Source: a virus (lineage: Duplodnaviria; Heunggongvirae; Uroviricota; Caudoviricetes). From it: DNA of 41,462 nucleotides. The stretch lies in IMG/VR virus record IMGVR_UViG_2778261298_000002, positions 1-41,462 of that record. One strand, given 5' to 3'. This document shows, piece after piece, positions 1 through 41,462 of the stretch; the stretch's first letter is position 1; each line of letters starts with the position of its first letter. The notes under the pieces are model-generated. The model did not search any database and was not told the DNA's origin. It saw only the letters and a program-made list of their open reading frames with translations. Position numbers and translations under genes: made by a program.

Positions 1-2
1 CA

Positions 3-18
3 CTGTTTATCCATACAG
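3..18 (+). promoter_or_regulatory. LexA (SOS) box, distal copy
   Basis: CTGT-N8-ACAG palindrome (aCTGTttatccatACAGt) about 45 bp upstream of the dinI-like start. Confidence 0.5.
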
Positions 19-30
19 TTAAAAATAATG

Positions 31-46
31 CTGTATACAAACACAG
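31..46 (+). promoter_or_regulatory. LexA (SOS) box, proximal copy
   Basis: tgCTGTatacaaacACAGta closely matches the E. coli LexA consensus taCTGT-(AT)4-ACAGta; followed by RBS GGAGGG and ATG at 62. Confidence 0.7.
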
Positions 47-61
47 TATGGAGGGACTTTT

Positions 62-310
62 ATGCGTATTGAAATCTGCATAGCCAAAGAAAAAATGACT
101 AAAATGCCAACCGGTGCTGTGGATGCGTTAAAGGAAGAATTAACCCGACGCATCAGTAAGCGTTATGACGATGTTGAGGTGTTAGTAAAAGCCACCAGCA
201 ATGATGGCCTTTCTGTTACACGCACCGCAGATAAGGATTCTGCAAAAACTTTTGTTCAGGAGACTCTGAAAGATACCTGGGAATCTGCTGACGAGTGGTT
301 TGTTCACTAA
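62..310 (+). CDS. DinI-like DNA-damage-inducible protein (82 aa)
   Basis: Translation [11 protein letters not shown]...[15 protein letters not shown] matches the DinI family in size and conserved C-terminal ETWESADxWF motif; preceded by LexA boxes. Confidence 0.8.
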
Positions 311-560
311 TAAACACGTAAAATCTGTAACGGCTGGAAATCATTCAATACTCGCACTATCGAAAGTTCACCAGCCAACCGCAGCGCGTTCTTGCATACG
401 ACGTGGCTGCGGTCTCAACTCCGTCCCCCACCAATCATGATTGGGCAGTACCAGTACAGCACTAGTAAAAACTGGAAATAAGCAGTCTCAGCAAAATACC
501 GGCCAGACGGTGAGAAGACAAAAAAGATACGCAAAGTAGCCGCGGCCCTTAGTGACATGA

Positions 561-583
561 AATCCCGCTATACGGGCTTTTTT
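561..583 (+). terminator. Weak rho-independent terminator-like hairpin
   Basis: Short stem cccg/cggg followed by TTTTTT, about 250 nt after the dinI-like stop. Confidence 0.3.
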
Positions 584-658
584 GTATCTGCACACGATTG
601 ATTATTAGGTCCGTATAGCTAATAGTGGTATTAACCTACATATAGAATCAGAGACTTT

Positions 659-1354
659 ATGAAAAAGGAAATACTCAAGGCTCTTTGCCCTACATGCGGT
701 GGGTTACGTAACTGCACTGTGCATGGGAAGCTAACCACTAGCTGGGAGGATTCCCAATATCCAGTTTATGGGTACCATTACCATCACCTACTCCAATGCA
801 ATGGCTGTGATACTGTCTTCTATCACCACAACGAACACTTCAGTGAGCATACTACCCACGAATATCGTGATGGTGAATTTGTAGAAACGCCTATAGATAT
901 GATCACTACCTATCCTGCCGCTGAAACATTTCAAGCTCCGATATGGTTATCCAAGCTTGAATCAGTTGATCGTCAGCTCTTTCAAATATTTAATGAAATG
1001 TATTCTTCATATACTTCTGACCATTTCATTCTTTCGTCCATCGGTTTACGGACGATTTTTGATCGAACTGCTGAACTGTTACAAATTCACCCCGGTTTGC
1101 CGCTTGGTGAAAAAGTTGAAAAATTAAAACAAGATGGAGTCATAGGCGACACTGAGGCATGCGTTATATCTTCAGTAATTGATGCAGGAAACGCCGCCGC
1201 ACATCGCAGTTGGAGCCCGAATAAAAGTGAGTTCGAACAAATGCTAGAAGCTATAGAAAGTTTTGTCCAAAGAACTATCTTGGGCAAAAAATCACTTGAA
1301 CATATAACCAAACAACTCCCACCTCGGGTTACAAGACCTAAAAATAGTGCATAA
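659..1354 (+). CDS. Hypothetical protein, N-terminal CxxC...CxxC zinc ribbon plus C-terminal helical domain (possibly DUF4145-like)
   Basis: 231-aa ORF; N-terminus has CPTCGG...CNGCDTVFYHH; C-terminus has GNAAAH motif; own sigma70-like promoter (TTGATT-16-TAATAG at 598-625); occupies the slot where e14 carries mcrA, next to the invertase. Confidence 0.6.
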   Translation: MKKEILKALCPTCGGLRNCTVHGKLTTSWEDSQYPVYGYHYHHLLQCNGCDTVFYHHNEHFSEHTTHEYRDGEFVETPIDMITTYPAAETFQAPIWLSKLESVDRQLFQIFNEMYSSYTSDHFILSSIGLRTIFDRTAELLQIHPGLPLGEKVEKLKQDGVIGDTEACVISSVIDAGNAAAHRSWSPNKSEFEQMLEAIESFVQRTILGKKSLEHITKQLPPRVTRPKNSA

Positions 1355-1380
1355 TCCGCGATCATCAATGTGGCGTAAGG

Positions 1381-1937
1381 CTATGGTTTACTTGCTACAG
1401 GGAATTTTTTATACACCGTTGAAATACCCAGATCATAAATCAGTGCGACTTGCTGCTGATATATTCCCGATTCAATCAACCTGCCAGCCTGCCCCCATTG
1501 TTCTACTGTCAGCTTTGGCTTTCGCCCACCGTTCCTCCCTTCTTGTCGTGCTGCGGCAAAGCCGCCCTAGTACGTTCGACAATAAACTCTCGCTCCATTT
1601 CAGCCAGGGCACCCATCACATGAAAGAAAAAGCGCCCCATTGGTGTGCTGGTATCAATAGCATCCGTCAGGCTGCGAAAATTAACGCCACGTTCGCGCAA
1701 CTCTTCCACCAGCACGACAAGATGCCGCATACTGCGCCCCAGTCGGTCCAGTTTCCAGACCACCAGCGTGTCACCTGCCGATAATGTCCTGAGCAGCTTT
1801 TTCAGTCCTGGTCTGTCGGACTTTGTACCGCTTATCTTGTCTTCAAAAATCAGCTCACATCCTGCACAGTTCAACGCATTACGTTGTAGATCGGTGTTCT
1901 GGTCATTTGTTGATACGCGAACATAGCCAATAAGCAT
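1381..1937 (-). pseudogene. pin: Serine-recombinase DNA invertase (Pin/Gin/Hin family), frameshifted
   Basis: N-terminal 140 aa MLIGYVRVSTNDQNTDLQRNAL...GRFFFHVMGALAEMEREFIVERT is a resolvase catalytic domain; the C-terminal HTH (..EQWGQAGRLIESGI.QQQVALIYDLGISTVYKKFP) is in a different frame downstream of the stop at 1509; span is 557 nt, not a multiple of 3. Confidence 0.75.
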
Positions 1938-1991
1938 GATTGCTCCTCCTGACAAAAACAGGAACGATGCCATTTGCGCGCTATTTCTGCA

Positions 1992-2017
1992 TTTTCATAA
2001 ACGTTGGTTTGGGAGAA
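1992..2017. other. Invertase crossover site (gix/hix/pix-like), left
   Basis: 26-bp ttttcataaacgttggtttgggagaa; its reverse complement TTCTCCCAAACCAACGTTTATGAAAA matches the site at 3899-3924 and the hix/gix consensus (TTCT..AAACC.A.GGTTT..GA.AA). Confidence 0.75.
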
Positions 2018-2377
2018 GCGGCAAAACGGGATGTGGGGACAGGGGAAAATCAGATACCGGACATGGCCTCTTTTGCCAGTGGTGATGGATGGATGAAATT
2101 ACCCAACGGGAAAATCCTGCAATATGGTCGTGGTGCGGTTACGCCGACATTATCGACGCAAACAATGAGAATTACATTCAGCATCCCTTTCCCCAAAAAA
2201 GCGGACTGCGCCATGCTTACTCATTCTGGTGATGGCGGTGCGCCTTTAGGCGCTGGGCGAGGGTTCGTGATGACTGCAGAAGGCCCAACGTTAACCGGCT
2301 TTAATTCTGCTTACAGAACGTCATCAACCAGCGACACGGTATCGATGAATTACAGTTGGTGGGCTGTTGGTGAGTAA
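2018..2377 (+). other. Silent alternative tail-fibre C-terminal cassette (expressed only after inversion)
   Basis: Open frame continuing from the crossover site (..AAKRDVGTGENQIPDMASFASGDGWMKLPNGKILQYG..) with no independent start; followed directly by a tfa-like gene. Confidence 0.6.
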
Positions 2378-2388
2378 TTTTATTCAGG

Positions 2389-2841
2389 GTGATTTATATG
2401 AACGAATATGTTTATAGCGCAAGGCATAATGCTTTTTTCCCTGTGGATATGATTGATAAATATAAATCAGAGGGATGGGATTTATCAGACGCTAAGGAAG
2501 TAAATCAAAATATTATCAGTGAGTTTATGGCTGAACCGCCACAAGGAAAAATCCGTATTGCCGGAGATGATGGGCTGCCTGCGTGGGCAGATATTCCTCC
2601 ACCCACGCATGAAGAGCTTATTGAAATTACTGAATCAGAAAGACAGCTACTAATTAACCAGGCCAACGAATACATGAACAGTAAGCAATGGCCCGGTAAA
2701 GCCGCTATTGGTCGTCTGAAAGGTGAGGAACTGGCGCAATATAATTTGTGGCTGGATTATCTGGATGCACTGGAGCTGGTTGATACCTCCAGTGCGCCAG
2801 ATATTGAATGGCCTACGCCTCCGGCAGTTCAGGCCAGATGA
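2389..2841 (+). CDS. Tail fibre assembly protein (Tfa), alternative-orientation copy
   Basis: 150 aa; C-terminal motif ..LWLDYLDALELVDTSSAPDIEWPTPP typical of Tfa chaperones. Confidence 0.75.
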   Translation: MIYMNEYVYSARHNAFFPVDMIDKYKSEGWDLSDAKEVNQNIISEFMAEPPQGKIRIAGDDGLPAWADIPPPTHEELIEITESERQLLINQANEYMNSKQWPGKAAIGRLKGEELAQYNLWLDYLDALELVDTSSAPDIEWPTPPAVQAR

Positions 2842-3415
2842 CATCCGGCGCGGTGCTGGTATCTGTTGCCGTCACCGCGTCAATGTAATCCAGCACAGCG
2901 TTAAGTCTGGTTGTTTCTGCCTGCGTCAGTTTACGTCCGGCCTGCAATTTCAGTTGAATCAGACTAATGGAAGCCATTGCAGCATCAATCAGTGACTGGC
3001 GCTGTGCTTCTGCCGCGTCTACTGCGGCGCTATGCTGTGCCTCAGTATCGGTCACCCATTTCTCACCATCCCATTTATCGTATGGCGTTAATGGGGCGAT
3101 AGTGGTTGTATTTTCAGGGTAATCACCCGGAGCGGTGATTTCTTTTGATTCTCCTGTTTTGGTGCTATAGACCGTTTCACCGCGATGGTCTGGCACATAT
3201 TCCCATGAATTTAAATCTACAGAGCGACAGATTGCATAACCAGCTTTATGTGTACCTGGTGCATCCAGACAGGAACATGCCGGGATACCGACTCCGACAG
3301 CGAGATATTCAGTTGATGTAGAAATATATTCCCGCGTTTCGCCATCATAGTTATGTACGATGATTTCCCCATCATTTAAAGCGTAACCGTCTTTTCCCAA
3401 AATAGCCTGTTCCAT
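2813..3415 (-). CDS. Tail fibre assembly protein (Tfa), currently expressed orientation
   Basis: 200 aa; C-terminus ..LNAVLDYIDAVTATDTSTAPDVIWPELP; immediately downstream of the fibre gene. Confidence 0.75.
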   Translation of the reverse strand: MEQAILGKDGYALNDGEIIVHNYDGETREYISTSTEYLAVGVGIPACSCLDAPGTHKAGYAICRSVDLNSWEYVPDHRGETVYSTKTGESKEITAPGDYPENTTTIAPLTPYDKWDGEKWVTDTEAQHSAAVDAAEAQRQSLIDAAMASISLIQLKLQAGRKLTQAETTRLNAVLDYIDAVTATDTSTAPDVIWPELPEA

Positions 3416-4201
3416 TTATGCAGCCCTCACAATGTAGTTAAATGCAATGTTTCGCGGGCTACCATCACCGGCACCGGAACTAACATGATTGGTTCTCTCC
3501 ATTCTTTTACTATCATTTGTTGTTCCCTGCCCATCCTTCCACGAATGCAATAACCCACCGTCGCCAACGCTCAACTGTACGGAAAACACGGATGCAGGAT
3601 TCGGCCCAACATCACTAGCCCAAAGGTTGTCGCCGGTCCAACCAGACATTTCATGGTTATGTTCAAGGATAGATGCTGCCTGACTTGAAAGCAGCAGTCT
3701 CGCGGAATCAACACCTCGCCCATCATCCCACCCGCGAATAAACTCACCGCGCAAATCCGGTAATTTTAACTTTGGGTAAGCCTTTGCCAGTTTTGGGTAC
3801 TCTTCGGCAGAAAAAGGTGCACCGTTGCATTTCAGCCAGCCTGTTGGTGGTGTGGCTGAAGGCCACGGAACAGGCACACCAACGGGTAACGCTGAGCCTT
3901 CTCCCAAATCAAGGTTTTTGAGAGCCGTTGGTACCGTGCCGTCCGATTTGATATCACCAAACGGATTATTGCGGCTTAACAGCAGTGCGCGAAGTGCGGT
4001 AAGCAACTGGTCATACCGCCCCTTCTCCAGGCTGGCACCGGATGCCTCCACAACGCTGCAAAGCTCCTCCTGCAACATGTCAAAGTAGTCATCATCCAGA
4101 TCGGTGGCAGGCGTACCAGTCTGGGGATTACCACGGGTAAAACCGTTCTTACCCGCGCCGAACTTATCCTTCTGCGCGGTTTTCGTGTCTATACGATGCA
4201 T
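3416..4201 (-). CDS. Tail fibre protein (constant N-terminus plus invertible C-terminal receptor-binding part)
   Basis: 261 aa; conserved fibre motifs [10 protein letters not shown]...YPKLAKAYP...[11 protein letters not shown] and C-terminal [11 protein letters not shown]; crossover site lies inside the gene at about codon 93. Confidence 0.8.
3899..3924. other. Invertase crossover site (gix/hix/pix-like), right, inside the tail-fibre gene
   Basis: ttctcccaaatcaaggtttttgagag; inverted repeat of 1992-2017. Confidence 0.75.
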
Positions 4202-4204
4202 GGA

Positions 4205-4789
4205 TTACTCCGGATATTTAAAAATTACGTAGGTATGCGACGGGCAGAGTTTGTTAAGCACACACTCGACAACGGTGTCGCCCCAGATACGCAGTGCGGA
4301 ATCACAGGGATCGCCACATGTCATCCAGGTGGTGTTGGTGGCGGCTGGCATGTTGACCTGCCAGTAATACCGCCATTCCGGCGCATTCACCGCGTCAGTA
4401 CAGGCCGATGAGCAGGTGAACGTGCTTTTATCGTATCGCGTGATAGTGGCGTCTGGTCTGCCCAGGGCAGCAAGCTGTGCAAGATAAAAATCCTCATTGA
4501 TGCCGCCCGCCAGATTAACCTTCGCATCCAGCCGTTGCTGACGCTGGCGAAGGGTCTGTGTCCCTGCGGGAATACATTCATCCGGCAGACCGCACAGACG
4601 CTCCCAGCGGTTTATCAGTTCAGTGGTGGTGCGCGGATCCAGCTCCCGCATCAGGGCATCCGCACGCTGATGAACGCGGGTTAATGACGGTGCCGCACCG
4701 GCAATCGCCGGATCGCTGACTGACCACGCCGGACCGGGCGGCAACAGTGCCGACAACAGACGGATATAATCATCGTTTGTCACGTCCAT
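4205..4789 (-). CDS. Putative tail/baseplate protein (YmfQ / Mu gp48-like)
   Basis: 194 aa, placed between baseplate J and the tail fibre as in e14 and Mu-like tails. Confidence 0.6.
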
Positions 4790-5838
4790 GAAATCGTCCC
4801 CAGAACCGCCAGCTCATTTTTTGCAATGGAGATATTGTCCGCCGGGGCAAGCAACTGATGGCTGTATTCCCCGTTCGCACCGGAAATCGCTTCACTGATA
4901 CGTGACACCTTCAGTTCTCCCTGCGGATAACCATCACGCAGCAGGAACGAACGCAACTCGGCGGTGATGGCAGCCCGTATTTCCGGTGTGTCCGGCGTCA
5001 CGCGGATATGAAAATCCACTTTATGCGCCACCGGCCTGAATACATACAAATCAGAGCCTGCCACCGGGGCCAGTGGCTCGATATGTTGTCTTGCCGCCGT
5101 TTCCGTTGACTCTTCCGGAATGGGATTAATCAGGTCACTGCTGGCAATCATCACACCGACAGACCCCGTTCCCATCCAGTGTCGGTATGTCCATGCGCGG
5201 GTAATGCCGGGCACTTCTTTAGCCCAGACGACATAGTCCCCGTCAGCCCCGCCCTGAGGCGTCCAGTAATACCGCTCAATGACGCGGGCGCGCCACGTTT
5301 CCAGCTCTTCAGTATCAAATCCACCTGTCAGGGTATCTGCCTCGCCGGAAGACGGCAGACCATTCACCGGCGTGACCAGGATTAATGCCGTACCGTCGTC
5401 AGCGTTACCGACCGCGCCTGCACTTGAGCAGGCGATCGGCACGCGCAGGACACCACCGGAGCTGATTGCATCGTCAGTTGTCGTGTACTGCACCAGGTCA
5501 TCGCGCTGAATAACACTCCCGGCAGTCACCTTCAGGCCATCGCTGACACCTTCCCAGCGCATATACCCGCTGGCAACCGTGGCTCCCTTGCGCGGACACC
5601 GTTTCATCTCAGCATGTCGCGCCAGCCAGGACTCATCGCACAGGTCAGGCAGCATATTCATTGCCAGATAATCGATGTAACCGTAGACCGTATGCAGCGC
5701 CGCCGCATACACCTTTGCCCGCACGTCTTCATCCATGCGCCGGAGCGTGTCGCTGACGTCCAGCCTGGCGAATAAATCGTTACGGAGCATACTGATATTT
5801 TCTGCCAGCGTCGGGCGCTGAAATTCACTGTCCGCCAT
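4780..5838 (-). CDS. Baseplate J-like protein (Mu gp47-like)
   Basis: 352 aa; position and size in the Mu-type baseplate cluster. Confidence 0.7.
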
Positions 5839-6253
5839 GCGTTATCGCACTCCACAGATCATCAAAAGAAATCATTACCGGTCCATCACGACGCCAGAGG
5901 GTGATACTGTTACCCAGCTCATTAATCCCGGTGCGGCGGATATCCAGATCAATACGGGACACCACGCCGTCATCAGTCATCCATTGCAGGCATTCGCGGA
6001 TATATCCCCTTACCGTCTGCACCAGCTGATTGGTCAGTTTGCTGCGCTGAAGCAGCCACAGTCGGGAGCCGTAACGGTCATTCTGTACCGCAGGCCAGGT
6101 ATCCCCCCACCATCCCATCGGGACGTCGGCATTGTCATCAGGCTCCGCCCGCCGCCAGGTGAACAGGGAAATCACCACGGCGCGGGTCAGCGGATCCAGC
6201 GGTGCGCTGGCGCAGGTGCGTTTACCGTTCACCGTCAGCCACAGTTCCATCAT
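5825..6253 (-). CDS. Baseplate protein (Mu gp46 / GPW-like)
   Basis: 142 aa; synteny between gpV-like and gpJ-like genes. Confidence 0.6.
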   Translation of the reverse strand: MMELWLTVNGKRTCASAPLDPLTRAVVISLFTWRRAEPDDNADVPMGWWGDTWPAVQNDRYGSRLWLLQRSKLTNQLVQTVRGYIRECLQWMTDDGVVSRIDLDIRRTGINELGNSITLWRRDGPVMISFDDLWSAITHGGQ

Positions 6254-6798
6254 GCCTCCATCGCTTTATCAGGTTTGTCGGTGTTACTGCCCTGACCGTT
6301 CTCTCTGTGACGATGCCCGTTATAGGCAAGCCGCATCGCTGACATGGTGGTGCCGCCGGAGTCGCACAGGTCTTTCACCTGTCCGGTCACTTCAAGGTCC
6401 ATTTCAAAACGTGCTCTGGGAGCATTGCGAAACGTGATCGTTTTACCTGCACCGTCCACCACGATCCCCTTCCGGGTCAGCGTCACGGACTGCCCCTGAT
6501 CGTCATAGACAGCCACCTCACCCGTCTGCAGCCCTTTCAGGCGGTAGCGCCGGTCCGACACCGTAACAACCACCGCATGAGAACGGTCGCCATCCGGAAA
6601 CAACACCACCGCTTCCGCACCGCTGTTTGCCCTTGCGGTAAAACCGTAGGGTTCAAGATGTTCAACCCCGGCTTTGGGTTCACCGGCAATCAGGGACACA
6701 TCCACGGTCTGACATTTCGTGGCGGCACTGATGCTTTTCACCACGGCCCGCCCAATCAGGCCGAGGAGTTGTCGCTGCATGGCTTCAATCGCCCTCAT
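6250..6798 (-). CDS. Baseplate assembly protein V / spike (Mu gp45-like)
   Basis: 182 aa; synteny in the baseplate cluster. Confidence 0.6.
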   Translation of the reverse strand: MRAIEAMQRQLLGLIGRAVVKSISAATKCQTVDVSLIAGEPKAGVEHLEPYGFTARANSGAEAVVLFPDGDRSHAVVVTVSDRRYRLKGLQTGEVAVYDDQGQSVTLTRKGIVVDGAGKTITFRNAPRARFEMDLEVTGQVKDLCDSGGTTMSAMRLAYNGHRHRENGQGSNTDKPDKAMEA

Positions 6799-7877
6799 CA
6801 GAACGGGTCCTCCTGTACTCTGGCTTTTTTCTTTTTCCGCGCGCCGGGGGCTTCGGGTTCAGGCAGATAAGCATCAGGTGGGCCGACACGGATTTCCGTC
6901 AGGGTGCCGTTCTGGTCCTGAGTAAACGTGACTTCCGAAACAAGCAGTTCGGTATTGTCGAAACCACAGACCGGATCGAAGACAATCACCCGCTGGTTGG
7001 GCTGCCACAGCGTACCGTTACCCTGTCGCCAGCCCTGCACCACATAAGTGGTTTCATCCGTCCGCGCCGCCCGTTGTCGGGCTTCAAAGTCAGCACGCGC
7101 AATACAGCCTGCCCCCGTGGCCTGCCCTGTCTGCCTGATATACATCGGACGGTAACGGGCAATAAATGCGTCCTCTGTGCGGGCCCGCAGCGCAGTTGTG
7201 GTGGCCTCACCGAAATCATCGTCGTTTCCGGCACGCTGCCCCGCCACCTGGTAAACAGAAAACCGCTCCCGGATACTCTTCTCCGTATCGCAGGAAAGGA
7301 TGTTTTCCCCAAGTACCAGCGCGGTATGTGCCCGCGTTGAGCCAATACCGCCAATCACCAGCCTGCCGTGCGGGTCGTCGTAAGCCAGTGCCTGCTGCTG
7401 ACCGAGTATTTTGTTGATTACCTCAATCACCGTTTCACCGTGATCAGGCTGGACATCAGGAATAACACCCGACGGCGCACCGCTGTTCACCACCTCAATG
7501 CCGAAAGGCGCAGCAAGCGCCTGCGCAATCTGTACCAGCGATCGTCCGTTAAACTGTGTCGGTTCGGCTGCACAGTCAATCAGGTCAGCGGTCAGACTGC
7601 GTCCGGCAATACCGGTGCTGACCGAACGGGCATCGTAACGAACGGGCGTCGCCTCCACCCAGCCGGTGATCACCAGCTCATCACCAATCAGCACCTCCAC
7701 TTTTGAACCGTTTTTAATGCGCGGCTGAAGCGTGGTAATCCCCTCATCTCCCGGCCACTGGCGGGTGATCTCCACACTGAAATCCCGCGCCAGCCGTTCA
7801 ATACCGGCACCGATGCGCACCGATGTCCAGCCATTCCACTCCCGGCCATTTACCCGTAGCGTGACATTGTCGTTCAT
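6798..7877 (-). CDS. Baseplate hub / tail protein (Mu gp44-like)
   Basis: 359 aa; between the DNA-circularisation protein and gpV-like gene. Confidence 0.6.
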   Translation of the reverse strand: MNDNVTLRVNGREWNGWTSVRIGAGIERLARDFSVEITRQWPGDEGITTLQPRIKNGSKVEVLIGDELVITGWVEATPVRYDARSVSTGIAGRSLTADLIDCAAEPTQFNGRSLVQIAQALAAPFGIEVVNSGAPSGVIPDVQPDHGETVIEVINKILGQQQALAYDDPHGRLVIGGIGSTRAHTALVLGENILSCDTEKSIRERFSVYQVAGQRAGNDDDFGEATTTALRARTEDAFIARYRPMYIRQTGQATGAGCIARADFEARQRAARTDETTYVVQGWRQGNGTLWQPNQRVIVFDPVCGFDNTELLVSEVTFTQDQNGTLTEIRVGPPDAYLPEPEAPGARKKKKARVQEDPF

Positions 7878-9250
7878 TGCACTGGCACCTTCAGAGGGAT
7901 CACCGGCACAAAGCCGGGATGCGTAATGGCATTACGCCGGATAATGTCCGCGTCACGCGCCGCGTTATCAAACCAGGTCGCCGCCAGCACCAGCGCGGGT
8001 AAAACCTCATCCGGTGTGCGCTGAATGATCCGTGCAGACTGTTCAAGGCGCGTGTTGATATCCGCATTCAGATCTGCTTTCACCCGGCGCAGCGCCAGAA
8101 ACAGCGCATCACTGGTTGTACGGGACAACTCCTTATCAATTGCCGTATTCAGTGTGTCGCGAATGTCGGTCAGTTCTTCCCACGTTGGCAGGTCAACCGT
8201 GTTTTTCACCGCCGGTGCATTGTTCAGTGCCGGATGCGTGACAGAAGGCCAGCCGGTGCTCTGCGCGGGTGTTGTTGACTGCCCCACTGTGGCATTCTGC
8301 ATCACCGCGGAAGTTGTGGGCGCAGGCAATCGTGTGACGGCATACGCCGCTTCGCTGATTGCGGTCGTACGAAGGGTGCTGGCAACCACGTTACGCTGCT
8401 GCGTCGCCGTGGCGGTGGTTTTACTGTCCGTTTTCCAGATGCCGCGCGGTTGCAGATCGCTGCCAAGGCTGACACCGGAAAGCGTTTTGATCATGGTGAC
8501 CAGGTCGCTGGCGTTACCATAAAGGCGTTTCCCGGTACGCCACATTTTCTGCACCTGCTCAACGAAATTTTTGCCTGACGATGGCGGCGGCAGAAGTACC
8601 GAGATATCCCCCTGCAACAGCCTGGCGGCATCCGATACGGCAGAATCCACCACTTTCATCGCATCAGAAACATACCCAAGCATTGTGCTGGCATTACCGA
8701 CGACATCGTTCTGCACAAAATCTGCCACGCCATCGATACTGAAACCACTGAAGCTGTCACTGATGCAGTCATCCAGTGCAGAACAGGATGACATCAGCGT
8801 CTGCGCCGTCGCCGCACCTGAAGTGGGGTAAGAGAGTTCTCCCGCTTCGACAAACTTCAGGTCAAAGCGGACAATACGCCCTTCACTCTTCGATGTGCTG
8901 ACCCGAACTTCCCCGTCAACACAGACTTTCAGCTCACCGTAAGTCGGATGGACAAGCGTGCCGGGACCGGGTTTATTCAGCGCTTCAATCAGGCGATCGC
9001 GCTGGTCAAAGCAGTCATCTCCCACCACATAAGCTGTGATGGACGGGCGGAAAGTGATTTTCCCCAGGTCTTCGGTATAGGGTTTGTCGCGGTTCGGGTA
9101 TTCGTGTGTTTCCACACGGCGACCGGTTCCCGCACTTTCTTCTTCAACCTTAAACGATACGCCGCGAAATGACGCGTCCTGAAGTCTGTCACGCCAGCCT
9201 GAAGACGACGAAAGTAATGAAGGTCGGGTGGGAAATGAGGATAAATCCAT
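7874..9250 (-). CDS. DNA circularisation protein-like tail protein (Mu gp43-like)
   Basis: 458 aa; immediately downstream of the tape measure gene as in Mu-like tails. Confidence 0.6.
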   Translation of the reverse strand: MDLSSFPTRPSLLSSSSGWRDRLQDASFRGVSFKVEEESAGTGRRVETHEYPNRDKPYTEDLGKITFRPSITAYVVGDDCFDQRDRLIEALNKPGPGTLVHPTYGELKVCVDGEVRVSTSKSEGRIVRFDLKFVEAGELSYPTSGAATAQTLMSSCSALDDCISDSFSGFSIDGVADFVQNDVVGNASTMLGYVSDAMKVVDSAVSDAARLLQGDISVLLPPPSSGKNFVEQVQKMWRTGKRLYGNASDLVTMIKTLSGVSLGSDLQPRGIWKTDSKTTATATQQRNVVASTLRTTAISEAAYAVTRLPAPTTSAVMQNATVGQSTTPAQSTGWPSVTHPALNNAPAVKNTVDLPTWEELTDIRDTLNTAIDKELSRTTSDALFLALRRVKADLNADINTRLEQSARIIQRTPDEVLPALVLAATWFDNAARDADIIRRNAITHPGFVPVIPLKVPVQ

Positions 9251-9274
9251 AGACTGACCTCAAAAAGGACTGCG

Positions 9275-11182
9275 TTATCGTGGAAAACGAAAAGGGGAAT
9301 ACCCCACATCGTGCGTGATTTTCATCAGGGGATCGGCTTTGTCCGGTACATCAATTATCTTCATACCTGGCGGAGCATTCTCGAACGTGACTTTCAGCTC
9401 GCTGTGCTGTGTCATGGAAGAAGATGGATTCAACAGCGGAACATTGGGTTTGTACTGACTCAGGCTGGCCTGATATTGCTCGTACTCTTTACGATCAAAA
9501 AAAGGCGTCCAGTCTGAAGCCAGAAACAGCCCTTTATTATCCAGCCAGTTAACCGTATCTTCAGGAACAACACTTTCCAGAGTATCTTTAACCGGCTCAT
9601 ACATCAGGGTTCCCAGAAAACCATATACCCCGGCCTTCCCGATAAAGCCGCGGCCTTTCCCCATCAATCCCGTTTCTGCCGATACCTTCCCCAGCGTACG
9701 CATCTCTCTGGTCACTGCGGTAATGGATTTGGTAACGTCAGCAACCCATTTGGTTGCCATAAACAGGGCAATCGCTTTCAGAACAGTTTCCCATCCCCCC
9801 ATCGCCTGCGCCGTTTCATCCATCACGTGCCAGACTTTTTTTATGACAGGACCTACGGTTTCCCAGTTATCAATAATGAGGTAAGCGCCACCAACCAGAA
9901 GAGCAATCAGCCCCTTAGCAGGCGTCATATTCATCACACCGCCGAGAACTTTCATAATTCTGGACAAAGAGCCTGCAGCGGCTCCCACCGTCAGTAAGGC
10001 CAGACCGATTTTAGCAATGGTCTTAACGAGCTCCGGGTTTTCACGGACAAACGTTCTCACTTCCTCAAGGAGCGGTTTTACCGCTTCAAGACCATCATTA
10101 ACCTCAGGAAGAAACGTTTCCCCCAGCGTGGAAGAAATGGCATCAAGTTGATTTTGCAGAAGTAAAAGCTGGTTTTCCGTCGTCGCTGCCCTCGAAGCAT
10201 ATTCCTTCTGCATCGAACTGCCATACTGCTGGGAATCCGCAACCCGCCTGAAGTTGGTACGCAACAAATCAAGGTTAGTCAGCAGAGGTGCTATCGCGCC
10301 CAGAGACTCTTTCCCGAACAGGGCATTCAGCACAGCTGCCTGTTTTTCTTTAGGCACTTTAGCCATCGCATCCAGTACAGATAGCATGGTGCCCCGGGCA
10401 TCTTTCTGCATATCAGCAGCTAATTTCTTCGGATTGATCCGCAGAAAACGCAATGCCTGTTTCTGCGATTTTGTCGCAGAATTTCCCGCGGTCAGGGAAA
10501 GCATGAAGTTCTTGATCCCTGTGGCGGCAATTTCTGACTCCACGCCCATCCCGGCAATGGTTGCCCCCATTGCCGCGATTTCGCCGGAAGCCACACCTGC
10601 AACACCACCTAAAGGACCAATACGCGTAACAATATCGGAGATTTTCTTCGCGTTCGCCGGGCCGGTATTACCAAGGTAGTTGATTTTGTCAGCCAGCCCG
10701 GCCACTTCATCCTGCGTCATATTAAACGCAGTACGCCACTGGGCCATCATCTGCCCGGACTCTTCAGCCGTGGTATCAAAGGCCACGCCCATCTTCACCG
10801 CATCAGTGGCAAACTGCATCAGTTCATCACGTGCAATCCCGGCCTGACCACCCGCCGCCACGATTTCAGCGATACCTTCCGCCGACATAGGCAGTTCGGT
10901 TGACAGGTCACGCACCTGCTCCGTCATGGCCTTAAACGCATCCGGCGTATCCAGACCGTCCACCACTTTGCGGACATCAGCCATCTTCGATTCAAGGGTG
11001 ATGGCTGATTTTACAGGGAGTACCAGTGCCCCCATTATTGCAGTACCCGCCCCGGCAGCGCCCAGAGCAAGGCTGGAGACTTCTTTCTGAAATCCCTTAA
11101 GCTGACGCTGCATACCTTTAAGCGGGCCGGATAGCCTGTCAACGGCGGTGATGATGGCTTTCAGCTGAAAATTATCAGCCAT
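9275..11182 (-). CDS. Tail tape measure protein
   Basis: 635 aa, Ala/Gly-rich with helical repeats and hydrophobic segments; downstream of the tube and chaperone genes. Confidence 0.8.
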   Translation of the reverse strand: MADNFQLKAIITAVDRLSGPLKGMQRQLKGFQKEVSSLALGAAGAGTAIMGALVLPVKSAITLESKMADVRKVVDGLDTPDAFKAMTEQVRDLSTELPMSAEGIAEIVAAGGQAGIARDELMQFATDAVKMGVAFDTTAEESGQMMAQWRTAFNMTQDEVAGLADKINYLGNTGPANAKKISDIVTRIGPLGGVAGVASGEIAAMGATIAGMGVESEIAATGIKNFMLSLTAGNSATKSQKQALRFLRINPKKLAADMQKDARGTMLSVLDAMAKVPKEKQAAVLNALFGKESLGAIAPLLTNLDLLRTNFRRVADSQQYGSSMQKEYASRAATTENQLLLLQNQLDAISSTLGETFLPEVNDGLEAVKPLLEEVRTFVRENPELVKTIAKIGLALLTVGAAAGSLSRIMKVLGGVMNMTPAKGLIALLVGGAYLIIDNWETVGPVIKKVWHVMDETAQAMGGWETVLKAIALFMATKWVADVTKSITAVTREMRTLGKVSAETGLMGKGRGFIGKAGVYGFLGTLMYEPVKDTLESVVPEDTVNWLDNKGLFLASDWTPFFDRKEYEQYQASLSQYKPNVPLLNPSSSMTQHSELKVTFENAPPGMKIIDVPDKADPLMKITHDVGYSPFRFPR

Positions 11183-11266
11183 GCTTCATCTCCTCATTTA
11201 TACGGACGGCCTCTGCCTCCAGATCAGCAAAGTGGGAAATAGCCGTCCGGCGAAGTTCAAGGGGGT

Positions 11267-11590
11267 TTAATTTCCAGAACCACGCGACATTGTAGAATCG
11301 CTTCCGGAGGTCTCTTCCGTCTCCAAGCCGGTAAAAAAACGCATTACAATCATGCCTGCCTTGAAAATATCCAGCTTCGTCATCTGCGCTGCAGACGAGC
11401 GCGGGATCCCGGCCAGAAGCGGGATATATTTCAGCGCCACCTGACTGTCCATTTTCATACCACCATCAGGCGAAACAGAGAAAGGGAACCCCAGCGCCTC
11501 AATCTCGTCATACGTAGGCTCACGTATTTCCAGCACATGCAGTGTTTCTTTGTGGGCGATGATCGGTTTTTTAAGTACAAGCTCAATCAC
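11267..11590 (-). CDS. Tail assembly chaperone
   Basis: 107 aa, between tail tube and tape measure. Confidence 0.55.
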   Translation of the reverse strand: MIELVLKKPIIAHKETLHVLEIREPTYDEIEALGFPFSVSPDGGMKMDSQVALKYIPLLAGIPRSSAAQMTKLDIFKAGMIVMRFFTGLETEETSGSDSTMSRGSGN

Positions 11591-11943
11591 TGGTAATCCC
11601 CTTCTTCACCGTGGAACTCAAGATCAACCGTGCCTTCTTCGGCATTATGGTTCGCTTCACCGTGCAGCCAGGCGGACGACAATACATAGACCTGACCGTT
11701 CGCCAGCTCGGCAGTGATGGTCATCTCATCAGACGAGGTGATTTTGCTCACCGGAAAATTCTTCGGCACCTTGAAGGTCCCTTTGACATAAGGTGCACGG
11801 TGAGTTTCCTTGCGGTCCACTGAACCGTCCAGGCCGATGATGTCATCATTGACCGTCCTGTTCATGGGCACCTCAATGCCGCCGGTCAGCGATAGCTGCT
11901 GACCGTCAATTTTGAAATAACAGGTTCCCCCGATACGGGCCAT
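11587..11943 (-). CDS. Tail tube protein
   Basis: 118 aa, directly downstream of the sheath gene with overlapping stop/start. Confidence 0.7.
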   Translation of the reverse strand: MARIGGTCYFKIDGQQLSLTGGIEVPMNRTVNDDIIGLDGSVDRKETHRAPYVKGTFKVPKNFPVSKITSSDEMTITAELANGQVYVLSSAWLHGEANHNAEEGTVDLEFHGEEGDYQ

Positions 11944-13439
11944 TATGCAGACTCCTCTGAATACTGAAGACGGAACTGGTTAACCACGGCAAAGACACGC
12001 AACTGGTTAACATAGTCAGGCGGGAACAGCGTGTTCAGGCGGTTCGGATCGCTGGCATCACGCTCCACAACCAGGTACTGCTTAAACAGTTCGTAGTTTT
12101 CCACGATCCCCGCACGCTCAAGCTGACGGTAGGTTGCCAGCAGTTCCCCTTTGATCACCGCCGGTGTGACAATCGCCTGACCGGGACCAAAGCGGGTACC
12201 GTCGCTGGCAAGCTTGTGACGCCCGTACTTACTGGTAATGACGGATTTCAGTTTGCGCAGCACATACGCGCTGGTATGCAGCGTCTCGCTGTCGAGGTAG
12301 CTGTTATCCGCAACACCGTAAGCGTTTTTCCTGTACGTGGTGACATCACGCTGAATGCGCAGCACCCCGCTTTCGACATACGCCGTTGCCACGCCATGAG
12401 ACAGCAGGGTCTGTTGTTCGGTCATCGTGAACCGTTTCCCCTTCGGCGCAGGCAGCATACCCACCAGCTCACCGGTCTGCGTGGGACGTGCCGGATCGTT
12501 GCGAATAAACACCGCTGCGCGGGCGGTACGGCTTGCCGCCAGCTCGTCGGCAGGCGTCTGGGTCTCTTTTTCGTATCCCGCCAGGGTAATGTGCTGCTGG
12601 TTAAACTGGTCACCTGCGGTCACCAGTTCTGACAACGTGCCGATCTTTGCCGTATACACATGACCATACAGCTGACGCGCATAGCTCCAGCGACCGCTGG
12701 TATCGTTCATCTCGGTCACCAGCGTGTTAACGGAGGCCGTGTCGTTGAACGGCAGGCCGATATAATCAAACGGCTCATCCGCCATTGCAGCCACCGCGCC
12801 GGTGAGAACAGGAGAGCCCGTTCCGGCGGTCCCCGTCGCCACGGCAATCTGTACGCCCGCTGGCAGCACTTCGCCCCCACCGAAGCCGTAGTAATTGAGG
12901 CTGACAGGAATTTCATTCCCGCAAAGCCCCTTATGACGCGCGGTCAGTGTGACCACGCCTGCCGAAGATGAAGCCGTAAACGGCAGGGCCGGAACGGCAT
13001 TGATGGCATCCTGGATACTGCTGGCAATCGTCGTGACGTTATCGCCGTTGGTCACCGGAGCCTGCACGCGGGTACGTCCAACATAGACATTCACCGTGCC
13101 GGTTTCGGTTGCCGCCCCGGTCACCGTCAGCGTAACCGTTGCCGCCGCGCCTGTGGCTTCCGGAACGGCAATCACATACAGCTCGCCAAACGGGTCGGTC
13201 TGGCGATAAGCCTCGACCATACGCGCCAGCTGACTTCCCGCACCACAAATCTGGCGTGCATAGTCTGCCGACGGCATCAGCACCAGACTGTTGGCAACAA
13301 TCTCTGCACCGTTATTGGCGTGACCAATCAGCAACGATGCCCCGCTGTCCTGTGCAGTATTCGCCGCCTGGTTATCCATTTCCGCATAAAACAGCGGAAC
13401 CAGCGTATTCGACGGAATGGTGTTAAAGCTTATCGTCAT
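11943..13439 (-). CDS. Contractile tail sheath protein
   Basis: 498 aa; size and position typical of Mu/P2-type sheath. Confidence 0.8.
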   Translation of the reverse strand: MTISFNTIPSNTLVPLFYAEMDNQAANTAQDSGASLLIGHANNGAEIVANSLVLMPSADYARQICGAGSQLARMVEAYRQTDPFGELYVIAVPEATGAAATVTLTVTGAATETGTVNVYVGRTRVQAPVTNGDNVTTIASSIQDAINAVPALPFTASSSAGVVTLTARHKGLCGNEIPVSLNYYGFGGGEVLPAGVQIAVATGTAGTGSPVLTGAVAAMADEPFDYIGLPFNDTASVNTLVTEMNDTSGRWSYARQLYGHVYTAKIGTLSELVTAGDQFNQQHITLAGYEKETQTPADELAASRTARAAVFIRNDPARPTQTGELVGMLPAPKGKRFTMTEQQTLLSHGVATAYVESGVLRIQRDVTTYRKNAYGVADNSYLDSETLHTSAYVLRKLKSVITSKYGRHKLASDGTRFGPGQAIVTPAVIKGELLATYRQLERAGIVENYELFKQYLVVERDASDPNRLNTLFPPDYVNQLRVFAVVNQFRLQYSEESA

Positions 13440-13593
13440 CGGTGTTCACCTTTTTATTCACGCGCCGGATATCACCCGCTGCTTCACGGCGCAGCCAGTA
13501 GTTGTTCTCATCAACATTTCGCCCCTCGGCGGGCAAAAGGTCGCCGCGGGCAGGGTCAGGTACTGACCGCCCTTTAACAGGTTTCACAAACAT
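13423..13593 (-). CDS. Small hypothetical protein (56 aa) upstream of the sheath gene
   Basis: Hand translation MFVKPVKGRSVPDPARGDLLPAEGRNVDENNYWLRREAAGDIRRVNKKVNTDDDKL; its stop overlaps the sheath start; below the ORF-track length cutoff. Confidence 0.45.
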   Translation of the reverse strand: MFVKPVKGRSVPDPARGDLLPAEGRNVDENNYWLRREAAGDIRRVNKKVNTDDDKL

Positions 13594-13601
13594 GATGATC
13601 C

Positions 13602-14162
13602 TCAGGAAGGAAGGGTTATTTCGGTGTGATGTTCGATATCGCCGTCAGGCCCGTTACCGGGATCGAGATAATCAACATCAATCGCCAGCGTTCGCAGTTC
13701 ATCCAGACTGTTCAGGTCATCCTGCTGGCGGGTATCGTCTTCGGTCAGCTCGCTGATGACCGAAAAATCGAACTGATAAATCAGCTCATGACGATTCAGA
13801 TCCAGCAGCGTGCCGCCGTCATAGGTAATCGGGTTACCGCACGCTTCCGGGTTCCAGCCCAGAAGGGCCTTAAAGAGCATCTGCCGGACATCGTCCACCA
13901 CATCATACGAAGCAAACTGACCGCGCTCATCACGCCCGTTACTCAGTATGACAACCACGGAGAAGCCCTCTTTCAGCTCCTGCCAGTAGTCGGTCTGGCT
14001 TTTGTTTTCTCCCGGAGAATCATCACCCGGTACAACATATGCCGCCGGGAGTCTCAGCTTTCCGACCTCCGGCAGATTTTTGAACTGTGCCGCGCCTGCC
14101 ACCCGGTTTTCAAAATACGGGCAGCGGGCACGCAGCGCAGCAATAACAGGCGTCAGTTTCAT
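13602..14162 (-). CDS. Tail completion / neck protein (Mu gp37-like)
   Basis: 186 aa, between head-completion genes and the sheath. Confidence 0.5.
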   Translation of the reverse strand: MKLTPVIAALRARCPYFENRVAGAAQFKNLPEVGKLRLPAAYVVPGDDSPGENKSQTDYWQELKEGFSVVVILSNGRDERGQFASYDVVDDVRQMLFKALLGWNPEACGNPITYDGGTLLDLNRHELIYQFDFSVISELTEDDTRQQDDLNSLDELRTLAIDVDYLDPGNGPDGDIEHHTEITLPS

Positions 14163-14665
14163 CTGCGTCGTCGCTCCGGCTTCAGTGATTTACGTAATTC
14201 CCGCGCCAGAAAATAGCGTGTCCAGCTGCGGTTCTTTTCAAGAGTTTCCACCATAAAGTTATTACGTGGAGCCAGCCGCCAGCCGCTGCCACCGGATGCA
14301 CCACGATGATGACTACGACGACGTTTTGCTCCTCCCCGGACACCAAAAAACAGAAACGCCGGATAGAAGTCACCAGAGATCATCCGGTTCCCCTTCCCGT
14401 TGCGCTGGTTAGGGGCAATGCGTGTCATAAAACCGGCTCGCTTTTTACTGGCTCTCGGCACCATGTAACCAATCGAACGAGCCAGGCGTCCGGTCTGATA
14501 ACCGGGGTTTTCACCCGGTGCCGACCGCGCACGGCGCATCACCAGCCGACGGGCATCACGCATATGACGCTGCCCAATCGTGACAAACGCCCGCCGGACA
14601 CGGGCGCGGTTAAAGCGCATCTCCGCGGGCTGCTGAACATCAACGTGAAAAAAGGGAGTCGCCAT
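14159..14665 (-). CDS. Virion morphogenesis protein (Mu G-like)
   Basis: 168 aa, Arg-rich; position in the head-tail joining cluster. Confidence 0.5.
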   Translation of the reverse strand: MATPFFHVDVQQPAEMRFNRARVRRAFVTIGQRHMRDARRLVMRRARSAPGENPGYQTGRLARSIGYMVPRASKKRAGFMTRIAPNQRNGKGNRMISGDFYPAFLFFGVRGGAKRRRSHHRGASGGSGWRLAPRNNFMVETLEKNRSWTRYFLARELRKSLKPERRRR

Positions 14666-15050
14666 TGCTGCCTCCGTGACTCTGCGTAAATTCGCCCAGT
14701 TCCGTACACTCCAGCAGCAGAAAGCGCCGCGCCCCGTTCAGATCGCGCTGACGTTTCACCCGGTACACACTGTCACCGCAGACCACCTCATAATCAGCGG
14801 TGATCCCCCGGCGGTAGCGAATGGTGATGTAATGGGTGATGGCGTCCCCGGTCTGCGCGGTTTCCTGCCAGGTGGTGGCACTGGTCTGGATAACCTTCGC
14901 CCATGTCCGGAACGTAACCGGGTATTGAGACTCCACGCCAAAGTTATCCGCGGGCATATCCACCCGCTGGCGGATCAGGACGCGTTTATTCAGTTCACCG
15001 GGGTCCGGCAGAATGTAGGTTGCGCTGGTCTGCGCCTGACTAATTTTCAT
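14640..15050 (-). CDS. Head-tail adaptor / head closure protein
   Basis: 136 aa; follows the connector protein. Confidence 0.55.
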   Translation of the reverse strand: MKISQAQTSATYILPDPGELNKRVLIRQRVDMPADNFGVESQYPVTFRTWAKVIQTSATTWQETAQTGDAITHYITIRYRRGITADYEVVCGDSVYRVKRQRDLNGARRFLLLECTELGEFTQSHGGSNGDSLFSR

Positions 15051-15370
15051 TGCGGAAAGTACCTGTACGGGCCGACAAGCCAGCCAAAACTCTGCGGCAT
15101 GTCGAGTTTCTCCACTTCCGTAACCGACGAGCGGTTTTCGTAAAAATGGCTGATAAGCATCAGCATCCCCAGACGAATATCATCCGGCAGGTGCAGCCCG
15201 TCCGGGTCGCTGTCCGGAATGGTTTCATCCGGTGCATAGAGCTTCCGGTTCAGATACGTTTCCGTCCGCTTTTGCGCCGCACAGGCCAGCAGTTGCAGAT
15301 GGCGGTCATCAGCATCGAAATCCTCATCCAGCCGGAGTTGGGCTTTAATCTCTTCCATTGTCAGAAGCAT
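15047..15370 (-). CDS. Head-tail connector protein (gp6-like)
   Basis: 107 aa; immediately downstream of the capsid region. Confidence 0.55.
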   Translation of the reverse strand: MLLTMEEIKAQLRLDEDFDADDRHLQLLACAAQKRTETYLNRKLYAPDETIPDSDPDGLHLPDDIRLGMLMLISHFYENRSSVTEVEKLDMPQSFGWLVGPYRYFPQ

Positions 15371-15372
15371 AC

Positions 15373-15573
15373 TCAGCCCTCTTTACTGGTCGTGGCTTTT
15401 TTCTCTTTTGTCGCTTTACTGCTTTTTGCACTGGTTCCGCGCTCTGCTAACCCGGCCTGAAGTGCAATCTCCTGCACCCGGGCAGGAAGCGCCCCGTCGT
15501 CATACTCACCGGCCCAAATGACCTCAACACGCATACCGTCCGGTGACCATTTCAGATCTTGTTTCAGGATCAT
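15373..15573 (-). CDS. Small hypothetical head-module protein with Lys-rich tail
   Basis: 66 aa ORF directly after the major capsid gene. Confidence 0.4.
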   Translation of the reverse strand: MILKQDLKWSPDGMRVEVIWAGEYDDGALPARVQEIALQAGLAERGTSAKSSKATKEKKATTSKEG

Positions 15574-15621
15574 GATTCTTCACCCGTCAGAACAGGGGGG
15601 CGGTTCCGCGCCCCTGAGTGA

Positions 15622-16827
15622 TTACGCCGCTGCAATCTTCAGCAGTTTGATGGCCTGCGAATCGACCAGCATGCCGCCGGTGCGCTTGGTGGTATAAAAA
15701 CCGACAAACGGTTTATTGGTGTACGGGTCACGCAGAATGCGGGTGCCGATACGGTCAACGATGGTGTAACCCCGTTTGAAGTTACCAAATGCAATGGCTT
15801 TCGCATCAGCGGCGATATCCGGCATCTGTTCGTTTTCAGCGATACCGTAACCCGCCAGAGAGGACGGCTGCCCCAGCTCCAGCCCCGGACGCCACAGATA
15901 GTTACCCTCGCTGTCTTTAAGCAGACGGATGGCAAACAGGCTGTTGTTGTTCATCATGAACTTCGCGCCAGTGCGGTGTGCCTTACGCAGCGTGTAAATC
16001 AGTTTGATAATGGCGTCTGCGGTCACCGTCGTCGCTTCACCGGATACAATATGCTGAAGTTTACCGAACGCCCGGACCTTATCGGTTTCATCGGTGGATT
16101 CATACGCCAGGAACCCTTTTGGCTTCTTGGTGCCATCGCCGGTGGTAAAGGCAATTTCTTCCTGTTCGGCAAATTCGGTCGCCAGCTCGCTGTTGATCCA
16201 GGCCTCCACGTTGAAGAAGGCATCATCCAGCATTTTCTGGGTGGCCTGCGGGTTACCGTAGATTTCCCCCATGAAAGGTTCAATCAGTCCCAGTTTTGAG
16301 GTGGCAGTCTGGGAGCGCGCGTCAGTCTCGCCAACCCATCCGGAAGCCGTGCCGCCCAGATTCACCAGTTTTTTGTAGTCGGAACCACCAACGGTGATCA
16401 CCGTGGCTTCCTGGCGCATCACCACTTCATCTTTCAGCAGGGTGAGAATGTTGCGATCCAGTGCTTCCGGCACGGCATAGCCGCCGTCTTCATCGGTGCC
16501 CACCTGTAATGCCTTGCGCTCCAGATCGCGCAGACCATCTTCACGGCCTTTACGCAGGAAGCCCACAAACGCTTCTTTATGCTCGGTGGCCAGTTTATTT
16601 TGCGCACCCCCTGCCGGACGTTTCAGCTCAAGCAGCTCTTTTTCAAGATCGCTTTTGAGGTTTTCCAGCTCGCTGAGTTTCCCGTTCAGGGTTTCCACCT
16701 GCCCGGCAAGTTTGCCTTTTTCCTGCTCAATCGCATCCACGCGCTTGTCGTTCTTTGCTTTGAAGTCGTCAAACTTCTGCTGCAGCTCCTGCGCGACCTG
16801 TTCGACATCTTTAATATCAACCGCCAT
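15622..16827 (-). CDS. Major capsid protein, HK97 fold
   Basis: 401 aa with N-terminal coiled-coil delta-like region followed by the capsid domain; downstream of the prohead protease. Confidence 0.85.
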   Translation of the reverse strand: MAVDIKDVEQVAQELQQKFDDFKAKNDKRVDAIEQEKGKLAGQVETLNGKLSELENLKSDLEKELLELKRPAGGAQNKLATEHKEAFVGFLRKGREDGLRDLERKALQVGTDEDGGYAVPEALDRNILTLLKDEVVMRQEATVITVGGSDYKKLVNLGGTASGWVGETDARSQTATSKLGLIEPFMGEIYGNPQATQKMLDDAFFNVEAWINSELATEFAEQEEIAFTTGDGTKKPKGFLAYESTDETDKVRAFGKLQHIVSGEATTVTADAIIKLIYTLRKAHRTGAKFMMNNNSLFAIRLLKDSEGNYLWRPGLELGQPSSLAGYGIAENEQMPDIAADAKAIAFGNFKRGYTIVDRIGTRILRDPYTNKPFVGFYTTKRTGGMLVDSQAIKLLKIAAA

Positions 16828-16841
16828 CGTATTTCTCCTGA

Positions 16842-17528
16842 TTAGAAGTTCAGATTTTTCAGTGCATTCAGTGCAGAGCCCACATCCTCAGCGTCGCGCA
16901 GGGACAGTGCGCCATAGCCCCCGGCCATGAATGCTTTGGCCTGGGTACGGGAGAGTCCGACATCACGCAGGACTCTTTCGATTTTTTTCTGTTCGGGGAT
17001 TTCCCCGCGGGCCAGTGCGTTCTTGACGTCGCTGATCCGCGCCTCGTCGTTAGACGGGAACGTCACCAGGCTGACTTCCCAGAGGTCGATTTCTTTCAGC
17101 AGAAAGGCTTCTTTGCTCCGGTCGTATTCCCAGTCTTTCAGGACGTACCCAATAGAAAGGCCGGTTAACGAACCGGCCTTCATGTGTGCATGTGCGCGTT
17201 TTGCGAGGGGATCATCATCAATAAGCAACCGTCCCCTGACGTAAAGCCCGACATCGTCTTCCTTCATTTCGGTGTAAACACCGATGGGTTCATCCATGCG
17301 GTGCTGCCAGAGCAGCGCAGGTAACGCTTTTCTGTCACTCCACGCCCGCAGGGAAGCAGCAAATGCCCCGGACATCACCACATCATCGTGGCTGTCCTTT
17401 ACACCAAAGACGGAGCCATACCCTTCAAACTCACCGGAGTCACTGACAGATTTCAGACTCAGCGGTACATCAAGACGTTGTTTCGTCTGCATTGGCGTTA
17501 TCCTTCTGCTTACCGGCTTTACTGCCAT
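16842..17528 (-). CDS. Prohead protease (HK97 family)
   Basis: 228 aa between portal and capsid genes. Confidence 0.8.
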   Translation of the reverse strand: MAVKPVSRRITPMQTKQRLDVPLSLKSVSDSGEFEGYGSVFGVKDSHDDVVMSGAFAASLRAWSDRKALPALLWQHRMDEPIGVYTEMKEDDVGLYVRGRLLIDDDPLAKRAHAHMKAGSLTGLSIGYVLKDWEYDRSKEAFLLKEIDLWEVSLVTFPSNDEARISDVKNALARGEIPEQKKIERVLRDVGLSRTQAKAFMAGGYGALSLRDAEDVGSALNALKNLNF

Positions 17529-18711
17529 CGGAGGGTTTCGTGGTCATGTTCATCGGTGTGAGATAGACATCACCACCGGGACGCGGATTCATATCTTCCA
17601 GGTCGCGGCAGTCATTGGGAGAGTAAATTCCCCAGTTGATCCCGGTGGCGTAGGCTTCAAAACGGGACTTCATATCCCCGCGCAGTAACGCCCCGGCGTT
17701 AAATTTGGCGTAATAAACGCCCTGCTTACTTTTTCGTACCAGTCCGGTGTTGATCCGCTGTTCGATGCGGGTCAGATACGGCACCAGTGAATAGTTGATA
17801 AATCCCAGCCCCAGCTCTTCGATATTGTTGAAGGTGGCACGATCGGTGTTCTGCACCATGTGCAACGGCACCCGGAACAGACGACAGATTTCTTCAAGCT
17901 GAAACTTGCGGGTTTCCAGGAACTGGCTGTCCTCGGCGTTCAGCGCCATCGACTTCCAGTCCAGCCCCATCTCAAGGATCATCGGGCGGTGAGCATTGCC
18001 AAGCCCGGTGTGACGCTCCTCAAAATCTTTCTTCAGGCGCTCGTAAGCCTGATCTGACAGCGTCTGCTCTGTACGCAACACACCCGACGTCACCGCACCA
18101 TTGCTGAACAGTCTGGCCCCGTGCTCTTCGGTCGCTGCCGCCAGCGATATTGCCTCGCGGGCATAGGCGATGGGATTCAGCCCCACCAGTCCGTCCAGCG
18201 TCAGCGTACGCACATGCCAGATATCCTCCTGGCTCAGTACATCCGTGGAGCCATCCGGGAATGTGACCTGATAGACCGGTTCCCAGCTACTGTTAAGCTT
18301 CGGTACCACACAGCCGGGATCGACGGGCAGCAGTTCAGCCACTTCGCCAAATGCTTTCACTTTGTAGGCGTAAAAGTTTCCCCGCAGGCACAGACAGGTG
18401 ACCACCAGCTCCCAGAACTCCTGCGGCGTCATATAGCCATTGGGATGCGTGGAGATCAGCTTATGCAGACGTTCGTCAGTGGCTCTCTGCTTCAGGCTGC
18501 CGTTCAGGTGATACAGGTTGCAGGGCAACATCCCGACCGACTCCGCCAGCACCCTGACACAGGAAAAAACCGCCGTCAGTCGCATGGCCCGCTGGCTGCT
18601 GATCTGCTTTCCGGTATAGGTGTCGTAGGACAACCCGATAGCATCCGCCAGCTCTGCTGGCGTGGTCACCGGTGCGTCACTTTTTCGTTGAAATAATCCC
18701 GAAAAGAACAC
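17470..18711 (-). CDS. Portal protein (HK97 family)
   Basis: 413 aa downstream of terminase. Confidence 0.8.
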   Translation of the reverse strand: MFFSGLFQRKSDAPVTTPAELADAIGLSYDTYTGKQISSQRAMRLTAVFSCVRVLAESVGMLPCNLYHLNGSLKQRATDERLHKLISTHPNGYMTPQEFWELVVTCLCLRGNFYAYKVKAFGEVAELLPVDPGCVVPKLNSSWEPVYQVTFPDGSTDVLSQEDIWHVRTLTLDGLVGLNPIAYAREAISLAAATEEHGARLFSNGAVTSGVLRTEQTLSDQAYERLKKDFEERHTGLGNAHRPMILEMGLDWKSMALNAEDSQFLETRKFQLEEICRLFRVPLHMVQNTDRATFNNIEELGLGFINYSLVPYLTRIEQRINTGLVRKSKQGVYYAKFNAGALLRGDMKSRFEAYATGINWGIYSPNDCRDLEDMNPRPGGDVYLTPMNMTTKPSDGSKAGKQKDNANADETTS

Positions 18712-18893
18712 TATTTACCTCCGCCGACAGACGACTGTGTACGGTCGAGATATCGCGCCACCAGCCACGACCAGAACAGACACAACGCCCCGGCAACAAC
18801 AAACCCCGCCGGGGGATAAATCAGCCAGGCACCATACGCCAGCAAAAGCGCCCCCAGCACGCCCACCAGAGGCGCGAGAATCAGCATGATCAT
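18711..18893 (-). CDS. Small hydrophobic protein (60 aa) between terminase and portal
   Basis: [49 protein letters not shown]: two predicted TM helices. Confidence 0.4.
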
Positions 18894-18904
18894 AATTACC
18901 TCAG

Positions 18905-20638
18905 TTAAAGCGAGCGGATCCCATAGGACTCAATGTGGTCAGACAGCGTGTCTTCTTTCTCGTACAGCATGGCTCTGCCAACCGCCATAATCAGCGCAAC
19001 TGCACCATCGATTTTGTTTTCCGCCTGCTCTTTGACGGGCTTCACCACATCATCGTTACCCGGAATGGTTTTGCCGACCACGTTGCCGATACACCAGGTC
19101 ATGATGGGATTGCCATCATGATGAAAGCGCCCCGATTCAATTGCCGCTTCCAGCTCTTTCATCGGGTCGGACATGTTGGTGTAGTTCTGAATGATGGTGA
19201 CGGGGTTCAGGTCTTCATCAGCAAGGTCATGTGACAACCCGGTCGCCCCGAAAGGGTCGATGGGTGACTCGCTGACCGGGCTGATTTTGTTCGCCGCTTT
19301 GGCCTCTTCGAGGATGTAGCGATAATCCACCTCTGCACCATCGGTAACGGTCAGGACGCCCATTTCCACCCATTTCTGAAAGCGTTCGGCTGTCCGGCGA
19401 TCTTCATTTTTCTCGACGCTATACACCGTGTCATACGGTACCCAGAAACGCGGGGCCACACTGTAGTAATGCGTTTTACCGTCAATCTCGCGGGTATAAA
19501 GTCGCGCCATGCTGTTCATATCCAGCTTACGCGCCAGGTCAAAGGCCAGAATGCACGGCTGCCCCTCGAACAGCTCAAGAGTCAGTGATTTATCCTCGCA
19601 GCTCTGCCAGCTCACCAGGTTGAAATACGCCGAACGCGCCGACACCCAGATATTGAGGTGTTTTGTTTTAAAGACGTTTGCCAGACGGGCGTTATTTTTC
19701 GCACGTTGCTGCTGGCTTAACAAAAACTCGCGATAAACCGACACACCGATATTCGGGTTAGCTTTTTCAAGTACCTGCGGGTCGGTCCAGTCGTCGCCTT
19801 CGTCAACGGTATAGATGATCCCGAACAGTTCATCGTTAGGCACCGAGCCGTTGAGCATCTCGATGACTTCCCGCCGTTTGTCGTAGCACGGCCCCTCAAT
19901 GTTGTACCCGGCGGTAGTGATAGCCCACATCAGTGGCTGACGTCGCGCCCCCATCCCGGTAAGCATCGTGGTGTAAAGCGCATCTGTGGCGTGCTCGTGA
20001 TATTCATCCACCACGGCACAGTGGGGTGATGAACCATCACCGGGGTTACCGATCAGCGGTTCAAACCGCGCACCATCCTCCGGACGGTTCATGTTTGAGG
20101 CGTTAACCTCAATCCCGAACGCTTCCGTCAGCATGGGTGTGCGTTTACACATCAGTCGCGCCGGGCGAAAGACTTCCCACGCCTGTTTCTCTGTCGTGGC
20201 ACCGGAATACACTTCCGCGCCAAACTCGTTATCACAGGCAAAACAATACAGGGCGACACCGGCAGAGATTGCCGATTTGCCGTTCTTACGGGGGATTTCG
20301 GTATACACCTCCCGGAAGCGGCGCAGCCGGGTACCTTTATTGACCCAGCCAAACGCACAGCAGATCACAAAGAGCTGCCACGGCTCCAGCGTGATGGGCA
20401 TCCGTTTGAATGCCCACTCACCCTTGGTATGCGGCAACAGCTGAATAAATTTGGCGGCCCGTTCAGCCAGGTCCTTGTCGAAGCGGTAACGAAACGACTT
20501 ACTTTTTTCCGCCATCAGGTCATCAAGATGGCGCTGGCAGGCCTGAATCACAAACTGGCAGGCCACAATCTTTCCGCGCACAACATCACGGGCATACTGA
20601 TTGGCAGCATTTACGTTGGGGTAAGATTTCCGGCTCAT
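18905..20638 (-). CDS. Terminase large subunit
   Basis: 577 aa; ATPase N-terminal region and nuclease C-terminal region; follows the small subunit. Confidence 0.85.
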
Positions 20639-21138
20639 GACTCGATGATTTTCAGAAACGGGTTAGTGGCTTTCTTCTGCCCCGCCAGGCCAATCAGACG
20701 CTGGCGGCTGCTGGGGTCGAGTCCGAGCATTGCCCCCGTGCTGCTCATCTCGGACTCCTGTTCTTTTTTGGCGGTCAGCTCCGGATTTTTGACCCTGCCG
20801 CCCATTGCACCGGTGATGGTGTTGCCCTGTATGGCAATATTTTTCACGGCACGTCGCCAGAACTCATAGGCCACGCACCACCGCTCAAGCACCGCGAGGT
20901 CAGTCACGCACAACAGGCCCTGACCGCAGAGTTCTTTGGTTGTCAGTTGCCACATGATCGTGGCGAGAGGGAGATTTTCTTCTGCGAACCACTCCGGTGG
21001 CTCAACACCTTTGATGGGCGTAAAAACAGGTTCATCTTTATTCAGGGCTCGCTTGCCGGGGTTTCCGGCCAGCGCCTTGCGCGCCGTTGGCTTGGGGCGA
21101 CGCCCGGAACGCCCCGCCGTTCCAGCCATATGCGGCAC
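20635..21138 (-). CDS. Terminase small subunit (P27 family-like)
   Basis: 167 aa with basic N-terminus; overlapping stop/start with the large subunit. Confidence 0.7.
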
Positions 21139-21254
21139 TCCTGGTTAAATTTCATTTTTCGCGGGTATAAAAAAACGATGGGGCGGGCAGTCCGGAAGAC
21201 GTCAGGCCACAGGGATTTGACCCGCCCCTCCCCTCAGGCAGTTGAGAATTATTA

Positions 21255-21605
21255 TCACTTTAGCCGTTCACGGGCCGTCTTCGTCTTATGGCACGGCCAG
21301 CACAGGCTCTGCAGATTACTGTCTGCATCGGTGCCGCCATGCGCTTTAGGGATGATGTGGTCAACGGTTTTCGCTTCACGCGCCACACCAGCACGCAGAC
21401 ATAACTGACACAGGCCTTTGTCACGTTGCAGCACACGCACACGGATAACATCCCACTTAGAACCATAACCGCGCTGATGACGGGATTGTCCTGACTTGTA
21501 TTGCTTCCAGCCTTCGCTTTTGTGGCTTTCGCAGTAGCCTGACGGGTCTGTCGTGGTATTACGGCAGCCGCGAACGCGGCAGGCTTTTGGAGTTCGAGGG
21601 GGCAT
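21255..21605 (-). CDS. HNH endonuclease (terminase-associated)
   Basis: 116 aa with Cys-rich HNH motifs (CxxC...HxxP...H...CWPCH); immediately upstream of the terminase small subunit. Confidence 0.8.
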   Translation of the reverse strand: MPPRTPKACRVRGCRNTTTDPSGYCESHKSEGWKQYKSGQSRHQRGYGSKWDVIRVRVLQRDKGLCQLCLRAGVAREAKTVDHIIPKAHGGTDADSNLQSLCWPCHKTKTARERLK

Positions 21606-21631
21606 AAATATATTCCTGTTCTTTGTCCGGA

Positions 21632-21904
21632 CTATTTGCCTGCTGCCAGCAAAGCGTTACGGCGCATCTCGATACTTCGAATCCCCGCTTTGTCAATATT
21701 GCATTGTCCCAACGCCGAAAGCAGGCTCACATTCAGATCCAGACTGGCCCCATAGGTCAGCGGCTCGGGAATGACTGGCTGGGGAGTTTCAGTAGTCAGG
21801 CTTGCTGGCAACGGTACCGCCGGAATCGGTACGTAAACTGTTCGCGTACTTCCGCAACCGGTCAGCAGCGGCAGCAGGCACATGACGTGAAGCACAATCA
21901 TCAT
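21632..21904 (-). CDS. Outer-membrane spanin lipoprotein (Rz1-like), partly embedded in Rz
   Basis: Signal peptide with lipobox LLTGC; Pro-rich mature part; overlaps the 3' end of the Rz-like gene in another frame. Confidence 0.6.
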   Translation of the reverse strand: MMIVLHVMCLLPLLTGCGSTRTVYVPIPAVPLPASLTTETPQPVIPEPLTYGASLDLNVSLLSALGQCNIDKAGIRSIEMRRNALLAAGK

Positions 21905-22181
21905 CCGCAACAGCCACTTTGATATCTTCCTGGGTTCTCTGTGACTCCAGTGCGATCTGCTGTTTTGCATGCTGGTTAGCCTCTATAACTGTATTGATGA
22001 TTTGCAGTGATTGCAGAACGTTACGGGTAATGGCAGTTGCTGATTCAGCATTTCGTACAGCCTCATCAGCACGCTCCTTTTCGTGCTGATATTTGCTGTA
22101 GTAATGTCCAGCAGACCAGATGAAGGAACCAATGACGCTAACAACGAAGGCAACAATAACCAGCTTATATCTCAGCTTCAT
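21789..22181 (-). CDS. Inner-membrane spanin (Rz-like)
   Basis: 130 aa; N-terminal TM helix then coiled-coil; downstream of the endolysin. Confidence 0.7.
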   Translation of the reverse strand: MKLRYKLVIVAFVVSVIGSFIWSAGHYYSKYQHEKERADEAVRNAESATAITRNVLQSLQIINTVIEANQHAKQQIALESQRTQEDIKVAVADDDCASRHVPAAAADRLRKYANSLRTDSGGTVASKPDY

Positions 22182-22641
22182 TTACTACCCCACCAGCTTT
22201 TTTAAATCGGGCAATCAGGTCACCGATTTTATGTTCATACTGACCGTAACCTGCACCAGGTAACGACGCCCAGATATTGCTGCAACGGTCGATTGCCTGA
22301 CGAATACTGCCGCGGTCAATCATCGGTAAAGCACCACGCTCTTTAATCTGCTGCAGAGCTACAGCGTCCTGGCTTTCTGGAGAAAAATCTTTCAGGCCAA
22401 GCTGTTTACGGTAAGCATCCCACCAGCGTGAAAGAAGCTGGTAACGTCCGGCAGCTGTTGATTTGAGTTTGGGGTTTAGCGTGACAAGTTTGCGAGGGTG
22501 ATCGGAGTAATCAGTGAACAGTTCGCCACCAACAATAACATCATAACCGTGGTTACGTGTCGGTTGTCGCCCGTTATCCGTTCCTTCTGACCATGCCACC
22601 ATATCCAGGAAAGCTTTACGCTGGGAATTTAGTGCCTGCAT
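22165..22641 (-). CDS. Endolysin, lambda R-like lytic transglycosylase
   Basis: 158 aa, near-identical over most of its length to my recollection of lambda R (..QRKAFLDM.AWSEGTDNGRQ.TRNHGYDVIVGGELFTDYSDHPRKLVTLNPKLKST.AGRYQLLSRWWDAYRKQLGLKDFSP..). Confidence 0.9.
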   Translation of the reverse strand: MQALNSQRKAFLDMVAWSEGTDNGRQPTRNHGYDVIVGGELFTDYSDHPRKLVTLNPKLKSTAAGRYQLLSRWWDAYRKQLGLKDFSPESQDAVALQQIKERGALPMIDRGSIRQAIDRCSNIWASLPGAGYGQYEHKIGDLIARFKKAGGVVNEAEI

Positions 22642-22644
22642 AAA

Positions 22645-22980
22645 TTACTCCTTCGAGCTACCAAATTTGTTACCGATTACTCGCATTGCAGCCCCACGAA
22701 TAGCATCGACACCGATCAGCCCCACGCCACCACCAATGGCAACAGAAAGCGATTTAGGCCATCCGACATATTCAAGAGCGGATGCAAAGGTCAGCGTCAG
22801 AGCGCCACATAGCAAAATCTCGAGCGTTTTTCGCTTCCAGCCACCACCACCGCCAAAATAGGCGATGCGCAAACCAGCCATAACGATCGACATAATCACT
22901 GCACCCAGCGGTGTGTCTCCACGCCACCAGCTCTGAAACAACTCCAGCCAGTCCGGCCAGGTATTTGGGTTATGAGGCAT
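22645..22980 (-). CDS. Holin, lambda S-like (start taken at internal Met; the ORF extends to 23076)
   Basis: TM-rich; motifs MAGLRIAYFGGG and IGVDAIRGAAMRVIGNKFG parallel lambda S; upstream of the endolysin. Confidence 0.7.
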   Translation of the reverse strand: MPHNPNTWPDWLELFQSWWRGDTPLGAVIMSIVMAGLRIAYFGGGGGWKRKTLEILLCGALTLTFASALEYVGWPKSLSVAIGGGVGLIGVDAIRGAAMRVIGNKFGSSKE

Positions 22981-23056
22981 TTCGTCATCTCTCACCTCGC
23001 GATATTTGCGGGTGCTGTGTTGGAAATAAAAAGGCCACGCAACGTGGCCACCAGAA

Positions 23057-24109
23057 TTATTTCCCCACCAGTTCACTTACCTCTTTCACCGTCTGATTAA
23101 ACCGCTCTGACTCAAGTTCAACACCTAACGCCCGACGCCCCAGCGCCATTGCTGCTTTTATTGTGGAACCGGATCCCATAAAGAAATCAGCAACCAGATC
23201 ACCAGGTCGACTACTGGCATTGATTATTTGCCGGAGCATATCCGCCGGTTTCTCGCACGGATGTTTACCCGGATAGAACTGAACGGGCTTATGCGTCCAG
23301 ACATCGGTATAAGGCACGGAAACTGATACGGAGAAATAGCGCCGGAGAGATTTAAACTCATCCAGCAATTCAGAATATTTGCGATTCAGTGAATCATAAG
23401 ATGCCACCAGCTGGTGGTGTGGTTGTTCCAGTTGTTGTTCCTGAAACTTCTCTGCCGCTATACGGGAAAACAGTGCCTGTAACTTCCGATAGTCAGCCTC
23501 ATTCGGCAACTGCCACTGACTGGCACCAAACCAGTGGGAAACCATATTTTTCTTACCTGTGGCTTCGGCAATTTGTTTTGCCGTTATACCCAGTTCGGCA
23601 CGAGCATCCCTGAAATACGATATCAGCGGTGCCATTATGTGCTGTTTGAGTTCCCTTTCTTTTGCCGCATAGCCGTCACTTTTGCCGCGATATGGCCCCT
23701 GGTAATGTTCAGCAAACAGAACGCGCTCTGTGGCAGGAAAATATGCGCGCAGACTTTCTTTATTACACCCATTCCAACGTCCGGACGGCTTCGCCCAGAT
23801 GATATGGTTAAGCACGTTGAAACGTTCACGCATCATGATCTCAATATCAGATGCCAGGCGATGCCCACAGAACAGGTAAAGGCTTCCGGCAGGTTTCAAC
23901 ACCCGCCAGAACTGGGCCAGACAGTGGTCCAGCCACTTAAGGTAATCTTCGTCCCCTTTCCACTGATTGTCCCAACCGTTAGGTTTCACCTTGAAGTAAG
24001 GCGGATCGGTAACAATCAGGTCAATGGAATCATCAGGCAGGGACTGAATAAAATGCAGGCAATCAGCGTTGATTAAATCAACACTGTTTATTTTTACAGT
24101 ATTTTTCAT
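23057..24109 (-). CDS. Orphan DNA methyltransferase (amino-MTase with DPPY motif)
   Basis: 350 aa; N-terminal IVTDPPY catalytic motif and C-terminal FxGSGST AdoMet motif; no adjacent restriction gene. Confidence 0.8.
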   Translation of the reverse strand: MKNTVKINSVDLINADCLHFIQSLPDDSIDLIVTDPPYFKVKPNGWDNQWKGDEDYLKWLDHCLAQFWRVLKPAGSLYLFCGHRLASDIEIMMRERFNVLNHIIWAKPSGRWNGCNKESLRAYFPATERVLFAEHYQGPYRGKSDGYAAKERELKQHIMAPLISYFRDARAELGITAKQIAEATGKKNMVSHWFGASQWQLPNEADYRKLQALFSRIAAEKFQEQQLEQPHHQLVASYDSLNRKYSELLDEFKSLRRYFSVSVSVPYTDVWTHKPVQFYPGKHPCEKPADMLRQIINASSRPGDLVADFFMGSGSTIKAAMALGRRALGVELESERFNQTVKEVSELVGK

Positions 24110-24259
24110 GGATCAGTAAGCGTAACTCTGGTAGGCTCACTCTGCTTTTGCGCTAAAGCAGTGGGCCGTGGTTCGCTTGTGACCAGTAAGCATGAGCGAA
24201 TGGCTGGCAGGTGCTACCAACACCCACCAGCCGCCCATTTTCACAGCAGGAAACCGCCA

Positions 24260-24487
24260 TTACTGGCAGCGTCTGAATTTATTCCCGTACCCGCCGTTAT
24301 CCTTCGCCAGACCCGCCAGAACTAACTGAGTCAGTATTAACTGGCACCGGGCTTCGCTTACTCCGGTAGTTCTCGTCATCATGCGTGGCGTTACCCACTT
24401 GTCAGCAGGTAAGAAATGAAGGACTGCGGCGGCGGTTTCTGTCATATCTTGCTGTTTTAGCATGTCTTTTTCCCTTCTGGTTAACAT
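24260..24487 (-). CDS. Hypothetical small protein (75 aa), possible winged-helix
   Basis: ORF between the late terminator and the methyltransferase; no family recognised. Confidence 0.35.
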   Translation of the reverse strand: MLTRREKDMLKQQDMTETAAAVLHFLPADKWVTPRMMTRTTGVSEARCQLILTQLVLAGLAKDNGGYGNKFRRCQ

Positions 24488-24584
24488 GACATACCAATAA
24501 CTCTTGTCTAAAAATCCAGCAAGATAAAAAGTCAGTATTCACGACCACCAGCGTGTTTACTGTACTGCACCAAGTTTACAGGTA

Positions 24585-24608
24585 CAAAAAACCCGCTCAG
24601 TGGCGGGT
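24585..24608 (-). terminator. Rho-independent terminator (tR'-like) downstream of the late promoter
   Basis: Minus-strand hairpin acccgc/gcgggt followed by a U6 run. Confidence 0.6.
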
Positions 24609-24655
24609 TCCTAAATCTTATCAACGGTAGACATACAAAGCCCATCGTTGGGAAA

Positions 24656-24684
24656 ATCTTATCCATATTTTTTGAAAAATGCAA
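24656..24684 (-). promoter_or_regulatory. Late promoter (PR'-like) immediately downstream of Q
   Basis: Minus strand TTGCAT-17 bp-TAAGAT; about 30 bp after the Q stop and about 50 nt upstream of the terminator. Confidence 0.55.
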
Positions 24685-24715
24685 GCTTCATGTCGCCATC
24701 TTCGGCGAAAATCAC

Positions 24716-25474
24716 TTATCTCGTCACCTTTCTCAATTGCGTTTCAGCATATGCTTCTTCCTGCCAGCACTTTGTAACCAGTTTATCAATGACATCTGCA
24801 TATCCTTTGTACCACTGATAATCCGTCAGGTCTGGTACCAGCTTCTGGACATGATGCCGCGCCAGTGTGGTTGGTAAACGGCTAAACCGGTTTCCATTGC
24901 AACGCCCACAAATCTTATAAACAGGCGTGCCATGAAGCCGGGTCCTTTTTTCATCCAGGACAATACCTTTACCCTTACACCCTCTGCACGCTGTGCTGAC
25001 TTCTCCCTTACCATGACAATGCTGACATAGTTCCTTCACCCACTCTTCCTTGATAACAGATTCCCCGCTTCTGGAGTGTTTTACCACTTCGCGCAATACA
25101 TTATGAAATCCAGTACCAGCACAATGCTCACAGCGAGCCTTACTTGCCGCAGACCTGGAATAATCAGCAAAGGCAAAATTCACAAGGTAAGGGATGATCT
25201 GTAACCGGGTTTCTTCACTCAATTTATTCAATGTCGGGTTATCCAGTGCCATCGCGTAATTGAGCAGACCTTCAATCGCAAACTGAGGATCCTGAACACC
25301 AACTTTTGCCAGGAATAAGGCAAAACCCAGTGGTGCTTTCGACTGCACCATCCCCTGCGCAGCCATCACATCCGTAATCGTTAAACCACCAGAGCCTGTC
25401 GCCGGTGCGTCATCGCTCAATTTTGGAGATTTTGGGGAGTAATATTTTGGTAAGGCTTCAAGGTTCATGCTCAT
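24716..25474 (-). CDS. Late-gene antiterminator Q (zinc-finger type)
   Basis: 252 aa with four CxxC pairs (CEHCAGTG, CQHCHGKG, CRGCKGKG, CGRCNGN); placed before late promoter and terminator. Confidence 0.7.
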   Translation of the reverse strand: MSMNLEALPKYYSPKSPKLSDDAPATGSGGLTITDVMAAQGMVQSKAPLGFALFLAKVGVQDPQFAIEGLLNYAMALDNPTLNKLSEETRLQIIPYLVNFAFADYSRSAASKARCEHCAGTGFHNVLREVVKHSRSGESVIKEEWVKELCQHCHGKGEVSTACRGCKGKGIVLDEKRTRLHGTPVYKICGRCNGNRFSRLPTTLARHHVQKLVPDLTDYQWYKGYADVIDKLVTKCWQEEAYAETQLRKVTR

Positions 25475-25481
25475 TCTCCAC

Positions 25482-26477
25482 TTACGCCAGTACGCCTATT
25501 GCCAGCGCACGATCGATAAAACGAAATATCAGCTCCAGCTGGGAGCCATACTTCTCTTCAAATGCCACGGTATCCGCATGCAGCTCGTCGTGATGCTTTC
25601 TGCACAAAGGCAACACAAAGAGGTCATGCGCTTTTGTACCCATTCCCCCCTGACCGTGGCCTATCAGGTGGTGGGGATCATCAGCGGGCTTTCCACAACA
25701 TGCACACGGCTGTGTCTTAACCCAGCGCGTGTACTTTTCATTAACCCAGCGGCGACGTTTTGGGCGTAACATAAAAGACTCCGGCGACTCCGGATCCACT
25801 TTCAGCGCCAGCACCTTTTTTGCCTTATCCTGGATGATGCTGGTGGCAGGAACCGAAGGCACAAGGTCACTTTCCCGGGTGACAGACGGCACAACAGGCT
25901 TTGGTAATCTCAGTGCCTTACGGGCTGCACTTTCCGGTAAGGCATCCGCCAGGTCATTACGAATCAGCCACCAGCACAGTTCCGGCATTGTCACAACGTG
26001 ACTATCATCAAAACCGAGATCCCGACGCACAACAGACAACACCCAGCGGGCACAGTTATCCGTTGCCATTGATTCCAGCCGTTCCGTGAACTGATCGCGC
26101 AGCTGGTTATCACAGTGCCAGCACAGACGGATTGCGCCCGGAGCGTGTCGCATTGTGGTCATGTTCTCGCTGTGCCAGTCGGAATGAGGCCACTGGCAGC
26201 CTTTTTCACGAAGTAACCAGCTTTCAAGACATTCCACGCCACCAGCACGACGGATCACTGCCTCATTGCGGAACACGGCCCGAACGTCAGGATCATCCGC
26301 CAGCGGTTGTGATGCCGCCGGAACAGCACCACTGGCGAAAGATGAATAACGTTCCGGCTCAGGCTCCAGCAGGACACGCCCCTGCATAAACAGGGGCATC
26401 AGCTCTGAACCTGGTCTGAACAATACGATCCCCATACGCGGGGCAATTTCAGGGGTCAGTAGTGCTCTCACGGTCAC
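25482..26477 (-). CDS. DUF968-family protein (YdfU-like) with C-terminal HNH-like zinc motif
   Basis: 331 aa; C-terminal CACCGK...HHLIGHG...CRKHHDELH; typical nin-region gene of lambdoid prophages. Confidence 0.55.
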   Translation of the reverse strand: MTVRALLTPEIAPRMGIVLFRPGSELMPLFMQGRVLLEPEPERYSSFASGAVPAASQPLADDPDVRAVFRNEAVIRRAGGVECLESWLLREKGCQWPHSDWHSENMTTMRHAPGAIRLCWHCDNQLRDQFTERLESMATDNCARWVLSVVRRDLGFDDSHVVTMPELCWWLIRNDLADALPESAARKALRLPKPVVPSVTRESDLVPSVPATSIIQDKAKKVLALKVDPESPESFMLRPKRRRWVNEKYTRWVKTQPCACCGKPADDPHHLIGHGQGGMGTKAHDLFVLPLCRKHHDELHADTVAFEEKYGSQLELIFRFIDRALAIGVLA

Positions 26478-26478
26478 C

Positions 26479-27276
26479 TCAATGAACGGTATCGAGCAGC
26501 TTTAACAGCTCAGGGAATCGGGATTCGAAGAAATGCGGCTGCGTCTCACGCGGATTTGCGGGACTGGTGATATTCTTGCCGAACATGCAGCCTTTCGCTG
26601 TCAGCGACCAGAATTTTTTGATGTTGTTAATCGCTGTACGGCTGTATCGTTCGCGCTGTTCGACGATCCCCAGCTTCGCCATCTGGTGATATGCCTGATT
26701 AGCCGTAAGGCGGATACCATACTGCTTCAGCAGTGCACTCAGTGACAGCGTGGGGCGGCTTGAGCCATCAGGCGCGTCAGCAGGAGCATCAATGGCATAG
26801 CGCGGTGCCAGATTCGGTAAGCCAACAGCCTCCTGAAGTTTCTGACAGGCTCCAAGCACTGAAGAGTTAGACAGATTTAACTCCCGGCGCATAAAGTCCA
26901 GCAGAATCACACCAGCCTGCATCTTGTCAGCAGCCTGTCCGGATAATTTTTCCGGTGCGCTGGTTACCATGTCGAAAGTACGGATCACCTTCAGATGGAA
27001 TGACGGGCTGATCCACATTGCATAGGCATACACCAGTTCTTTGCAGACATACGTCCCCTGGTTATTTCCGCCACGAATAACGTTAACTGGCTCTATATTG
27101 ACCGAGTTGCAAATCTGCAACTCGCTTATTAAACGCTCAGTTTGCTCATTGCGGAGCCAGAATGCAGGCTTATGCTTATCCAGAGAACCGGCAGCCCTGT
27201 GCAGATCGTTCAGGCTGTAACGCCCATAAGCATCACGACGAACTTCAATACCATCAATGACCATCAGATTATTCAT
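26479..27276 (-). CDS. KilA-N domain protein / antirepressor-like
   Basis: 265 aa; N-terminal IDGIEVRRDAYGRYSLNDLHRAAG is KilA-N-like. Confidence 0.6.
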   Translation of the reverse strand: MNNLMVIDGIEVRRDAYGRYSLNDLHRAAGSLDKHKPAFWLRNEQTERLISELQICNSVNIEPVNVIRGGNNQGTYVCKELVYAYAMWISPSFHLKVIRTFDMVTSAPEKLSGQAADKMQAGVILLDFMRRELNLSNSSVLGACQKLQEAVGLPNLAPRYAIDAPADAPDGSSRPTLSLSALLKQYGIRLTANQAYHQMAKLGIVEQRERYSRTAINNIKKFWSLTAKGCMFGKNITSPANPRETQPHFFESRFPELLKLLDTVH

Positions 27277-27295
27277 ACTTCGTTTCTCCTCTTAA

Positions 27296-27685
27296 TCAGG
27301 CGGCTGCACCCGCCGTTTTCTCGTACTTACTGATAGTGATCTCGACCTTCCCTTCCGGGATAACCGGTCCCCACTCCACCAGCATTCTTTTCACCTGACT
27401 GTCGTCTTCCCACACACCCGCGTGGGTCAGGGCGTCAAACAGCGCCTTGTTATAGTTGTCCAGATCGCGGATCCGGTTATCCGGAGGAAACAACACGATC
27501 TCCACTGAAGCAGGTGCCGACGTTGGTTTTGGCAGACGACGTAACTGCTCAACTATTGCTGCACACGCCGCGCTCTGGAATTTGCGCCCCGCCGCGCTTA
27601 TCAGGCTCTTACCTGCAAACGCCCCTTTGTTGGGGTGTCGCCAGTACGTGTTCACGCTGGGCGGGAAAGGCAGAATCAGCTTCAT
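27296..27685 (-). CDS. rusA: Holliday-junction resolvase RusA
   Basis: 129 aa; N-terminal LPFPPSVNTYWR and RDLDNYNKALFDALTHAGVWEDDSQV match the RusA family. Confidence 0.8.
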   Translation of the reverse strand: MKLILPFPPSVNTYWRHPNKGAFAGKSLISAAGRKFQSAACAAIVEQLRRLPKPTSAPASVEIVLFPPDNRIRDLDNYNKALFDALTHAGVWEDDSQVKRMLVEWGPVIPEGKVEITISKYEKTAGAAA

Positions 27686-28008
27686 ACTTTCAGACCCCTC
27701 TCATGTAACCAGTGGGCTGCACGCAGCCTGGCGTTTTCCTCACCGGCAAGCAGTGAGCGGATAATCCCGACCGCCTCGCTGTCGTCGTCCTTCACCGCGG
27801 TATGAAGCGTTATCCCCCGGGCCACACCACGCTTTATCGTGATGACGCCTTTTTTCTCCAGTGCGCGAAGATGCTCCACCGCTGCATTCACTGAACGATA
27901 TCCCAGCATGGTTGCCACCTCCTGATTGGTTGGCGGAAAGCCACGCTCTTTCTGGTAAGAAATCAGCATATCCAGCACCTGCTGCTGGCATTGAGTTAAC
28001 GTCGTCAT
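27682..28008 (-). CDS. LexA-like DNA-binding domain protein lacking the S24 peptidase domain
   Basis: 108 aa; LTQCQQQVLDMLISYQKERGFPPTNQEVATMLGYRSVNAAVEHLRALEKKGVI resembles the LexA N-terminal winged helix; no Ala-Gly/Ser-Lys autocleavage module. Confidence 0.6.
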   Translation of the reverse strand: MTTLTQCQQQVLDMLISYQKERGFPPTNQEVATMLGYRSVNAAVEHLRALEKKGVITIKRGVARGITLHTAVKDDDSEAVGIIRSLLAGEENARLRAAHWLHERGLKV

Positions 28009-28691
28009 GCCGCCATCTCCCTGACCAGTTTTTCCGCCTGCTGGCGAACCTGCGCCAGAAAGGCCTCACCACATGCCTCAAGTTCATCGCGCCCGATGTA
28101 GCTGATTGCCGGTCCCTTCCAGGTCTTGTCGAAAACAGCAATAGCACCAGCGAAGAAAGCGCCTGTCGGTACCTGCTTCTCGTCTTTCGGGATAAACCAG
28201 ACAGGCAGTTCAAAACCAATACGCCCGCGAATAAAAGCAATATGATCTGCATTTTCCGGCCACCACACTTCGCTGGTGGCAGCTTTGATCAGGAAAACAT
28301 AGCGCCCGCCTTTATCACGCATGGCACTGGCATGCTTCATGATGTAACGCATGCCGGTGATGTATTGCCCCTCATGCTGACTGGCGCGGCTGTATGGGGG
28401 ATTACCAAAGGCAGCACCTTTAAGCTCCGCAAGACGTTCTGACCAGTCATGCGCCAGCGCGTTGTCTTCCGCCGTGTAATACGCGGCACATTTGGCGTTA
28501 TCACCGTCAGTGAACAGATCCAGAACAAACGGGCCAAACAGGGTGTTAATTCCCCAGAAAATGTTGTCCGGCGTGCGCCACTGATCGCCCACTTCCTTCA
28601 GTTCATGGGCTGGTTTGTTCCGCAGTTCCACCAGCGCCTGGCAATATTTATTACTCATTAAGCCCCCACGTAATTCCCTGACAGATACCAC
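28005..28691 (-). CDS. Phage N6-adenine DNA methyltransferase (Dam-type, NPPY)
   Basis: 228 aa with FGNPPYSR catalytic motif. Confidence 0.75.
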   Translation of the reverse strand: MVSVRELRGGLMSNKYCQALVELRNKPAHELKEVGDQWRTPDNIFWGINTLFGPFVLDLFTDGDNAKCAAYYTAEDNALAHDWSERLAELKGAAFGNPPYSRASQHEGQYITGMRYIMKHASAMRDKGGRYVFLIKAATSEVWWPENADHIAFIRGRIGFELPVWFIPKDEKQVPTGAFFAGAIAVFDKTWKGPAISYIGRDELEACGEAFLAQVRQQAEKLVREMAA

Positions 28692-29152
28692 TCTTCACCC
28701 GATGCAGCGCGCTTGCTGCTTTTCCGTAAGCACCGCTCACGACGCGCCAGAAAATTGTTTCGCTCTTGCTGGGAGTGGCTTTCACGGAATGCCGCCATCC
28801 ACACCGTTGCAGCACGACGGTATAAGCCCCTGGACTCCAGTTCTTCCGCCTGGCGGGTCAGGCACAAAATCTCCCGCGGGTCGTTAGTGCCGACATAGAA
28901 ATTGCGCACAGGTCTGGTTTCACGAACTGGTTGCGGTTCCGCCTCCTGCGCTCTCTCAGTCAGGCGCGGGAAATGTCTGCGTGTATCCCCTTCACAACGG
29001 TGAGCCACACGACCACTCTGACGTAACTTGCTTGCTGACTGCAGAACGCGCTGCCGTGAGTAACCTGCAAAAGCATCCGCAATGTCTCCGGAAGTACACC
29101 CCGGATGGGCTTCAATGAATTTCTGAACTTCATTCAAAAGACTCATGATCAC
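28658..29152 (-). CDS. Hypothetical regulator (possibly ANR/PerC-like)
   Basis: 164 aa downstream of the replication gene; family assignment is a weak recollection. Confidence 0.35.
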   Translation of the reverse strand: MIMSLLNEVQKFIEAHPGCTSGDIADAFAGYSRQRVLQSASKLRQSGRVAHRCEGDTRRHFPRLTERAQEAEPQPVRETRPVRNFYVGTNDPREILCLTRQAEELESRGLYRRAATVWMAAFRESHSQQERNNFLARRERCLRKSSKRAASGEEWYLSGNYVGA

Positions 29153-30090
29153 CCCCTGAATCCTGCCGGGATCTGGCTGTAGTCCACGTTGTCGTAACTG
29201 GCTTTGAAGTACGGGTCTTCGCGTTTTTCGGTGTACGTGCTGACGGACGGCGATAAGCGCAGGGAAAGCTCATCCCATTTTTCCCGCAACTTCGACGGGC
29301 TGAGCACGTTACGGCACCAGAACGGATCGCGGCTGACGCGGCTGTACATCTCGCAGATTTGTTTGTGAGTACGACCATCCTGCACACACATCAGGCGAAT
29401 TTCGTTTGCCCAGGCTGTCCAGTTCGGTTCTTTGGGACGAACCACCTCGCCGTCACATTCGGCAGCCTGCTCGTACAGGGCGATGATTTTTTTCCAGAGC
29501 CACTGTGCGCAGGTCAAATCATCCTGCGTTCCCCACTGGCGCTTTTTAGGGCTGAATACAACCGCATCAGGATGGCGAGTTAAAAAATCCTGTTCATCCG
29601 TCTGCGTGTCCGGTTGCGAAGCGTCCGGACGAGAAGGTTTTTTATCTGACGGATCATGTTTTGATTTTACTGACGGATCCCCGCCAGATTCTGACGGGTG
29701 AAAACCCGCTTTTTTGCCAGATTTCGACGCATCAAATTTTGACGGGTCAGATTTTGATGCGTCAGATTTTGACGGGTCAGAATCTGACAGTTGAGAAAAT
29801 GCCGCTGCCTGAAGCTTCGCAACGTTAAGCTGATAAACATTCGACGCATTGCGGTTACCCTGGCGACGCGCCTTACGCGTTAACCAGCCTTCTGCTTCCA
29901 GCCGTGCGATAGCCGTTCTGACGGTACTCATCCCCGCGCCAATCTGGCGGGCAATGGTTTCAATTGATGGCCAGCACACACCTTCGTCATTACTGAAATC
30001 AGCCAGGCGGGCCATAATTGCCACGCTGGATAATTTCATGCCTGATGCAGCGCAACCATCCCATACATAGCCGGTTAATTTAGTGCTCAT
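29149..30090 (-). CDS. Replication initiation protein (O-like, N-terminal winged HTH) with internal iterons
   Basis: 313 aa; N-terminal wHTH (..WPSIETIARQIGAGMSTVRTAIARLEAEGWL..); central pentapeptide repeats (SKSDA/SKSDP/SKFDA) encoded by tandem DNA repeats. Confidence 0.6.
   Translation of the reverse strand: MSTKLTGYVWDGCAASGMKLSSVAIMARLADFSNDEGVCWPSIETIARQIGAGMSTVRTAIARLEAEGWLTRKARRQGNRNASNVYQLNVAKLQAAAFSQLSDSDPSKSDASKSDPSKFDASKSGKKAGFHPSESGGDPSVKSKHDPSDKKPSRPDASQPDTQTDEQDFLTRHPDAVVFSPKKRQWGTQDDLTCAQWLWKKIIALYEQAAECDGEVVRPKEPNWTAWANEIRLMCVQDGRTHKQICEMYSRVSRDPFWCRNVLSPSKLREKWDELSLRLSPSVSTYTEKREDPYFKASYDNVDYSQIPAGFRG
29650..29795. repeat. Iteron array (putative replication origin) inside the replication gene
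   Basis: At least 5 tandem 15-bp units (tcagattttgacggg / tcagattttgatgcg / tcaaattttgacggg) plus degenerate copies upstream. Confidence 0.55.
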
Positions 30091-30438
30091 GACCGACCTC
30101 TATTTCCCTGAATTTACGACGAAACTGTTCGAGCGGGCTGAAGCACTCATGCTCATAGCCTTCGCGGAGGTAGATAACTCGTTGTGTTTCCGGCTCCCAA
30201 CGAATGACTCTGACGGGCACTCCGTAGTGATCTTTGAACCAGCGGTTAACTTGTCGCAAAGGACTGTCTCCTTCTGCCGGTTGAAATCACCCACAGCCCA
30301 CTCAGCAAAGCTGTGGGTTACAATTTCCCTGTCACCTGGTACATTAACTGCATAGCAATACTCCACCTTCGCTTTTCCACCCGGTACAGGAAGCGCAATC
30401 AGTTGCGAGCGACGGTAGTGTGTTGTTAAACTGTTCAT
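30080..30438 (-). pseudogene. Hypothetical early gene, apparent frameshift (or sequencing error)
   Basis: N-terminal 50 aa ([51 protein letters not shown]) in one frame; protein-like C-terminus (..[53 protein letters not shown]) in another, ending in a stop that overlaps the replication gene ATG. Confidence 0.4.
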
Positions 30439-31019
30439 GCGTTAGTTTCTCCACAGTCACGACACGCCACGGCGCCCGGAGCTGCACACTCGCGGGCGTC
30501 ATTACTTTCTGAAATGCAAAAGATTTTGTAGACCAGTGCTGCATGCTCCTGCAGCTTCGAAATTGAGAGATACAGCTCGTCGTTAATTGCTGTCTTCTCA
30601 TGCGGTTCCACCACACCGTCTTCGATTGCCGAACGAATCTGTCTGGAATAACTGCCAATCTGTTCAATGACTTCCAGCAGGCGCTTGTTAATATCGGCGT
30701 TGTCCACATCCTCGACGTCAGGAAGAGACACAAAGACGCCATTTGCAGACTGCGCCACAGCGTCAGCAATGAAGTGAGTTCCACCAGCACGTTGCAAAAC
30801 CATTGCCCATCCCAGCGGGAAAATCTGATCGCCATCGGCACGAAGGCGGTTAAATAATGCGTTCTCTGTTACATCCAGCCAGTCAGCAGCTTCAGCGTAA
30901 CCACCCGGCAACGCCGCGATAGTTTTTCTGACAGCTTTCACGTACCACTCAGGCTGTTTTTCTACTTTCCAGTGATGCTTACCCACGGCTATCTCCTTAA
31001 AACTGTGGTTACTTTCCAT
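30435..31019 (-). CDS. Early regulatory protein (YdaT/CII-like, uncertain)
   Basis: 194 aa directly downstream of the cro-like gene. Confidence 0.4.
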
Positions 31020-31257
31020 CTGATAAGTCTTTAATCTTTTGAAAAATATCTGGACGTAATTTTTCTTTTGATACGCCAGTGGTCATTTCAATAAATATCG
31101 AGAGTTTTGCAGGGGGACGCTTTTCTCTGTTCAACCAGTTCCAGACATGTTGTTGCTTTACTAAACGACCACTGCTGGCTGTGAGCTTCCGAGCCAATTC
31201 TGATTGACCACCAGCCAGAGCGATTGCCTCTGATAAGGCTAATTGCTCAGGTGTCAT
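31009..31257 (-). CDS. Cro-like HTH regulator (YdaS-like)
   Basis: 82 aa; HTH (SQSELARKLTASSGRLVKQQHVWNWL); divergent from the CI-like repressor. Confidence 0.65.
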   Translation of the reverse strand: MTPEQLALSEAIALAGGQSELARKLTASSGRLVKQQHVWNWLNREKRPPAKLSIFIEMTTGVSKEKLRPDIFQKIKDLSDGK

Positions 31258-31394
31258 AGCTTTCTCCTATCTGTAAGTAGTAAAGTTGTTGATAACTTCG
31301 ATTATACAACTACAACAACTTTCATCACAACTTTTAGATGTTGGAAAGCTAAAACATAAAGTTGTAACCTCAATAAAAACGAGGGGGATATGTT
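31258..31394. promoter_or_regulatory. Immunity operator/promoter region (OR-like) between cro-like and cI-like genes
   Basis: Repeated half-sites AAGTTGT/ACAACTT; minus-strand promoter TTGTGA-18-TATAAT (rc of 31325-31330 and 31301-31306) toward cro; plus-strand TTGATA at 31289-31294. Confidence 0.6.
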
Positions 31395-32081
31395 GTGAAA
31401 ACATTGGCAGAAAGACTAAAAAGCGAAAGAGAAAAAGCAGGAATGAGTCAGGCGCAACTAGCTGAAAAAATTGGGCTTTCACAACAATCCGTAGCGAAAA
31501 TCGAGAATGGAGAAACTCAACAGCCTCGGAAAATTAAAGAGATTGCTAAAGTGTTAGGGGTTTCTCAAAAGTGGTTGCAATTGGGCATTGAGGATAACGC
31601 GTCTTTCCCAGACCTTGTTGTAAAGGAGGCTGAAAGTACAGCATTAGATCCTGACATTTTTGCAAACATTCCAGTCCTAGATGTCGAGTTATCAGCGGGT
31701 AATGGATGTTTGGCTGAAATAGTTGAATCAACTGTAGACTGGTTCCCGCTAAGAAGGATTGATTTAAGAAAAGCTGGTGTATGTGTCTCCAATGCAAAGA
31801 TCGTAAAAATTTGGGGCAATAGTTTACTACCTGTACTTAACAATGGAGATTTTGTTGCTGTTGATGTTTCCCAAACGGTTCCTATTCGTGATGGGGATCT
31901 TTATGCCATACGTGATGGCGTATTACTTAGAGTTAAAATATTGATCAATTTACCTGACGGTGGTCTGATTCTAAGAAGTTTCAATAAAGATGAGTATCCA
32001 GATGAAATACTCACCTTCGAAGATAGGCGTTCAAGAATTCACGTTATAGGTAGAGTATTCTGGTCATCGCGCACTTGGTAA
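31395..32081 (+). CDS. CI-like repressor (HTH XRE domain plus S24 LexA-like peptidase domain), GTG start
   Basis: 228 aa; N-terminal HTH (MSQAQLAEKIGLSQQSVAKIENGE); C-terminal S24-like domain. Confidence 0.8.
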   Translation: MKTLAERLKSEREKAGMSQAQLAEKIGLSQQSVAKIENGETQQPRKIKEIAKVLGVSQKWLQLGIEDNASFPDLVVKEAESTALDPDIFANIPVLDVELSAGNGCLAEIVESTVDWFPLRRIDLRKAGVCVSNAKIVKIWGNSLLPVLNNGDFVAVDVSQTVPIRDGDLYAIRDGVLLRVKILINLPDGGLILRSFNKDEYPDEILTFEDRRSRIHVIGRVFWSSRTW

Positions 32082-32267
32082 TGCATCAAAAAACCTTCCT
32101 TCAGAAATTTAGTTACCATTATTACCCGCCTTTTCAATCTTCCTCCCGTGATTTGAGAGTTTCCAATCACGGAAGGAAAGTGTCCCTTGTGTAATTAAAA
32201 GCGCATCGTCCATACAACCTCCTTTTTTGATAACCCTTGCCCTCATTTCACATCCGTCAAAACCACA

Positions 32268-32320
32268 TAAAGTTGTTGACAACAACCAAAACAACAACTA
32301 GATTACAACTTAAAGATGTT
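32268..32320. promoter_or_regulatory. Second operator/promoter cluster (OL/PL-like) driving the early-left operon
   Basis: aaagttgttgacaacaaccaaaacaacaactagattacaacttaaagatgttg repeats the OR half-sites; plus-strand TTGACA (32276-32281)-17 bp-TAGATT (32299-32304). Confidence 0.55.
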
Positions 32321-32396
32321 GCAGTAACGAACAGGCAGGACGCCCACGAAGTAGCCGCCGGTGGCGTATGAATGACCGGATGATTCGTTAAATACT

Positions 32397-32618
32397 ATGT
32401 GTAAGAGAGCGCAAATGAACCGTTATTTCACATGCTCGTTTTGTGGCGCAAACGAGCTGCAGGCAAAAAAAATCATCGCCAAAGGCGGAAAAGATGAAGT
32501 TGCTATCTGCTCTGAGTGCGTAGTCTTGTGTGTCGGGGCATTAATCAATATCAGCACAACTATTCAGTTCACACCAAATGAGAATGCGCCTTTAGATGCG
32601 CGGAAATCTGGAGGTTAA
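32397..32618 (+). CDS. Small protein with ClpX-type C4 zinc finger (ClpX N-domain mimic)
   Basis: 73 aa; YFTCSFCGANELQAKKIIAKGGKDEVAICSECVVLC parallels ClpX [33 protein letters not shown]. Confidence 0.65.
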   Translation: MCKRAQMNRYFTCSFCGANELQAKKIIAKGGKDEVAICSECVVLCVGALINISTTIQFTPNENAPLDARKSGG

Positions 32619-32668
32619 AGAACAAAATGAAAGTCCAGATTTTAAACAATAACTGTGAAGTCGTTTGG
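32606..32668. repeat. 63-bp direct repeat, copy 1 (RBS plus first 14 codons MKVQILNN...; truncated ORF here)
   Basis: Near-identical to 33234-33296; here the ORF stops after 15 codons (MKVQILNNNCEVVWA*). Confidence 0.8.
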
Positions 32669-32677
32669 GCGTAAAAC

Positions 32678-32884
32678 ATGACCGCGCGTAGACCAAGGGA
32701 GGAAAAAGTGGGAATAGTTAGAAATCAAGCAGATATATTGAAAATCAGCTCTGAATTGCTTGGAGTTTTGAAAAGTGAGCTCACCGCACATGGCATCGAG
32801 CCCACTGACGAAAATTTAAGTTGGGTTTTGTCGATTATTCAACAATCACTCAAGCCCAGCCTCAGCAAACTTTTTATCGAGTAG
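32678..32884 (+). CDS. Hypothetical small protein (68 aa; alternative GTG start at 32708)
   Basis: ORF with RBS GGGAGG before the GTG; 3' end overlaps the convergent minus-strand ORF. Confidence 0.4.
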   Translation: MTARRPREEKVGIVRNQADILKISSELLGVLKSELTAHGIEPTDENLSWVLSIIQQSLKPSLSKLFIE

Positions 32885-33037
32885 TGCTTCGAACTTATCG
32901 TAAAGCTTGCTTATGTCGTCTATCGGGTTTTCTGACGTACTGTAATTTTTATCTGATGTCATGGCAGCAGTCTGATATGCAGTGTGAGTCTTAACAGATA
33001 GTTGGAATAAATAAAGAATTTTTTCTTCTTTGGTCAT
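32846..33037 (-). CDS. Hypothetical small protein (63 aa from the ATG with a good RBS)
   Basis: MTKEEKILYLFQLSVKTH...; RBS aggaaa; 91-bp repeat lies about 35 bp upstream. Confidence 0.45.
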   Translation of the reverse strand: MTKEEKILYLFQLSVKTHTAYQTAAMTSDKNYSTSENPIDDISKLYDKFEALLDKKFAEAGLE

Positions 33038-33071
33038 AACTATTTCCTTCTTGGCTATATGAAAACACCAA

Positions 33072-33162
33072 GATACCACCGAGCCTGAAGTGGTGAAAAG
33101 ACAGGCACATAACAGCTAAGTATTTTCAACCAGAGAGAATCCTTAGCGTTGTGGTGAATGCG
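33072..33162. repeat. 91-bp direct repeat, copy 1 (upstream of minus-strand small gene)
   Basis: gataccaccgagcctgaagtggtgaaaagacaggcacataacagctaagtattttcaaccagagagaatccttagcgttgtggtgaatgcg; identical copy at 33727-33817. Confidence 0.85.
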
Positions 33163-33233
33163 CAGGCTGATGCGCGAAAGACATTGCAGCTATTGCGGAA
33201 AAGAGCTGTTCGGCGGGGCCATTAAACGCCCGT

Positions 33234-33296
33234 ATCTGGAGGTTAAAGAACAAAATGAAAGTCCAGATTTTAAACAATAGTGGTGAAGTCGTTTGG
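33234..33296. repeat. 63-bp direct repeat, copy 2 (start of the full-length MKVQILNN ORF)
   Basis: Matches 32606-32668. Confidence 0.8.
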
Positions 33297-33530
33297 TCAT
33301 ACGACATAGCCGCTCCTGTAGATCAGAGCGGCGATAGCTGGACCAATGGGAAACATCAGATTATGGCTGGAGTTGTGTTCTCTTTACGCCGTGCTTTGGA
33401 ACAGGCTGAAGTATTTCCATCAGACCCTGAATGGAAATGGCCTTTTTCTATTTGTCCAAATTCGGAGAGCACATTTCAGAAAATTGGTCAGAAAGTCGCA
33501 CTCGAAGAGCATCAGCCAACTGTTTCCTGA
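33255..33530 (+). CDS. Hypothetical small protein (91 aa)
   Basis: MKVQILNNSGEVVWSYDIAAPV...; RBS GGAGG; 3' end overlaps the convergent ORF. Confidence 0.5.
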   Translation: MKVQILNNSGEVVWSYDIAAPVDQSGDSWTNGKHQIMAGVVFSLRRALEQAEVFPSDPEWKWPFSICPNSESTFQKIGQKVALEEHQPTVS

Positions 33531-33693
33531 TTTTTTCAGGTAACTCGTCGGCATCGCAGAAACAACAACGCTCGATCATGTTGAAAGCCGATTCGTAGAA
33601 CTGTTTCTGCTGAGTGTCGCTGAGACAGGAAAAGAGCGACGTTACGATGATTTTATTAATTGCATTATCAAGTTCTTTTTCATCAAAAGTCAT
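33448..33693 (-). CDS. Hypothetical small protein (81 aa, Cys-containing)
   Basis: MTFDEKELDNAINKII...ERCCFCDADELPEK...; RBS aaggaaaa; 91-bp repeat about 34 bp upstream. Confidence 0.5.
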   Translation of the reverse strand: MTFDEKELDNAINKIIVTSLFSCLSDTQQKQFYESAFNMIERCCFCDADELPEKIRKQLADALRVRLSDQFSEMCSPNLDK

Positions 33694-33726
33694 TTGATTT
33701 TCCTTTTATGTATACGGGCTTAAAAG

Positions 33727-33817
33727 GATACCACCGAGCCTGAAGTGGTGAAAAGACAGGCACATAACAGCTAAGTATTTTCAACCAGAGAGAATCCTTA
33801 GCGTTGTGGTGAATGCG
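33727..33817. repeat. 91-bp direct repeat, copy 2
   Basis: Identical to 33072-33162. Confidence 0.85.
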
Positions 33818-33947
33818 GCTCAGCGCACGCGGGTTAAGGTTGAGGCTGACAGTCGACCTTCTGTGGATACCCACCCGCCTGGTGTGCAACCTTCGCCAGG
33901 CACCGGGAGGCACCCGGCACCACAACTTTATGCTGTGTGTAGTCCTC

Positions 33948-33993
33948 GCGGTACCAGTTTGTACACTTGCTTCCGGCTGGTACCGCTCTTTTT
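33948..33993 (+). terminator. Terminator-like hairpin (10-bp stem gcggtaccag/ctggtaccgc plus T-run) in a GC-rich structured leader
   Basis: Perfect 10-bp inverted repeat with a 19-nt loop, followed by tcttttt. Confidence 0.4.
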
Positions 33994-34130
33994 ACAAAAC
34001 AGAGAAGAGCATCACCGGACGACGGGCTCATAACCCAATCCATCCGGGCGGCTGCCACCGCAGGTGTTCTTCTCTGTTTTGTGGAGAAACCAACCGACCT
34101 TGCAGGGTCGATATGATGAGGAGCAGCAAA

Positions 34131-34493
34131 ATGGCTAGCGAACGCAGTACTGATGTGCAGGCATTTATCGGGGAGCTGGACGGCGGCGTATTTGAAACCA
34201 AAATCGGCGCTGTTCTCAGTGAAGTCGCTTCCGGTGTGATGAACACGAAAACCAAAGGTAAGGTCTCGCTCAACCTGGAAATCGAACCATTTGATGAGAA
34301 CCGTGTGAAAATCAAACACAAACTCTCATATGTTCGCCCGACTAACCGCGGGAAAATTTCCGAAGAAGACACCACCGAAACGCCGATGTATGTCAATCGC
34401 GGTGGTCGCCTGACTATTCTGCAGGAAGACCAGGGACAATTACTGACTCTTGCCGGTGAACCTGACGGAAAACTCCGCGCAGCAGGTCGTTAA
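34131..34493 (+). CDS. Hypothetical protein, YfdP-like (120 aa)
   Basis: Start taken at MASERS with RBS GAGGAG; size and order recall the CPS-53 yfdP-yfdT block; the track's longer ORF from 33813 is rejected. Confidence 0.5.
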   Translation: MASERSTDVQAFIGELDGGVFETKIGAVLSEVASGVMNTKTKGKVSLNLEIEPFDENRVKIKHKLSYVRPTNRGKISEEDTTETPMYVNRGGRLTILQEDQGQLLTLAGEPDGKLRAAGR

Positions 34494-34558
34494 TATCGTT
34501 CGTAATAAACTGATTATTTATCTCATCACTGAATATCTTTATATAGTGAGGACTTATT

Positions 34559-35383
34559 ATGTCTCAGAACTTAGACGCAACCGCAATTAATCAAATCCAT
34601 GCCCTTATTTCTGCTCAGGGTGTTAATGAAATTATCAGTAAGATTGGTGCCGATGCTGTGGCATTGCCTGAGAATTTCCGCATTCATGATCTGGAAAAAT
34701 TTAATTTAAATCGCTTCCGTTTCCGTGGTGCGCTTTCCACTGCCAGTATCGATGACTTTACCCGTTATTCTAAAGATCTTGCAGATGAAGGCACCCGCTG
34801 CTTTATCGATGCCGATAATATGCGTGCCGTCAGTGTGCTTAACCTGGGTACTATTGATGAACCAGGTCACGCAGATAACACCGCCACTCTCAAACTGAAA
34901 AAGACAGCACCGTTCTCTGCCCTGTTGTCTGTTAACGGCGAGCGTAACTCCCAGAAATCACTGGCAGAATGGATTGAAGACTGGGCCGACTACCTTGTGG
35001 GCTTTGATGCTAATGGTGACGCCATTCAGGCAACAAAAGCGGCGGCGGCAATCCGTAAAATCACGATTGAAGCAAACCAGACCGCTGATTTTGAAGATAA
35101 TGACTTCAGCGGCAAACGCTCCCTGATGGAATCTGTCGAAGCGAAGACCAAAGACATTATGCCAGTGGCATTTGAATTTAAATGCGTTCCATTTGAAGGC
35201 CTGAAAGAACGTCCGTTTAAATTACGACTCAGCATTATCACTGGCGATCGTCCTGTACTGGTTCTGCGCATTATTCAGCTGGAAGCGGTGCAGGAAGAAA
35301 TGGCTAACGAATTTCGTGATCTGCTTGTTGAGAAATTCAAAGACAGCAAAGTAGAAACCTTTATTGGTACTTTCACCGCCTGA
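34559..35383 (+). CDS. DUF2303-like protein (YfdQ-like, 274 aa)
   Basis: Size and synteny; RBS GTGAGGA upstream. Confidence 0.5.
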
Positions 35384-35511
35384 TTTCATTACTGCAAATG
35401 CCCCTGCGGGGGCATTTATGGAAACGTAATTAACTCAATAATCACCGGATGGTGAGGGCTTCCTTTTACCAGAATTCAGTGCGGTGCAGCGCAAATAACG
35501 TGGAGAACAAA

Positions 35512-36048
35512 ATGTCATTTATTAAAACTTTTTCTGGGAAGCATTTTTATTATGACAGGATAAATAAAGACGACATCGTTATTAACGATATCGCGGTTTC
35601 CCTTTCAAATATCTGTCGCTTTGCAGGACATCTTTCACACTTCTACAGCGTCGCCCAACATGCGGTTCTTTGCAGCCAACTGGTACCGCAGGAATTTGCT
35701 TTTGAAGCGTTAATGCATGATGCAACAGAAGCATATTGCCAGGACATCCCCGCACCACTGAAACGCCTTCTTCCTGACTATAAACGGATGGAAGAAAAAA
35801 TAGACGCCGTAATCCGTGAGAAATACGGGTTACCTCCTGTTATGAGCACGCCAGTGAAATATGCCGATCTCATTATGCTGGCAACCGAACGCCGCGATCT
35901 CGGGCTTGATGATGGCTCTTTCTGGCCTGTACTGGAAGGTATCCCGGCGACAGAGATGTTCAAAGTTATTCCACTGTCACCAGGCCATGCCTACGGGATG
36001 TTTATGGAACGTTTTAACGAGTTATCGGAGTTACGCAAATGCGCATGA
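35512..36048 (+). CDS. HD-domain phosphohydrolase (YfdR-like 5'-deoxynucleotidase)
   Basis: 178 aa from MSFIKTF; H..H and HD motifs (GHLSHFYSVAQHAV...LMHDATEAY). Confidence 0.65.
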   Translation: MSFIKTFSGKHFYYDRINKDDIVINDIAVSLSNICRFAGHLSHFYSVAQHAVLCSQLVPQEFAFEALMHDATEAYCQDIPAPLKRLLPDYKRMEEKIDAVIREKYGLPPVMSTPVKYADLIMLATERRDLGLDDGSFWPVLEGIPATEMFKVIPLSPGHAYGMFMERFNELSELRKCA

Positions 36049-36401
36049 ATGTTTTCGAAATGGAAGGGTTTCTTCGCGGGAAATGTGTACCGCGAGATCT
36101 GAAAGTGAACGAAACAAATGCTGAGTACCTGGTACGTAAATTCGATGCGCTTGAAGCTAAATGTGCGGCACTGGAAAACAAAATAATACCAGTGTCAGTT
36201 GAACTGCCACCAGCAAATGAAAGTGTTCTGTTATTTGATGCTAACGGAGAAGGCTGGCTAATTGGCTGGCGTTCTCTCTGGTACACCTGGGGACAAAAAG
36301 AAACCGGAGAATGGCAGTGGACATTTCAGGTCGGGGACCTTGAAAACGTCAATATCACTCACTGGGCAGTAATGCCGAAAGCACCGGAGAATAAGAAATG
36401 A
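36039..36401 (+). CDS. Hypothetical protein (YfdS-like, 120 aa)
   Basis: Overlapping start with the previous gene; synteny. Confidence 0.45.
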   Translation: MRMNVFEMEGFLRGKCVPRDLKVNETNAEYLVRKFDALEAKCAALENKIIPVSVELPPANESVLLFDANGEGWLIGWRSLWYTWGQKETGEWQWTFQVGDLENVNITHWAVMPKAPENKK

Positions 36402-36601
36402 GCGTGATAAAAACTCATACAGGAATTGTTATCACCCGAGACGGTCCGCAGGTAAAAAAACTGCACCAGACAAAGCGGATGTGGGTCGTCGGAAAAAACG
36501 AGTTTTACCACAAAGAAACCGGACGCCGCCACTTTGCAGAAAATACGCGCCGCCGACTGCTGATCGACAGCATCAAGCCTATCGAGGTGAAGCATGTTTA
36601 A
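36398..36601 (+). CDS. Hypothetical small protein (67 aa)
   Basis: Translationally coupled ORF. Confidence 0.4.
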   Translation: MSVIKTHTGIVITRDGPQVKKLHQTKRMWVVGKNEFYHKETGRRHFAENTRRRLLIDSIKPIEVKHV

Positions 36602-36833
36602 ACAGAACGAAAAATCTATCGCTCAAATTGCTGAGTATATCCCGCGTGCGTGCCGGGGTATGCAGTTGCAGGAAGCCAAAGCGCGCCTGGAGAAAAAAAT
36701 TGCGCTCTATATCGATGACGGCTGTGATGCTGCCGTTCTTAACGCAGCGTTCGCGCCAGCTCTTAACAGTCATACGCGGGAGTCTTTTTTTTCGCGCATC
36801 GCAGCGCAGATCCGTAAAGGAGGCAGCCAGTGA
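36594..36833 (+). CDS. Hypothetical small protein (79 aa)
   Basis: Translationally coupled ORF. Confidence 0.4.
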   Translation: MFKQNEKSIAQIAEYIPRACRGMQLQEAKARLEKKIALYIDDGCDAAVLNAAFAPALNSHTRESFFSRIAAQIRKGGSQ

Positions 36834-37750
36834 GCAAGATTGACTATCAGGCACTGCGTGAAGCGGCGCAACTGGCAACACAGGGTGAATGGGTCGCATT
36901 TATTTCGTCTGGTACTGGTACATATGCGGTGCATACACCTGGTGATAAACGATGTGAAGACGTTATCAAATGGACCGGCTTTGATGGACAGAACAACGCA
37001 GAGAACAACGCTCGTTATATCGCAGCTTTCAACCCTGAAGTAGTGCAGGCGCTGCTGGATGAACGGGAAAGAAACCAGCAATACATCAAACGCCGCGACC
37101 AGGAGAACGAGGATATTGCGCTAACGGTAGGGAAACTGCGTGTTGAGCTTGAGGAAGCAAAATCAAAACTCAACGAGCAACGCGAGTATTACGAAGGTGT
37201 TATCTCGGATGGGGGTAAGCGTATTGCTGAACTGGAAAAACAATGCGCCGAATGGGAGCGAAAAGCATTAAGCAACTGTGAAGAGTGTGCTGCGATGGCT
37301 GAACGTATCGAAGAGATGCAGACAAAATCTGCGCCAGATTCGTTTGGCATCATCGGTGAAAATATTCGAACACAGGACAATCGAATAACGTCAGATCCCA
37401 TGTTTTGTGTGTATCAAAAGCGCGAAATCGTTGTTGATGCTGATTATGACCATGACCGGATTGTCTGGGTTGACGAAGATGGCAATGAAGCCAATAAACG
37501 CCATAGTCGTCGTCTCGAGCTACTTCATGAAAACTTTCGAGAGCCACCAGAAAAATGGCGGCGCGTTGCTGTGAAAGATATTGATGAATTCGTTACCTGC
37601 TGTTTCACCGAACAGGGTTGTAAAGACTACCTGGCAGTCAATGGTCACAATCTTCGCTTGCCATTTATATATGTAAAAAGCGGTTTCAGGAACGCTGAAT
37701 ATATCGGCATAAGAAACTGGCTTGCTGGCATTCGCATCAAAGGAGAGTGA
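36830..37750 (+). CDS. ead/Ea22-like protein
   Basis: 306 aa; N-terminal MSKIDYQALREAAQLATQGEW motif and central coiled-coil. Confidence 0.6.
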   Translation: MSKIDYQALREAAQLATQGEWVAFISSGTGTYAVHTPGDKRCEDVIKWTGFDGQNNAENNARYIAAFNPEVVQALLDERERNQQYIKRRDQENEDIALTVGKLRVELEEAKSKLNEQREYYEGVISDGGKRIAELEKQCAEWERKALSNCEECAAMAERIEEMQTKSAPDSFGIIGENIRTQDNRITSDPMFCVYQKREIVVDADYDHDRIVWVDEDGNEANKRHSRRLELLHENFREPPEKWRRVAVKDIDEFVTCCFTEQGCKDYLAVNGHNLRLPFIYVKSGFRNAEYIGIRNWLAGIRIKGE

Positions 37751-37751
37751 T

Positions 37752-38300
37752 ATGAGCGCTATAACCAAAGAACGTATCGAATTATTCATTAAAAATCAGC
37801 TTGATAACGGACTTACTCGTGGCGAACAAATGGAACTGGCACGAATTGCACTGGCATCGCTGGAAGCCGAGCCTGTAAGCCAAACTTACAACTTGCCAGA
37901 ATTAATCGAAGGGATGGAAGTTTCCATTGATGTAAGCACTTGTGATGCTGATTTAGGTAATCGCTATTTCGGCACCGTCACCGAGGCGTTAGAACTTGAT
38001 ACAGCCAAGAATGGTTACATCCTCCTGGTTCAGGACGCAGAGCCAAACTTCGATGTAAATGGCAACTCTCCGGGAACTCCGGATAGTTGGATAAGCTGTA
38101 GTGATCGAATGCCTGAAAAGGGCCAGAACGTGCTTATTTCGGTGAATTTCGATAGCTCTCTGGTTGAACCGCTAATATGCTCCGCACGCTATACCGGAAG
38201 CACCTTTCGGCGCGGAGATGCAACGATTAAGCCGGGTAATGGTATTGAGCAAGCAACTCACTGGATGCCGCTACCGGAACCGCCGCAGGAGGTGAAGTGA
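37752..38300 (+). CDS. DUF551-like protein
   Basis: 183 aa from MSAITKERIE (RBS AGGAGAG); C-terminal ..ATHWMPLPEPP. Confidence 0.5.
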   Translation: MSAITKERIELFIKNQLDNGLTRGEQMELARIALASLEAEPVSQTYNLPELIEGMEVSIDVSTCDADLGNRYFGTVTEALELDTAKNGYILLVQDAEPNFDVNGNSPGTPDSWISCSDRMPEKGQNVLISVNFDSSLVEPLICSARYTGSTFRRGDATIKPGNGIEQATHWMPLPEPPQEVK

Positions 38301-38872
38301 TGAACAACTTAATGATCGACCTTGAGACGATGGGGAAAAATAAGGATGCACCGATCGTTTCCATTGGCGCGGTGTTCTTCACTCCAGAAACCGGAGACAT
38401 CGGACAAGAATTCTATACGGTTGTTAGCCTGGAAAGTGCTATGGGGCAAGGAGCTACACCTGACGGCGATACCATCCTGTGGTGGTTGAAACAAAGCCCT
38501 GAAGCACGAGCTGCAATCTGTATTGATGATACTTTGTCGATCAGCGATGCACTCTCTGAACTGAACCATTTCATTAACCGGCACGCAGACAATACGAAAT
38601 ATTTAAAAGTCTGGGGTAACGGAGCCACCTTCGACAACGTAATTTTACGTGGGGCTTATGAGCGAGCAGGACAAATCTGTCCATGGGCGTACTGGAATGA
38701 CCACGATGTACGCACGATCGTTACGCTTGGGCGTTTCATCGGATTCGACCCCAAAATGGACATGCCTTTCGATGGCGAACGGCACAACGCCCTGGCTGAT
38801 GCCCGTCATCAGGCAAAATATGTTTCCGCTATCTGGCAGAAATTAATTCCTGCCACCAGCACAGAATTATGA
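38297..38872 (+). CDS. 3'-5' exonuclease (DEDD/DnaQ-like fold)
   Basis: 191 aa; N-terminal MIDLETMG (DxE motif), later NGATFD and H..ALADA motifs. Confidence 0.6.
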   Translation: MMNNLMIDLETMGKNKDAPIVSIGAVFFTPETGDIGQEFYTVVSLESAMGQGATPDGDTILWWLKQSPEARAAICIDDTLSISDALSELNHFINRHADNTKYLKVWGNGATFDNVILRGAYERAGQICPWAYWNDHDVRTIVTLGRFIGFDPKMDMPFDGERHNALADARHQAKYVSAIWQKLIPATSTEL

Positions 38873-38881
38873 TTTTCCCGG

Positions 38882-39190
38882 GTGCAGCCGGTTTTGATGG
38901 AGAAAATTATGAACACCTTGTTTTTACTGATGGCTGAATTCAATACCCCTAACATTGAACTCTCAGCAGTTAGCCAAAAGTACTTTGGCATGAGTCCAGC
39001 CACGGCAGAAGCAAAAGCAAACGCTTGTAAGTTGCCAGTTCCAACATATCGCATCGGCACATCACAAAAAGCAAAACGTTGCATCAATATTCAGGATCTT
39101 GCGGAATACATAGACAAAAGACGAGAAGAAGGACGTATCGAGTGGGAACAGGTCAGAACAGGCAAACAGAAGGGCAAAGAACATCACTAA
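38882..39190 (+). CDS. Putative excisionase / DNA-binding protein (Xis or PrtN-like)
   Basis: 102 aa; last gene of the early-left operon before a strong terminator. Confidence 0.45.
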   Translation: MQPVLMEKIMNTLFLLMAEFNTPNIELSAVSQKYFGMSPATAEAKANACKLPVPTYRIGTSQKAKRCINIQDLAEYIDKRREEGRIEWEQVRTGKQKGKEHH

Positions 39191-39191
39191 A

Positions 39192-39218
39192 GAAAAAACC
39201 CGCCTAAAGGCGGGTTTT
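39192..39218. terminator. Bidirectional rho-independent terminator
   Basis: aaaaaaCCCGCCtaaaGGCGGGtttt: 6-bp GC stem, 4-nt loop, A-run before and T-run after. Confidence 0.75.
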
Positions 39219-39237
39219 CAAAAAGCACCAGCTATGA

Positions 39238-39411
39238 TCATGCTGCTTTGCGACGACGAAGCTTACCCTGCTGCTCTTTACCAGAGACAGTAGCGTGAGT
39301 GAACGCATTAGGAGCAGCCTTCATCAGAACTTCAACAGCAGCACCCATACCTGCGAATGCTTTCATTGTGTCGAACTTAACCTGTGGCTTGGTTGCTTTT
39401 TGATCTTTCAT
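39238..39411 (-). CDS. Small hypothetical protein (57 aa, basic C-terminus)
   Basis: Hand translation MKDQKATKPQVKFDTMKAFAGMGAAVEVLMKAAPNAFTHATVSGKEQQGKLRRRKAA; RBS GGGAG 7 nt upstream; below the ORF-track cutoff. Confidence 0.45.
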   Translation of the reverse strand: MKDQKATKPQVKFDTMKAFAGMGAAVEVLMKAAPNAFTHATVSGKEQQGKLRRRKAA

Positions 39412-39607
39412 AGAAAACTCCCGAGACAGTAAAGGCGTCTCTAACCCTCTCTTTAAAGCTAGCTTGTTTCGCTAACTTATGCCAATCGATCATGTCGATT
39501 GGTGACATCGTTTCTTAGTAGTTTAAGCACAAAACGACTGCCATAGATGTACCTTTAAGGTAATCTGGACGGGTATCCTACAATTTGTAGCCCCTTCTCG
39601 TCTATAC

Positions 39608-40144
39608 CTACTGAGCAAATTTAAGAAAGATATCCTGCAGCTCATCAATGACTGCAGACATCACATAACCGCACTGTTCCATGCGGAAACCAAAAGACTC
39701 GTAATACTGCACCAGTTCTGGTACTGGCTCTACAATGTGGACAACTTTACATTCAACAGCTTTACAAAATATAAAAGCACTCATAAGAGTGAGTAAAACC
39801 ATGCGCCCTTTCAATGGGTGAGATTCATCTTCTCTAGAAAACCTTTCGATCATATGGATACGAAAGATGTTTTCTTCAACCCCATAAACACAAATTGCTG
39901 CTCCTGATGGTATTCCCTGAACCCGACCTTGCTGAACAAGTTTTATGCAGAACTCATACTTTTCTCTGGAGTTGCCATAGGTGCTTAACGCATAGTCCCA
40001 TTCAAGCTCACCATAGCCACCACACAGAATCTTGTAATCATCATCACTGAGCGGACCAACAGCAAGAGGTAAGCCGACATGATCAATAATCAACTGGATA
40101 TTGTTACGTACAGATTGACCTATCTCGTCTAGGGTAAGCATCAT
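39608..40144 (-). CDS. Hypothetical protein, possibly GNAT-like acetyltransferase
   Basis: 178 aa; AT-rich gene; weak resemblance to the GNAT acyl-CoA-binding core (..LKGRMVLLTLMSAF...YYESFGFRM). Confidence 0.35.
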   Translation of the reverse strand: MMLTLDEIGQSVRNNIQLIIDHVGLPLAVGPLSDDDYKILCGGYGELEWDYALSTYGNSREKYEFCIKLVQQGRVQGIPSGAAICVYGVEENIFRIHMIERFSREDESHPLKGRMVLLTLMSAFIFCKAVECKVVHIVEPVPELVQYYESFGFRMEQCGYVMSAVIDELQDIFLKFAQ

Positions 40145-40693
40145 AGACTCTCAAGCGGAACACTAAAAATCTCATTATATCTCATTCTGATGCCCCGCAT
40201 GGATTACACCTTGAAATGAAAACACCGGGTTCCCAATAGGCACCCACAAAGTGTATAACTACTTGTTTTTCAAAAACGGTACATCCTATCGAGCATTGGT
40301 GCAACGCTAAACCGACCACTCCAGTGAACGTCAGTTTTTTCAGGCATTGCGCTGGTTTGGTTGATTTTTTGCATTTCAGAATTACCGTGCATTTTCAAAT
40401 GTAGAGATTATTTTATCGATATATCATGGGGTTATGTTATTCAGCATCACTGTTCAGGAGGCTCAATAGCGGGGTACTATACCATAACAACAGGAAGCGC
40501 CTGTCTCATTGCAAAAGAAAATTGAGATCCTCTCAAGGCATGAAGCTCTCACGAAGTGATGGAAATAATCTTATTAGCCGTTAACTTTGTTAAGGCCAAT
40601 GATAAACAATCCAGGTTCGACGATAAATAAAAAATCACACATTAAACTCTGGTGATATATCTCCCTGCTAATAGCATTGATAGAGAAAAAAGA

Positions 40694-40717
40694 ACCCAAT
40701 AAATATTGGGTCCTTTT
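40694..40717 (-). terminator. Rho-independent terminator downstream of the 235-aa gene
   Basis: Hairpin acccaat/attgggt flanked by A- and T-runs. Confidence 0.55.
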
Positions 40718-40754
40718 ATATAATGCCTTCCATACTATCGAAGAACTTCACATA

Positions 40755-41462
40755 TTATTTCTCCGATTTAACCCCGAACAAATCATAAATTAATTTAGAA
40801 GTGTCTGTAAGTATTTTAATCTCTTCCTTTGAGGTTGGGTCAAACGACTTCGCGAAGCTAATTAATTGTGGTGCAGCATCTCGCATTTTGCTTAAAATAT
40901 CAGGATCGAGCGTTCCTTCATTCACCAGATGTGACATCTTATCCAGATAGCCATCAAAATTCATTTCTCCCCCATCAGCCAGACGCTTCATCTCTCCCAG
41001 GTACTTCTTCATATCACGTTGAGATAATTTTTCAAACTGAGCTTTCAGGTAGCTCTCATTATTTTCATTAATATACACTGTTTCTGATAAATCTGCGTAG
41101 GCACTAGAATATGAAAGTGAAATTAACAGCGAAGCAAATAATTTTAAGCTGTTGTCATCATGTTCCTGGCAGGCATTAACAAACGTTAAAAAACCAGAAC
41201 CTATTGCTTGAAAATGTATATTCGCTAAAGGTTCATTATCCTTAGATTCCTCATAAAATAGCTGAACCGTGGAGGGAAGGTCATTCTTAGTTTCTACATC
41301 AAAAGTACATTGTTCAATGGGCATTGCATCTTTATTATCCCCAAGATTACATATACTATTAATCGCGAAATGAAAAATAGCCCGGTCAACAACTGATGCA
41401 ATAAAGTCACGATCGTTTAAATCCTCATCAGTGCAATCGTCAATATACTTATTGACCCACAT
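40755..41462 (-). CDS. Hypothetical protein (235 aa in window; start codon sits at the window edge, may extend beyond)
   Basis: AT-rich ORF with no recognisable family. Confidence 0.4.
   Translation of the reverse strand: MWVNKYIDDCTDEDLNDRDFIASVVDRAIFHFAINSICNLGDNKDAMPIEQCTFDVETKNDLPSTVQLFYEESKDNEPLANIHFQAIGSGFLTFVNACQEHDDNSLKLFASLLISLSYSSAYADLSETVYINENNESYLKAQFEKLSQRDMKKYLGEMKRLADGGEMNFDGYLDKMSHLVNEGTLDPDILSKMRDAAPQLISFAKSFDPTSKEEIKILTDTSKLIYDLFGVKSEK

Follow-up and report, generated by a model that had tools for sequence, protein, structure and literature searches.

The window, that is, the whole 41,462-nt stretch of DNA that was analyzed, belongs to the lambdoid prophages of SfV/SfII/CPS-53 type. 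It is an E. coli prophage, and the 471 bp around the gene discussed here (32230-32700) match the chromosome of E. coli K-15KW01 at 99.8%. In the immunity region, the leftward genes lie on the minus strand and the rightward genes on the plus strand. The minus strand carries a λO-type replication initiator (29149-30090), homologous to λ O with E=7e-26 over the C-terminal two thirds, together with a cII-like gene (30435-31019) and a cro-like gene (31009-31257). The initiator contains a repetitive linker, SDPSKSDASKSDPSKFDASKS, and its N-terminus, MSTKL, presumably resembles the ClpX-recognition motifs at the N-termini of λ O and Dps reported by Flynn et al. 2003. On the plus strand, a cI-type repressor (31395..32081) is recognized by the Pfam profiles HTH_3 (1.2e-15) and Peptidase_S24 (9.5e-14), as well as by PHROG 4, transcriptional repressor (1.1e-53). 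The repressor gene is the upstream same-strand neighbor of a small gene for a stand-alone ClpX-type zinc-binding domain, referred to below as the zinc-finger gene.

A PL-like sigma-70 promoter, TTGACA-17 nt-TAGATT, is located at 32276..32304 (+) and matches the consensus at 10 of 12 positions. It is embedded in operator-like repeats (32265-32321), and the same repeats (D5, D6, D7, and D11) recur in the PR/PRM region at 31281-31365. This arrangement on the two flanks of cI is the layout expected of OL/PL versus OR/PR. The identification of the promoter as PL is well supported, and transcription would start at about position 32311. An inverted repeat lies between the cI stop codon and PL (32140-32178), with 17-nt arms that are 88% complementary, a 5-nt loop, and no T-run; it could be a hairpin at the 3' end of cI, or a site bound by a protein. 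The ORF list contains no coding ORF between the promoter and the zinc-finger gene, in agreement with the first-pass annotation, which had placed the gene directly behind a PL-like promoter. The PL leader of ~100 nt is nevertheless not empty, as a conserved structured RNA occupies positions 32322-32392.

The open reading frame at 32397..32618 (+) is present and its translation is as previously given. It had been read as a protein of 73 aa, a length that probably has to be shortened. Judging from the sequence, translation probably starts at the ATG at 32415 rather than at 32397, which gives a protein of 67 aa (MNRYF..., 32415..32618). This start is likely because a Shine-Dalgarno-like AAGAGAG (32403..32409, +) can be read 5 nt upstream of it, because the database homologues, including P0001 and P0002, are all called from the equivalent Met and begin with MN(R/S/N)Y, and because the alternative ATG at 32397, situated 8 nt after the structured leader RNA, has no Shine-Dalgarno sequence. 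In the Salmonella homologues, AGGAG is found at the same place before the equivalent Met. Residue numbers below refer to the 67-aa form unless indicated otherwise.

The protein is a homologue, in sequence and in predicted fold, of the zinc-binding domain at the ClpX N-terminus without the ATPase body. The C4 pattern of the ClpX N-domain, recognized earlier from the letters alone, is borne out by several comparisons. The Pfam profile PF06689 (zf-C4_ClpX) matches residues 12-46 of the 73-aa form with 41.3 bits and E=1.4e-10, above the gathering cutoff of 27, and precomputed PF06689 matches are found on nearly all homologues. A phmmer search against the PDB returned the E. coli ClpX zinc-binding domain (2ds5/1ovx) as the top match, with E=2.5e-4, and the alignment to ClpX runs through CSFCG, K+IA, and ICxECVxLC. 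The cysteine ligands C7, C10, C32, and C35 (codons at 32433, 32442, 32508, and 32517) are invariant across 36 aligned sequences, with a spacing of 2/21/2 compared to 2/18/2 in ClpX. The zinc-binding domain comprises residues 4-51 (32424..32567, +), with a β-hairpin and a helix at residues 33-51.

An AlphaFold2 model was built as a single-chain prediction from the alignment of the 36 sequences. Residues 1-51 are predicted with confidence (block pLDDT 77-93 over residues 1-50), while the last 16 residues are disordered. The predicted fold is a treble clef, consisting of a zinc knuckle, the β-hairpin, and the C-terminal helix. Foldseek places the model on 2ds5/2ds6/2ds8 with an rmsd of 1.4-1.6 Å and a target TM of 0.81-0.85, so that structure prediction, proposed in the first-pass annotation as a check, yields a match to the E. 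coli ClpX N-domain. The C-terminal tail (residues 52-67, 32568..32615, +) has pLDDT values below 50 and is not conserved. Homologue tails are unrelated to one another and range from 5 to 75 residues, and conservation is confined to residues 1 to about 50. We expect the protein to bind zinc, and it probably dimerizes.

The absence of an AAA+ body, also claimed earlier, follows from the length of 67-73 aa and from the NCBIfam ClpX equivalogs, which score 25.8 and 22.7 bits against cutoffs of 359 and 371 and match only over their N-terminal ~40 positions. Neither an AAA+ module nor the ClpP-docking IGF loop is found in the 67-aa protein. Other resources are less informative about function. The PHROG matches of the protein, 5259 and 20296, are both labeled "unknown function", no PADLOC defense-system profile matches at E<=0.1, and BFVD contains only uncharacterized phage relatives together with a 65-aa protein of a Pseudomonas phage that is labeled "Clp protease". 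An Elf1-like zinc ribbon, suggested by a JGI label on homologue P0001, was rejected, the Pfam match being 13.7 bits against a threshold of 29.8.

The domain call itself is already known, since RefSeq names the family "ClpX C4-type zinc finger protein". Our literature search found no functional or experimental study of any phage-encoded ClpX zinc-binding domain. The close family comprises 15 clusters at E<1e-10 among 1.8 billion representatives, and the index of the sequence collection lists one Salmonella allele in >13,000 blocks. The family is thus small in clusters yet common. In all contexts examined, namely, E. coli 1217KP and ECOR29, the Salmonella phages 118970_sal3 and F1055, and Salmonella and Citrobacter genomes, the gene comes first after the cI-type repressor or after cI and one inserted gene. 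This promoter-proximal position is constant with at least 5 different cI alleles in prophages of three genera (E. coli, Salmonella, and Citrobacter). Conversely, SfV and SfII have the leader but not the zinc-finger gene. Among the E. coli, Salmonella, and Citrobacter alleles, dN is 0.17-0.28 and far below dS, with saturated synonymous sites, which indicates a real gene under purifying selection. Some homologues (P0004, P0007, and P0008) are frameshifted or fused to other frames.

A recent capture from host clpX is not supported. The phage protein is only ~37% identical to E. coli ClpX, which points to an old lineage, and its nearest relatives outside the family are metagenomic multidomain zinc-finger proteins rather than enterobacterial ClpX. 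Many small proteins in metagenomes consist solely of ClpX-type zinc-binding domains, two or four in tandem (P0026, P0030, P0054, P0122, P0126, and others), and one metagenomic protein of 2505 aa contains 22 stretches matching this domain. These tandem proteins are an uncharacterized family outside ClpX.

The leader RNA (32322..32392, +) spans 71 nt between PL and the zinc-finger gene and begins ~15 nt after the inferred PL start. Our covariance model R1 matches it with 90.4 bits and E=1.9e-27, as a single copy in the window. Two helices, P1 (32326-32331 / 32384-32389) and P2 (32358-32362 / 32375-32379), covary strongly. Over 48 distinct sequences, 94.7% of the cells are paired, compared to 26-44% in slid controls, compensatory changes occur in 10 of the 11 P1 and P2 pairs, and the covariation score is 0.50 compared to 0.04-0.12 in the slid controls. 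The presence of G·U pairs identifies the plus strand as the RNA strand. A possible H-type pseudoknot (GCY/RGC, 32354-32356 with 32363-32365) has weak support, and a small hairpin at 32334-32344 is neither supported nor refuted because it is invariant across the leader RNAs. Single-sequence folding gave no signal (z=0.28). The RNA also contains long invariant single-stranded stretches, such as GCCCACGAAGUAGC.

This RNA is widespread. Of 5426 complete E. coli genomes, 1415 (about a quarter) carry it. It is also found in 53 phage records across Enterobacterales and Aeromonas, with many temperate phages, and in the early regions of virulent phages (T5-like Providencia phages and one Drulisvirus), and it is near-identical among heteroimmune phages despite differing flanking DNA. 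None of the phage records inspected annotates it as an RNA, an Rfam search gave no match at E<=1, and an exact-sequence text search returned unrelated matches only. With filters off, R1 found nothing above 8.4 bits in HK022, so the leader is not put by homology. A role as a cis-acting antitermination or transcript-stabilizing element is a reasonable guess. An obligate partnership between the RNA and the zinc-finger gene was rejected. The RNA mostly occurs without the gene (~87% of loci), and the gene is found without the RNA in Citrobacter. The two are independent modules.

The slot behind the leader RNA was surveyed by a simple first-ORF call at the 110 loci carrying the RNA. The first genes fall into ~37 sequence clusters and include the zinc-finger gene in 14 loci, from which we conclude that the slot is a cargo site and the gene an accessory one. 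In mEp237, Kil is annotated in the record behind the same leader RNA. The cargo of this slot appears to be small immediate-early effectors.

The DNA downstream of the gene has been rearranged. An 80-nt direct repeat, with copies at 32606..32685 (+) and 33234-33313 that are 89% identical, covers in its first copy the boundary at which the 3' end of the zinc-finger gene meets the beginning of the following gene (MKVQILNN..., PHROG 3195), whose first copy is truncated in the window. ECOR29 shows the undisrupted order, the zinc-finger gene followed by the PHROG-3195 gene. The 80-nt repeats flank an SfII-like two-gene insert, composed of a 68-aa gene (32678-32884, +) and a 77-aa gene (32846-33079, -), and a second pair of direct repeats, seen by eye only (~33076-33155 and ~33724-33815), likewise brackets this insert. 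The repeat pairs and the truncated PHROG-3195 copy are a recombination scar. A 93-nt segment (33141-33233) shares 96.8% identity with the plp (lipoprotein) region in phage P1 and in the P1-like phage RCS47, an unexpected mosaic link. Further along the early-left operon, positions 33773-33995 (+) match the sRNA STnc100 in Rfam, with 49.1 bits against a gathering threshold of 47. The STnc100-like sequence ends in a GC-rich hairpin and a T-run (~33950-33995) that resemble an intrinsic terminator.

The comparison with ClpX at the residues that contact ligands gives a mixed picture. The adaptor and degron surface of the ClpX N-domain involves L12, L13, H23, K27, I29, and A30, of which K27, I29, and A30 shift upon ligand binding (PMC8808172). 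K27, I29, and A30 correspond to identical residues, K19, I21, and A22, in the phage protein, and K19 and A22 are near-invariant across the phage family. At the positions of L12 and L13, the phage protein has Y4 and F5 (or Y5), which keep the hydrophobic character. In contrast, His23, which ClpX needs to recognize the MqsA degron and which has been implicated in binding of the SspB tail (PMC8808172), is replaced by L15, a position that varies in the family (L/M/R/Q). Tyr35 of ClpX is replaced by Ala, and the β-hairpin loop has a three-residue insertion relative to ClpX. The phage protein also lacks the linker, its C-terminal helix is longer and more hydrophobic, and its disordered tail is variable. 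The helix positions equivalent to the ClpX dimer interface (V36, L38, A42, and L43) are still hydrophobic. On this alignment, the ligand strand appears to survive, and specificity may have been lost. Partner specificity may have diverged also because of the low overall identity and because the nearest non-family relatives are metagenomic rather than enterobacterial ClpX.

We propose, with somewhat less than even confidence, that the phage protein interferes in trans with those functions of ClpXP that depend on the ClpX N-domain; this appears to be the best single explanation. In this proposal, a small, free-standing, probably dimeric zinc-binding paralogue of the ClpX recognition domain would be made at once upon PL derepression, at infection or induction. 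It could act by occupying the docking peptides of adaptors and N-domain-dependent substrates, with XB-like motifs (SspB and RssB), N-domain degrons as in λ O, MuA, UmuD, and MqsA, and phage proteins as candidates. Alternatively, ClpX itself could be its partner, through pairing or docking. By either route, the affected proteins would be selectively stabilized and ClpXP would not be blocked generally. Plausible beneficiaries would be the phage λO-type initiator (29149-30090), host σS, and labile antitoxins, whose loss would trigger abortive infection. The binding partners and the effect on proteolysis are deduced here rather than observed. A more specific form of the proposal, which we advance more tentatively still, is that the diverged free recognition domain would serve as an immediate-early decoy or anti-adaptor, selectively switching off N-domain-dependent ClpXP proteolysis at the start of the lytic program and sparing σS or ssrA substrates brought by adaptors as well as λO-type initiators and labile antitoxins.

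SspB, RssB, λ O, MuA, UmuD', and the MqsA degron all dock on the ClpX N-domain (PMC8808172, PMC5415555), and a peptide from the SspB tail is a competitor of MqsA for this site (PMC8808172). The free ClpX zinc-binding domain dimerizes and, when added in trans at 5-20 µM, inhibits RssB-dependent σS degradation by 0.6 µM ClpXP in vitro (PMC7226468, Fig. 1d). λ O is a ClpXP substrate (PMC10584840), and λ RexB, encoded in the cI-PL neighborhood, has an O-stabilizing function (bioRxiv 10.1101/2021.04.19.439022). Interference in trans is rated best because of this free-domain precedent, the kept ligand strand, the λ O-homologous initiator, the degradation of λ O by ClpXP, and the position of RexB in the same neighborhood. 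The homology to ClpX, the predicted fold, the strong constraint at the protein level, and the constant promoter-proximal placement across cI alleles and genera also speak for it. Against it stand the loss of His23 and its variability in the family, the Tyr35 replacement, the enlarged hairpin loop, and the low identity, with the divergence in partner specificity that this may entail. Moreover, in vitro inhibition by the free domain needed a roughly 10-30-fold excess. Finally, SfII has the same O protein and no zinc-finger gene, and the gene is therefore not needed for replication.

The non-conservation of His23 also fits a different and rather doubtful reading, in which the treble-clef dimer is a scaffold re-targeted away from ClpXP, toward a sigma factor or RNA polymerase subunit, or a cell-division or defense protein. 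The protein would then be a host-takeover or anti-defense effector sharing only its ancestry with ClpX. Such a change of target has a parallel in B. subtilis CsfB, an anti-sigma factor with the same dimeric treble-clef fold and no link to ClpX (PMC5890618). The hypervariable slot, with its many unrelated small first ORFs and Kil in mEp237, is consistent with it, as is the abundance in metagenomes of stand-alone and tandem (2x, 4x) zinc-finger-domain proteins without an assigned function. However, the phage protein differs from CsfB in that its sequence is clearly homologous to ClpX; it also keeps the exposed K-x-I-A ligand strand, and PADLOC gave no match. A positive role in specificity is distinctly less probable. 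Here, the protein would form a heterodimer with ClpX or dock on it and redirect or enhance ClpXP or the ClpX unfoldase, for example, on repressor fragments after induction. In S. aureus, ClpX binds the CI N-terminal fragment and is needed to complete prophage induction (PMC10584840), the gene adjoins cI and is expressed at derepression, and the helix residues equivalent to the dimer interface are hydrophobic. The number of cI alleles that accompany the gene, at least 5, argues against a repressor-specific partner, and there is no tether beyond the zinc-binding domain, the tail being non-conserved.

The location of the gene had led to a comparison with λ N, and the position indeed matches. Moreover, the gene lies directly downstream of the structured leader RNA in 12 of the 13 loci examined, and one homologue carries an "Elf1" label in one source. 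These features would suit a protein that, like N or by binding nucleic acid in some other way, regulates early-left transcription, perhaps with the leader RNA as its target. We consider such a role very improbable, and a functional parallel with N is not supported. The protein has no arginine-rich motif (2 Arg in 67 aa), there is no boxA/boxB or nut site, and the Elf1 score (13.7 versus 29.8 bits) is far too low for that label. About 87% of the RNA loci lack the gene, including those of SfV, SfII, and the T5-like and Drulisvirus phages, the Citrobacter gene occurs without the RNA, and the slot is occupied by ~37 different first-ORF clusters. The least probable of all the readings is a neutral or decaying passenger without function in this prophage. 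The local recombination scar, with its 80-nt duplication and truncated downstream gene, and the frameshifted or fused homologues P0004, P0007, and P0008 would be compatible with decay. Conversely, the reading frame is intact, dN reaches only 0.17-0.28 across genera with synonymous sites saturated, and a single Salmonella allele fills >13,000 collection blocks.

If interference in trans is correct, the protein would be the first viral inhibitor to mimic a protease's own substrate-docking module, and its function would add a new variant to the known ways in which phages interfere with host AAA+ proteases. It would also offer a natural tool to separate N-domain-dependent from pore-dependent ClpXP substrates. 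As a decoy, it would represent a new principle in phage-host proteolysis, the copying of a recognition domain rather than the blocking of an active site, and it would provide a genetically encoded inhibitor selective for the adaptor-dependent part of ClpXP degradation. It would further suggest how phages stabilize short-lived replication and decision proteins or restrain toxin-antitoxin defenses. If the protein is not a decoy, the family is still common, conserved, and uncharacterized among the immediate-early genes that Salmonella and E. coli prophages carry. The leader RNA is widespread and absent from Rfam, and it merits a study of its own in N-less phages, where it occupies the 5' end of early transcripts.

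Several phage proteins are known to modulate host proteases. T4 PinA and T7 Gp4.5 act on Lon, and λ cIII acts on FtsH. Together with λ RexB, these are small proteins of early or immunity regions that protect unstable proteins from host proteolysis, as is proposed here. However, none of them is related to the phage protein in sequence or fold, and none copies the recognition domain of a protease. The layout of the locus resembles that of λ N and the HK022 put locus, in that an element directly follows PL and an intrinsic terminator is situated further down the operon (33950-33995 in the window), whereas the protein itself has no features of N. In its architecture, the phage protein is similar to CsfB (Gin) of B. 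subtilis, a small stand-alone dimeric treble-clef zinc protein, the dimer being presumed in our case. CsfB shares only the fold, at ~20% identity (PMC5890618), whereas the phage protein is a homologue of ClpX at the Pfam level; the Gin family is absent from its Pfam matches at E<=1. The E. coli anti-adaptors IraP, IraM, and IraD would have the same outcome if RssB is the target, as they stabilize σS by keeping it from being delivered to the ClpX zinc-binding domain. They bind RssB via unrelated folds, whereas the phage protein would compete as a ClpX look-alike. A parallel in mechanism is the laboratory ClpX zinc-binding domain, which in its free form blocks RssB-mediated delivery to ClpXP in trans, as we propose for the phage protein (PMC7226468). 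That domain is a fragment of ClpX itself, whereas the phage protein is a diverged natural gene product with putative partners.

Follow-up and report, generated by a model that had tools for sequence, protein, structure and literature searches.

A putative divergent STnc100-type RNA in the early-left operon leader of an SfV-like lambdoid prophage

The window, meaning the whole stretch of 41,462 nucleotides that was analysed, has the setting of an SfV-like lambdoid prophage. On its plus strand, positions 33730-34130 form a GC-rich, strongly structured, non-coding leader. The GC content is 0.56-0.575 over 33800-34199 compared with 0.38-0.47 in the flanks, which bears out the description in an earlier note on this DNA of about 300 bp far more GC-rich than its surroundings. 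The leader from 33773 to 34140 also folds with high stability (z = -5.9). The limits of the region had been placed at 33818 and 34130; the second holds as the last base of the leader, but the first lies too far downstream, as the Rfam match described below begins at 33773 and conserved parts begin at 33730. Phage vB_EcoM-720R4 matches bases 33700-34140 with 100% identity and Shigella phage SfV with 98%, and weaker matches are found in ST64B, 118970_sal3 and phiES15. A 1,081-nt query around the element finds partial matches in 2,900 of 5,426 complete E. coli genomes.

In SfV, cro lies on the minus strand and is followed on the plus strand by cI, orf33, the element region, orf32 (YfdP), orf31 (YfdQ), orf30, xis and int. 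The same layout is found in mEp460, ST64B, sal3, phiES15 and the cryptic prophage e14 of K-12. From this order, the region can be identified as the leader of the part of the early-left operon that starts at yfdP. In the window, cI occupies 31395-32081. Operator-like repeats found between cI and cro appear again at 32268-32321, where they surround a consensus-like promoter. Transcripts that arrive at the element probably start at this predicted PL, and a leader motif, referred to as LE1, lies just behind it:

32276-32388, plus strand: predicted PL together with LE1; TTGACA (32276-32281), 17 nt, TAGATT (32298-32303), within an operator repeat of OR
32327-32388, plus strand: LE1 leader motif, just 3' of PL, recognised by its distribution and covariation

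LE1 is made up of an invariant GGCAGGACGCCCACGAAGUAGCC, a covarying hairpin with the loop GGCAUAUGAAGA, the string GGAUGA and a covarying closing stem. More than 120 viral contigs contain it, and the promoters and operators ahead of it fall into about 50 different classes; 53 of its 95 distinct upstream sequences contain a good promoter with the -10 ending 20-31 nt before the motif. Compensatory changes are seen in 9 of the 16 predicted pairs, and Rfam holds no family for LE1.

The gene that follows the leader is the following:

34118-34493, plus strand: yfdP, with the ribosome-binding site GAGGAG at 34118-34123, the start codon ATG at 34131 and a stop codon ending at 34493

Two open reading frames lie over the element, 33813-34493 (226 amino acids) and 33806-34033, and RefSeq annotates a 'ymfH' coding sequence over the e14 copy; these could be taken to mean that the 226-aa frame or a YmfH-like frame is a real gene. 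Almost no credence can be given to this reading. No match was found in Pfam or NCBIfam for either frame, for YfdP or for any other ORF across the region, in agreement with the absence of a convincing ORF in the earlier note. The indels that separate the relatives have lengths that are not multiples of three, and substitutions among them keep base pairs, not codons. In ST64B the conserved RNA is in frame with yfdP, whereas in the window it is not, so the frame of the 226-aa ORF is not conserved. The genuine part of this ORF is its 3' part, yfdP, which is annotated as YfdP in near-identical records and encodes 120 amino acids with 60% identity to Sb37 of ST64B; the homology starts at residue 1, that is, only at the ATG at 34131. 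On this sequence evidence the 226-aa ORF is a spurious 5' extension of yfdP, which had also been suspected. The 'ymfH' of e14 overlies a decayed copy, in which helix P6 of the RNA described below reads CCGGG-GGCACCCGA, and is probably an annotation artefact.

A covariance scan with Rfam, one of the checks proposed in the earlier note, was carried out. Positions 33773-33995 (plus strand) match STnc100 (RF02076) over its full length with 49.1 bits (E = 9.7e-08), a small margin above the gathering score of 47 bits, and this is the sole gathering-level RNA match in the window. Close relatives score below that threshold (40.6 bits for phiES15, 39.5 for SfV, 37.5 for sal3 and 35.1 for ST64B), and the element in the window thus represents a divergent STnc100 branch. 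By homology, 33773-33995 is a divergent copy of the known prophage RNA family STnc100/PasD. Its core has the following parts:

33803-33926, plus strand: STnc100-type core, recognised by Rfam RF02076, a covariance model of our own, covariation and pseudoknot statistics
33803-33811 with 33918-33926, plus strand: helix P1, with covariation
33812-33814, plus strand: junction J, AAU
33815-33830, plus strand: helix P2 with a bulged A, with covariation
33836-33842 (AAGGUUG) with 33887-33893 (CAACCUU, in the P5 loop), plus strand: pseudoknot
33878-33884 with 33894-33900, plus strand: helix P5
33903-33917, plus strand: helix P6 with the nearly invariant loop AGGCA, with covariation

The strings GGUGAAU and CACCGGGAGGCACCCGGCACCA are present in the core along with P1, P2 and P6, and variable hairpins lie between the AAGGUUG strand and P5. 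Relatives were gathered by two scans: an invariant string of P6 and P1 returned more than 120 viral contigs, and a subfamily-specific string returned 22 loci in species-representative genomes of Escherichia, Shigella, Pantoea, Mixta and Enterobacter. The covariance model, built from 24 subfamily sequences, gives the window copy 110 bits and, with filters off, finds no second full copy in the window, including its PR and late operons. Among 94 aligned family members, 93.9% of cells pair and 12 of 19 pairs show changes on both sides, and these pairing values were reached by 0 of 500 shuffles. At three positions of P2, C-G, G-C and U-A interchange. Covariation in homologous prophages, on which the earlier note had made its reading depend, is present as compensatory changes in every helix.

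The MAFFT alignment places P5 out of register between lineages, which leads to low counts for the P5 and pseudoknot helices; these were instead tested sequence by sequence with shuffled controls. At least seven contiguous pairs at the expected offset are formed by 53% of 58 distinct loop/partner combinations, compared with 4.4% of shuffled loops. The pairing strands vary widely, e.g. AAGGUUG/CAACCUU, AGACUGACAAA/UUUGUCAGUCU, GAGCUGGC/GCCAGCUU and CAGUUAA/UUAACUG. These data show a conserved, covarying pseudoknot within 33803-33926, a feature that can be displayed neither by the nested consensus line of Rfam nor by the RNAalifold model of a 2026 preprint (bioRxiv 10.64898/2026.05.13.724894). 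In several lineages the pseudoknot strand has a second, local partner, which in the window is 33853-33860 as read from the sequences. The G-U pairs in P1 and in the hairpin T1 described below point to the plus strand for the RNA.

The core is preceded and followed by further conserved parts, which reach from 33730 to the ribosome-binding site of yfdP:

33730-33749, plus strand: upstream hairpin ACCAC...GUGGU, read from the sequence, first part of the 5' extension of subfamily B
33759-33770, plus strand: conserved single-stranded motif GGCACAUAACAG, directly 5' of P0
33770-33802, plus strand: P0 hairpin, arms 33770-33782 and 33790-33802, 85% complementary
33927-33947, plus strand: unpaired linker UUUAUGCUGUGUGUAGUCCUC, conserved in alignments
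33948-33993, plus strand: T1, an intrinsic-terminator-like hairpin recognised by inverted repeat, fold and compensatory changes
33994-34082, plus strand: Y-shaped leader domain, a basal stem of about 24 bp with two small hairpins
34081-34091, plus strand: GUGGAGAAACC box, Shine-Dalgarno-like, with no start codon at a usable distance
34093-34112, plus strand: hp3, small hairpin CGACC/GGUCG just 5' of the ribosome-binding site

In relatives the upstream hairpin keeps its stem (CCAC/GUGG) with a different loop, and conservation of the block 33725-33770 reaches about 95% in Klebsiella phages and Rac-SA53. The single-stranded motif reads GCACAYAACAG in relatives and is found in SfV-like, Pantoea, Mixta, phiES15 and lambda copies. 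P0 keeps its pairing despite replaced sequence in ST64B, Pantoea, lambda and the loci L138 and L144. On the 3' side, the linker core UGCUGUGUG is kept ahead of unrelated terminator sequences. A cis target of the linker was sought, and no complementary site beyond chance was found in the window; pairing of the linker with the Shine-Dalgarno region of yfdP occurs in the minimum free energy fold but is not conserved in ST64B and was set aside.

The earlier note had reported a perfect 10-bp inverted repeat followed by a T-run at 33948-33993, and this is accurate. The repeat (33948-33957/33977-33986) extends to a 12-bp stem (33948-33959/33975-33986) with an unusually long 15-nt loop and the tail UCUUUUU at 33987-33993, which includes five U. 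The RNA folding that had been suggested gives T1 -20.5 kcal/mol (z = -5.3, equalled by 0 of 200 shuffles), and the Y-shaped domain -49.7 kcal/mol (z = -7.6). In four of eight T1 pairs both bases are changed; the changes include replacement of G-C by A-U, for which G-U intermediates occur as well. Canonical terminators stand at the T1 position in phiES15 and in the loci L017, L061, L093 and L145; T1 of the window was not called by a simple terminator scan. A second long-range inverted repeat had been placed at 34001-34080. It is real, but its extent is larger, with 25-nt arms at 33994-34018 and 34058-34082 that are 84% complementary and form the stem of the Y-shaped domain, whose 5' arm includes the U-tract region of T1. 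No Rfam family matches 33994-34082. Compensatory changes are found in the stem and both branches of the domain, and its long duplex could, judging from the stem length, be a substrate of RNase III. The GUGGAGAAACC box (GUGGAGAAAYC) is invariant in nine aligned leaders (SfV-like, ST64B, sal3, e14, L093) and also occurs in Pantoea and Mixta copies that are without T1 and the Y-shaped domain. The pairing of hp3 is kept with its sequence replaced in ST64B, L093, L008 and Pantoea, and a comparison of the SfV-like, ST64B, e14 and L093 versions reveals compensatory changes in T1, the Y-shaped domain and hp3 alike.

The core and the part from T1 onward do not always travel together. mEp460, cdtI and many Stx2 phages have T1 and the 3' module with 99-100% identity, and in mEp460 the interior of the core is replaced by a remnant of a ClpX-zinc-finger gene (mEp460 was read directly; cdtI and the Stx2 phages by identity). 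The core and the T1/3' module are thus separable, as mEp460 keeps T1 and the second module with the core interior replaced. The junction seen in mEp460 is also present within the window, where it closes a duplicate:

33072-33162, plus strand: 91-nt perfect repeat of 33727-33817, with upstream hairpin, motif, P0, the 5' strand of P1 and GGUGAAUGCG

The duplicated part covers the 5' flank and the initial 45 nt of the element. The duplicate is broken off and fused to a remnant of the ClpX-zinc-finger gene, and our model gives it only 22 bits (33141-33193). The junction GAATGCG|CAGGCUGAUGCGCG is common to the mEp460 copy and this duplicate, which marks the duplicate as a recombination scar. Another mosaic breakpoint lies at 33947/33948, and lambda carries a subfamily-B shell (outer part only) immediately after tR'. 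Mosaic breakpoints of these phages thus fall inside the element, and the window copy could be mainly a recombination boundary, i.e. shared sequence for module swaps between lambdoid phages with no current function. This is very improbable, since the full window copy keeps every helix and conserved nucleotide, in contrast to the cryptic e14 copy with its decayed P6, and since the compensatory changes across the family indicate selection on the RNA.

The family can be divided into two subfamilies. In subfamily A, P2 is of the CCCCC/GGGG type, as in the Rfam consensus. A consensus promoter, often TTGACA-N18-TAAATT, usually ends 3 nt before P1, and 41 of 67 cores have a sigma-70 match of at least 8/12 at a fixed distance. 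Terminators follow about 20-30 or about 160 nt past the core, most of them at 20-30 nt, and arrays of three to five copies occur. At the loci examined, subfamily A lies between the Q antiterminator gene and the holin/lysozyme genes as a late-operon leader, and it co-occurs with two Pfam Q families, PF06530 and PF03589. Subfamily B, which includes the window copy, has a P2 of the GCGGC/GC-CGC type and a 5' extension consisting of the hairpin, the GCACAYAACAG motif and the covarying P0. Where annotated flanks were read (SfV, mEp460, ST64B, sal3, phiES15, e14), it lies downstream of the repressor gene within the early-left operon. With consensus scoring the best sigma-70 match beside any subfamily-B core is at most 6/12, and a promoter scan of the plus strand over 33400-34600 of the window called none. 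As P0 and the conserved 5' motif precede P1, the transcript must begin further upstream. The window copy is thus best described, from its sequence, as a promoter-less STnc100 variant inside an operon, and the family as a whole has two contexts, promoter-driven units that lead late operons and promoter-less copies inside PL leaders. The linker core and a terminator follow most Escherichia/Salmonella-type copies of subfamily B and several others; in Pantoea, Mixta, Rac-type, Enterobacter and L138 copies the core runs into the next gene without a terminator, and the function of the core therefore cannot depend on T1.

The window copy resembles STnc100 in GGUGAAU, the P2 with bulged A, CACCGGGAGGCACCCGGCACCA, a P1 that closes the core, a terminator after a spacer, and its place in a lambdoid prophage. 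As in STnc100, the RNA is closed by an intrinsic terminator, here the terminator-like hairpin T1. It differs in P2, which is CCCCC.../...GGGG in STnc100 and GCGGC.../...GCACGC in the window, and in its extra 5' hairpin, motif and P0. It also has no adjacent promoter, whereas a stand-alone sRNA gene would have its own, and it is located in the PL operon, whereas the STnc100 type lies between Q and the lysis genes. PasD1 and PasD2 of enteropathogenic E. coli have been reported to be structurally homologous to STnc100, and over 98% of the PasD hits have a gene for a Q antiterminator and lpxR within 10 kb (bioRxiv 10.64898/2026.05.13.724894). The likeness of the window copy to PasD rests on this reported homology, and PasD belongs to the late region whereas the window copy is early-left.

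Rfam types the matched family as an sRNA gene, and the window element could by analogy be an autonomous gene for a trans-acting Hfq-type sRNA, with its own promoter upstream, T1 as terminator and the linker string UGCUGUGUGUAGUC as seed. PasD is prophage-encoded, Hfq-associated by RIL-seq and validated by northern blotting, and has been assigned a seed region, while STnc100 has been discussed as an sRNA having its own seed (bioRxiv 10.64898/2026.05.13.724894); a role in stx regulation has also been proposed for STnc100. The consensus promoters, terminators and tandem arrays of subfamily A agree with such a gene, and the conserved linker directly ahead of the terminator hairpin would be suitably placed to act in trans. 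In subfamily B, however, the sigma-70 matches are poor, with the conserved P0 and 5' motif the RNA reaches upstream of any candidate start, many copies run into a gene without a terminator, and no complement of the linker is found within the window. Reg-seq likewise detected no constitutive start site upstream of the ymfH unit of e14 (PMC12132413). For the window copy an autonomous sRNA gene is thus considered unlikely.

The e14 copy provides expression evidence. The e14 genes ymfH, xisE and intE are among the SOS-response genes derepressed in hupAB mutants, alongside ymfJ and ymfL (PMC2634741). This derepression and the Reg-seq result fit transcription from PL and not from a local promoter. 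The array data also imply substantial read-through into xisE.

The features above are best explained by a terminator-capped leader that would gate PL transcription into yfdPQR...xis-int and release a stable STnc100-type RNA, an explanation to which we give about even chances. The read-through into xisE counts against it, as do the 15-nt loop of T1, its run of only five U and the fact that the simple scan did not recognise it as a terminator. The first module (33730-33993) would comprise the 5' hairpin and motif, P0, the pseudoknotted core, the unpaired linker and T1, and the second (33994-34112) the Y-shaped domain, the GUGGAGAAACC box and the small hairpin before the yfdP ribosome-binding site. 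Once the prophage is induced, polymerases that initiate at PL (about 32310) would cross LE1 and small accessory genes into the first module. T1 would stop a fraction of these transcripts and so throttle yfdPQR...xis-int. The 3' part of the stopped RNA would be the compact STnc100-type fold with the terminator hairpin and is expected to be long-lived. Polymerases that pass T1 would produce yfdP mRNA with a 5' untranslated region shaped by the second module, in which RNase III may cut the 24-bp stem. Read-through of T1 could be leakage or could reflect antitermination set up at the PL-proximal LE1. The suggestion in the earlier note of a regulated leader or sRNA is supported, at the level of sequence comparison, by the STnc100 match, the compensatory changes in the helices and the position 5' of yfdP; its view of one element merged two separable modules and missed both the start 45-90 nt further upstream and the promoter-less state.

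Several phage leaders hold comparable places. The 6S RNA of lambda, from the PR'-tR' leader, and StxS of Stx phages are short promoter-proximal terminated transcripts that head an antitermination-controlled operon. Subfamily A shares this position at the head of an operon, whereas the element in the window lies in the early-left and not the late operon and is not promoter-proximal. The nutL-N leader of lambda contains an RNase III hairpin before N. Its map position, with the repressor gene on one side and the start of the early-left genes on the other, corresponds to that of the element, and the duplex at 33994-34082 of the window lies just upstream of the first ribosome-binding site, as the RNase III site of lambda lies before N. 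A lambda-type nut site was looked for, and no boxA (CGCUCUUUAACAA-like) is present within two mismatches in the PL region. No boxB-like pentaloop of the GNRA type was seen by eye, the P6 loop AGGCA not being GNRNA, and no N-like gene was identified among the ORFs of the window, including by Pfam.

Another comparison is with the put sites of HK022, which are about 70 nt long and form two stem-loops directly after the promoter (PMC9378689). Like putL and putR, the element is a structured RNA in a lambdoid early-operon leader, upstream of terminators, with no N gene identified. A cis-acting put-like RNA can be imagined, in which the nascent core binds polymerase or a factor of phage or host, or blocks Rho, so that T1 and later terminators are resisted. 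Both of the long lambdoid operons in which terminators have to be crossed have the family at their head: subfamily A stands directly at the promoter between Q and the holin/lysozyme genes, and subfamily B is found in PL leaders whatever genes lie downstream. The near-invariant junction and loop nucleotides and the pseudoknot suggest that the RNA adopts a specific tertiary fold or binds a specific partner, and the cI-yfdP interval of ST64B, about 815 nt without an annotated gene, contains two terminator-like hairpins as read from the sequence. The core is nevertheless different from put in being about 124 nt long, pseudoknotted and about 1.5 kb from PL; it lies neither directly downstream of an early promoter, as putL does, nor within about 270 nt of one, as putR does, and in the window LE1 and not the core has the putL-like position. 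Homology to put was rejected, as the only resemblance to putL is a short one at chance level (GCGGGUUxAGGxUGA), and our model finds nothing in HK022, including its PL/PR region. Subfamily-A RNAs are reported as discrete sRNAs, most with a terminator 20-30 nt past the core, which speaks against suppression of the next terminator by the RNA alone. Subfamily A also co-occurs with two different Q families, and mEp460-type phages manage without the core interior. A put-like action of the core is accordingly judged improbable.

LE1 seems a better candidate than the core for an antitermination signal in the PL operon. It occupies the position that putL and nutL hold in other lambdoid phages, and at 51 of 76 loci a subfamily-B core follows it at a distance of 350-1500 nt. 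No LE1 lies within the 7 kb that precede the element of the near-identical phage vB_EcoM-720R4, and read-through that depends on LE1 therefore cannot be general.

The layout of core followed by terminator or ribosome-binding site also resembles that of an aptamer and its expression platform. In a riboswitch-like sensor, a small molecule or a protein would be bound by the core, with T1, or in relatives the ribosome-binding site, as the responding part. The near-invariant junction nucleotides and pseudoknot would suit an aptamer, and the local alternative partner of the pseudoknot strand (33853-33860) allows a possible alternative fold. A terminator complementary to P2 was considered as the platform and rejected, as such complementarity is confined to the common CCCCUCUCCGGAGGGG terminator and absent from other lineages. 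No conserved, mutually exclusive pairing between core and terminator was seen across lineages with unrelated terminators, the spacer between the two varies from about 20 to about 160 nt, and the downstream genes are mutually unrelated. Tandem arrays, moreover, are unusual for riboswitches. There is only a slim chance that the element is a sensor of this kind.

The terminator-capped leader remains the preferred explanation. As the flagged region is a member of a catalogued family, the novelty of the finding itself is modest. A broader and doubtful proposal is that the core is a portable cis-acting leader module, and not primarily a base-pairing sRNA, which would bind polymerase, Rho/Nus or a nuclease. 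Placed at the late promoter and in PL leaders, most of which include LE1 as well, such a module could secure long-range transcription or mRNA survival. If the core does act in cis on transcription or RNA stability, this would bear on how xis/int and the other early-left genes are expressed in phages with no identified N. Together with LE1, a portable module of this type would, if confirmed, be an RNA element of a new type, through which phages without an identifiable N exert operon-level control.

Operator-like repeats occur at two places in the window; the second site lies 190 nt downstream of cI and frames a near-consensus promoter. The two sets look like an OR/OL pair. This stretch, which includes the predicted early-left promoter (PL), and the accessory module that follows it carry these features:

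31281-31343 (cI-cro intergenic region) and 32268-32321: operator-like repeats TAAAGTTGTTGAYAAC and ATYACAACTTNNAGATGTTG
32327-32388, plus strand: LE1, a conserved RNA motif, about 62 nt long, that begins approximately 15-20 nt past the predicted PL start
32397-32618, plus strand: first gene past PL and LE1; its 73-aa product contains a ClpX C4-type zinc finger (PF06689, E = 1.4e-10)
33072-33162 and 33727-33817: perfect 91-nt direct repeat, spanning the first 45 nt of the STnc100-type element (the leader RNA upstream of yfdP) along with the sequence that flanks the element on its 5' side
32582-32685 and 33156-33313: second repeat pair, 75-89% identical
33158-33280, plus strand: truncated 40-aa paralogue of the ClpX-zinc-finger protein, placed after the duplicated element fragment

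Three parts make up LE1: an invariant 23-mer, a hairpin whose 12-nt loop is conserved, and a closing stem; both the hairpin and the closing stem covary. The motif is found in more than 120 viral contigs, where it is preceded by approximately 50 distinct promoter/operator classes, and Rfam contains no family for it. The position of LE1 is that expected of putL or nutL. In some relatives a canonical boxA, GCUCUUUAACAA, lies approximately 35 nt past LE1, whereas no such boxA follows LE1 in the window. The same kind of ClpX-zinc-finger gene comes after LE1 in sal3-type phages. Taken together, the two repeat pairs show an accessory module between PL and yfdP that has been duplicated and rearranged.

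Further features lie immediately upstream of the element or run into its 5' extension:

33255-33530 (plus strand) and 33448-33693 (minus strand): two overlapping opposite-strand ORFs, immediately upstream of the element
33725-33770: 46-nt block comprising a hairpin plus AAAAGACAGGCACAUAACAG

Annotation of the two ORFs differs between phages: the annotated gene is the plus-strand ORF (orf33) in SfV and the minus-strand ORF in vB_EcoM-720R4. Pfam and NCBIfam give no match for either. The 46-nt block is shared at approximately 95% identity with several Klebsiella phages and at 89% with Rac-SA53, and the rest of the query is unmatched in these. At the other end of the leader, the whole-leader minimum-free-energy fold pairs the linker halves UGCUG and UCCUC (33932-33947) with the yfdP Shine-Dalgarno region GAGGAGCAGCA (34118-34128), closing around the terminator-like hairpin T1, the Y-domain and the hairpin hp3. 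The significance of this modelled pairing is doubtful, since ST64B does not conserve it.

Other phages and prophages carry further RNA elements and other copies of the STnc100-type family, located as follows (coordinates of the collected loci):

SfV 757-945, mEp460 321-509, ST64B 409-597 and sal3 107-295, all minus strand: C4 antisense RNA/isrK pair
L015 2322-3358, L024 366-992, L032 1719-2345 and L069 4373-5463: tandem arrays in other prophages
L259 990-1145 (lambda 44789-44944): shell of subfamily B, the promoter-less PL-operon copies with a 5' extension, just downstream of tR'

The C4 antisense RNA and isrK matches stand side by side in the rightward operon of the four phages, with scores of 64-84 bits, and neither was found in the window at the gathering threshold. 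Each tandem array holds three to five family members at a spacing of approximately 250 nt, and the L015 array has a sialate-esterase gene on one side and, on the other, an ORF recognised by eye as DNA-methylase-like. The lambda shell (19.2 bits, E = 0.0018 with our own covariance model) retains GCACAACAG, the P0 hairpin and P1 (GUUGUGCUG-AAU...CAGCACAAC), but differs from subfamily B in its 64-nt interior, which is without P2 and P6. In e14, an E. coli K-12-type prophage, a decayed copy is located upstream of xisE-intE. There the RefSeq CDS 'ymfH' (L129 3010-3404) covers the decayed element together with T1 and the Y-domain, and 'ymfH' is probably not a protein gene.

Follow-up and report, generated by a model that had tools for sequence, protein, structure and literature searches.

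Integrative elements in dusA

The architecture of the locus considered here has already been published, for integrative elements specific for dusA. Such an element brings with it a new 5' end for the gene, and the original 5' end is left as its outer boundary (Farrugia 2015, NAR, PMC4482086). The elements are flanked by imperfect direct repeats, with a 21-bp semi-conserved att consensus, and 64% of the islands carry homologues of prtN, which are therefore not strictly defining (Farrugia 2015, PMC4482086).

The 41,462 nucleotides of viral DNA under analysis (the window) compare closely with this scheme. The insertion point falls within the 5' end of dusA at a conserved site, codons 33-35, the original 5' end of the gene stands at the integrase-distal boundary and is followed by host yjbM, a homologue of PrtN is present, the cargo is variable, and a tyrosine integrase adjoins a rebuilt dusA, as seen in the genomes CFS3292 and GPEC1240. 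Set against the published elements (PMC4482086), nothing essential is different; the cut of the window just excludes int and the rebuilt dusA.

Phage mEp460 (JQ182728 / NC_019716) provides the same locus in another state. Positions 39194-40395 of the window are 96.9% identical to it, and its genes run in the order exonuclease, PrtN-type excisionase, 57-aa gene, 178-aa gene, attP with a dusA-like 5' end, int, DinI. The phage represents the free attP form, with int after the dusA-like segment, whereas the window represents the integrated form, with the host's copy and yjbM. The segment in mEp460 is a phage surrogate, with 71% amino-acid identity to DusA 1-35. The two phages differ in their tails: the annotation of mEp460 gives it a lambda-like side tail fibre, while the window encodes a sheath and baseplate J. 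The window's tail-fibre invertase gene is frameshifted.

It is very probable, then, that the region from 39192 to 41462 is the integrase-distal junction of a temperate prophage of the myovirus type, about 41 kb long and with a lambdoid early region, together with about 1.2 kb of flanking chromosome. With equal confidence the prophage can be placed in the 5' end of E. coli dusA, inserted there by a dusA-specific tyrosine integrase. That degree of confidence belongs to the architecture and not to the function of the cargo. The main value of this reading is corrective. An earlier note, made from the sequence alone, saw in this region AT-rich cargo genes where an integrase was expected. The impression of a missing integrase and an acquired island arises because prophages of this specificity place int and xis at opposite ends, and because each end of the window falls one gene further right than it should, so that int is lost and host yjbM taken in.

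Table 1. Features at the integrase-distal end of the prophage, with the marker of its other end
Feature	Position	Strand	Evidence or remark
DinI-like gene	62..310	+	Pfam DinI 1e-19; marks integrase-proximal prophage end
PrtN-family excisionase / recombination directionality factor	38882..39190	+	Pfam PyocinActivator 4e-23; PHROG 1300 'excisionase' 8e-40
Intrinsic terminator hairpin	39194..39219	.	Common to the convergent excisionase and cargo transcripts
57-aa basic small protein	39238..39411	-	PHROG 2741, 8e-36; downstream partner of GNAT-fold gene
Inter-gene spacer, 196 nt, small hairpins	39412..39607	-	90-200 nt in other genera
178-aa divergent GNAT-fold protein, putative acyltransferase	39608..40144	-	Predicted fold
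Phage P' arm of attachment site	40145..40288	-	Agrees with mEp460 attP but for a few mismatches; unlike K-12 as far as 40288
Crossover core TCGAGCAT	40289..40296	.	dusA strand ATGCTCGA, codons M33-L34-D35; phage/chromosome junction
Native host dusA 5' stump, codons 1-35	40289..40392	-	100% identical to K-12 DusA residues 1-35
Host dusA upstream region	40393..40754	-	2 mismatches to K-12 over 40289-40760 (472 bases)
Host yjbM, 235 aa	40755..41462	-	Pfam DUF2713 4.4e-166, residues 1-235 of 235

The junction of phage and chromosome

Everything from 40289 to 41462 is E. coli chromosome, consisting of the native 5' stump of dusA, the region upstream of that gene, and yjbM. The stump is annotated in complete genomes as a partial tRNA-dihydrouridine synthase. 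Its reading frame continues through five phage-encoded codons to a stop at 40270-40272. Surrogate copies borne by phages share 69-74% identity with K-12 DusA 1-35, as opposed to the complete identity of the stump. The upstream region holds a putative promoter at 40593-40565 (TTAACA-17-GATTAT, from a promoter scan) and, by a terminator scan, the terminator hairpin of yjbM at 40688-40717. The last of the three genes, a protein of 235 amino acids that the earlier note left as an unknown, is by profile search the product of yjbM and is not part of the prophage. Gene order in K-12 is zur-yjbL-yjbM-dusA, an order seen in other genomes as well, and a query comprising yjbM, the dusA upstream region, and the stump (40200-41462) is at least 80% covered in 4032 of 5426 complete E. 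coli genomes.

To the left of the core, from 39192 to 40288, the DNA belongs to the phage and carries the terminator and the genes for the 57-aa and 178-aa proteins. The last base specific to the phage is 40288 and the first specific to the host is 40297, as judged by alignment and a map of mismatches. Between them, within dusA codons 33-35, lies TCGAGCAT, the 8-bp core of the crossover, at 40289-40296. When the window junction, K-12 attB, the opposite junction of CFS3292, and mEp460 attP are aligned, this is the sole block identical in all four, and it is within TCGAGCAT that recombination took place. The stump and the core together give the exact coordinates of the prophage. The earlier note had overlooked both of them.

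The P' arm has some features of its own. Its part nearest the core, 40228-40288, is common to other dusA phages. PhiR40_1, 1720a-02, and PhiR55_1 match 40228-40306, and each of their records stops either at its match or no more than about 80 bases from it. The arm's minus strand offers a perfect -10 sequence, TATAAT, at 40179-40174, with no good -35, and there is a GGTTCCC motif at about 40234-40240. A repeat search of mEp460 attP found one 10-bp inverted repeat flanking the core, CGGGTTCCCA/TGGGAACCCG, a candidate arm site, one short repeat alone being not significant. The two junctions form an imperfect direct repeat, identical at 92 of 115 positions counted outward from the core. An att site of the tRNA type was considered and rejected, there being no tRNA gene in the window.

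The low GC content that had suggested foreign DNA is real. At 39.8%, the region from 39192 to 41462 is the minimum among all 2271-bp windows of the stretch, whose mean is 51%. Most of the AT-richness, however, is chromosomal: GC content is 37.0% in 40297-41462 and 36.4% in yjbM, while the phage arm, at 42.8%, is close to the adjacent early region (45.3%).

The integrase and the other end of the prophage

No integrase is found in 39192-41462, just as the earlier note had said. What can be said of the far end comes from near-identical genomes rather than from the source genome. CFS3292 is 100% identical to positions 1-2018, and in that genome the stop codon of int ends 1 base before window position 1. 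The gene, whose product hits Pfam Phage_integrase at 8e-21, and an intact dusA point away from each other, and the 5' end of that dusA matches mEp460 attP. GPEC1240, with a right end 99.9% identical to that of the window, has the same layout at its far end, so that both genomes read dusA, int, DinI. The succession of int and DinI is found again in mEp460, and the window opens with the DinI-like gene (Table 1), which has two sites resembling LexA boxes (CTG-N10-CAG) at 3-18 and 31-46.

These genomes and mEp460 show that attP of the phage lies between the cargo and int, and that after integration int and the 5' end of dusA supplied by the phage are found at the other end of the prophage, directly to the left of window position 1, where they keep dusA intact. 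The arrangement of lambda, with int beside xis at one end of the prophage, is not what is found; the two are at opposite ends. With attP between int and the cargo on the excisionase side, as in mEp460, no integrase would ever be expected beside the excisionase in the prophage.

In many lambdoid prophages int is found beside xis. With this in mind, and with no int in the window, one might suppose that int, a tRNA, and att repeats lie just past the right end and that all three genes are cargo within the element. The earlier note was right to allow for an integrase beyond the window, but the side it proposed is that of the E. coli chromosome. From 40289 onward there are 2 mismatches to K-12 in 472 bases, complete genomes run on past the stump and yjbM into zur, yjbJ, dinF, and lexA, the att core is already inside the region, no tRNA is present, and relatives have int at the other end. 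The supposition is refuted, and I would leave it hardly any room. Another possibility is that the prophage is decaying, having lost its integrase and acquired an AT-rich foreign island at its end. The minimum in GC content would agree with this, as would the frameshift in the tail-fibre invertase and a far end that is outside the window. Against it, the cargo and arm are 97% identical to the sequenced genome of mEp460, in which int adjoins attP. Moreover, int is still present in prophages with this right end or the identical left end, the GC minimum falls in host yjbM and not in an acquired island, and the start of the window coincides with the end of int in relatives, which points to an effect of trimming at the boundary. 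Decay is thus very improbable, and the dusA-specific prophage with int at its far end is the reading I adopt. The earlier note had allowed that the genes might prove to be conserved chromosomal ones, with an ordinary integrase and att site just beyond. Half of this is so: one of them is a conserved chromosomal gene, and the att site is an ordinary one, inside the region.

The cargo slot

Most of what was first remarked about the phage part of the region stands. The Xis-like gene is an excisionase of the PrtN family and the final early gene on the plus strand. The strong bidirectional terminator that follows has an 11-bp stem, 6 of its pairs G-C, and a 4-nt loop, with a run of T on the minus strand and TTTT after the stem on the plus strand. 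Against Rfam, 38800-41462 yielded no match above threshold, and the weaker ones were driven by this terminator. There are indeed three minus-strand open reading frames, of 57, 178, and 235 aa, with long spacers of 196 nt between the first two and 610 nt between the 178-aa and 235-aa frames. As a set of three cargo genes, however, they do not hold together: the first two are phage cargo and the third is a gene of the host, so this is not one unit.

The cargo carried between excisionase and attP varies, and this slot is a small exchange hotspot of common E. coli prophages. The cargo arm exactly as in the window is carried by at least 356 of 5426 complete E. coli genomes. In sister dusA prophages the slot holds Panacea (PanA) toxin-antitoxin pairs (Kurata et al. 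2022 PNAS, PMC8832971), as in CFS3292, Lys8385Vzw, SKA5, 2017.17.03CC, and I2, and several of these pairs are directly upstream of the 57-aa gene. No Panacea domain is encoded in the window, and its relation to those pairs is one of position only.

The 178-aa protein was called GNAT-like, which is correct at the level of the fold: the structure is confidently predicted and has the alpha/beta fold of GNAT proteins. No Pfam model matches it. The fold is equally close to N-terminal protein acetyltransferases (NatD, RimI) and to TacT/AtaT. Read by eye, motif A, which in GNAT proteins binds the pyrophosphate of acetyl-CoA, is degenerate, H109-P-L-K-G113-R-M in place of the consensus Q/R-x-x-G-x-G/A. 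The superfamily is marked by a catalytic Tyr/Glu as well; Y148, in YYESFGF, is invariant through the whole family. A Pfam scan of 47 distant members of the family found no GNAT model, and when the family profile was compared with E. coli RimI by hhalign, nothing but the YESFGF motif was aligned, with a probability of 3.9%. A profile search of PDB sequences returned coiled-coil and armadillo matches only, which were judged spurious.

The 57-aa protein is indeed basic, with 9 K and 3 R against 4 D/E, and has 48 homologue clusters. Its AF2 model is mostly disordered apart from a helix at residues 15-32, and with a pLDDT of 60.7 the confidence is low enough that no fold search was based on it. In 29 of the 29 loci examined, the gene is directly downstream of the GNAT-fold gene, and the pair is spread over numerous genera and no fewer than four phage contexts. 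The spacer between them has no match to an Rfam family, and its conservation against Citrobacter is only patchy. Sequence upstream of the cassette shows no conservation from one phage context to another; the cassette therefore does not bring a common promoter along. The 57-aa gene is also found without the GNAT gene, in slots bearing Panacea pairs, and the two may therefore be independent.

Possible functions of the cargo

Known GNAT toxins are paired with an upstream, overlapping RHH antitoxin whose translation is coupled to theirs. The present pair differs from these type II systems (TacAT, AtaRT, KacAT, ItaRT) in that the partner is downstream, only 57 aa long, and free of RHH/DUF1778, and no similarity to them is seen at the level of sequence.

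My leading guess, a tentative one, is that the pair works as an accessory module, of toxin-antitoxin or defence-like character. If so, the GNAT protein might be an effector that acetylates a component of translation or a protein N-terminus, with the small protein perhaps its neutraliser or its partner. In a lysogen, the cargo would be transcribed from the orphaned host dusA promoter, from the weak P' arm promoter with its -10 sequence only, or from both, and transcription would stop at the shared terminator. It is possible, if doubtful, that we have here an undescribed mobile toxin-antitoxin or anti-phage module of enterobacterial prophages, with a GNAT effector and a minimal, non-RHH downstream neutraliser, that swaps with Panacea pairs at a hotspot beside attP and is driven in lysogens by the orphaned promoter of dusA. 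Several observations count against a toxin and its antitoxin: a partner downstream, 90-200 nt away, and without a DNA-binding domain, no match in PADLOC for either protein, a fold as near to NatD and RimI as to TacT and AtaT, the degenerate motif A (HPLKGRM), and the occurrence of the 57-aa gene without its GNAT companion.

A rival reading makes the GNAT-fold protein an acetyltransferase of lysogenic conversion or counter-defence, resembling AcrVA5-type enzymes, that would act on the N-terminus or a lysine of a protein of the host or of an incoming phage. The 57-aa gene would then stand on its own, or its product would serve as cofactor or substrate, and it would not be an antitoxin. I regard this, too, as a tentative suggestion. 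Against it, the GNAT gene was never seen without the small gene in the 29 loci, and the slot otherwise holds toxin-antitoxin modules. One could also dismiss both frames as functionless noise of annotation in an att arm, since neither product has a match in Pfam or NCBIfam and both are annotated 'hypothetical' everywhere. Conservation refutes this in practice and leaves it a vanishingly small chance: both are conserved as proteins from Escherichia to Shewanella, with invariant residues, gene order is kept in unrelated phage contexts, and the 178-aa protein folds confidently in the model.

The secondary value of the analysis is a lead: the pair is a conserved family that has no Pfam model, and assays of toxicity, neutralisation, and phage defence would be cheap. 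Literature searches on mEp460 and on GNAT proteins in prophages or anti-phage defence brought up no title or abstract dealing with the cassette, and it is not in PADLOC v2. It resembles prophage morons and the defence hotspots that lie at prophage ends or between Q and the lysis genes in being compact, in ending at a terminator, and in having a GC content below that of the structural genes. In other phages it occupies the classic positions of morons: behind antiterminator Q, within clusters of tail genes, and at the end of the prophage.

The junction with dusA

Judged by its sequence, the right third of 39192-41462 is host chromosome. The 235-aa ORF, which the earlier note counted as cargo of unknown kind, is a full-length DUF2713 protein (4.4e-166, Pfam), namely K-12 yjbM, directly upstream of dusA, and of 5426 complete E. 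coli genomes, 4032 cover at least 80% of 40200-41462. A short ORF is found between the 178-aa gene and yjbM; its first 35 codons match residues 1-35 of K-12 DusA at 100% identity, and its annotation in complete genomes is that of a partial tRNA-dihydrouridine synthase.

A four-way alignment with a mismatch map compared the junction in this window with the unoccupied K-12 site, with the opposite junction from E. coli CFS3292 (host to a sister prophage) and with attP of the free phage mEp460. The window tracks mEp460 attP through 40288 and K-12 from 40297 on (2 mismatches in 472 bases), and the opposite junction has the reciprocal pattern of phage and host identity. The sole block common to all four sequences is TCGAGCAT, dusA codons M33-L34-D35. 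In the records of PhiR40_1, 1720a-02 and PhiR55_1, matches to the junction fall at the record ends or no more than about 80 bases from them.

Features of the window
Feature	Coordinates	Strand	Basis
DinI-like gene	62-310		
DUF4145 protein, 231 aa	659-1354	+	PHROG 1305
Gin/Cin-type invertase, truncated, 154 aa	1509-1973	-	resolvase N-terminal domain
Tail-fibre and assembly genes	1940-3415	opposed	
PrtN-family excisionase	38882-39190	+	Pfam 4e-23; PHROG 'excisionase' 8e-40
Hairpin	39194-39219		11-bp stem, 4-nt loop
57-aa basic protein	39238-39411	-	ORF
Spacer, 196 nt	39412-39607		
178-aa GNAT-fold protein	39608-40144	-	ORF, predicted fold
Conserved P' arm of the attachment site	40228-40288		
Core (crossover)	40289-40296		four-way alignment
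yjbM, 235 aa	40755-41462	-	DUF2713 full length

Much of the first description holds. The three minus-strand ORFs are there, the label "Xis-like" is fair for the PrtN-family gene, and the proposed terminator is a G+C-rich hairpin with A and T runs on either side, beginning 3 nt past that gene's stop codon. The region is indeed low in GC (39.8% against a window mean of 51%, below every other 2271-bp window), lacks an integrase, and no tRNA occurs anywhere in the window. The idea of an AT-rich cargo island survives in part: two of the three genes are phage cargo, but the extreme AT-richness stems from the host yjbM region (36-37% GC), the phage arm 39192-40288 being at 42.8%, not far from the 45.3% of the early region.

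The DUF2713 locus varies among strains, being one gene of about 340 aa in E. coli I2, separate yjbL and yjbM in K-12, and a frameshifted annotation in others. yjbM resembles the C-terminal part of the longer gene (compare L037 4432-5192 and L004 2322-3307, two comparison sequences), and the locus, at 36% GC, may itself be old foreign DNA.

An inverted repeat, CGGGTTCCCA/TGGGAACCCG, lies on either side of the core (mEp460 attP, L001 6033-6042 and 6260-6269; about 40233-40242 in the window), with more copies of GGTTCCC in the arm on the int side. They are candidates for arm-type sites of the integrase, a single short motif not being significant by itself.

The integrase at the other end

Phage mEp460 is arranged as exonuclease, PrtN-type excisionase, 57-aa gene, 178-aa gene, attP with a dusA-like 5' end, int, DinI and tail fibre. 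attP lies between the cargo and int, and integration therefore parts excisionase and cargo, at one end, from int and DinI, at the other. The window opens with the DinI-like gene, and E. coli CFS3292 is 100% identical to window 1-2018. In that strain a 365-aa tyrosine recombinase, divergent from an intact dusA, ends just one base short of window position 1. In GPEC1240 the right end is 99.9% identical, with dusA, int and DinI some 41 kb to its left. From these two layouts it follows that the integrase is outside the window, as the earlier note allowed, but on the left, at the opposite prophage end. Each limit of the window coincides with the edge of a gene: position 1 directly follows the stop codon of int, and 41462 is where the yjbM start codon begins. 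The provirus call is thus one gene too far right on both sides, so that it misses int and takes in a host gene.

Two LexA-box-like sites stand directly upstream of the DinI-like gene, within window 1-50 (CTGTTTATCCATACAG at 3-18 and CTGTATACAAACACAG at 31-46), and the sequence suggests that this int-adjacent gene is SOS-regulated.

The architecture of this prophage end is ordinary and already described; the puzzle disappears once the stump of dusA and the core are recognized. It is the same as that of the dusA-specific integrative elements in the account of Farrugia et al. 2015 (PMC4482086), which insert into the 5' end of dusA, bring their own replacement 5' end, leave the original one as their outer boundary, and carry a prtN homologue in 64% of islands. 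A review (PMC8065619) places dusA and yjbM among the insertion sites of Stx phages.

A slot for variable cargo

In sister dusA prophages the stretch between excisionase and attP holds other genes, bounded on one side by either the 57-aa gene or the terminator of the excisionase and on the other by the conserved P' arm. These are Panacea-domain antitoxin genes (Pfam SocA_Panacea, 2e-19 and 5e-20), with a different small gene after each: 193 aa and 153 aa in CFS3292, 190 and 139 aa in Lys8385Vzw and SKA5, 190 and 128 aa in strains 2017.17.03CC and I2. Panacea being an established toxin-antitoxin domain (PMC8832971), the slot amounts to a small hotspot of modules that resemble toxin-antitoxin systems.

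The pair in this window travels together. In every one of the 29 loci examined, the gene immediately downstream of the GNAT-fold gene is a homologue of the small one; the genera include Escherichia, Pseudescherichia, Franconibacter, Enterobacter, Citrobacter, Edwardsiella, Photorhabdus, Xenorhabdus, Brenneria and Shewanella. The pair occupies at least four phage contexts: adjoining attP (this window), after antiterminator Q and before the lysis genes in Citrobacter (lysis genes likewise follow closely on the copy in Edwardsiella), within a tail gene cluster (Photorhabdus) and at an apparent prophage end (Shewanella). The converse fails, since several E. coli prophages keep the small gene without the GNAT gene, and about 240 genomes match only the small-gene part of the query.

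The spacer between the cargo genes carries small hairpins, such as CCAATCGA-CATGA-TCGATTGG; the region of that hairpin is partly kept in Citrobacter, where one base in the 5' half of the stem differs. The spacer matched no Rfam family.

What the cargo may do

Four things are established: where the junction lies, what each part is, that the pairing is conserved and that the slot is a hotspot. The 178-aa protein has no match in Pfam, NCBIfam or PADLOC. Its confident model (pLDDT 86.6, pTM 0.85) predicts a GNAT fold, bearing out the first impression; Foldseek returns 341 PDB matches at E<=1e-3, with AtaT, TacT3, KacT, RimI, Gcn5 and SpeG among the top ones. The GNAT C-terminal motif YYESFGF is present, and Y148 is invariant throughout a small family (94 clusters at 50% identity). 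The 57-aa protein is well conserved and predicted to be mostly disordered, with a single helix.

I propose that the pair is an accessory module and that in a lysogen transcription from the orphaned promoter region of host dusA would run through the 40-codon stump ORF into it. A promoter-like site lies at 40593-40565, no convincing terminator was found before 39219, and the P' arm offers only a -10 TATAAT (40179-40174) without a -35.

The leading guess, a tentative one, is that the pair is a toxin-antitoxin or defence-like system, with the GNAT protein as the effector, which the small disordered protein would neutralize. The neighbours in the hotspot, the asymmetric co-occurrence of the two genes and the likeness to tRNA-acetylating toxins argue for it. 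However, the pair differs from GNAT-RHH systems in gene order, in its 90-200-nt spacing and in having no RHH domain; PADLOC does not match it; and the fold is equally close to N-terminal protein acetyltransferases. An equally plausible, and equally tentative, rival is that the enzyme acetylates a host or phage protein, serving lysogenic conversion or counter-defence.

In Photorhabdus temperata (L035 4001-4800) the GNAT homologue is broken into two ORF pieces and the small gene downstream is intact, a pattern of decay that fits a dispensable or toxic GNAT protein with a harmless partner.

The rest of the prophage

The rest of the window, with a CI-like repressor, TerL, HK97-type capsid protein, tail sheath, baseplate J and a DNA methylase, looks like a complete temperate phage. 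Between DinI and the invertase sits the AT-rich DUF4145 gene, whose product has N-terminal CxxC pairs. Because the gene is missing from the GPEC1240 sister prophage, it may mark another slot for variable cargo, at the prophage end nearer the integrase. CFS3292 has the identical invertase sequence, annotated there as frameshifted, whereas the GPEC1240 gene is intact (187 aa). The adjoining tail-fibre and assembly genes resemble an invertible segment, which is probably locked.
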